Below, piece by piece: positions 1 to 36,778 of a stretch of DNA of 36,778 bases (the first letter of the stretch is position 1; every line of letters begins with the position of its first letter). The stretch is from a virus (taxonomy: Duplodnaviria > Heunggongvirae > Uroviricota > Caudoviricetes), in IMG/VR virus record IMGVR_UViG_3300033156_001223, positions 105,842 to 142,619 of that record; one strand, written 5' to 3'. The position numbers were made by a program, and so were the translations under genes. The notes under the pieces are model-generated. The model did no database searches, had not been told where the DNA came from, and saw only the letters and a program-made list of their open reading frames with translations.

Positions 1-566
1 AACGCTTTTACTAATATTGTATGAAAATGCCTAGATGCCTGTTGATCGTGAGTTCTTACCAAGTAAGAAGGATGATATGTTCGAAAACATGCCAAAGTTT
101 TATCTCCAATTTTAATTGGTTTTGGGTTATTACCAAAAGTACTCAATTTCCCCAATCGAAAATAACTAGCAGGTAGTTCCCCTAATATCACAATGCAATT
201 GGCCTTATGTAGCAAGGAAATCTCTTCCAACAAAAAGTCAGCACAAGTCTGGATCTGATTTTTAGTCGGGTCTTTTACTCTCTTCTCAACATTCGGAAAA
301 CACTTAACTAAATTAGTAATATAAATATAAGAAGCTGGGTCTATTCCAAATTTTCCACAAATTGTCTCTAATTTACTTCTTAATTTTCGGCCTGAGGGAC
401 CTACAAAAGGTCTCCCTTGCTCTATCTCTTCTTTACCAGGAGCAATCCCTAAGATTATCAAACCTGCATCCTTACTCCCCTCCCCACATACTTTACCATC
501 ACTAATCCTATGGAGATCACATTTCTCACAAGCTTGAATTTTCTTGCACAACTCTTCCAAACTCAT
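1..566 (-). CDS. Uracil-DNA glycosylase superfamily, family 4-like (4Fe-4S); partial, runs off left edge; absent from ORF track
   Basis: Manual translation from ATG at 566 (SD AAAGGAG): MSLEELCKKIQACEKCDLH..VCGEGSKDAGLIILGIAPGKEEIEQGRPFVGPSG..YITNLVKCFP..QIQTC..EEI..IVILG..TYHPSYLVR; four cluster Cys, GRPFVG, TN and HP motifs; no stop before base 1. Confidence 0.9.
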   Translation of the reverse strand, partial: MSLEELCKKIQACEKCDLHRISDGKVCGEGSKDAGLIILGIAPGKEEIEQGRPFVGPSGRKLRSKLETICGKFGIDPASYIYITNLVKCFPNVEKRVKDPTKNQIQTCADFLLEEISLLHKANCIVILGELPASYFRLGKLSTFGNNPKPIKIGDKTLACFRTYHPSYLVRTHDQQASRHFHTILVKA

Positions 567-1920
567 GATACTTTCTCCTTTCCGATTTATATCCAATCTC
601 TCGCAGAACCTTCCTCATCTTCAAGGCCACATAATGTATTGGAAGAGATGTTAGATCATCAAATACAATCACTAAAGGAGATTTTTTGTTAGCAACATCT
701 CTCAAAACTCTTCCAACAGCTTGTTGGACATTAGACTTATCCGCTAGTGGGGTAAGCATTACGAGGGTGTCTAAATCTGGCTGATCCAGACCCCGTTTAG
801 CTAACTTACGGATAGCAAAAATTATTTGGCAGGATTGAAGTTGTCGGATTCTCTCTCCCTGCTCAATCTCCTGAATACACAGCCCAGATCCTTTGAATTC
901 CCTATGCAACCTTTTCAGTTGCTTCTTTCTCTCTCCAAGCACCAGAATCTTCCTTCCCTGCATTAATAGATATTCTAAAATTTGCTTAATATATCCTTCC
1001 CTTGTTTCATCCTCGCTTAAAGCAGTTACTAAGTTAGCATAATTCTCAGAATAATTCAAATTTTGCGAGAATGGCAATTCCAAAAAGATAATCCGCGGAA
1101 TAAGAGGCTGGGTATAGTCCTGATAAATAGGAGTTCCAATATGATATTCATAAATCCGATGCATTCCATCTGCCCTCTCTTTAGTAGCAGAAAGCCCAAA
1201 CCTCTGCCCAAAGAACATATCAGCAGTGCGAGAGTAGACTGGAGTGGACATCTCATCCACTTCATCCCATATTACTATCCCAAAATAAGCTCTAAGTTCT
1301 TCAGATATTTCCCACCGATGCTTACTTAAGGTCTGAAGCATGGCAATAACTATTGGTTTTTTCCAATCCCACACACCACCACGAATAACTCCAATCCATT
1401 CATCGGGAACAACTAGAAATTCTTTAATCCGATCAACCCATTGAGCTAACAAATGAGTAGTATTCACAATAACCAAAGAAGGAGTTTGCCGCTCAGCAAT
1501 AAGCTTCAACGCTACTACAGTCTTGCCAGAACCACACGGCATTATCACTACTCCGTGCTTGCTAGACCTCATTGCCTCGAAAGCAGCCAATTGGTTGTCT
1601 CTTAATTCAATCCTATCCTCAATCCTTCTAGACAGTTTTGGAGGTTCCGGCCTTCTATCCTCCAATTTACTGATTATTTCTTTAGGAAGAGGAAAATACC
1701 TAGGTAAAATATAATGAGTATCAGTAGCTAGAAAATGAGACAGACAGACAGTTTTGTATTTATCAGTATATTGGAAGGTTAGACTAGCCCTCAGGGGGGC
1801 TTCTGCTAACCCACAATTCTTCGGAATATAAAGACTTTCGCGTACTAGAAAATCATTCTTCGTCAGGTTGTTCAGGTAGTATTTCTTCTGTATCTTCTGA
1901 TTCCTCACTTTGTTCTTCAT
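526..1920 (-). CDS. Superfamily 2 (DExD/H, XPB/UvsW-like) helicase
   Basis: Motif I MPCGSGKT, II DEVD, III SAT, V RGLDQPDLD, VI QQAVGRVLR. Confidence 0.9.
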   Translation of the reverse strand: MKNKVRNQKIQKKYYLNNLTKNDFLVRESLYIPKNCGLAEAPLRASLTFQYTDKYKTVCLSHFLATDTHYILPRYFPLPKEIISKLEDRRPEPPKLSRRIEDRIELRDNQLAAFEAMRSSKHGVVIMPCGSGKTVVALKLIAERQTPSLVIVNTTHLLAQWVDRIKEFLVVPDEWIGVIRGGVWDWKKPIVIAMLQTLSKHRWEISEELRAYFGIVIWDEVDEMSTPVYSRTADMFFGQRFGLSATKERADGMHRIYEYHIGTPIYQDYTQPLIPRIIFLELPFSQNLNYSENYANLVTALSEDETREGYIKQILEYLLMQGRKILVLGERKKQLKRLHREFKGSGLCIQEIEQGERIRQLQSCQIIFAIRKLAKRGLDQPDLDTLVMLTPLADKSNVQQAVGRVLRDVANKKSPLVIVFDDLTSLPIHYVALKMRKVLREIGYKSERRKYHEFGRVVQENSSL

Positions 1921-2065
1921 TTTCCATTTCCACCCATTGTGTGACTCTTTTGGTTATCTCCGCCATTGCAGTTATCAAAACTCCAGTAACCATCATTTTT
2001 CCAGTTTTTTCCATTATCTGCTTGCCAATCTCCTTGGCTTCTCGCTTAATCCCTTCCCAATTCAT
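1853..2065 (-). CDS. Hypothetical protein, acidic C-terminus
   Basis: SD AAGGAGG upstream of ATG; head of the minus-strand helicase/UDG operon. Confidence 0.6.
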   Translation of the reverse strand: MNWEGIKREAKEIGKQIMEKTGKMMVTGVLITAMAEITKRVTQWVEMENEEQSEESEDTEEILPEQPDEE

Positions 2066-2106
2066 ACTTTCCCTCCTTACAGTTTAATTTAGAAACCGGT
2101 CAAATT

Positions 2107-2157
2107 GTTATAACATATTTTCTGCTAATTTGAAAAAAGAAATTTTTGGTCTATAAT
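2107..2157. promoter_or_regulatory. Divergent sigma70-type promoters with overlapping -35 regions
   Basis: Plus: TTGAAA(2130-2135)-16-TATAAT(2152-2157), 9 nt before ATG 2167. Minus: TTCAAA-16-TATAAC(2107-2112) with extended TG. Confidence 0.6.
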
Positions 2158-2166
2158 AAAGCCGAT

Positions 2167-2745
2167 ATGAAGATTAAATTAGCCTCTAAAGAAGATGTAA
2201 TTGCTGCCAGCAGCCTTTTCAAGACCGAGGAACTGCTGCCTAGCGAAAAACTGGTCCTAGCTAAAGCTATCCAAAAAGCAGCTACTCAGCTAGGAGCAGA
2301 GGTGGATAGTCAGATAACTAAAGTAGCCAGCTATAATCTCCAAAGGCCAATGGAGAACATCCAAAAATCACTGGAAGAGCGAAAAGAATACATAGAAGCC
2401 AAAAAAGTGGATAAATTATTGGAAAAAGTAGCCAACAAGGTAAAAGCCATTGATAAAATTAAGATTATTGAGGAATTCGACGTGGCAAATGGTCTTGACC
2501 GCCTTTGGGGAAAGTTTATTGCAGATCCTATCAGCACGGTATTAGATATCAAAGAGAATGAAGAGAAAAAAGTAAAAATAGCCTCAGCAGAAATACCGGT
2601 ATCAGTTATAGAACAGAAGAAGGATCATCTTGCAAAATATTTTGTTAAATCCTTTGTAGATAAGTTACTAGAAGATCCGAATGAGGCAATAAGTTCTCTC
2701 AAGCCCCAGACTCAGGAGTTACTATATAGTCTAATTAATGGCTAA
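2167..2745 (+). CDS. Hypothetical protein with repeated K-x-A-[S/N/T] motifs; possible virion/head protein
   Basis: ORF track 2146 (TTG) lies inside the promoter, so likely start is ATG 2167; motifs KLAS, KAAT, KVAS, KVAN, KIAS; first gene of the portal-terminase unit. Confidence 0.65.
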   Translation: MKIKLASKEDVIAASSLFKTEELLPSEKLVLAKAIQKAATQLGAEVDSQITKVASYNLQRPMENIQKSLEERKEYIEAKKVDKLLEKVANKVKAIDKIKIIEEFDVANGLDRLWGKFIADPISTVLDIKENEEKKVKIASAEIPVSVIEQKKDHLAKYFVKSFVDKLLEDPNEAISSLKPQTQELLYSLING

Positions 2746-3343
2746 CCAAAACAAAATAGCTATCGAATTTGAGGCTCCTACTCTTGCTCAGCTGATTGCA
2801 AAACAGCATCCTAAGTATTTACTACTTACCCCATATGACCGGCTACAAATCATACAAGATATTGTACCTCCTGATATGGTAGAAGTGCTCCATAATAAAC
2901 TAGAAGGATGGGTAACTCTCAATGTTTGTGAAGATCCGTATCAAGACTGGTGGTCATTTGAAAAATGTTGCCAGGCGATAAATGGAGTCATACCTCATTT
3001 TTTTCTAAGTGAGCCAGTTAGCCCCGCTCAGGCAGCCTACTGTATCTATTTGATTAAAAACGCAAAACTTACTGAACCTTCTGAAGAAATCTATTGCTAT
3101 ATTGCTGCCTCAGCAGCCCACCAAGGCTATATAGTATTACCTAAAATACTGGAAAAGGCAGATAAAGTACTCCCAGAAATCCTATCCGATATTGGTCAGA
3201 GTATTAGACAGGAGATATTGAATAATCGTGCTACAAAGGAGATAATAAAGGAACAAAGGAGGAAATTATCAATTATTTCCTCATATTTAAATTTAAAGCT
3301 TTCTAAACTAATGCAAGAAAGGAAATTGGTGGAAAAATGGTAA
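2738..3343 (+). CDS. Hypothetical protein upstream of portal
   Basis: 201 aa ORF overlapping both neighbours in the plus-strand packaging unit; no motif recognised. Confidence 0.65.
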   Translation: MANQNKIAIEFEAPTLAQLIAKQHPKYLLLTPYDRLQIIQDIVPPDMVEVLHNKLEGWVTLNVCEDPYQDWWSFEKCCQAINGVIPHFFLSEPVSPAQAAYCIYLIKNAKLTEPSEEIYCYIAASAAHQGYIVLPKILEKADKVLPEILSDIGQSIRQEILNNRATKEIIKEQRRKLSIISSYLNLKLSKLMQERKLVEKW

Positions 3344-5061
3344 GAAGGTCACCTGATACTTTGTCAAACAAAAGTCGTCAAGATGCAACTCTCTTTAATC
3401 GGCATCCATATCTACAACTTGCTACTCTGGAGCTGCCTAAAACTGTTAAAGAATCTTTTCCACTTATTGAAGCTTTCACCCTCACTTTTCCCTTAATTTC
3501 AGAGGCGTTGCGTAAACTTGCCACATATCCGGTTACTAATATCGTGTATGATACTGAAGATGAAGCAGTAAAAGAGAGTTGGCGAGAAATTATTGAGGAT
3601 GTTCTAAATCTCCCAGAGAAACTCTGTGATATTAATTATAATTATCTTTTGTATGGTAATACCTTCCTTTCATTAACTATTCCAAGAGAGAAAGTAGGTA
3701 AATGCCCTCTTTGTAATAAAAGATTCCCACTAAAGTCTGACATTGTTACCTTCACTGCTGGAAGGATTGATATTAGTCAATGCCCCAAATGCGGAAGAAG
3801 ATCTTTTGAAGTAGAAATTACAGAAAAACCAAAAAAAGATCCTCATCAATTGAATTTGCTACTTTGGAACCCTAAAAACATCATCATTGAGTATAATCCT
3901 TATACTGGTCAAAGCGAGTATTGGTATCAAATACCTCCTCAGGAAAAAAATATTTATTTAGGGAAAAGTTCTACTCCACTTTTCAAACAGCAAATACTTG
4001 AAACTCCTTTGAAATTTTTGGAAGCAATTCTGCAGGGGAAGATGGCACATATTAGAAGAGACAAAATTCTCCATATGCGCTCACCAGTACTTAGCGGATG
4101 GGATCAAGCCTGGGGATGCCCAAGGCTACTTTTTGTATTGAAACATATGTATTATTTGTTACTTATGTTAAGAGCCCAGGAGGCAATTCTTAGAGACCAT
4201 TTGGTTCCCCTGAGAGTATTGCATCTTCCTACAGTAGTCCAAGGTATGCAAGGAATTGTCGATATAACCCTCCAAGATGCTAGAAAAAGATTGATTTCAG
4301 AAATAGAAAAATGGAAACAGGATCCGAACCACATCTCCATAATTCCTTTACCAGTTACTTACTCGAACTTTAGTGGCCAAGGTAAGATGTTAAATATAAC
4401 CGCGGAAATAACTGAGTGGTCTAGACAAATCATTGCTAGCCTAGGAATACCACCGGAATTCATTTATGGTCAGCTAACTTGGAGTGGTAGCAATGTTTCT
4501 TTGAGAATGTTGGAAAATGATCTACTTACTCTTAGGAATTATGACGTGAAGATTTTGAATTTTATAGTAGATCAAGTTCGTAGTTACTTCCCTGAATTTC
4601 CCCCGATCAAACTTCACCTCTCCGAATTCAAGATGGCTGATGATGCTACCCGGAGAGAAATGCTACTACAACTGGCTAGTAAAGAAATGATATCCTATTC
4701 TACTTTACTTCAAGATTTCAACATTGATTTCAAAAAGGAGATTGAAAAGAAGATTCAAGAAAATATTATGCTCGCAGAGCTTGACATGTCAGTTATGCTT
4801 AGACAAATCAAGGCACAATCAGAAGCCCAGCTACAAAAGTTTATAGAGGAAAGAAAACTACAGCAATCAATTAGCCCTGCAATGGCTGCTGGCCAACAAT
4901 CAGTGCAGGCTCCACCAGCCCAATTAGAAGAGGAGGAACCACCCAAGCCTCAGGAAGAAAAGGCACCAAAAGAGAAAGAAAAAGCTATTAAACAAATGGA
5001 GAAAGAACAACTGCCTGAGCAAAAACCTCCTAGAAGAGGCCCCGAATCTAGTCAGATCTGA
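3337..5061 (+). CDS. Phage portal protein with Zn-ribbon insertion
   Basis: Portal-like segments (NYLLYGNTFLSL, ILHMRSP..WGCPRL..LRAQEAI, IIASLGIPPEFIYG); CPLC..CPKC insertion; Q/E/K/P-rich tail; adjacent to terminase. Confidence 0.75.
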   Translation: MVRRSPDTLSNKSRQDATLFNRHPYLQLATLELPKTVKESFPLIEAFTLTFPLISEALRKLATYPVTNIVYDTEDEAVKESWREIIEDVLNLPEKLCDINYNYLLYGNTFLSLTIPREKVGKCPLCNKRFPLKSDIVTFTAGRIDISQCPKCGRRSFEVEITEKPKKDPHQLNLLLWNPKNIIIEYNPYTGQSEYWYQIPPQEKNIYLGKSSTPLFKQQILETPLKFLEAILQGKMAHIRRDKILHMRSPVLSGWDQAWGCPRLLFVLKHMYYLLLMLRAQEAILRDHLVPLRVLHLPTVVQGMQGIVDITLQDARKRLISEIEKWKQDPNHISIIPLPVTYSNFSGQGKMLNITAEITEWSRQIIASLGIPPEFIYGQLTWSGSNVSLRMLENDLLTLRNYDVKILNFIVDQVRSYFPEFPPIKLHLSEFKMADDATRREMLLQLASKEMISYSTLLQDFNIDFKKEIEKKIQENIMLAELDMSVMLRQIKAQSEAQLQKFIEERKLQQSISPAMAAGQQSVQAPPAQLEEEEPPKPQEEKAPKEKEKAIKQMEKEQLPEQKPPRRGPESSQI

Positions 5062-6653
5062 TGGCTGAAGCTAAATCATATCTTAATATGACTCCCTCGC
5101 AGTTTGTCGAGAACTTTATTCGTATCTCGGGAAGAGAGTTTAAAGGTGAATGTGGGTTTGAATACTGGCCATACCTAAAAAGAGTCTATGACACTCCACA
5201 CCGCATGATTATTCTCCATTCTTCAAGACAGAGTAGTAAGAGTACTACTATTGGAAACTTGCTCCTCACTTATGCAGTGATCGAAGCACCACTAAGTGCT
5301 CTATATGTAGGGAGAAGTGATAAACAAGTAGCACAATTTAGTAGAGATAGACTTAAAGTTACCATGTCTACCTCTCCGTTACTAGCAACACTTACTTCGG
5401 ACAGTAATTTATCTCAAAATGTTTCGGAAAAAGAATTCTCAAATGGTTCAATAGTCAGACTCCGATCAGCTGGGGCACACCCGGATACAGTGCGAGGAAT
5501 TGCTGCTCGATTCTTAGCTGTTGATGAAGCTCAAGAAATTCAAACCAACTTCCTTCCAGTAATCTTCGAATGCACCGCAACATATCCAAAAGATAAGATT
5601 ATTTTTATTGCTGGAACTCCTCTCAGTCAAGATAATACTCTAAGTAGATATTATTATCAGTACTCCACTATGAATGAATGGATGATTAAATGTGAAGGTT
5701 GCAATAGATGGAATATCCTTGGAGTAGAGAATATAGGTGAGTCTGGAATTATATGTGCTAGGTGTGGCAGACCGCTCGATTACCGCAAAGGTATCTGGAT
5801 AGCAGGAAGAACTGATGCGGAGTTTGAAGGATTTCGATTTAGCCAGCTAATTACTCCTTACTCATACTACGACTGGGAGAAATCAGTTCTTCTTAAATAT
5901 AAAACTTATCCAATTAATCAATTTTTTAATGAAGTCCTTGGGCTTCCTTATGAACAGGGAATTAAACCAATTACCTATGACCAAATTGTTGCCTGCTGTC
6001 AGAATTATGACATTATTACTGAGCCAAATAATGCTCTAAAAGTAACCCAGAGCTTCGCCGGCATAGACTGGGGTACTGGTGAAAGTTCTTATACGGTTCT
6101 CTCAATTGGGGCTATGTTGGGTAACAAGGTCAAAGTTTACTTTATTAAAAAATACCGTGGAGTAGAAGCAGTTCCAGATAGATGCTTGGATGATATCTGT
6201 AAGATGATTAAAAAATATCAGGTCAATACTGTAGCAGCTGATTGGGGTGGAGGCATGAAATATAATTTCGACTTATACAGCCGCCTCTCCCCACAACACA
6301 CAGTCGTACAAGTACAGGAAAGTGGTACTCTAAAAGAAAAACTGAAGTTTGACCGAAGGAGTGGATACTATGTAGTCAATCGAACTATGTTTCTTAGTGA
6401 TGTATTTTGGATGATAAAAAAGAAAATGATCATATTTCCAAAAAAAGATTTCTTCATGCCAGATTTTGCTCAAGATATACTATCAGTATATCAGGAAGAA
6501 ACTGCTAGAGGAATTCGTTATGACCATCCACCGGGAGAGACGGACGATACGTTACACTCTCTAGCATTTATGTTAATAGCTGCTCAACTAACTGTCGGAC
6601 TCTCCTATCTATATTCTCCCAGAGAAGCAGCAAAAATTCATTTACCAGAATAA
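5061..6653 (+). CDS. Terminase large subunit, GpA (lambda-like) family
   Basis: Walker A-like SRQSSKST, Walker B VRGIAARFLAVDEAQ, coupling motif GTP, Zn finger CEGC..CARC, RNase H-like nuclease AGIDWG, terminal DDTLHS. Confidence 0.88.
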   Translation: MAEAKSYLNMTPSQFVENFIRISGREFKGECGFEYWPYLKRVYDTPHRMIILHSSRQSSKSTTIGNLLLTYAVIEAPLSALYVGRSDKQVAQFSRDRLKVTMSTSPLLATLTSDSNLSQNVSEKEFSNGSIVRLRSAGAHPDTVRGIAARFLAVDEAQEIQTNFLPVIFECTATYPKDKIIFIAGTPLSQDNTLSRYYYQYSTMNEWMIKCEGCNRWNILGVENIGESGIICARCGRPLDYRKGIWIAGRTDAEFEGFRFSQLITPYSYYDWEKSVLLKYKTYPINQFFNEVLGLPYEQGIKPITYDQIVACCQNYDIITEPNNALKVTQSFAGIDWGTGESSYTVLSIGAMLGNKVKVYFIKKYRGVEAVPDRCLDDICKMIKKYQVNTVAADWGGGMKYNFDLYSRLSPQHTVVQVQESGTLKEKLKFDRRSGYYVVNRTMFLSDVFWMIKKKMIIFPKKDFFMPDFAQDILSVYQEETARGIRYDHPPGETDDTLHSLAFMLIAAQLTVGLSYLYSPREAAKIHLPE

Positions 6654-6674
6654 CTTACCTTATGGTTCCAAGAA

Positions 6675-6923
6675 TTATCTCAACTCACCATTTAACAATT
6701 TGTTTACAAACTCATTCCCTCTCTGTCTATCCTTCGCAACTTTGATCGCCTCTTTTCTTAAATCATCAGTGACCTTCTCAAGTCTCACTTCTTGATATGA
6801 CCATGAGATCCCATCCGACTCAATTAACAAAATACTGTTATTACCCAAATCTAGGGCAATAGGAGTCTGCTCTGGTGTTAGCCCCTTCCGTATCTTTGCA
6901 AGGAAAAGATCCACTACTTGCAT
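6675..6923 (-). CDS. Hypothetical protein
   Basis: SD AAAGGAG; converges on terminase. Confidence 0.6.
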   Translation of the reverse strand: MQVVDLFLAKIRKGLTPEQTPIALDLGNNSILLIESDGISWSYQEVRLEKVTDDLRKEAIKVAKDRQRGNEFVNKLLNGELR

Positions 6924-6977
6924 TGTTTATCTCCTTTCTTGTAATTAACTATGGCAAGGAACTTATTTAATTTATTC

Positions 6978-7448
6978 TCATAAAACATGCACCTCTTCAG
7001 CCTTAAAACCAGCTTTCTGTAGATACTCCCGAACATCAACCCAGAACGAGTACATATCCAGAGGACTGGATAAGTAACGATAATGATATAGTAACTTTAT
7101 AAGAGATCCGGTCAGATCTAGCATTTCTTGTAAGTCTTCCAAACTTGCATGCCCATGCAAATAATCACTAGTGCATGCGCAAATGCTGTGAAATAAAATT
7201 TCTAGCCCTTTCTCTACATCATGTGGAGTATCCACTATTCTGAAAACTGGATCTGCTCCACCCCGATATATCCAGTATCCAGGCTTCCCTTCAAAAGCAC
7301 TATCAGTCAAATAATATATAGTTCCTTCTATATGAAAATATCTTTTTATGCTCTCAATATTCTCATATTTACGGATAAAGACTCTTCTTTGAGTTTTCTC
7401 TTGTTCATGAGGAACGACTTGCATATTTCTCCTCCATAACGCTTTCAT
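6978..7448 (-). CDS. Hypothetical protein (start may be 7424)
   Basis: Operon context; internal SD GGAGG before MQVVPH. Confidence 0.6.
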   Translation of the reverse strand: MKALWRRNMQVVPHEQEKTQRRVFIRKYENIESIKRYFHIEGTIYYLTDSAFEGKPGYWIYRGGADPVFRIVDTPHDVEKGLEILFHSICACTSDYLHGHASLEDLQEMLDLTGSLIKLLYHYRYLSSPLDMYSFWVDVREYLQKAGFKAEEVHVL

Positions 7449-7699
7449 CTTCCAGCTCTTTTATTCACCCTAGCTCTCATATAATCAAACAGCAAAATTG
7501 TAAGCTGACTACATAACATAGATGTTATCAAACTTCCTAATGCCAAAAACACAAAAACACTAGACTCAGTAAGTACCCAAAGAGCGGTGAGCACAAAAAA
7601 CATAATCATTCCAATTATAAAATAGACAGATAAAACCTTAATTCCATAAATTCTGCATTTTGCTAAAATACCCTTCTCATTCATTTTATCATCTCCCAT
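7445..7699 (-). CDS. Small membrane protein, two predicted TM helices
   Basis: Two hydrophobic stretches; SD GGGGAT. Confidence 0.6.
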   Translation of the reverse strand: MGDDKMNEKGILAKCRIYGIKVLSVYFIIGMIMFFVLTALWVLTESSVFVFLALGSLITSMLCSQLTILLFDYMRARVNKRAGR

Positions 7700-7717
7700 C
7701 TTTATCCCCCATCCTCC

Positions 7718-7915
7718 CTATTTCTCCTTTTCTTCTAAAAAAGGACACCAATCAGGAATAGGAAGATACTCTAATCCCCTTGAATAGAATTCTCCTTTAA
7801 ACATGATAACCCTTCTTTCAGCCTTCCCACATTCCCAACAAACATCTCCTAATTCTCTCAAAAAAGGGCATTGGAAACAGTTGCTAACCTCAATAGTTAC
7901 CTTAAACTTCCTCAC
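7718..7915 (-). CDS. Small Cys-rich phage protein
   Basis: CFQCPF..CWEC..IPDWCPF pattern; SD GGAGG. Confidence 0.6.
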   Translation of the reverse strand: MRKFKVTIEVSNCFQCPFLRELGDVCWECGKAERRVIMFKGEFYSRGLEYLPIPDWCPFLEEKEK

Positions 7916-7999
7916 TATTCTTTTCCTCCGAAAACTTCATCGCAGACTTTTCATCCAGAATTCCTTGATACATTTCTTCCTCCTACAAAACAGTTTTTA

Positions 8000-8332
8000 T
8001 CAAATATTTTTGAGTTCTGGTAACTTCGGGCATTTATCTTTATCCTTTTTCAATGCTTTCCCTGGCCAAACTACAAGAACATGTGCCTCTACTGACTCGC
8101 CTAAGTACCCTACGTCTTTGAGTCTTATCTCCCACTTTTTTCTTCCCGCTAGCATATTTCCCTGATAAAGGTAAGGGATGAACCCATGTAACATAAATAA
8201 ATCTATTCCCAGTCGAGCATTAAGAGTAAATTTGTGTAAATCATCAACATCGATATCTTCGAGTTGCCTCTTAGAAGGCTCACCCAGCTCGATTATACCC
8301 TCCAAGCCAGTCCTGTTACTGGCAAACGTCAA
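8000..8332 (-). CDS. Hypothetical protein (5' end uncertain)
   Basis: Frame stays open upstream to 8413 without a start codon. Confidence 0.5.
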   Translation of the reverse strand: MTFASNRTGLEGIIELGEPSKRQLEDIDVDDLHKFTLNARLGIDLFMLHGFIPYLYQGNMLAGRKKWEIRLKDVGYLGESVEAHVLVVWPGKALKKDKDKCPKLPELKNI

Positions 8333-8492
8333 ATCATATTGTCCCTGCAGATTTACCCTTACTTCATCCTGGTAAAAAAGTAATTCGTCAAATACACAGT
8401 ATTTTCTCTTCCGCTAATCCCATCTTCCTTCTCCTTTCTCCTTTGCTCTTTTCTCCATTTAAGATCCTCTTCAAAGGATCTTATCCAAAATT

Positions 8493-8684
8493 TCACCTAT
8501 CTCCTTTCTCTTTTATTTCTTTTTTAATCTCTTCGTATATCTTTTTATATCTTTCACAAACATCTTTTCCTTTACAAACAAGAACAAATGTATTTCTACA
8601 GCAATCATAACAATAGAATGTAGGGTAAATCAGAGCTGGGCATTTTATAACATCTTTGTCCGAACCACAATAGCTACATTTCAT
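8493..8684 (-). CDS. Small Zn-finger protein
   Basis: CSYC..CYDCC..C..C; SD AAGGAGG. Confidence 0.55.
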   Translation of the reverse strand: MKCSYCGSDKDVIKCPALIYPTFYCYDCCRNTFVLVCKGKDVCERYKKIYEEIKKEIKEKGDR

Positions 8685-8903
8685 AACTAGCCTCCTTTCC
8701 TTATACTCAAACCCTCAGTATCAATAATTATATTCTCCAGCATCTTTGTCCTCCTTTCCTTTTTCTTATCCTCTATAAAACTCTTTATCCATCACTCTCA
8801 TCTAAATCAAACAACACTTTAATAAATTCCCCACTTTCCTCATTCTTGGGGTAACAAATAATATCTCCATCGCTGTTTCTTTCCCCCCTTTCAATCAAAA
8901 ATT

Positions 8904-9326
8904 TTATTTGCTCTTCCTTGGAGGCAAAGGTTTAAGTTCCGTTATCTTTGATGAATAAAAAATAGATGGACCGAATAGAAGATACCAAGTATTCTGTCTT
9001 TCCGCCTTTGCGTTAGCACATTCTGTAATATATTCAGAAAGGGTTTTACTTTGTTCCATATTATCCAAAGCCCCACCAACTAAGGACCCAGGCTTCACAG
9101 AATACCGTGCCTCTCGAACCAATTCTACATGCTCCTGCAAAGTTATCGCCTTTTGCCTCATACCCACCAACTCCGGGTAAGCTCTAATTCCAGTAGCAAC
9201 AACTGCAAAAGAAGCCACCCAGAAAATCACACTGAAAATAAAAGCAAAATATGCAGCCCCATTGTCGCGTTTGGCAAAGAATACTGTAAGAAAAGTTGCC
9301 ACCAGTGCCAAAATTAACCAGATCAT
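8904..9326 (-). CDS. Membrane protein (two N-terminal TM helices, then helical region)
   Basis: Likely start MIWLILAL at 9326 with SD AAGGAGG; the ORF-track extension overlaps the protease gene. Confidence 0.6.
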   Translation of the reverse strand: MIWLILALVATFLTVFFAKRDNGAAYFAFIFSVIFWVASFAVVATGIRAYPELVGMRQKAITLQEHVELVREARYSVKPGSLVGGALDNMEQSKTLSEYITECANAKAERQNTWYLLFGPSIFYSSKITELKPLPPRKSK

Positions 9327-9342
9327 CCTTCTTCCTCCTTCT

Positions 9343-9876
9343 TTAAATTCTACAAAAACTAGGTAATCCGATTCGCTGGAACCAGGTTCTCTTCTGATGA
9401 GGCTTCCCCAATTCCCAAAAAGCAACAACTCTAGCGTCAGAAAACCCGGGGCTTGCCAAATCTCTAGAGCCCAAGGCTACTCCACTCACTTCTTCTACTT
9501 TATCTACTAACAAAACATCTCCTATCCTCTTAAATACTAACTCTGCCTCTAAACTACAAGTATCTAGCTTTTTTCTCCGAATCAAATCGCAAACTTCTGA
9601 ATCACTAATATGAGCCAGTATTAAGGCATTAAGACGATTATCAAACTCCTCTGCCCAGCTATTAACAACCTCTCCTACTTTCCGACGAGGAGAATTGTGA
9701 AAAAGATATACTGGCAAACCCGATTTAAATCCATTTATTAACTCTTCTATCTGATTACGCCCCCAGAATTTCCCTATCGTATGCCCGTTTATACCATCTA
9801 TAAAAATCTTTCCTCGACTGATCCCCTCATAGGCAACCAAAAGCTTTGCCAAAAAGGGGTAAGAACTTTTTTGCAT
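9343..9876 (-). CDS. Prohead (capsid maturation) protease-like protein
   Basis: GLPVYLFHN..KVGEVV..W (His), KKLDTCSLE (Ser), VSGVALGS..SPGF: layout of HK97/Mu-I/T4 gp21-type serine proteases; ATG 9876 with SD GGGGGGTG. Confidence 0.6.
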   Translation of the reverse strand: MQKSSYPFLAKLLVAYEGISRGKIFIDGINGHTIGKFWGRNQIEELINGFKSGLPVYLFHNSPRRKVGEVVNSWAEEFDNRLNALILAHISDSEVCDLIRRKKLDTCSLEAELVFKRIGDVLLVDKVEEVSGVALGSRDLASPGFSDARVVAFWELGKPHQKRTWFQRIGLPSFCRI

Positions 9877-10016
9877 GGCAAACACCCCCCTTCCTTAAAG
9901 AAATTATTTATTTCTCTCCATCAAAGAAAATAACTAGGGAAATTTACACACAAAGGTACAATCTGTTTACACTTTTTAATAAGTGATGACGTTTTTGTCC
10001 ATCTTAAAATGGAGGG

Positions 10017-10108
10017 CACCTAGTGGCGGAATTGGTAGACGCAATGGATTGGAAATCCATTGCGGGAATATCCCGCATGCGGGTTTGATTCCCACACCTA
10101 GGTGCCCA
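10017..10108 (+). tRNA. tRNA-Ser(GGA), class II, atypical or possibly degenerate
   Basis: Acceptor CACCTAG/CTAGGTG, D arm TGGCGGAATTGGTAGACGC, anticodon stem ATGGA/TCCAT with GGA at 10051-10053, long variable arm, T loop TTTGATT, encoded CCA 10106-10108. Confidence 0.75.
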
Positions 10109-10186
10109 ACTCTATCATTATATCTATTCTTTAGTAATATCTTCCAATGAAACGTGTGCATTAAGCAATTGTGCTACCTTCATATT

Positions 10187-10408
10187 TTAGAATCCAACTA
10201 GTGCTAAAAAGTAAGCAAATCCTATTAAAATGCCTAGAATTCCAAGGATCATTCCTGATAAAGAAAGACCTTTCTCTTCCCGAACCTGGGTAGCCAAAGC
10301 TATAGCTATAGCACCACTAGCCCAAGATATTAATGGAACATATAACCCAAAGAGAATTGAAACAATACCACAGACTAATGCTAAAGATGCCTTTCCCTTA
10401 CTACTCAT
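10187..10408 (-). CDS. Small two-TM membrane protein, DUF4190-like
   Basis: KASLALVCGIVSI..GAIAIALA..SGMILGILG pattern; start MSSKG at 10408 with SD GGAGGAG. Confidence 0.6.
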   Translation of the reverse strand: MSSKGKASLALVCGIVSILFGLYVPLISWASGAIAIALATQVREEKGLSLSGMILGILGILIGFAYFLALVGF

Positions 10409-10644
10409 CTTCTCCTCCTTCTGTTTTTTCGAGTCTGGAGAATTCTCTTCCCATCTGACATAAAGTCTTTTACACATCTGAGGCACAGATAAATTTTTTC
10501 ATCTTTCCGAGGCTTATGCCACGCAACTAGAAAAGGTACTGGTTCATCACAAATCCCACGTTTAGGATCATAGTTCCACTGAACCCACTGCTTTTCCAAG
10601 TAAGCCTCTGCTGGCTCACCACAATTCTTACATCGCTTCATCAC
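10405..10644 (-). CDS. Small Zn-finger protein
   Basis: CKNC..CLRC; ATGA overlaps with neighbours. Confidence 0.55.
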   Translation of the reverse strand: MMKRCKNCGEPAEAYLEKQWVQWNYDPKRGICDEPVPFLVAWHKPRKDEKIYLCLRCVKDFMSDGKRILQTRKNRRRRR

Positions 10645-11237
10645 AAGCCTCCCCCTCTTCGATATCGCAGATCATTTTCTCTTCTCTTTTCCCAATACTT
10701 GTCTGACCGATGAGTAACTCCAATTACCTTTCTTCTTAACCCAGCAGTACAATCACTAAGTACTATGTTAGTAGAAGCACCAACAATCTTCCTGTATTTA
10801 GCAATAGTAGAAGAAGACCATCCATACTTTTCTTGTAACTGACGATATGTTAGAGTATGAAGATCCATGATTTCTTCCCAACTCAAATTATTGCGGATCG
10901 AAGCATCACAAAAGTCTTGAACATAAGTCGTAGAATTTGGATCTATCCCTAAATACCTTTTCAGTTTTTTCACTACTCGTATAGGGACATCGTATTTCTC
11001 CGCAAATGCTCTTTCTGGTAAGAACAAGTCTGATACCATTTCAGGAGTGAGTGTAAACTGAGAAATATCTCTAACTTTTCGTGATTTCTGTCTTCTATGT
11101 TCTCCCCGCTCTGACTGCCTTTTATAATCTTTCTTCCATTTCCATGCCGTTTGTGGATGTACTCCATATTTAATAGCCAACTCCTCAGCTCCTAACTTTT
11201 CCAAATCCCTTTTTGATACTTTGTGCTTGATCATCAT
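10641..11237 (-). CDS. Putative DNA-binding protein with three HTH-like repeats
   Basis: LAIKYGVHPQTAWKWKK / FAEKYDVPIRVVKKLKRYLGI / LQEKYGWSSSTIAKYRKIVG. Confidence 0.6.
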   Translation of the reverse strand: MMIKHKVSKRDLEKLGAEELAIKYGVHPQTAWKWKKDYKRQSERGEHRRQKSRKVRDISQFTLTPEMVSDLFLPERAFAEKYDVPIRVVKKLKRYLGIDPNSTTYVQDFCDASIRNNLSWEEIMDLHTLTYRQLQEKYGWSSSTIAKYRKIVGASTNIVLSDCTAGLRRKVIGVTHRSDKYWEKRRENDLRYRRGGGL

Positions 11238-11614
11238 TCCCTCCTTTCCGATTTCCCATCTGTTTTGGGAGTAAATTTATCCAAATTATAATGGTACCAC
11301 TGACACATACCAAACATTACTCTTACTTCTTTTGGTACTTCCTCTTCCCCCTCCAAATTAACTAGCTCAACTCCCTGATAGTAATAATGCAATATTAACC
11401 AACTAGGGTAAGTCTTTACAGCATAAACCTCCCATGTATCCCGTTGTATATAGTCTACTTCAATTTTAGAATGCTCATTCAAATAATTGGTAATCTCTTC
11501 AAAAGAAACTGTTGGCTCACTATCATGCCACCAAATACTTACTAACTTAATTTTATCATCCTGAGTTGATAACCCCTCATGGTATCTTGCTAGAGATTCT
11601 TGTAGTGTTGGCAT
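11234..11614 (-). CDS. Hypothetical protein
   Basis: SD GGAGG; operon context. Confidence 0.6.
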   Translation of the reverse strand: MPTLQESLARYHEGLSTQDDKIKLVSIWWHDSEPTVSFEEITNYLNEHSKIEVDYIQRDTWEVYAVKTYPSWLILHYYYQGVELVNLEGEEEVPKEVRVMFGMCQWYHYNLDKFTPKTDGKSERRE

Positions 11615-11719
11615 TATATACCTCCTCCAAATCTCCGTTCTACCTACTTGATATTAGAATCTCCTCCCAATAATCCTTCCTGAAACTTTATTAAGGATTG
11701 CTCCAATTCAGTAGTCATG

Positions 11720-12277
11720 TTATCCCCCCTTCAACATCATTGAGATTCTCTTAATAACTTCTTCTTCATTTTCAAAACCCTTCTTTAATCTAAGAGTTTC
11801 ATATGCAAAGCCAAGACTGTCTAACAAATCATATAAACTGTCTATCCAACCATCATCATTGACATTCTCACGTCTGAGAACAAAAGTATACATTCTCTCG
11901 TTTAGTGAGAACAATTCTTCGCATTCCTTCTCTATTACACCTTCCCACAAATCGGGTGGCAGATAGGTCCTGCAATAGGCTATAATATCTAAGAAACTTC
12001 TATCACAAAATAGAATCTTTTTCTTATCAAGCCAGTATTTCCAAAAAAGTTTTGATGTCTTTAATAATAGTAATTCAAAAGCTAAGTAAAAATTGCGAAA
12101 GTTACTTTCTTCAAACAAATTTGCCCAATTTAAAAGATGTCCGTCTTCCAACATTCCCCGAGCAAATTCTCCAATAGGAACGATATCTGAGGAATCAAGT
12201 TGAAGACAGACTTTTTTCCAAATGGAAGTTTTCCCGACTCCATGATACCCGGACAAGACAAACACACTCTTCTGCAT
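11720..12277 (-). CDS. P-loop NTPase / nucleotide-kinase-like (AAA_28/NadR-like)
   Basis: VFVLSGYHGVGKTS; LFCDRSFLDIIAY. Confidence 0.75.
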   Translation of the reverse strand: MQKSVFVLSGYHGVGKTSIWKKVCLQLDSSDIVPIGEFARGMLEDGHLLNWANLFEESNFRNFYLAFELLLLKTSKLFWKYWLDKKKILFCDRSFLDIIAYCRTYLPPDLWEGVIEKECEELFSLNERMYTFVLRRENVNDDGWIDSLYDLLDSLGFAYETLRLKKGFENEEEVIKRISMMLKGG

Positions 12278-13078
12278 TTAATCCCTCCTCATCAATTTTT
12301 TCTTGTATCTTATTTGTATTGATTCCTTGCTAGGAAAAGAATATTCTTTTCCTTCCTTAAGACAACTCAGCCAATCTTCCACATCTTCAAGAATGATTTC
12401 ACAAAGAATAGGAGACCAAACTTCTTCATCTATCCCAAATTGCTCTTTATATTCATACTGCAAGTCCCAGCATTTATGCTTACTGGAAGCTCCAAAAGGA
12501 GGGCTTTCCATCTCGTACTTCCTTTTTAGAAACTCCATATAAAGTTTCTGGATTGGGCATTGATGGCAAGTAAGAAAAAATTTATCAAATCCACACCTTG
12601 GAGTTTCAAAATCATTTTCACTCTTTATTTTTCGCAATAGTTCCAATACCTCATCATAACTCACATATTTTATTTCAAATTCTTCATATGGCTCCTTCCA
12701 TACATAACAACGATCGTAGTATCTTTCACTTGGTTCTTCCTCAAGTATCTCTCCAGTTTCCTCATCTACTTCTTTCAATATAAATTCCTCTTCCAACTCA
12801 TCATCGTGATCTTCTTCAAGCATCCCCTTCCATAATTCTCCGTCGCGATGTAAGGCTCCAGTCAATCCCATGCAATATCCATTTCCCTCATAAGGAGACA
12901 AATAAACTTCTTTATCACACTTGTCGCAGCGTATTACTGTTACATAAACTACTGCTGAACTCTCATAAGTTGTGTTGATACCTGGGTGATCTATATTATT
13001 GATTAGACGTACAGGCTGGATAACATCACCTCCTAAAATTGCCTCCTCACCACAAGTTCGACAGAATATCTTTTTCAT
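12278..13078 (-). CDS. Acidic Cys-rich hypothetical protein
   Basis: CRTC, CDKC and CHQC pairs; long E/D-rich stretch. Confidence 0.6.
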   Translation of the reverse strand: MKKIFCRTCGEEAILGGDVIQPVRLINNIDHPGINTTYESSAVVYVTVIRCDKCDKEVYLSPYEGNGYCMGLTGALHRDGELWKGMLEEDHDDELEEEFILKEVDEETGEILEEEPSERYYDRCYVWKEPYEEFEIKYVSYDEVLELLRKIKSENDFETPRCGFDKFFLTCHQCPIQKLYMEFLKRKYEMESPPFGASSKHKCWDLQYEYKEQFGIDEEVWSPILCEIILEDVEDWLSCLKEGKEYSFPSKESIQIRYKKKLMRRD

Positions 13079-13104
13079 ATTCTTATCCTTCTTTTGCTTA
13101 AACG

Positions 13105-13278
13105 TTAATCCTGTTTCCCAACGAAGTTCTCCTCTACATACTTAAGTGCTTCATCAAAACTCGTAAACGTGTGTAAGTCTGGAGTCTCACCGTCATGAGC
13201 TATTAGCTGCCAATAGTATCCTTCATCAGCAAGTGGCATCCTCTGGATTTCTATTCGAGTAATTTCTTTCCTTCCCAT
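13105..13278 (-). CDS. 57-aa hypothetical protein (below ORF-track cutoff)
   Basis: SD GGAGGT then MGRKEITRIEIQRMPLADEGYYWQLIAHDGETPDLHTFTSFDEALKYVEENFVGKQD. Confidence 0.55.
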   Translation of the reverse strand: MGRKEITRIEIQRMPLADEGYYWQLIAHDGETPDLHTFTSFDEALKYVEENFVGKQD

Positions 13279-13561
13279 CTTTTACCTCCCTTAGCCATTT
13301 ACTTAGTCGCACATATCCCTCTATTGGCTCTGGTTCAGGTATTTCTATTCCTCTCTCTAAATATTCAGTGACCAAACGACAAAATCGGTGGGCAAGATCT
13401 ACTAATGCTTCTCTTACGGTATCTCCATCTCCGATACAAGTCCATTCCCCAAGTAGGGGGATTGACGCTTTCCAACCTCCTCCAAGCTCATCTGGTATTT
13501 GTTCGACCTTGATTCTCCAAGGAAGATTAAGATAATAATCAAGGTCTTTTTCCTTTCTCAC
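13226..13561 (-). CDS. hicB: HicB-family antitoxin-like protein (no adjacent HicA)
   Basis: YYLNLPWRIKVEQIPDELGGGWKASIPLLG..CIGDGDTVREAL..LERGIEIPEP matches the HicB N-terminal domain pattern. Confidence 0.8.
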   Translation of the reverse strand: MRKEKDLDYYLNLPWRIKVEQIPDELGGGWKASIPLLGEWTCIGDGDTVREALVDLAHRFCRLVTEYLERGIEIPEPEPIEGYVRLSKWLREVKDGKERNYSNRNPEDATC

Positions 13562-14030
13562 CTTTTCCCTCCTTTAATGAGTCTTGTAAGTGCTTAAATT
13601 TTCTTACACAACTCCAGCAAATAACCTTATTTTCTTTACCAATAAATCCTATCTTCACCCTCCTCCCACAAAACGTACATTTATGATCACCAATTACTTG
13701 AGTTATAGGAGTTTGTATTCTGAACAACTCAGTAACTTCAAGATCTTTATTATGGCAGAATGGGCAAACTGATACAGCAGCATGATTCATACTTTTGATC
13801 AAGGTCAAATGACCACATTTCTTACATTCAACCTGATACACTGTGTCGATTGAGGAATGACAATGAAGGACGACATGAAAGAAATCCTGACTCTCTACAT
13901 CTTGCACCCCAAGCAGAGTTAAGATGTCTTTTAGGCTATACAACTCTCCCGGTTGGAGACATTCCCTAATGACCTGCTCTACCTTCCTAATCCCTTCCGC
14001 AATAAACTTCTCAAAATCAATATCAAACAT
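13539..14030 (-). CDS. Multi-Zn-ribbon protein
   Basis: CKKC..CPFC and CTFC..CWSC. Confidence 0.6.
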   Translation of the reverse strand: MFDIDFEKFIAEGIRKVEQVIRECLQPGELYSLKDILTLLGVQDVESQDFFHVVLHCHSSIDTVYQVECKKCGHLTLIKSMNHAAVSVCPFCHNKDLEVTELFRIQTPITQVIGDHKCTFCGRRVKIGFIGKENKVICWSCVRKFKHLQDSLKEGKGEKGKRP

Positions 14031-14037
14031 CCATAAT

Positions 14038-14090
14038 ATTATAACAAAAAATTGCTATATGTTGACTCTTTAAATGAGAAAAGTTAAAAT
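14038..14090. promoter_or_regulatory. Divergent sigma70-type promoters, both giving near-leaderless mRNA
   Basis: Plus: TTGACT(14062-14067)-17-TAAAAT(14085-14090), 8 nt before ATG 14099. Minus: TGtTATAAT (14038-14046), 7 nt before ATG 14030. Confidence 0.7.
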
Positions 14091-14098
14091 TTTATCAG

Positions 14099-14932
14099 AT
14101 GCCAAAAGTTGAACAGGAAGCTGCTGCTCTTACTTATATTGACCCTACCACCTATCGTGCAAAAGCTCAAGGAATGGTGAGCGGAGTAGAGTACAATTGC
14201 ATACTATATCCATTCTTTTATGACCCATTCTCTGGAGCTACTATGGTCTATATGCCTACAGTAGGATCTGTAGGCTATATAACTGATATTCTAGGTGGAA
14301 AATATTTCATTCCCTCCATGATAGGAGGAAGAGACAAACCAACTGAAAATCTTCCTATGTTGCAACCTGGAGAAATAATTATTAAAGGGCCCAGTGGAGC
14401 ACAAATAAAGATTGCTATCGATAAAATTACAATTAGTGCCGGAATGGGGTTAGCTTCCCGTCAGTACATCGGCAATTCAGATTCAATTATGGATGTCTGC
14501 AGAAGGTACCTACTCAATAGTTCCGGAGTACAAATTACTGCTGGGCCTACTATCCCATCCCCTTCACCAGTCTCACCAACCAGGCTGAGTATTGAAGTGA
14601 AAGAAACCGGTGGTACCTCTTTACAACCACCGGATTTAGTAGTTCAAATGGGAACTACTACTTTATCTGGAGTAATTTTATTGATATCACATCTTGCCAG
14701 TATGACTATGATGCTTCTCAGAAAAACTGGAGAGCTTGAAATGAGGCTTTTGAAAATGACTATTGGTAATTCTGCTACTGCAAAAAGATTAGTTACAGAA
14801 AATTTTCTTAATGCATTCCTTAATCATACTCACCAAGATGCAGGAAAAATACAATTCGATCAACAACAATATTCTGACCTATTGGCAGGTATTTTCACTA
14901 ATTACATAACCTCTAAGCTTTGTAGTGAGTAA
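14099..14932 (+). CDS. Baseplate spike / gpV-Gp5-like protein
   Basis: N-terminal OB-fold-like segment (IDPTTYRAK..MVYMPTVGSVGYI), beta-rich middle, C-terminal LVTENFLNAFLNHTH with the HxH metal-binding tip motif of contractile-tail spikes. Confidence 0.65.
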   Translation: MPKVEQEAAALTYIDPTTYRAKAQGMVSGVEYNCILYPFFYDPFSGATMVYMPTVGSVGYITDILGGKYFIPSMIGGRDKPTENLPMLQPGEIIIKGPSGAQIKIAIDKITISAGMGLASRQYIGNSDSIMDVCRRYLLNSSGVQITAGPTIPSPSPVSPTRLSIEVKETGGTSLQPPDLVVQMGTTTLSGVILLISHLASMTMMLLRKTGELEMRLLKMTIGNSATAKRLVTENFLNAFLNHTHQDAGKIQFDQQQYSDLLAGIFTNYITSKLCSE

Positions 14933-14934
14933 AT

Positions 14935-15010
14935 TGGCTCCGGGCCGAGGGTTTGAACCTCAATTTCTGGGGTCAAAGCCCAGCGTCCTACCAAATTAGA
15001 CGAGCCCGGA
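14935..15010 (-). tRNA. tRNA-Gln(TTG)
   Basis: TCCGGGC/GCCCGGA acceptor, anticodon loop CTTTGAC, T loop TTCAAAC, encoded CCA; 76 nt. Confidence 0.93.
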
Positions 15011-15207
15011 ATTATTGGTTTCGTTTATCTACCATCTTACCAGTAACATATGTACCTGATGCTACTCCAGTAATGACCCCGAGTAGCGGCAGAAGTAAAG
15101 AATACAGGATGCAAGGGTAAGGATAAGAACTTCAAACATGGAAATAGTAAAAAAGAAGGCTTTTTTGGAGAGATTTCCTTGATTATCTTGGAGCAAGAAG
15201 ATCCAGT

Positions 15208-16659
15208 TTATTTTCCTATGTTTTTTTCTACGTGCCATCTTACAAATGCTGGTGCTCTTAATTTTCCTGGTTTGGAAGGATCCTCAGGATCAGGAAATAC
15301 TTCCAGACAAGAAATTTCTGCGATTTTTCCTTTATACTTATTCCAATTCTTGTAAATTTCCCTTCTCTGAGCATCAGTAAACCCAGTTCCTACATGAGTA
15401 ACCAATCTACCCCCTTCCGGGATTACTAATAATGCTCCGATAGCCTTTCCCTTTAGCCTACCTTTTCCTTCAGTATACCCAACCACTTTGCAGTCAATCG
15501 TAGGTCTAAACTTCACTTTAATAAATCTAGTAGGTAATCTTTCTGGATCATATAATACTACTCCTTCTTCGGTTAGTGGGTGTTTCTTCTCTTTGATTAA
15601 TTGATATATCTTTTCCTTTTGGGCAGGAGTTCTAGCTATTGGCATTAGTTTGATTTTTGGTATTTTCAGCTTTTTTACAATTTCCTTTAATAATTCATAT
15701 CTTTCCGAATAAGGAAGCTTATCTTCTACATCTTTTCCTTTATATCTTACTACATCAAAGATATAGTACTGGAAGTCGTAGCCTCTCTCTTTTTGAACTC
15801 TGCGGGCCTTCTCGGGAGAAGCATTCAGGATGCCGGAAATTATCCTAGCGGGTAAAAATTTTTTCTTCCCTCCTACTTTACGAAAACCAATTACTTCCCC
15901 TCTCAAGACCGTCCCAGCCAACTCCCTGGGAGGTTTTTTATAGGTAATCTGTGGGAATCTAGGAGTATACTCAATAGCACTTAATACTTCGTGTTCTGGA
16001 CGATGAGAAAACATCCTGAGTATCGGTTGCTTTGGTTCTATATGTAGAGTGGCAAAGGACCCATCTAATTTAGGCAGCAACCATTCTATTCCAGTAAACT
16101 GGATCTTATCTGGATCCCAGTTTACGAAACTAGGTTTTGCTGGTGGGATCTTTTTATCTCCATGCTTAGGAGTAGTGCACATTATAAGCCATTCTTTTCC
16201 TCTTATTTGCCTAAGTAGATATTCTCTTGGGAAGCGACGATGAAGAGTAACGAAACGAACCATATCAGGCCTTGCTTCCAACACTTCTATCCTACCTCTA
16301 TCCGCTTTCCTAACTGTCCCGGCTCCATATCCCGCCTTAATTTTTCCTGAAAAATCAAAGTAGTCTATGTCATGATCAAACGTACGGACAGCCAGTCTTT
16401 TCTGACCAGGATCTGGTAATCCCTTTCTTAATACCCATGAATATCCCTTGTTAGCTCTTAAATCTCCCAGCCTCAAGTCATAATGAGTGCCTCGTTTAGT
16501 AGTATGTTCGTGTAAGACATATTCCCACTCCTCTGGATTTTTAACTCTCCTGATCCTGGAAGTATTATCAGATGTGATTCCAATAGCCCTAGAAGCTATT
16601 TTTATAGGAAATTCCAGGGGACGGACACGGGCAATTCGCACCAAGCTACTGATCTCCAT
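15208..16659 (-). CDS. ATP-dependent DNA ligase fused to an N-terminal LigD-type 3'-phosphoesterase domain
   Basis: PE: HEH..HYDLRL..SWVL..KRLAV..DH..Y.DFSG..GYGAGTV..DRG. Ligase: KLDG, RGEV, YIFDV, EEGVV, FIKVK, VGTGFTD, LRAPAF. No primase-polymerase domain. Confidence 0.92.
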   Translation of the reverse strand: MEISSLVRIARVRPLEFPIKIASRAIGITSDNTSRIRRVKNPEEWEYVLHEHTTKRGTHYDLRLGDLRANKGYSWVLRKGLPDPGQKRLAVRTFDHDIDYFDFSGKIKAGYGAGTVRKADRGRIEVLEARPDMVRFVTLHRRFPREYLLRQIRGKEWLIMCTTPKHGDKKIPPAKPSFVNWDPDKIQFTGIEWLLPKLDGSFATLHIEPKQPILRMFSHRPEHEVLSAIEYTPRFPQITYKKPPRELAGTVLRGEVIGFRKVGGKKKFLPARIISGILNASPEKARRVQKERGYDFQYYIFDVVRYKGKDVEDKLPYSERYELLKEIVKKLKIPKIKLMPIARTPAQKEKIYQLIKEKKHPLTEEGVVLYDPERLPTRFIKVKFRPTIDCKVVGYTEGKGRLKGKAIGALLVIPEGGRLVTHVGTGFTDAQRREIYKNWNKYKGKIAEISCLEVFPDPEDPSKPGKLRAPAFVRWHVEKNIGK

Positions 16660-16665
16660 ATAATC

Positions 16666-16674
16666 AATATAACA
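16666..16674 (-). promoter_or_regulatory. Extended -10 promoter of ligase (likely leaderless)
   Basis: TGtTATATT, 6 nt before ATG 16659; no SD. Confidence 0.5.
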
Positions 16675-16696
16675 TTAAATTGAGTAGGAAGGGAGA

Positions 16697-16712
16697 TGTT
16701 CCACGTGAAACA
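16697..16712. promoter_or_regulatory. parS: parS centromere-like site (ParB/Spo0J binding)
   Basis: TGTTCCACGTGAAACA is an exact match to the consensus TGTTNCACGTGAAACA; intergenic. Confidence 0.85.
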
Positions 16713-16724
16713 TTTATTTATTGG

Positions 16725-16738
16725 TAAAGAGGCCCCGA
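16725..16738. repeat. 14-bp inverted repeat, left copy
   Basis: TAAAGAGGCCCCGA; exact reverse complement at 17295-17308. Confidence 0.8.
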
Positions 16739-16758
16739 CTTAGTCAAATCAACTTTCC

Positions 16759-17244
16759 TTACTTGTGCTCCACCCAAGGGCTCAAATGATGTATAGTCTT
16801 CCCTTCGTCGTTGCAAATAAACACATCATAAGTAGTTACAACTTTACCAGATTTACCATTGGATCGTTCATATTTCACCATATTTACAAACGCTTCGCCG
16901 GGTGGTAACTCGTCCCAAAAGTAATTAATTTCATCAGGAACTTCGCCGACCTGTTCTTTCAGCTCCTCTTCAACAGCATCCCAAATAGTTTCCCAGTCTG
17001 TCTTTTCATCCAGCTCCTCTTTATATTCCTTCATCACCTCAGACACTATCGCTTTCAGCTCTACTTTGAAAGCCCCTTCATCATCTTTTAACTTCTTGAA
17101 ATCCTTACTCTTTTTCTCAATGAGCTTAGAAAGCTTCCGCATCAGCTCCCTTTGGGTATCATCAGTCATCATTTGTTGGTAAAAGAGAGACGTTATTCCA
17201 TCAACCATAAATGTCCCTTCTGAAGTCTTGCAAAAAATTATCAT
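16759..17244 (-). CDS. Hypothetical protein enclosed by the 14-bp inverted repeats
   Basis: SD AAAGGAGGT; beta-rich ends (FCKTSEGTF.., VFICNDEGKTI) around an acidic helical middle. Confidence 0.65.
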   Translation of the reverse strand: MIIFCKTSEGTFMVDGITSLFYQQMMTDDTQRELMRKLSKLIEKKSKDFKKLKDDEGAFKVELKAIVSEVMKEYKEELDEKTDWETIWDAVEEELKEQVGEVPDEINYFWDELPPGEAFVNMVKYERSNGKSGKVVTTYDVFICNDEGKTIHHLSPWVEHK

Positions 17245-17264
17245 CTTTCTACCTCCTTTCTTAA

Positions 17265-17305
<41 letters not shown>

Positions 17306-17308
<3 letters not shown>

Positions 17309-17704
17309 ATAAGTAATGGCACAAATATGTTCTCGAGACTTACATCTAACTGCTTCTTCTATCACAGTAGCTAAATACTCCTTGAAAGCAGTCTTTTCAG
17401 TAATCACTTGTGCCAATTTTTCTCCACATTCGTTGCATCTTATTACAATCTTAATGCTGCTTTCTCCTATAAGATTTATGTGTACTCGATATCCTTTTAC
17501 TACCTTCTCAACCAAGTAATATCCAGTACCACTACCAAAAACATTTTTCTTATGGACTTTCTCACCTAGCAATTTTTCTATACTTCTGCGAATCTGCTCT
17601 TTTTCTTGTTCTTCTTTCCTTAAAGCATTTTCAAACAGCTCTTTTAGCATTTGTGCATCCTCCTCCACAAGACCCTTTTGATGTCTACTCCTTTTCTCTT
17701 TCAT
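17306..17704 (-). CDS. Hypothetical protein (coiled N-terminus, CxxC)
   Basis: Operon context. Confidence 0.55.
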
Positions 17705-17882
17705 TCTTAATTACTGCTCCACATACACCACAGGTCTGATATTTTCCGTCAGAGCTACTTACAATAACCCAACCATGTTTACCAACTAGACACAGAATTC
17801 TTCCGAGCAGCATGAAGATCGGCTGAAACCTCCAGCCAGCAAGACGCCCATCCCAAATGTACCTTCTAATAAACGTTCTCAT
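17685..17882 (-). CDS. Small hypothetical protein
   Basis: LCLVGKH..W..CGVCG phage-type Zn motif; SD GAGG. Confidence 0.5.
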   Translation of the reverse strand: MRTFIRRYIWDGRLAGWRFQPIFMLLGRILCLVGKHGWVIVSSSDGKYQTCGVCGAVIKNEREKE

Positions 17883-18373
17883 TTTTCACCTCCTCTATTA
17901 AGTAATGTATCTCTCACAACCTCTTCCAAATCCTCTTCAAATAAATCATTTGCATAAGGACAATTTCCCTCTTTCGCAGACCATATAACAGTATTACAGA
18001 ACTTACATCTTATTTCTGTGAGTTCATCATAACGATCCCTTTCCGTGAAATGATCTGGGTATCCGGTCCAGATATGCTTTTCAACAATTTCATACTTCAT
18101 GTCATTAAGGCCCAAATCTTTTCCGCAATTCATACACTTAGTTAAGACTCCTTCCTCCCCTTCATCACCATCTTTTTCTTCATTTTTGGGCATATTATGT
18201 CCAAATTTAGCTATCTCACTCTCAAGCTCTTTGACCTTGTTTTCTAAAAGCGACATCCTTTTTTCTATTGAGCTTGCTTTCTCCTTCAACTCCAGTATAT
18301 ACTCCACAATTTCATCAGTTCTTTCTTTCATTTTAATTATTTCCTTTTCCATTAGCTCAATCTCTTTTTCCAT
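17879..18373 (-). CDS. Coiled-coil plus Zn-ribbon protein
   Basis: Heptad-like N-half; CMNC..CKFC. Confidence 0.6.
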   Translation of the reverse strand: MEKEIELMEKEIIKMKERTDEIVEYILELKEKASSIEKRMSLLENKVKELESEIAKFGHNMPKNEEKDGDEGEEGVLTKCMNCGKDLGLNDMKYEIVEKHIWTGYPDHFTERDRYDELTEIRCKFCNTVIWSAKEGNCPYANDLFEEDLEEVVRDTLLNRGGEK

Positions 18374-18410
18374 ATCTTCTTCCTCCTTTTTCTTTATCTG
18401 AGGACTTTAT

Positions 18411-18947
18411 TCAAATTAACTGTAGATACTTACTCACCGGATCTTCAAGATCTTTCAGATTATGTATCCGATAAATACTCTGGTATTTACCATCTGGAAA
18501 TAACTGAATTACATCAGTAGTATACTGAGAATTGTATGGCCAGGAGTAAATGAAACGAATAAATGGTGCAGGAGCAAAATGTTGGGGTGCATCATCTATC
18601 AATCCTATTGCCTCAAGCTGTGCGGTAAGTAAATATTTCTCTTTCATAGACTCAACATGGTAAATAATTGGACTATCATACCCATGCTTCTCTAACCACT
18701 CCTGAGTAATATCTGGTGGGATCGGCCTAGTGCTAGCGAATACAAAATCTATTAACCCTTTCCATTTAAGCAAGAAAGAAAGAGAAGAAGGAATCGGCTC
18801 AAGTGATAGATAAAATTCTGGATCTCGAAACATATTAAAAATGTATTCAGGAAAATTATTATAACTCCAATCCCACTGTGGGTAGACCTGAAACATCTTT
18901 TTCGGAGTATTAGCCACCACTCCATCTATATCAATTACCAATTTCAT
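18411..18947 (-). CDS. HAD-family 5'(3')-deoxyribonucleotidase (NT5C-like)
   Basis: Motif I VIDIDGVV, ASTRP, motif IV LIDDAP; start MKLVID at 18947 with SD GGAGG. Confidence 0.8.
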   Translation of the reverse strand: MKLVIDIDGVVANTPKKMFQVYPQWDWSYNNFPEYIFNMFRDPEFYLSLEPIPSSLSFLLKWKGLIDFVFASTRPIPPDITQEWLEKHGYDSPIIYHVESMKEKYLLTAQLEAIGLIDDAPQHFAPAPFIRFIYSWPYNSQYTTDVIQLFPDGKYQSIYRIHNLKDLEDPVSKYLQLI

Positions 18948-19515
18948 TTGCCTCCTCCCTCGATTCACTTATCCAATTCCTAATAATTTCCTCTGCTTCC
19001 TGAGATACATAGGCAAAATGATTGTCGGCATCAATAACTGCTGTTCTCCAATAGAACGGAAACTGATATTCATATAACACTTGATCATACCGTCGCAGAA
19101 GCTTCTTTAGCTTCGACACTCTAACATTCTCTCCTTTTACACGACATCTTGCCGCTGCCATTGGGGCACTAACTCTGAGATAAATTACATAATCTGGATC
19201 CTTAAGAAATCTCTTTAACCACAAACGCTTACCATAAACTCTCCGAGATATAGGTAAATAACGATCACAGACAATCACCCAGTCCGGGTATCTGGAAAGA
19301 AAGTATTTGTAATGAAAGAAATGATCTAGATAGAAAAGTGGAGTAGTTAGAAATGAGAGGTGTAGTCGAAAGAGAAAGCGAATAATCTTCTCTATGACTA
19401 TACAGACTAAAACATGTGGTGATCCAGGTTCTTTAGTAGTGATGTAAAACTGGGACAACCATTTGCACAAAGTAGTTTTGCCTGATCCATCAATTCCCTC
19501 AATCGCGATTATCAT
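18931..19515 (-). CDS. tmk: Thymidylate (dTMP) kinase-like protein
   Basis: IAIEGIDGSGKTT, KEPG, VCDRY, PDYVIYL; start MIIAIEG at 19515. Confidence 0.8.
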   Translation of the reverse strand: MIIAIEGIDGSGKTTLCKWLSQFYITTKEPGSPHVLVCIVIEKIIRFLFRLHLSFLTTPLFYLDHFFHYKYFLSRYPDWVIVCDRYLPISRRVYGKRLWLKRFLKDPDYVIYLRVSAPMAAARCRVKGENVRVSKLKKLLRRYDQVLYEYQFPFYWRTAVIDADNHFAYVSQEAEEIIRNWISESREEANEIGN

Positions 19516-19744
19516 CTTCCTCCTCCATTTCAGTATTTTTAGCTCTTTCATCTATCCATTCAGAAAAATCTGGTAATGACCTAAAGAGAGTATGTTTCGT
19601 CTGTGAGTAGTTACAATAAGGGCATGTAAGAGTCAAAGAGAATAATCCAACAGTAAGCCCAATATCATCAACACATATCAGCCTTTGACAATCCGGGCAT
19701 TTCCAGTTTACGGATGTTTGGTCAGAATGATTAATTACTCTCAT
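19499..19744 (-). CDS. Small Zn-ribbon protein
   Basis: CPDC..CPYC; SD GGAGG. Confidence 0.55.
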   Translation of the reverse strand: MRVINHSDQTSVNWKCPDCQRLICVDDIGLTVGLFSLTLTCPYCNYSQTKHTLFRSLPDFSEWIDERAKNTEMEEEDDNRD

Positions 19745-19777
19745 CTTACCCTCCTACTAACATACTTTTCTTACTCG

Positions 19778-20500
19778 TTATAACACAATTTCTATCTCCC
19801 CTTTCAAAGTAGCCGCATATTTGCCCACCAACCAAATCGGTGGGTCAATACTAGACTGCTTGATAAGCTTCTTACTAGTAACGACTTTCGAACTGCGGGA
19901 CCAAAGAAAGTTACATGCCTTGTCAACATTGCCATGAGAGAACAATTTTACAATATACCCTGGTTCAGCAATAGTTACATAGAATCCCTCTATTGGAGTA
20001 AGAGAAATAGCTGGAAAGGAAGTAATATCCGTTCTAATCTGTTTTGTGGGCTTACAGTACCAAAATCCTTTAAAATATGCAGCTTTAATGGCATATTCTA
20101 AAACCTTATTTGACAGATGGCGAGCAATATTAAGTGATACCTCCAGTGGATCTATTTTTAATGAATAAAGATTATTAAGAGCTGTGGTCATACCCAAGAT
20201 TATAGGAGCCCAATCCAAAGCACTGTCTAAGTCCAGTAATGTTGGTATCAGAATATTGGTAGGCTCAGCAAGATCTAGAAGCGAAAAGATCATGGAGCAG
20301 ATAGGAAAACTAACTCTATTGTCCCGGAGAAATGTATCTAGTGAGTAGGTAAATTCACCTATTGAAGAGATTAACTTTACATTATGCTCTTCTCCCTTTT
20401 CTACCCCAACATATACCCATTGAGAAATTGGAGCAAGAAGAGCCTTCTGTTCAGAGGTACAGAAACAAATTACTTCCGGATATAGAGCCTCTGTGGTCAT
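19778..20500 (-). CDS. Hypothetical protein translationally coupled to rmlA
   Basis: ATGA overlap with rmlA stop; no motif recognised. Confidence 0.65.
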   Translation of the reverse strand: MTTEALYPEVICFCTSEQKALLAPISQWVYVGVEKGEEHNVKLISSIGEFTYSLDTFLRDNRVSFPICSMIFSLLDLAEPTNILIPTLLDLDSALDWAPIILGMTTALNNLYSLKIDPLEVSLNIARHLSNKVLEYAIKAAYFKGFWYCKPTKQIRTDITSFPAISLTPIEGFYVTIAEPGYIVKLFSHGNVDKACNFLWSRSSKVVTSKKLIKQSSIDPPIWLVGKYAATLKGEIEIVL

Positions 20501-21213
20501 GTGATCACTTTTTGGATGACTAGTTGATTAGCCCGATGATAACTTTCAAAAGTACCTGCGTCTACCCAGGCTCCTTCAAGAAAATAATGATGAAGCACCC
20601 CTCTTTTAATATATTCATTGAAGACGTCAACGATTTCTGTCTCCAATCTTTTACTAGGTTTAAGACGTGGAATAACACTCCAAATATATGGGTCAAAATA
20701 ATATATCCCAGTTACTGCATATTCGCTAGGTGGCACTACTGGTTTCTCAACGATTTCTATAATTTCATTTGCCTCATCAAATTTTGGTACTCCAAATCGG
20801 GAAGGATCAGAAACTTTAGCAAGGAAGACAACACACCCATCTGGTTCCTCTTCTACTATCTCAATAGGAAGTGGATCATCAAAGATATTGTCGCTGAGTA
20901 ACACAAAAAACTTCTCATCACCAATAATATCCTTAGTTAACCATATTGCACTAGGTATTCCGTTAGGCTCTTCCTGAACTACATAGAAAAACTGGCACCC
21001 AAATTCAGCACCAGAACCTAAGAGATTGATAATATCCCCACTATGCTCTTTCCCCGTAATAACAGCTATTTGAGTAATACCAACATTTACTAATTTTTCT
21101 ACTGAGTAATAAATCATGGGTTTGTTGCCTACCGGTAGGGTGGCTTTATTATGAACTTTAGTTAACGGATAAAGTCTAGATCCTGTCCCCCCCGCGAGAA
21201 TGACTCCCTTCAT
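20497..21213 (-). CDS. rmlA: Glucose-1-phosphate thymidylyltransferase (short form)
   Basis: MKGVILAGGTGSRLYPLT..NK..LPVG.KPMIYY; QEEPNGI; LSDNIF; RFGV; EKP; AVTGIY; ELE-like LETEI; WVDAGT. Confidence 0.92.
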   Translation of the reverse strand: MKGVILAGGTGSRLYPLTKVHNKATLPVGNKPMIYYSVEKLVNVGITQIAVITGKEHSGDIINLLGSGAEFGCQFFYVVQEEPNGIPSAIWLTKDIIGDEKFFVLLSDNIFDDPLPIEIVEEEPDGCVVFLAKVSDPSRFGVPKFDEANEIIEIVEKPVVPPSEYAVTGIYYFDPYIWSVIPRLKPSKRLETEIVDVFNEYIKRGVLHHYFLEGAWVDAGTFESYHRANQLVIQKVIT

Positions 21214-21562
21214 AACTCTCCTCCGTAATAAATTGAATTTTGAGAAATACCCCGTCCGACATTGATATGGGAACAACTGTTATTTTGGGGGATTTCTCAG
21301 TGACTTTTAACCATGCCGCATATACTAAACTTTTTTGGCACAATTCTGGAATAGAAGTATCAAGAGCAGATTCGAGGAGTACATCAAGATTATTATCTTT
21401 AGCTAACATAAAGCAGTATTTACACATACATCTCTCCAAATGACCTAAATTGTCAAAAGTAGGATTCTCATGGGCTTTGGCCCACGCATCTACTACCTCA
21501 TCACCAAAGTATATCTTCAGATATTCCTTGGTTTTTCTAAGTATTGCCTCGTAATCCACCAT
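21176..21562 (-). CDS. Hypothetical protein between rmlD and rmlA
   Basis: Overlaps both neighbours. Confidence 0.55.
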   Translation of the reverse strand: MVDYEAILRKTKEYLKIYFGDEVVDAWAKAHENPTFDNLGHLERCMCKYCFMLAKDNNLDVLLESALDTSIPELCQKSLVYAAWLKVTEKSPKITVVPISMSDGVFLKIQFITEESYEGSHSRGGDRI

Positions 21563-22442
21563 ATTTATTATACAATGACAACAAATAAGTTTGTAGATCC
21601 TCAGTAAAATGCCTAACCGTGAAGTTCAATTTACCCATGACTATAGAAGTCATTGATGTATTTTTAGGTCTAGGAGCTGGAACTGGGTATTCAGAACTCA
21701 ATATCGGTTTAATTTTGATATCTTGGATATTCAGTACTTGAAAACAATAGCACGCCAATTCATACTTTGATATTGATCCAGAATTAGTAGAGTGCAGAAG
21801 CTTATATTTTGCAGATGGATAATTATAGAAGAAGTCATGATATAGCAAAATTATATGAGCAGCTCGAGTTGCCCAAGTAGGAGTTCCTACTAAGTCATAA
21901 GCAATTCTAAAATTCCTCTCACCCTCCAAATAACGATGTATTAATCTACTAGGGAAATCTCTCCCATCTTTCCCAAACAACCAAGATACTCTACATACCC
22001 AGAATTCAGCATCCAACACTGCCTTTTCTCCTAACCACTTACTCCTCCCATATTGGTTGATAGGATTCGGCTTTTTTTCTTCATGATAAGGAGGGTTGGT
22101 ACCATCAAAGACAAAATCAGTTCCAATATGAATCAGCCCAACATTAAGATCCCTACAAATATTAGCCAATTCCTTAACCGCTCTATAATTAATATCCATT
22201 GCCAAATCCGGTTCTAACTCACATCTGTCAACATCGGTCATGGCCACACAATTTATTACCATTACCTTCTCAGACTTAGTAATATGATCTTTGATAAAAT
22301 ATTGCAACTCTTCAGAATTTCTAATATCAATTTCTCTGGGAACTACATTCAACTTGAGATAATCAGACCAGACCCTAACAATTGCTTGACCAAGCTGTCC
22401 AGTAGCACCGAGTATGATTGCTCGCTTTAATCCTCTAGTCAT
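21537..22442 (-). CDS. rmlD: dTDP-4-dehydrorhamnose reductase
   Basis: GATGQLG, NCVAMTDVD.CE, HIGTDFVFDG, PNPINQYGRSK (YxxxK), RVSWLFG, GTPT, APRP. Confidence 0.92.
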   Translation of the reverse strand: MTRGLKRAIILGATGQLGQAIVRVWSDYLKLNVVPREIDIRNSEELQYFIKDHITKSEKVMVINCVAMTDVDRCELEPDLAMDINYRAVKELANICRDLNVGLIHIGTDFVFDGTNPPYHEEKKPNPINQYGRSKWLGEKAVLDAEFWVCRVSWLFGKDGRDFPSRLIHRYLEGERNFRIAYDLVGTPTWATRAAHIILLYHDFFYNYPSAKYKLLHSTNSGSISKYELACYCFQVLNIQDIKIKPILSSEYPVPAPRPKNTSMTSIVMGKLNFTVRHFTEDLQTYLLSLYNKYGGLRGNT

Positions 22443-23025
22443 TTTCCCACGGCAGCTTGAAGTCGTCGATAAATGTTCCACACTGCTTACGAGAAGCTAA
22501 AAAATCAGCCAAAAAAAGGAGAATTTGGGGTAGACTAAAGTCATTTAGATTGGTATGGCCTGGAGGCCCCCAGCGTCCCATATGAGTGCGTATTAAATCA
22601 GCTACTTTCATAGCATCTTCCTTAGGATGTTTAGTAACAAATAAATCAGTATTTTGCCTTACTAATTCAGAGGCAGTTAATGGGTGATTCTCATATTCTT
22701 TTCCATTTTTATACTTTATTTTTTTGCCGATATCATGTAAAACGGCTGCCATCAACATTGCCGAGTAGTCTTCTTTTGAAAAATCTAAAGCTTCACAAAA
22801 CTGATGGACGAAATAGCAAACTCTCTTAGTATGGATAATTAGACCTCCTTCCCCTCGTGCACACATCGGGTGATGTGTACCACTACTACTTGCAGGAGCA
22901 AAGAAGAACTCATCGGGAATTATTTTTAAAATGAAATTGCGAGTGGTTTCTCGGTAATCCTGGGTCATTTGCAGTAATTCCCACTCAAAGCAAGCCAACT
23001 TTTGTTCATCAGTCAGTTTCTTCAC
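22435..23025 (-). CDS. HD-domain phosphohydrolase
   Basis: APAS..HH..GGLIIHT, AAVLHDIGK, HP, THMG, LADFLAS. Confidence 0.85.
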   Translation of the reverse strand: MKKLTDEQKLACFEWELLQMTQDYRETTRNFILKIIPDEFFFAPASSSGTHHPMCARGEGGLIIHTKRVCYFVHQFCEALDFSKEDYSAMLMAAVLHDIGKKIKYKNGKEYENHPLTASELVRQNTDLFVTKHPKEDAMKVADLIRTHMGRWGPPGHTNLNDFSLPQILLFLADFLASRKQCGTFIDDFKLPWEND

Positions 23026-24016
23026 CAGTATCCTCCTTGTTAAATTTACTTACCTCCACAAAAGCTCTCTCCCATTCATCAGCTACTTGATCAGAGGTAT
23101 GAGTAGCAAAGACCCAATCCCGCAACTTCATACCCAACTTTCTTCTTGAATCATCTTTAATTAACTTTTCCAAAGCATTATACCAATCCTCGGTAGTATT
23201 CTTAACTTTAATCATTACTTCAGAAGGCACTTTCGAGTATTCCCCAACATCAGAAGCTACTACTGGGAAGCCACATAGACCATACTCCAGAATTTTGATA
23301 TTGCTTTTTGCACGATTGAATTTGTTGTCTACTAAGGGTGCAATAGCTATATCAAGTGGTAAAGTAAGTAAAGTATCAATGTATTTTTCAATAGGAACTG
23401 GTCGAATATAGACTGACTTAAATCCTGACAGAGCCCAGTCAGGAATATAACCAAAGAAAAATATTTGAAAATTATATTTTTTGTTTAGTTTAGTAAGAGC
23501 TTTTCTTACTATTGCCAAATCAGGGCCGTGAGTCATACTACCAGCCCACCCAATAGTAAGCATAGGAGAACGATTAATGGAAGGTTGCATAGTTTTCCAT
23601 TCTTCAGGAATGGTATTTTTAATAACTTTTACCTTTCCATAAGATGAATAAAGGGAGGATAGTTCCTTGGTAGTTACTGTGATAAGTTTGGAATTTTCCA
23701 TGAAAAGCTTGATTCGAGGCATGTGTTTCTTGAGATAGTTACTGGGATTTCCTTCGGGAATATTTACATAGTTATCATCAATATCGTAAATCCAGGGTAT
23801 CCCCCATTTATGTAAAATGTTAAGTACTCTTGGACTATCTACTCTCTGACAATAGACGACATCTGGTTGGAAATCGATGTGAGCGAACATATCCTCAAAA
23901 ATCACATTAGTGGTGCGAAAATCATGCCCACGTTTGTTCATAAGATGAGCAGGTACTAAATGCCTGTAGAAATAACAACCACCAGTTGGTCCAATCAACC
24001 CCAAAATCTTCATCAC
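23009..24016 (-). CDS. Glycosyltransferase, GT-B fold (GT4-like)
   Basis: GCYFYR, YDIDD, IGWAGS..H, DIAIAPL..N.FN..KSNIKILEY..G.PVVAS. Confidence 0.88.
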   Translation of the reverse strand: MMKILGLIGPTGGCYFYRHLVPAHLMNKRGHDFRTTNVIFEDMFAHIDFQPDVVYCQRVDSPRVLNILHKWGIPWIYDIDDNYVNIPEGNPSNYLKKHMPRIKLFMENSKLITVTTKELSSLYSSYGKVKVIKNTIPEEWKTMQPSINRSPMLTIGWAGSMTHGPDLAIVRKALTKLNKKYNFQIFFFGYIPDWALSGFKSVYIRPVPIEKYIDTLLTLPLDIAIAPLVDNKFNRAKSNIKILEYGLCGFPVVASDVGEYSKVPSEVMIKVKNTTEDWYNALEKLIKDDSRRKLGMKLRDWVFATHTSDQVADEWERAFVEVSKFNKEDTGEETD

Positions 24017-24019
24017 GCC

Positions 24020-24048
24020 ACTTTACCAAATTTTGTTTAATAAATCAA
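24020..24048 (-). promoter_or_regulatory. sigma70 promoter of GT4-HD-rmlD-rmlA operon (likely leaderless)
   Basis: TTGATT(24043-24048)-17-TAAAGT(24020-24025); expected start site falls at about the ATG at 24013; no SD. Confidence 0.65.
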
Positions 24049-24051
24049 GCT

Positions 24052-24079
24052 AAAAAAGGAGGGCACCCAGCCCTCCTTT
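24052..24079 (-). terminator. Intrinsic terminator
   Basis: 9-bp stem AAGGAGGGC/GCCCTCCTT, 5-nt loop, followed by a T run on the minus strand. Confidence 0.8.
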
Positions 24080-24144
24080 ACCTTATCTCGAGGGAGAACA
24101 CTCAGCCCTCCCCCAGTTAGTATAAGTATACCCCCATCTCCGGT

Positions 24145-24654
24145 CTATTGTCCAATTAATATTTGGCTATCACCCAAACATTTGACATAGCCAACTTGGC
24201 TAAGTCGATAACTTCGATAATTATTTAAACACCTACGTAAATTACTAGTATAAGCAGAAATTAAGCACTTTTTGGTATTGGCGTTGCAAATATAAACTTT
24301 ATCTGAAGTCCATTTAGTCCTTGAAGACACCATGGCTACTGCCTCGAGAATAAGTAGGATAGCTGCCTGAGCATCAGTTACCTCATCACCAGAACTAAAT
24401 TCTACATTATGGATACTCACAACGTAATCACAGATGCCATTAGAATCATAATCGGCTACAAGGCAAGTAGCATTAACTGCTCCAGCTCGTGCACTACGTA
24501 AATAGCTTTCAACCGACCTTTCTGCGTATCTGATATTACCATAACTATTCCCACACAAATCACGATTCTTTGGGTCTGTGTAATCAGTCGGTCGTTCACA
24601 CGCGACAAAGAAAAGCAGAATGAAGAGTAAGAGTAGAATACTTTGTCTCATCAT
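24145..24654 (-). CDS. Predicted lipoprotein
   Basis: Basic N-terminus, hydrophobic core, lipobox FVA-C; Cys-rich mature part. Confidence 0.7.
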   Translation of the reverse strand: MMRQSILLLLFILLFFVACERPTDYTDPKNRDLCGNSYGNIRYAERSVESYLRSARAGAVNATCLVADYDSNGICDYVVSIHNVEFSSGDEVTDAQAAILLILEAVAMVSSRTKWTSDKVYICNANTKKCLISAYTSNLRRCLNNYRSYRLSQVGYVKCLGDSQILIGQ

Positions 24655-24663
24655 GACCTCCTT

Positions 24664-24963
24664 TCAAGAATTGTCTTGCCCCTCAGTTTCTATCCAATCG
24701 ACCTCCACATCCCTCACACTAACTTCACATATGTCATCTATTTCCTCCCAATCTATATCTGTTGCTAAATCTACTGGGTCTTGCTCTAGACACTCACAGA
24801 CATAATCATATAAGGCCTCGTTATCTGTTACTATCGAACTAGGTACTGCTAAAGTAAGAGTCAGCCCCCCACGCAGAGTGGCATTAGCTACAAACTTTAC
24901 ATAAACTTCACATTGCAATATTTTATCATCTGTTTTCCGTCCATTGTGCTCTTCTACTTTCAT
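24664..24963 (-). CDS. Acidic hypothetical protein, paralog family A
   Basis: VP..IV.D.EALYDYV shared with 25938..26183 and 26421..26678. Confidence 0.6.
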   Translation of the reverse strand: MKVEEHNGRKTDDKILQCEVYVKFVANATLRGGLTLTLAVPSSIVTDNEALYDYVCECLEQDPVDLATDIDWEEIDDICEVSVRDVEVDWIETEGQDNS

Positions 24964-25005
24964 TCAACAAATCTCCAGTGCATCCAATATTGTCTCCTCT
25001 CTTTT

Positions 25006-25299
25006 TCATTCGATCATAATCACTTCTATCCCTTGAGTATCAAAGCTATATTGTTTCATTTCATCAGCCCTAAAAATCTGAACAGTACCCCTACATCCTG
25101 AAAACTCTTGTAGACTCTGTTCAAGCTCATCTATATTATTATCTTCTTGTAGCCATACATACCCTGAAATTATTGTATGACCTTTCAAAGCAGTGATCCA
25201 TAGATGTGAATTGTCAGCAGAAAACTTATCCAAAACCAGTTTAGCTAGTTTAGGTATACTTTCGTTATCCCCCATCAAATCTATATAGACTAATAACAT
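25006..25299 (-). CDS. Hypothetical protein
   Basis: SD GGGGGAG; alternating beta/alpha pattern resembling 27442 and 27769 ORFs. Confidence 0.55.
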   Translation of the reverse strand: MLLVYIDLMGDNESIPKLAKLVLDKFSADNSHLWITALKGHTIISGYVWLQEDNNIDELEQSLQEFSGCRGTVQIFRADEMKQYSFDTQGIEVIMIE

Positions 25300-25309
25300 T
25301 TTACTCCCC

Positions 25310-25951
25310 CTACTCTACATTATGAGTAGACAAAATCTCGATCACATAAGGATCAGTCCAATCAATATCTACCAAACTATCTATCAACTCCTTTTCATCA
25401 TACTCATAAGTAGGATCGAGCCATAGTCTCCCATCAGATTGATAAAATTCCCAAGCAAATAGATGGCTCTGTACTATCGCCTTGTGGAGTAGCAGTTCTG
25501 GCATCCATTTATATGCTCGGCATACCAATCCATCTACATTCTGCTTCGGGCAGTAATCATATCCATAGACTATATGTCCAATTTCGAAGAGTAGCCCTCT
25601 ATAAACCCCTTCCCAGGTATTATCCAAACATAATGAAATTATTAGTCCATTAGTAGAAGATCTTTCACAATCTGTCAGAAACCTAATCTCTACTCCTCTC
25701 CACTCTAAAAATTCTCCCAAATAATTTCTAGTTATTACTTCATTTTTCAAAGCTTCCCCTTCTCGTAAAGAAAGTCCCTTGCTCCATCTTTTGGCAAAAA
25801 CTAATAATCCTTTACTATATCCACACTCAAAAGCATTTGCTGTTGGGCAATCAAAATCTCGCGGTATTACAAAACTGCCAATAATAAATATGAGGCTTAA
25901 CGCCGTAATTATACTTATTACTACTATAATCTTATAATCAGATGTCTTCAT
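25310..25951 (-). CDS. Membrane-anchored protein with degenerate HExxH-like motif
   Basis: N-terminal TM helix; LLFEIGH. Confidence 0.6.
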   Translation of the reverse strand: MKTSDYKIIVVISIITALSLIFIIGSFVIPRDFDCPTANAFECGYSKGLLVFAKRWSKGLSLREGEALKNEVITRNYLGEFLEWRGVEIRFLTDCERSSTNGLIISLCLDNTWEGVYRGLLFEIGHIVYGYDYCPKQNVDGLVCRAYKWMPELLLHKAIVQSHLFAWEFYQSDGRLWLDPTYEYDEKELIDSLVDIDWTDPYVIEILSTHNVE

Positions 25952-26183
25952 CTTCTCCTCCCACTGGAGTTCCTAAAGCATCTTGATCTTCATCCCCAAT
26001 TTTCTCAATGTCAATTTCCTCCAAATCCCACTCAATCACCTCAGATAGCTGTATATCACACTCACTATCTAGTGCGTTATCAATCGCATAATCGCGTATG
26101 TAGTCATATAAAGCATCTCTATCTTGAACTACTGAACGTGGTACAGGGATATCGGTGGTTGTTTCTCCACACAAACTAGCCAA
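25938..26183 (-). CDS. Acidic hypothetical protein, paralog family A (start uncertain)
   Basis: VP..VV.DRDALYDYI; frame is open upstream through SEGRCQVRLFFAG. Confidence 0.55.
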   Translation of the reverse strand: MASLCGETTTDIPVPRSVVQDRDALYDYIRDYAIDNALDSECDIQLSEVIEWDLEEIDIEKIGDEDQDALGTPVGGEDEDI

Positions 26184-26246
26184 ACCTGCGAAAAATAGAC
26201 GAACTTGGCATCTACCCTCACTAAATACCCCCCATTTAAAATGATA

Positions 26247-26320
26247 CAGGGGATTAGAAGATCTAATCCCCTGGAGTCAATAATCCTCGCCTTGATCTAA
26301 GCAAAGCGAGGGAGTCAATA
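26247..26320. repeat. Two tandem hairpin + GAGTCAATA units
   Basis: 12-bp perfect stem 26247-26273 then GAGTCAATA 26274-26282; imperfect stem 26285-26311 then GAGTCAATA 26312-26320. Confidence 0.75.
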
Positions 26321-26420
26321 CCTAATAATATTAATAGGCGAAATATACTTTGTAAACACCTTCACTCATCATCCCCTCTCCTTATTTATTTTTATGATTT
26401 TTACCTTTATAATCTCTTCC

Positions 26421-26678
26421 CTATTCAAGAATTTTAAACTCATCCAACTCAACCTCTTCAATACTATCAATTTCGTAAGTAACATCATACAACATATTCT
26501 CCAATTGTCTTTTTACATACTCCATCACAGCCTCATCATCCTCATCAATCGATATAGGAATAGAAACCATAAAAGTCTGTACAGCATATATCTTGGCTAC
26601 ACCACTAAAGTAACCACGAACAACACGAACAACTTCTTCTTCCTGTTCTTCTCTTCTACTTTCATAAATACACCCCAA
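26421..26678 (-). CDS. Acidic hypothetical protein, paralog family A
   Basis: YF.G.A..IP..D.DEAVMEYV; start probably ATG near 26666. Confidence 0.55.
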   Translation of the reverse strand: MGCIYESRREEQEEEVVRVVRGYFSGVAKIYAVQTFMVSIPISIDEDDEAVMEYVKRQLENMLYDVTYEIDSIEEVELDEFKILE

Positions 26679-26733
26679 TCTCGAATTCTTTTAAATCCAA
26701 AAAAATAATTTGGCCAGATCAGTAGAACAAGTT

Positions 26734-26762
26734 AAAAAAGGTGCGAAGGGCGCCCCGCACCT
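26734..26762 (-). terminator. Intrinsic terminator closing the GC-rich RNA
   Basis: AGGTGCG/CGCACCT stem followed by TTTTTT. Confidence 0.8.
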
Positions 26763-26925
26763 GGGGAGAGCCGCCCAGAGTTACGCTCCTCCACCCCGTG
26801 CTGGGAGCGACCCAGCTCGAAGGGGCTTCGGAGTCTATCCCTGAGTACCGAGGGGATCTCACACAATCTTCCCCTATTTCGTGTAAGATCCGGCCGACCC
26901 TCGGCGGTTAACTTACCACGGCTCC
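26763..26925 (-). ncRNA. Unidentified GC-rich structured RNA (stand-alone ncRNA or riboswitch-like leader)
   Basis: GC-rich island in AT-rich DNA; closing stem GGAGCCG/CGGCTCT; nested stems CCGAGGG/CCCTCGG and GATCTTACAC/GTGTGAGATC; hairpins CGAAG/CTTCG and CTGGG/CCCAG; upstream TGtTATAAA; downstream terminator. Confidence 0.7.
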
Positions 26926-26957
26926 ATATATTTATAACATAATTCTAATAAAGAATT

Positions 26958-27437
26958 TCAGAAAGTATAACCAACTTTCGTAGCACTACGGCATATCATC
27001 TCAAGTAGCTTACGCTGTGGGTTTGGTAAGCCACAAAGGCAGGAAGGCAGGTAATGTTTGTGAGATCGGTTAGTTTTGATAGCAAAATATTTCTGGAAAT
27101 TAGTATCCTCCATCCTTACTCCCACTACTCGACAAAATTCCTCAAACTTCTCCGGGTAGCTACTAATATCTTCAATACGAAACCAAGCCTCACAAGTCTT
27201 AAGAGCTTTGCTTACTAAAAATTCCACCCAATCATAGCCATAGGAGGGTAAGTTTGGATGTAACTGGGAAGTAGTTGCATATAAAGGAGTGCCATAAAGA
27301 GAATTAATTGTTCGATAGGGATGCCGAACAACCAACACCCCAATAGGATTGCTACCAGGTTCCAATATTCGGCATGGTATTTGGGTAAGCACTTTGGTTA
27401 GCCAACTTGCTCCCCCTTTTGGTAAACACCAAAGCAT
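26958..27437 (-). CDS. Sulfotransferase-like P-loop protein (compact)
   Basis: PKGGASWL resembles the 5'-PSB loop; VVRHP..INS resembles 3'-PB; RIEDI. Confidence 0.5.
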   Translation of the reverse strand: MLWCLPKGGASWLTKVLTQIPCRILEPGSNPIGVLVVRHPYRTINSLYGTPLYATTSQLHPNLPSYGYDWVEFLVSKALKTCEAWFRIEDISSYPEKFEEFCRVVGVRMEDTNFQKYFAIKTNRSHKHYLPSCLCGLPNPQRKLLEMICRSATKVGYTF

Positions 27438-27441
27438 TTAG

Positions 27442-27747
27442 TTACTCCTCTTTATGTTTTGACCAATTAAACTCCTGCCTTGGTTTCGTTAAATCGTACA
27501 CTTTACAAGAAATTGAGTCGAGTACATCAGAATAACTCTCTGTTATGTGAGATAAATCCAACTCGAATTTATCTGCATTATACGGCCAGATCGTCTCGCA
27601 GACCCAATGGCTGTTATCATAGCATCTAAAAACTCGGCCGAAAATTTCTGACATCTTTGTCAATACTCGTGCTTGCTTATCTAGATCTTTAGAATCTTCT
27701 GGTGGAGAGAATATAATACTACAGCGTACAAATACTTCTTGTGCCAT
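27442..27747 (-). CDS. Hypothetical protein, paralog family B
   Basis: EVFVRCSIIF..P.DSKDL..CKVYDL, shared with 27769..28077. Confidence 0.6.
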   Translation of the reverse strand: MAQEVFVRCSIIFSPPEDSKDLDKQARVLTKMSEIFGRVFRCYDNSHWVCETIWPYNADKFELDLSHITESYSDVLDSISCKVYDLTKPRQEFNWSKHKEE

Positions 27748-27768
27748 AATAACCCTCCTTTTCTATTT

Positions 27769-28077
27769 CTAATCAGCTGACCAGTCATACACCCAATCTG
27801 GGACGACAAGGTCATACATACGACATTTCACAAATCTTAACACATCATTATAATTCTCAACCAAACTTTCAATCGACCTTTTTAATTGGGTTCTATCTCT
27901 TTTCACAAGCGCCTTTAGTTCCCAGCAATACTCAATTTCATGAATTGCAGAATCATTAAACAACTCTTCCAATGCCTTCAAGAACTCTACTTGTGACTCC
28001 AAATCATTAGAATCTTTTGGCAATTGGAATTCTATTATACAATGAACAAAAATTTCCTCACTCTTTCCTTTACTCAT
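27769..28077 (-). CDS. Hypothetical protein, paralog family B
   Basis: EIFVHCIIEF..P.DSNDL..CRMYDL. Confidence 0.6.
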   Translation of the reverse strand: MSKGKSEEIFVHCIIEFQLPKDSNDLESQVEFLKALEELFNDSAIHEIEYCWELKALVKRDRTQLKRSIESLVENYNDVLRFVKCRMYDLVVPDWVYDWSAD

Positions 28078-28399
28078 TATTTACTCCTTTGCTCTGACAT
28101 TTCCGCAACTCTTCCAAAGCTCTTTCTATTTCCTCTCTACCTATTAACAGGAACTCCTTTAAATCACCATTGGCATAATACATGGCTAGCATCTTTCCTT
28201 CTTTCATCGTAAGAATATTTAACACTTCCAATAAACCAATTTCACAGTGGCCACTCATTTCCCATAAACTTCTTAAGCAAGGATCAGTAACAACCTCCTC
28301 CTTACATGGTAGGTGGTACTCAATGAGATTTTCGATTGCTTCCTTATCCTTTGCTAGTAGCTCATTCATAGTCATACAAATCAATTCCGATATAGCCAT
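28070..28399 (-). CDS. Hypothetical protein
   Basis: SD GAGGGGGG; operon context. Confidence 0.55.
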   Translation of the reverse strand: MAISELICMTMNELLAKDKEAIENLIEYHLPCKEEVVTDPCLRSLWEMSGHCEIGLLEVLNILTMKEGKMLAMYYANGDLKEFLLIGREEIERALEELRKCQSKGVNNE

Positions 28400-28429
28400 T
28401 GTTCACACCCCCCTCTTTTTAATTACCTA

Positions 28430-29167
28430 CTACATCAATTCCGGATAATATCTAAGTAACAAATCGTTACAAATAGACTGAAACATTTGCTGTTGCTCGG
28501 AGGATAGTTCGGGTAGTTGATATTTAGCCTGGTTAACCTTCCTATGGGCTATGGTAGACCAGAGATGTTTACTTAAATCGATTCCAAGAATATCCTTAAC
28601 AGCTTGATTAGCAATACAATAATCAGAAACTAAGTCCTCTAAGCGATATGTTTCTAAAGCGAGGTTACTAAGCATATCATTTACCATCTTCCACCACCAA
28701 CATAATTTCTCGTATCTTGATAAACTTCTCCAACCTGGTATCTGTAATCCATATAGCTCTGGGGTGGGATGATGTATCAAAGACTCCCCTCTGAATACTT
28801 GTCTAGGTAAACATGATCTAATAACTTTTAGCCCATGTCGAATAAGATGATATACTTTGAATGGAGGATTGTATCCAAATAGAAAATATTGGCCAAAACT
28901 TGACACTTCTATAACAATATCACTAGACGACCATTTCCGCAACAGAGTAAGTTTTTCTTCCCAATAGTCAGTATTTTGAATTTCGTCTAAAATCCTTTTC
29001 TCCAAATAGGAAAAATCTAACTTTGGAAATGACACTGGTCCATAAGCACTTAATTCATGATATACCTCAACATTCGATGGGCAGCACAATTGCAGAAGAG
29101 TGGCTAGCCATTTAGTACCACTCCTACCACAACCAGTTACTAAAATATAATCCTTCATAGAGTTCAC
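28430..29167 (-). CDS. Sulfotransferase-family protein
   Basis: ILVTGCGRSGTKWL (5'-PSB), HE, HLIRHG..IRS (3'-PB), RLEDL. Confidence 0.8.
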   Translation of the reverse strand: MNSMKDYILVTGCGRSGTKWLATLLQLCCPSNVEVYHELSAYGPVSFPKLDFSYLEKRILDEIQNTDYWEEKLTLLRKWSSSDIVIEVSSFGQYFLFGYNPPFKVYHLIRHGLKVIRSCLPRQVFRGESLIHHPTPELYGLQIPGWRSLSRYEKLCWWWKMVNDMLSNLALETYRLEDLVSDYCIANQAVKDILGIDLSKHLWSTIAHRKVNQAKYQLPELSSEQQQMFQSICNDLLLRYYPELM

Positions 29168-30069
29168 ACGTCAATTCTTCGTAATATTCGATCCCATTCT
29201 TGAGAAGTAACAGAATGTCGATGATAATCATAGCAATATCTAAATAATTTAGGCCACAGTTGTTCTACCTTGGGTAGAACTCTCGAAATTACCGAAATCC
29301 ATTCTCCATTTTTTACAACTAATTCTGGAAATTTCCTAGCAAGTTTAGCATATTCCCCAGCTTTAATCTCAGAGAATATAGGTACTACTCCAGAAACGAC
29401 ATACTCCAAGAACTTAAGAACCGTTTTTGCATAATTAAACGGATGATCCTGTAATGGTATCAAACCTACTTTAAATTGCCTGAGGGCTGTTAGATATTGC
29501 GAATACGGTCTACTATTGTGCACGCCAAGCAATCGGGACTTTCCAAGAACTTGCACAGAATAAGCCTTCTGCAGCCTCCCCCAACAGCGCCACAAACCGG
29601 AATCTCTGATGTCATGATCATGAGCATAAAATCCCACGCTCAAAACTACACCATTTTTATTTCCTTTGTTGCTGGATAATACGTCCGGTCGAAACACTCC
29701 ATCTGGTAAAGATACTGTCAGTGCATCTACATCTACTCCCATTGCCAATGATAGCCAAGTAGCGAGATAAGGAGTAGAGGCAACCACTCTAATAGACTGA
29801 TATAACCAGTAGGTCATATCCTGAAGTTGTTGGAGAGAGCAAGGATGATATCCCTGAGGAAGTTTCCAGAGTAGGTCATCTATGAAATATATTATAGGTT
29901 TGGGAAATTTGGTTATGGGGTGCCAACGATTCAACAACAACAAATCAGCACTTCGAGGTGACCTACTCCTTCTACAGCCAGATAAGAACAACTTATACCA
30001 TATCGTCGAGTAGGCTGAATCTCCTTTAACATAGTCTACAATAAAAATCTTTTTCATTTCTTTGGCCAT
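29164..30069 (-). CDS. Glycosyltransferase, GT-B fold (GT4-like)
   Basis: YFIDDLLW, GLIPLQDHPFNYAKTVLKFLEY..SGVVPIFS. Confidence 0.8.
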   Translation of the reverse strand: MAKEMKKIFIVDYVKGDSAYSTIWYKLFLSGCRRSRSPRSADLLLLNRWHPITKFPKPIIYFIDDLLWKLPQGYHPCSLQQLQDMTYWLYQSIRVVASTPYLATWLSLAMGVDVDALTVSLPDGVFRPDVLSSNKGNKNGVVLSVGFYAHDHDIRDSGLWRCWGRLQKAYSVQVLGKSRLLGVHNSRPYSQYLTALRQFKVGLIPLQDHPFNYAKTVLKFLEYVVSGVVPIFSEIKAGEYAKLARKFPELVVKNGEWISVISRVLPKVEQLWPKLFRYCYDYHRHSVTSQEWDRILRRIDV

Positions 30070-30770
30070 GCTTCTAGAAATCTTTTATGATTGTCCTTTA
30101 TCTGCTCATATCTTCTGGTTGGGCTTTTACTTTGATAATGAATAACATTCGTCCTTACATTATGATTTACTATCCATCCTCCCACTAACCCCGCTTTCTG
30201 GAGTGCAGCCGAAAAGACTGGGTCAGTGCCATAACCACATTTCAAAGGTACTCTTGGAATCCGTTTGCATAGCTCCACATTACTCATCCTAAAGCAGCCT
30301 GGTAGGGACGTACTCTTATATAGTTTGAATTGTGAGTTTTGGAATATGCGCTCTCCATCAAACAAATCTGTGCCTCTTGAGGGAGACCACACATAAGAGC
30401 ACATAGCCCCCTTTTTCCCTGTTAGGATGTGTAAACAAACTAAACCTTTTAATAAATTTTCAACATGGATGGGCTTTGCTAAAATATCAAAATCAATTTC
30501 CAGCAGAAAAGGCGTATGGCATTCATATATTTCTTGCTGCCAATAATACCATTTACCATTATTAGGCCCAGATTCGTAGTGTAACTCCCTAGCAGCAAGC
30601 ATATCACAAATTTGCTTATACTGTTGGCATTCCTGAACTACTATTAACCGCAAATCAAAAAAACCGCACTCTATAAGGGTGGTAAGCAAGCCCTTTTGTA
30701 AATCATCTAATCTAGCTTTAGAGTCAATATGAATAACAGATAGACACGTAATCTGTGGGAAATATTTCAT
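30054..30770 (-). CDS. Glycosyltransferase-like, GT-A fold (GT2-like)
   Basis: FLLEIDFDI (DxD), LPGCF, YG.DP, VIHY. Confidence 0.6.
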   Translation of the reverse strand: MKYFPQITCLSVIHIDSKARLDDLQKGLLTTLIECGFFDLRLIVVQECQQYKQICDMLAARELHYESGPNNGKWYYWQQEIYECHTPFLLEIDFDILAKPIHVENLLKGLVCLHILTGKKGAMCSYVWSPSRGTDLFDGERIFQNSQFKLYKSTSLPGCFRMSNVELCKRIPRVPLKCGYGTDPVFSAALQKAGLVGGWIVNHNVRTNVIHYQSKSPTRRYEQIKDNHKRFLEAWPKK

Positions 30771-31537
30771 AAATTTCCTCCTGAATAACAGGGAACAGCT
30801 TTTGCAACCCCAAATTGTCTTCCAAGAATACCCCCACGATGCCAGCGTTTATCACCCAAAACCTCAGAAGGAACATATATTTGGGATATCCTACTCAGCT
30901 TCATAACAAAATCGGCATCTGGAGTGGTCCAATTAGCTTCACTCCAATAGGGCCTCTTTCTACTTATCAAAATACTCAGTTGATGTGATATCCCGTTATG
31001 ATCCACATTTCCTAATCGCATCGTGCCCCTCTTCCAAATCCCAGATCTTTGGGGAACAACTGCACCTACCGCACTATGAAATATTCTCCAATCTGGTGCT
31101 TGAACAAATCGCAATTTTGCTACTACTACTTTGTATTTCTGCAAGTGCTTTGCTAACACTTCTAGTTGATTAGGGTATTTATAATCGTCACAAGTACTAT
31201 ATACTACATATTTGCAAAGACTTCTATCCACTAAATCATATAATACCAAATTTATATTCTCAGTCCAGCTTACCCTCCGTCTATGCCCCCAAGTTATATC
31301 TTTTCTGAAGATTGGAACAATGCGAGTATCTTCAATAGCATGTTTCATAATCACTTTTTTAGTAAATGGATTGAGGCGATCACTGTTGTCATCTACAATA
31401 TATAAAGCCCAATTCTGGTAGGTCTGGTTTCTAATTGACCAAATTGCCTCATCTAGTAGAAAATCTCTGGCAAAACTAGTCATAATTATGGCGAATTCAG
31501 CTTTGTGAGCACTCTCTGGTATCATTACTTTACTCAC
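30767..31537 (-). CDS. Glycosyltransferase family 2
   Basis: AIIMTSF.R..L.EAI.SI.NQTYQNW.LYIVDDNS; YSTCDD. Confidence 0.88.
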   Translation of the reverse strand: MSKVMIPESAHKAEFAIIMTSFARDFLLDEAIWSIRNQTYQNWALYIVDDNSDRLNPFTKKVIMKHAIEDTRIVPIFRKDITWGHRRRVSWTENINLVLYDLVDRSLCKYVVYSTCDDYKYPNQLEVLAKHLQKYKVVVAKLRFVQAPDWRIFHSAVGAVVPQRSGIWKRGTMRLGNVDHNGISHQLSILISRKRPYWSEANWTTPDADFVMKLSRISQIYVPSEVLGDKRWHRGGILGRQFGVAKAVPCYSGGNL

Positions 31538-32447
31538 ATATCTTAATTAATTGGTGCTTTCCTAACGACCAACAAGAATTAAAAGAAAATCTGCAATTAT
31601 TTTCTGCCGTTTTTAAGATTAGTGATCTGATTAGCTTGAACACAGACCTAGGATTTATATTCATACACATATTCTCCTTACAAGCCCACCGAGGCGTGTA
31701 TTGGCATGGTTGGCATGGAAGATCTTTGAATAATATTACTGCTCCATTCCATGGTGCATTTTTCCTTATCGAAGTAGGCCCCCAAAGAACAATCGGCACC
31801 AATCCAATAGCTGAAGAAAGATGGGCAAGCCCACAATCGACAGTAATCAACAGAGATGTCCTAAATAATGTATCCAAAATACTAACTAAGTCTTTCCTTC
31901 TCCAATCAATAGTTCCAGGAATATAATTGTCAGAAGTATGACCAACAGTTACTACTTCTCCTATCTTTTTAAGTTGAGAAGCTAGCTCAGACCAACACTC
32001 CAGACGCCAAAACTTGTTTCTCCACATTCTATTTTTTGGTTTTCCAGGAGCTAATCCAAAAATTAGGTGATCTAATTTATGATAATCTATATCAAGACTT
32101 AATCTAATCGGATTATTAACTGGATCACCAGAAACTTCAAATTTAGGTCGTAGTAAGCTAAAATTGGCCTGTACCTCATGCATCTGAAAGGCATCTTTCT
32201 TACTGCGGTCGATAAAATGAGAAATATCTCCTCCAAGCGACTCATAAACATCCAATCCAGAGTAGGATTCTCCAAACTGTATATTCGGATAATTTATACT
32301 AAAAATTATCTTTTGCTTCTCACAACAGACTATATTTATTCCGTCATAATATTGGAAAAGAAAGTCTAATACTGGAAGGCAATTTATTGCATTTCCTATA
32401 CCATCATATAGCACTCGATAAATACATCTTTTCCCCTTCATTTCCAA
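31530..32447 (-). CDS. Glycosyltransferase family 9 (heptosyltransferase-like)
   Basis: DGIGNAINCLP, NKFWRLECW, LITVDCGLAHLSSA.G..PIVLWGPT. Confidence 0.85.
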   Translation of the reverse strand: MEMKGKRCIYRVLYDGIGNAINCLPVLDFLFQYYDGINIVCCEKQKIIFSINYPNIQFGESYSGLDVYESLGGDISHFIDRSKKDAFQMHEVQANFSLLRPKFEVSGDPVNNPIRLSLDIDYHKLDHLIFGLAPGKPKNRMWRNKFWRLECWSELASQLKKIGEVVTVGHTSDNYIPGTIDWRRKDLVSILDTLFRTSLLITVDCGLAHLSSAIGLVPIVLWGPTSIRKNAPWNGAVILFKDLPCQPCQYTPRWACKENMCMNINPRSVFKLIRSLILKTAENNCRFSFNSCWSLGKHQLIKICE

Positions 32448-33124
32448 TAAAGAATGTTGTCGAATAGAGGTAGGGAGGAAAGCACTAATTTCGAAAATCC
32501 GTGTTCGATTAATATGTCATCGACTCGTTCTTTGTAAGGATTCCAAACCTCTAACATAAACCCCACAATATTGCCAGAAGAAATTGTGTTACTCGCTCCT
32601 TTCAACATATCTAGCTCGTACCCCTCAATATCAGCCCAGATAAACAATTTTTTCGCTTCTAATCTTAATAAATCTACTAAATAATCTACAGTTGTAACAT
32701 AAAAAAAGCCTTCACCTAAATAAGTATCCCCATCAGCCAAATTTTGGTTTTTCCCATGCAATGAATACCCACTATATGTATCTGCTGTATGGACTTTTCC
32801 CTCCTGTGAGCCTAAGCCCCAATTAAAAAGAATGCCTGGGTAGGAAGCAAGTTTTAAAAATAGATGTCGAATTGGATGAGGCTCTAAACCAATGATGGAT
32901 ATATTAGGAATCACACGCTTTAAGACCCAAGCCTCAGAGCCGGGATGACCGGGGCCAGCATCAATAAAAACGTCAAAAGATTCTACAACGTCGAGTATTT
33001 TTCTGATTGGCTTATCAAATCTTCTCCAATAATGAGTAGGGTTATAGAAATTCCACTTGTAGGTTTTGAACCATAAATCATTCAATTTAGGATGGTTATC
33101 CATTCTAACTCTTAAATATTCCAT
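32438..33124 (-). CDS. FkbM-family SAM-dependent methyltransferase
   Basis: FIDAG...G, IGLEP, TTVD, IWADIEGYELDMLKGA, LEV. Confidence 0.85.
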   Translation of the reverse strand: MEYLRVRMDNHPKLNDLWFKTYKWNFYNPTHYWRRFDKPIRKILDVVESFDVFIDAGPGHPGSEAWVLKRVIPNISIIGLEPHPIRHLFLKLASYPGILFNWGLGSQEGKVHTADTYSGYSLHGKNQNLADGDTYLGEGFFYVTTVDYLVDLLRLEAKKLFIWADIEGYELDMLKGASNTISSGNIVGFMLEVWNPYKERVDDILIEHGFSKLVLSSLPLFDNILYWK

Positions 33125-33181
33125 TTACAATAACTGACTTACCTACCATCTCCTCACATGATAAATCACTCGGACGCGATA

Positions 33182-33400
33182 TCACTCCTCATCTATATTA
33201 GGAAAAGAAAACACCATATCAGCCAATTTATTATAGCAGTCCCCACACAATATCATCTCTAAAGTATGGGAGACACTCGAGGAGAATTCAGTATCTGTCT
33301 CTTGCCATAATATATTTACTTTAGCATGACCATATCTACTCTTTTCATCAATTGAGCAACCACACCTGGCACACTTTCTAATCTCTTTTCCTTTTGCCAT
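33182..33400 (-). CDS. Small Zn-finger protein
   Basis: CARC..LCGDC; SD GGAGGG. Confidence 0.55.
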   Translation of the reverse strand: MAKGKEIRKCARCGCSIDEKSRYGHAKVNILWQETDTEFSSSVSHTLEMILCGDCYNKLADMVFSFPNIDEE

Positions 33401-33429
33401 TTCAACCCTCCTTAGTAGTCATAAAGTGT

Positions 33430-33972
33430 CTACTCACATATATATCTAGATAACTCCTCCTCTATAATTCTAATAGCATTTTTCTTTAATCTTAATCTCA
33501 GCTCAATCCCCAAATCATCTATAGGTATTCTCGACCAACATTTTGGGCACATGAGTGAAGACATACATATATAGCCTCCTTTTCTTCCCTTAAAATCTTT
33601 AGATATACCTATCGTCTCAATTACTGATCCTCTTAAGAATATGAGGGAAATCTCATCCAACTTCAAAACTTCTCCGCACTCGTGGCATCTAATATTTCCT
33701 TCCTCATCAACCATTTCTTTCTCCAACTTCTCTCTCAGAACACTAATATCATCTTCAACATAACCTATAACTTCTTCCAAGTTCTCTATATCAATACCAT
33801 CAGACAAATATTTCTCACAATTTGGGCATTGTAAATTAATTGATAGGTGTGGGGGATAGAAGTCTTGCATAAGATTATCTATTTTACCATCTGTGAATTG
33901 ACTGAAACACGTTACTACCGTAACATCATTTATTTCAAATTCTACGTGACATTTTGGGCACCTATATTTCAT
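33430..33972 (-). CDS. Double Zn-ribbon protein, paralog family C
   Basis: YRCPKC..F.I.DV..CPNC followed by CHEC..CPKC. Confidence 0.65.
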   Translation of the reverse strand: MKYRCPKCHVEFEINDVTVVTCFSQFTDGKIDNLMQDFYPPHLSINLQCPNCEKYLSDGIDIENLEEVIGYVEDDISVLREKLEKEMVDEEGNIRCHECGEVLKLDEISLIFLRGSVIETIGISKDFKGRKGGYICMSSLMCPKCWSRIPIDDLGIELRLRLKKNAIRIIEEELSRYICE

Positions 33973-34012
33973 AGCAAATATCCCTCCTCGCGATTTAATG
34001 TGTCTCCAGATG

Positions 34013-34348
34013 CTAGAGTTGTCTCAACGTATCAAAAGTCTTCTGTAAAGCTTTTTCTATCTCCTTAAATATTACCTGCTCGGCTGTCTCAAAATTGTCA
34101 AGCACACACCCTCGATTCGCTGTTATTACGGCAACTTTATTATCCATTATCCCAAAAGATGGACATGTTGCTTTCAACATTTGAGAAAATAAAGATGATA
34201 GAAAAGAATCGCTAGTAATTGCTTCTGGGAAGATTAAATAGAAAGCCATATAGGCTCTTTCTCGATGCCAGTATCCTCGGAAATTAAATGATCGAGTATC
34301 AACAGTAATTGTATAATCAACTATCTTATGGCAATTAGCCCTTGTCAT
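34013..34348 (-). CDS. Hypothetical protein
   Basis: ATGA coupling; resembles the C-terminal repeat of 35285..36205. Confidence 0.55.
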   Translation of the reverse strand: MTRANCHKIVDYTITVDTRSFNFRGYWHRERAYMAFYLIFPEAITSDSFLSSLFSQMLKATCPSFGIMDNKVAVITANRGCVLDNFETAEQVIFKEIEKALQKTFDTLRQL

Positions 34349-34683
34349 GCCAATGAGTAACCATCTACCTGAGCTTTACTACCAACCCCAGTGAGTCTGT
34401 CAATCCAAGAAATCACATTCTCGCACTCTTCAATAACACCTTCCACATCATACTTAGCGAAACCCCCCAAATCAGCAAAATCTTTACACTCTCTAGAATC
34501 AAAAGGATAGAATATTCCTATCTCTGTAATTCTCTTGTCAATACCCTCTCGCTGCCTAGGATAAGGAAGGTGTAGATATCGAAATAGCCATTTTGAGTAG
34601 TTAATAAGCTTCTCATCCAACTTCACACTTACCATAATACCAGTCTGAGACCCTTGCATATGCGGAGTAACTCTTATTTCCAT
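34345..34683 (-). CDS. Hypothetical protein
   Basis: MEI..TP...G...GI.V.V.LDE resembles the N-terminus of 35285..36205. Confidence 0.6.
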   Translation of the reverse strand: MEIRVTPHMQGSQTGIMVSVKLDEKLINYSKWLFRYLHLPYPRQREGIDKRITEIGIFYPFDSRECKDFADLGGFAKYDVEGVIEECENVISWIDRLTGVGSKAQVDGYSLA

Positions 34684-34701
34684 TTTTCCTCCTCCTCATG
34701 G

Positions 34702-34986
34702 TTAAGAGTTATTATTTGTAGAGAGTTTTTCCAATAGTTTCTGGAGCAACTTATTAATAGCTTCCTGACTGATATTAATGTTCTGTGGTAAATTTCCCAA
34801 ACTTACTTCATCCTCAAGTAGTGGTTCATTACAATTAGGACAAGCCAAAATTGCCAAGCATTCTACTGGATATACTTCCTGGATAGGCTTTTGTAAATTG
34901 CCCCAAAAAGGGAGCAGAAATCCTCCCCGTAACTCAACATCCTTAATTTCAAAATCTTCCCCACATTGTGGACACTTATACTTCAT
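34702..34986 (-). CDS. Zn-ribbon protein, paralog family C
   Basis: YKCPQC..F.IKDV..L.CPNC.E.LL.DE. Confidence 0.65.
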   Translation of the reverse strand: MKYKCPQCGEDFEIKDVELRGGFLLPFWGNLQKPIQEVYPVECLAILACPNCNEPLLEDEVSLGNLPQNINISQEAINKLLQKLLEKLSTNNNS

Positions 34987-34998
34987 TACTGTTCCCCC

Positions 34999-35292
34999 TT
35001 AACCAATAATTCCGCAATTCTTCCCACTGATAAACTTTTCTAGTAGCTTCTGTTGGAGAGCATCTACAGCATCCTGCCCCACACTAAAACTTTCAGAAAC
35101 ATCATCCATATCTATCTCTTCATCTAATACCTTTTCACCACAATTAGGACATATAAGAGTTATGAAGCACCAAACTGGTTGGGTTTGCTCGACAGGTTTT
35201 GACAGTCCACCTACAAACTGAAGTACAAAGGCTCCTTCTAATTTAACCACATCACTTGTTACTCTCTTTTTACATCTTGGACATTCAAGCAT
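34999..35292 (-). CDS. Zn-ribbon protein, paralog family C
   Basis: CPRC..L.G.F.L.F.G.L.KP..L.CPNC.EK.LDEE..LQQKLLEK, close to 34702..34986. Confidence 0.65.
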   Translation of the reverse strand: MLECPRCKKRVTSDVVKLEGAFVLQFVGGLSKPVEQTQPVWCFITLICPNCGEKVLDEEIDMDDVSESFSVGQDAVDALQQKLLEKFISGKNCGIIG

Positions 35293-36205
35293 TACATTCC
35301 TCCCGAGAAAGCTTTTTCAACTGGGACGCCAATTCAAAAGTAGTATTTAAAGCAGTATGTAATGCATCTAGCGCTTCCCGATTTGCTTGTTGCATTGACT
35401 CATAAAGTCTCTTATCGATAGATACTGTCAAACAACCATCTTTAATCTTCACTGTAGGATAACTAGGAGCTATCTTACTAAGTATTCGGTATGCATATGG
35501 ATCTGATTTAATTTCCTCTGGTATCTCCAGAGTAAGGATTAGATGACGCCCATCTGTTCCCCAACTACCGGTAAATTTGAATTTTTGTTCCTCGAAGGTA
35601 TATTCATACTCGACTGCATCCATACATTTTAATTTGCAATTACTGATAAATTCAATCTCCTCCTTTAGCACTTTCGGGAAGAAGGCATTGATTATACGTT
35701 CTAGTTCGCTCCCTCTATAGCTACACACAAGCTTATTATCTCTGAGAACCGATTCGCTGACATCTGCTCGATACATGCCCCTTACTAGACATGTGGCACA
35801 AGGTAGTAGTTCTTCAGGTAACTCAATTTCAGTAACTAATTTACTATCCTCAGGTATATATTTCCATTCCCATTGCAACTTATAATCTCCCACTTCTATC
35901 TCGAATGATTTACTAATGGTAGTTTCAATGAAACTCAGACATCTTTTGCAGTGCACCTCAATGGATTCAGCGGTTTCTTTCATGGACTCTACAAGATCTG
36001 AAACTATCTGATATCTCCACGGATTTACTTCCCCACGCAGCTCAAGTATCTTTCCATCTAACTTCATTAAATATCGCGAGGAGTATCTCCGCAGGTAATA
36101 GTCGAGTATTGCTGGCAACTGGAAAACATCTTCGTCTAATTCTACTTGTAATACTACTCCAACAGATGGCCCATCTATATAAGGGGATATCTTTTTGATC
36201 TCCAT
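35285..36205 (-). CDS. Hypothetical protein with about three internal repeats
   Basis: Recurring LV.EIELPEE / LILTLEIPEE / VELDED beta-helix pattern. Confidence 0.6.
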   Translation of the reverse strand: MEIKKISPYIDGPSVGVVLQVELDEDVFQLPAILDYYLRRYSSRYLMKLDGKILELRGEVNPWRYQIVSDLVESMKETAESIEVHCKRCLSFIETTISKSFEIEVGDYKLQWEWKYIPEDSKLVTEIELPEELLPCATCLVRGMYRADVSESVLRDNKLVCSYRGSELERIINAFFPKVLKEEIEFISNCKLKCMDAVEYEYTFEEQKFKFTGSWGTDGRHLILTLEIPEEIKSDPYAYRILSKIAPSYPTVKIKDGCLTVSIDKRLYESMQQANREALDALHTALNTTFELASQLKKLSREECNA

Positions 36206-36229
36206 GAGTTACCTCCCTGCTTTAATTTC
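36203..36229. repeat. 27-bp direct repeat, copy 1 (gene junction)
   Basis: CATGAGTTACCTCCCTGCTTTAATTTC; 26/27 identical to 36657-36683. Confidence 0.85.
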
Positions 36230-36260
36230 ATTGACTCTTTGTTTGCATTGTGTATCTCCT

Positions 36261-36659
36261 TTATTCTGGTATTTCATGTATTTCCGCACTCACAGTAGCA
36301 TTAAAGTACTTACCCTGAATTAATGTATCTACCTCATCGGCTTGTAAATAATATTCTCGATCCAAAGCATCGAGAATATGCCGTACTAGAGTACGCATTT
36401 CCTTACCACCAATATCTTCAAAATTATCCCGATCATCCAAATAATCTATATCATCGCGTATTCCAAGCTTAATCTTGATTCTGTAGCTTTTGCGACCAAC
36501 ATCAATCTGTATTTCAGTATATACACACGGATACTCACCATCATACATCCGCAATCTATAATTGTCCCATTGCAACTTTTTCATTAAATCATCAAGCAGA
36601 GCAGAAAGTATATCCTTCACACATTCCTGCTCATACTTTCTCTGCAACTCTTTGCTCAT
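36261..36659 (-). CDS. Hypothetical protein between the direct repeats
   Basis: SD GGGAGGT. Confidence 0.6.
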   Translation of the reverse strand: MSKELQRKYEQECVKDILSALLDDLMKKLQWDNYRLRMYDGEYPCVYTEIQIDVGRKSYRIKIKLGIRDDIDYLDDRDNFEDIGGKEMRTLVRHILDALDREYYLQADEVDTLIQGKYFNATVSAEIHEIPE

Positions 36660-36683
36660 GAGTCACCTCCCTGCTTTAATTTC
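36657..36683. repeat. 27-bp direct repeat, copy 2
   Basis: CATGAGTCACCTCCCTGCTTTAATTTC. Confidence 0.85.
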
Positions 36684-36778
36684 GTCGAGATCCAGTTCTC
36701 TGAATAGACTTTCAAGTTTTTCCCTTACTCTATCAAAGAATCCCTCAGAATTTACTTCTTGAGTAGTAGCTCTGAGAA
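36664..36778 (-). CDS. 3' end of a hypothetical gene entering from the right edge
   Basis: ..LRATTQEVNSEGFFDRVREKLESLFRELDLDEIKAGR* read manually. Confidence 0.5.

Follow-up and report, generated by a model that had tools for sequence, protein, structure and literature searches.

A candidate promoter-proximal terminated small RNA with a strain-specific structured insert at a mosaic junction of a large uncultured phage

The highest GC island in the genome of a large uncultured phage is best explained, with a probability of about one half, as a promoter-proximal terminated small RNA which lies at a mosaic junction and carries a strain-specific structured insert. The DNA analysed, called the window in what follows, is a stretch of 36,778 nucleotides at the right end of an IMG/VR contig of this phage, and the whole element is read from the sequence on the minus strand of the window, from 26925 to about 26734. 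An extended -10 promoter would start minus-strand transcription at about G26925, the polymerase would make a GC-rich RNA of about 190 nt predicted to fold as a 7-bp closing stem with three arms, and transcription would end at a strong intrinsic terminator about 66 nt ahead of the next gene; in most sister strains, the conserved parts would yield just an RNA of 55-60 nt. This reading is built on the anatomy of the locus, the pattern of its conservation, the presence or absence of the core among strains, and the absence of both a match to any known family and a switching fold; what we infer is transcription itself, where it starts and ends, and any role that the core may have.

The contig, which is 78% complete, carries genes for terminase, helicase and ligase and two glycan-tailoring blocks. 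The phage is isolated: its nearest terminase relative is 61% identical and stands on a 9-kb contig, and the next nearest ones are 38% identical and belong to genomes of 170-198 kb. Upstream of the RNA locus lies the last gene of a glycan-tailoring block (26958..27437, minus strand), which encodes 159 aa in the window and 173 aa in sister strains, and whose stop codon is 33 nt ahead of the RNA start. The first downstream gene (26421..26678, minus strand) encodes a small acidic protein which starts with MKVEEH in intact copies; it begins about 66 nt past the terminator with no promoter match in between, and the copy in the window is frameshifted by a 19-nt gap. Small acidic orphan proteins are encoded further downstream, and an RNA-binding function is recognisable in none of the neighbouring genes. 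Three of the small, very acidic proteins encoded on the minus strand (26421-26678, 25938-26183 and 24664-24963) are paralogues sharing a D-x-E/D-A-L/V-Y/M-D/E-Y-V/I motif, the first of them beginning with MKVEEH or MRVERH in intact copies. In addition, a perfect 12-bp hairpin of the type CCAGGGGAUUAG ... CUAAUCCCCUGG, probably a terminator, is found at about 26245-26275 (minus strand) within the 238-nt gap that follows an 85-aa gene, and this gap folds slightly better than its shuffles (z -1.66).

The unit itself begins with the extended -10 promoter TGtTATAAA (26939-26931, minus strand, like all features below), a sequence reading whose activity is predicted, 33 nt past the stop codon of the upstream gene and 5 nt ahead of GGAGCCG; transcription is likely to start at G26925, 6 nt downstream of the -10 element. 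The first 12 transcribed bases, (G)GAGCCGUGGUAA (26914..26925), include the 5' strand of the closing stem P1, a 7-bp helix in which GGAGCCG (26925-26919) pairs with CGGCUCU (26773-26767). The same minimum-energy fold contains a small 3-bp hairpin P2 (GGU-AAGUUA-ACC, 26906..26917), a long hairpin P3 (26847..26905) made up of an 8-bp base, the 7-nt bulge UCGGCCG, a 12-bp upper stem and the 12-nt loop AAUAGGGGAAGA, and a long bulged arm P4 (26774..26845) with the apical hairpin GCUGGG-UCGCU-CCCAGC. From P1 to P1 this structured core of closing stem and three arms measures 159 nt, within a predicted RNA of about 190 nt. Directly 3' of the CGGCUCU strand stands a CCCC linker (26766-26763), and a terminator scan places next an intrinsic terminator with a 10-bp stem, a 4-nt loop and U6 (26734..26762), the hairpin being AGGUGCGGGG-CGCC-CUUCGCACCU (26762-26739) followed by the U-tract. 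The GC-rich part formed by P3 and P4, about 134 nt (26905-26772), is the block which the alignment of strains (A1) finds either present or absent. An earlier reading of the sequence alone, hereafter the sequence-only reading, had noticed the extended -10 element and the pairing of 5' GGAGCCG with 3' CGGCTCT; both are there, but on the minus strand. Elsewhere in the genome, TGnTATAA[AT] motifs stand immediately upstream of genes and are followed by a ribosome-binding site and a start codon, and the present promoter-terminator unit is unusual because the other promoters of its type lead straight into such a start.

The predicted fold is strong and well defined. For the 197-nt RNA from 26926 to 26730 the minimum-energy fold has -94.3 kcal/mol (z -3.75), a stability equalled by none of 200 dinucleotide shuffles, and the pair probability is >0.7 for every predicted pair except one, so that the stems and hairpins noted from the letters are borne out. 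Folded alone, P3 has z -3.24, with one of 200 shuffles equally stable, and P4 has z -2.2. High GC inside an AT-rich genome is a classical mark of a structured RNA. The locus, already pointed out as the strongest GC island of the window, is also the highest of the entire 142.6-kb contig, with 68% GC over 120 nt against a mean of 38% (6.5 SD above the mean), and it is the sole non-coding member among the top four islands of the contig. The same reading had seen no ORF, and indeed the frames over the core are just 44-56 aa long and none of them matches Pfam, by which a coding region was rejected. A leader peptide initiated at the AUG or GUG after GGAGCC was rejected as well, the ORFs of 3, 5 and 45 codons being unconserved and the spacing from the ribosome-binding site only 2 nt.

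As to known RNA families, the Rfam 15 covariance models, which include those for riboswitches, ribozymes, tRNA, tmRNA, SRP, RNase P, 6S, Y RNA and pRNA, gave no family at the gathering score and, at E<=10, nothing except a 17-bit noise match of mir-1249 on the terminator, and ARAGORN found neither tRNA nor tmRNA at the locus; an identity as tRNA or tmRNA was rejected by both. A Y RNA or a retron was rejected because the 78%-complete contig holds no Ro60 and no reverse transcriptase and no Y RNA model matches. The failure of the sequence-only reading to place the RNA in a known family is thus confirmed by the Rfam search, and since no described family matches, the structured RNA would represent a new sequence family. 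Elsewhere in the window, on the plus strand at 10019-10103, Rfam reports a tRNA at a weak 31.5 bits, which has a long variable arm and was missed by ARAGORN; its acceptor helix can be extended to about 12 bp, and its surroundings of 251 nt fold with z -4.58.

Ten sister contigs covering the locus were found via the 90% cluster of the upstream gene, the cluster of the downstream gene and one DNA word scan, and the related contigs, which show the locus in four forms, come from a few independent metagenome assemblies. In all ten, promoter and terminator are kept together with the 12 bases at the start of the transcript, so the claim that the element has its own promoter and terminator gains from the conservation of both motifs in the intergenic region of every sister strain. 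TGnTATAAA is invariant in all seven sister loci of the alignment, in a neighbourhood where about half of the spacer has diverged; GAGCCRTGRTAA, the first transcribed bases, is common to all sister loci, the core-less ones too; and the 3' half of the terminator, GCACC-T(5-6), is retained in all loci. Because the invariant alignment columns fall in the stop-codon region, TGnTATAAA, GAGCCRTGRTAA and GCACC-T(5-6), selection on the locus appears to act on the promoter, on the initial 12 bases of the transcript and on the terminator. The idea of a sigma-dependent pause element in GUGGUAAGUU was rejected, as the other strains do not retain it.

The four forms of the locus differ in what stands between these parts. 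An identical full core is found in three assemblies, namely the window, L007 and L012. In L004 the first 109 nt are 90% identical to the window, with 11 substitutions and an identical P2, and then a 74-nt gap, flanked by two CCCTTCG repeats, fuses the 5' half of P4 to the 3' half of the terminator, leaving this contig with neither the 3' half of P4 nor the P1 3' strand CGGCUCU. In L009 and L017 the core is missing, and the downstream gene, which is the same, is preceded by a leader of some 60 nt; the leader folds into a 5-bp hairpin of GGGAG with CUCUC plus the homologous terminator, which carries a U-G to C-G change, and the CUCUC of L009 occupies the position of the P1 3' strand and can pair with the 5' GGGAG of L009 itself. 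The remaining five, L005, L006, L008, L010 and L011, have a different leader, about 55 nt long, which contains one small hairpin and two U-tracts and leads to a Band_7 gene. In alignment A1 the core block is therefore lacking in L009 and L017 and replaced in the other five, the flanks still being alignable, which suggests that the 134-nt GC-rich block is present or absent as a unit and that the core looks dispensable. As these sister strains keep the promoter and the terminator without it, the core is better seen as an optional add-on than as a riboswitch. The gap in L004 is known from one contig and could have been made by whatever made the indels between the window and L007 described below; for this reason, the case for dispensability rests on the forms without a core, as these have diverged and come from several independent assemblies.

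Further observations concern the strains and their assemblies. Over about 5.8 kb (23400-29200, minus strand), the window differs from L007 by no substitutions and by seven indels of 14-52 nt, mostly without microhomology; one of these, the 19-nt gap at about 26657, frameshifts the MKVEEH gene, and another, a gap of 42 nt at about 27226, is in frame and shortens the upstream protein from 173 to 159 aa. Such indels could reflect a deletion-prone population, or an artefact of amplification or assembly. From the single JGI sample 3300021467, three variants of the locus were assembled (L004, L015 and L017): one has the gapped core, one lacks the core, and one is a contig whose gene order upstream of the locus is that of the window. 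Contigs often break within the upstream gene, as expected for co-occurring strains.

The locus is also a boundary in gene content. The upstream gene is 96-98% identical among L004, L009 and L011, yet the genes downstream of it differ, and for this reason the locus is a mosaic, or recombination, junction which joins a conserved glycan-tailoring block to a variable set of small accessory genes. For this adjacent gene, L004 and L009 are 98% identical, whereas L004 and the window are only 85% identical. After the promoter-terminator unit of five sister strains, the small acidic proteins are replaced by a Band_7 (SPFH) gene, of 268 aa at L005 4225-5031, L008 1987-2793 and L010 1089-1895, a replacement which, read from the sequences, shows that cassettes are exchanged at this junction.

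Evidence for selection on the fold comes from the two distinct core sequences available overall, the window type and that of L004. Between them four pairs vary, all in the upper stem of P3: one A-U changed on both sides to G-C and is a compensatory pair, two one-sided changes (U-G to U-A and G-C to G-U) preserve pairing, and the pair at the loop end (G-U to C-C) is broken. The search for homologues and covariation proposed with the sequence-only reading thus yields one compensatory and two wobble changes in P3, whereas P1, P2, the P3 base and P4 offer no informative variable pairs. Shuffles match the observed covariation values in 245 of 500 trials, a control which cannot discriminate with two sequences only, and since there are just two distinct sequences the covariation support is minimal; the pattern of variation is suggestive of selection on the P3 fold. 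Moreover, the core region is 90% identical over the 109 nt shared with L004, as compared with 85% for the adjacent gene and a far more diverged pre-promoter spacer, and its 5' 41 nt are nearly identical. Both this near-identity and the higher conservation of the core could result from recent recombination as an alternative to selection.

Searches for further copies returned identical ones at most. No match was obtained by blastn of the locus against 50,697 phage records, nor by IMG/VR scans with an exact 23-mer, an exact 18-mer and a degenerate pattern of the chassis (the promoter, leader and terminator motifs), and a 19-mer scan of JGI metagenomes met solely the identical copy L012. A 20-mer occurs six times in 185,579 species genomes, each time in high-GC bacteria; R1, a covariance model of the core built on essentially one sequence, extends none of these six matches, which are judged to be chance. 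R1 found only the query itself in the phage's own genome and in 47 related IMG/VR phage records (10 complete), which were picked through terminase relatives, and only the known copies across the sister loci; blastn-short and nhmmer with the core against the same genome and the sister loci gave nothing above chance. The neighbouring proteins, used as anchors in IMG/VR, led to no relatives, and billion-scale protein searches confined the neighbouring genes to one narrow lineage. In two complete distant relatives the GC content is 61% and 49%, so a comparison of GC islands with them is uninformative. As R1 rests on essentially one sequence and the searches covered the indexed part of existing assemblies, distant homologues of the core may exist. 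The chassis itself occurs once in the genome, which holds one loose look-alike at most. This look-alike is a second ORF-free promoter-to-terminator unit outside the window, at G000:C1 ~56991-56905 on the minus strand (L126 ~3492-3406); it consists, in this order, of TGATATAAA, GAGCC, a 7-bp hairpin, a U-tract, a second hairpin with a T-run, the promoter TGATATAAT and the next gene. At its start it is similar to the short leader found in L005-type strains, and it has no Rfam match.

Several other explanations have to be weighed against this material. The sequence-only reading had offered a riboswitch or attenuator, in which the core is an aptamer deciding whether the terminator forms and thereby gating the downstream accessory genes, and the layout does fit, with a P1-closed multi-stem junction, a terminator and a gene about 66 nt on without any intervening promoter match. 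However, no riboswitch class matches even at E<=10, and the switch itself does not appear. Of the proposed anti-terminator, CCCAGCAC with GUGCGGGG, 7 of 8 pairs are possible on paper, but the fold forced to contain it has -73.0 kcal/mol against -93.9 for the minimum-energy fold, a cost of about 21 kcal/mol, and in stepwise folding the core and the terminator are independent at every transcript length tested, the core fold staying unchanged throughout. Likewise, the pairing CGCUCC/GGAGCG, suggested as a pseudoknot or an alternative pairing, is a perfect 6-bp complement, but as a nested alternative within the arm P4 and not as a pseudoknot. What is more, promoter, terminator and downstream gene cluster are the same in L009 and L017 although these lack the core, a different gene follows in L004, and the distribution is restricted to one lineage. 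With the core absent from such strains, no stable competing fold and no homologue outside the narrow lineage, a riboswitch is highly improbable and that suggestion is given up. It is also improbable, if a little less so, that there is no independent RNA at all and that the block is the 3' untranslated end of the glycan-operon mRNA, serving as stabiliser and terminator behind an inactive TGnTATAAA. The upstream gene stops 33 nt before the block and no terminator intervenes, so that upstream transcripts must run through the block to the same terminator; against this, TGnTATAAA is invariant across strains where about half of the remaining spacer has diverged, which points to selection on the promoter. 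The two are not mutually exclusive, and the block may be both a 3' end and an RNA of its own.

More weight, with a small but appreciable chance, is due to the view that the core was inserted as foreign or selfish GC-rich DNA, be it a captured fragment or a miniature palindromic mobile element, and sits without function for the phage in the loop of a pre-existing leader hairpin. The clean presence or absence of the 134-nt block between homologous flanks, its GC content of 64-68% within a genome of 38%, the imperfect inverted repeat formed by its ends (CCGCCGAGGG ... CUCUGGGCGG, 8 of 10 positions matching) and the nature of the locus as a recombination hot spot all agree with an insertion. Nevertheless, there is one copy in the genome and none elsewhere among the sequences searched, no target-site duplication is seen, the chance 20-mer matches in high-GC bacteria are not extended by the model, the compensatory change from A-U to G-C argues for some selection on P3, and the core occurs in two backgrounds which are 15% apart in the adjacent gene. 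A MITE- or REP-like miniature element in particular does not fit with the single copy, the inverted ends matching at only 8 of 10 positions and the missing duplication. A similarly limited chance is left to a dedicated trans-acting structured ncRNA of a new family, whose four-way-junction core would be functional by binding a phage or host protein or by acting as a decoy, for example as a tRNA-like mimic, the function having been lost or replaced in core-less strains. The strong and well-defined fold, the extreme GC content against the genome background, the own promoter and terminator, the compensatory pair in P3 and the higher conservation of the core region than of the neighbouring gene speak for it, as does a loosely tRNA-like topology, in which a closing stem of 7 bp encloses a short second hairpin and two arms and is followed by CCCCA. 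On the other hand, the core is missing from very close sister strains, it is present in a single copy with no homologue in the 47 related phage records (10 complete), and pattern scans of metagenomes, viruses and genomes yield identical copies only; nor do tRNA or Y RNA models match, does the contig hold a Ro60 or reverse transcriptase partner, or do the neighbours have a recognisable RNA-binding function. The further step, that with the 159-nt core a class of phage ncRNAs not described before has its first member, maybe a protein-binding or tRNA-like decoy against a host factor, for which the core-less strains would be natural variants by loss or replacement, is doubtful and has a low probability. 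Of the new phage ncRNA put forward by the sequence-only reading, what stands is a structured, ORF-free promoter-to-terminator candidate without an Rfam match; what does not sit well with it is a core that looks dispensable.

We thus favour a promoter-proximal terminated small RNA at a mosaic junction, into which some strains have a structured insert. The unit probably terminates transcription arriving from upstream, restarts it at an attenuated level and releases a short terminated RNA. The 134-nt two-arm core would be a strain-specific module within the loop of the first hairpin of this short RNA, kept as a folded domain where it is present and needed neither by the unit nor by the downstream gene; it may stabilise the short RNA or the 3' end of the upstream mRNA, or bind a protein. 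Because same-type promoters elsewhere in the genome lead directly into a ribosome-binding site and start codon, the arrangement suggests a deliberate short transcript or an attenuating boundary. The antiterminators PF06530 and PF03589 (phage Q families) and NusG PF02357 were not found in the 78%-complete contig and, with no known antiterminator family there, no factor for regulated read-through is identified, phage antiterminators being diverse. The locus marks the recombination junction of the conserved glycan-tailoring block with the variable accessory block; it opens no new class of regulation, and its very narrow distribution limits its general importance.

Among the known systems, a riboswitch with a terminator platform shares the P1-closed multi-helix junction followed by an intrinsic terminator and a gene, whereas the present locus has no conserved aptamer, no competing anti-terminator and no link with gene function, and sister strains having the same gene downstream lack its core. 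The GC-island RNAs are closer in composition. The principle of searching for GC islands as structured RNAs in AT-rich genomes reportedly goes back to Klein et al. in 2002, and later screens of intergenic regions by the Breaker laboratory are said to follow it. Our locus, in an AT-rich genome, is such an island too, ORF-free and framed by a promoter and a terminator, but the GC-island families were accepted on wide conservation and covariation, as compared with two distinct sequences in one lineage here. The PeSL, composite promoter/stem-loop cassettes which border shuffled orphan genes (ORFans) in T4-like phages (PMC2839356), are similar in combining a sigma-70-like promoter with a terminator stem-loop in an intergenic position beside fast-changing ORFans, where relatives are mosaic (PMC2839356, PMC4122927). 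PeSLs are about 100 bp long, occur in many copies per genome and have the stem-loop mostly within or beside the promoter (PMC2839356, PMC4122927); the present unit, in contrast, has one copy (possibly a second loose one), a terminator 55-190 nt past the start and a 134-nt structured insert.

The kind of element to which the locus belongs, a short promoter-proximal terminated phage RNA at a modular junction, is already known, and by analogy the PR'-tR' region of lambdoid phages resembles it in that a promoter is followed immediately by an intrinsic terminator ahead of a gene block, giving a short non-coding RNA. Lambda 6S RNA is about 190 nt long. The locus differs from PR'-tR' in that the 78%-complete contig yielded no Q-type antiterminator, that the phage is large and shows no sign of lysogeny, and that its RNA is far more GC-rich and structured, without sequence similarity. 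In the lambdoid phages, the constitutive promoter PR' and the immediate terminator tR' give rise to lambda 6S RNA and to StxS, the latter being processed to 74 nt, and such a short RNA, long regarded as a by-product, is able to gain functions (PMC7547250); among related phages, the stretch between this promoter and the genes also varies more than the promoter does (PMC6266700). If transcribed as predicted, the locus would be a natural example of a short promoter-to-terminator phage transcript gaining a large folded domain, in line with the view that new RNAs have their raw material in phage transcripts terminated prematurely (PMC7547250).
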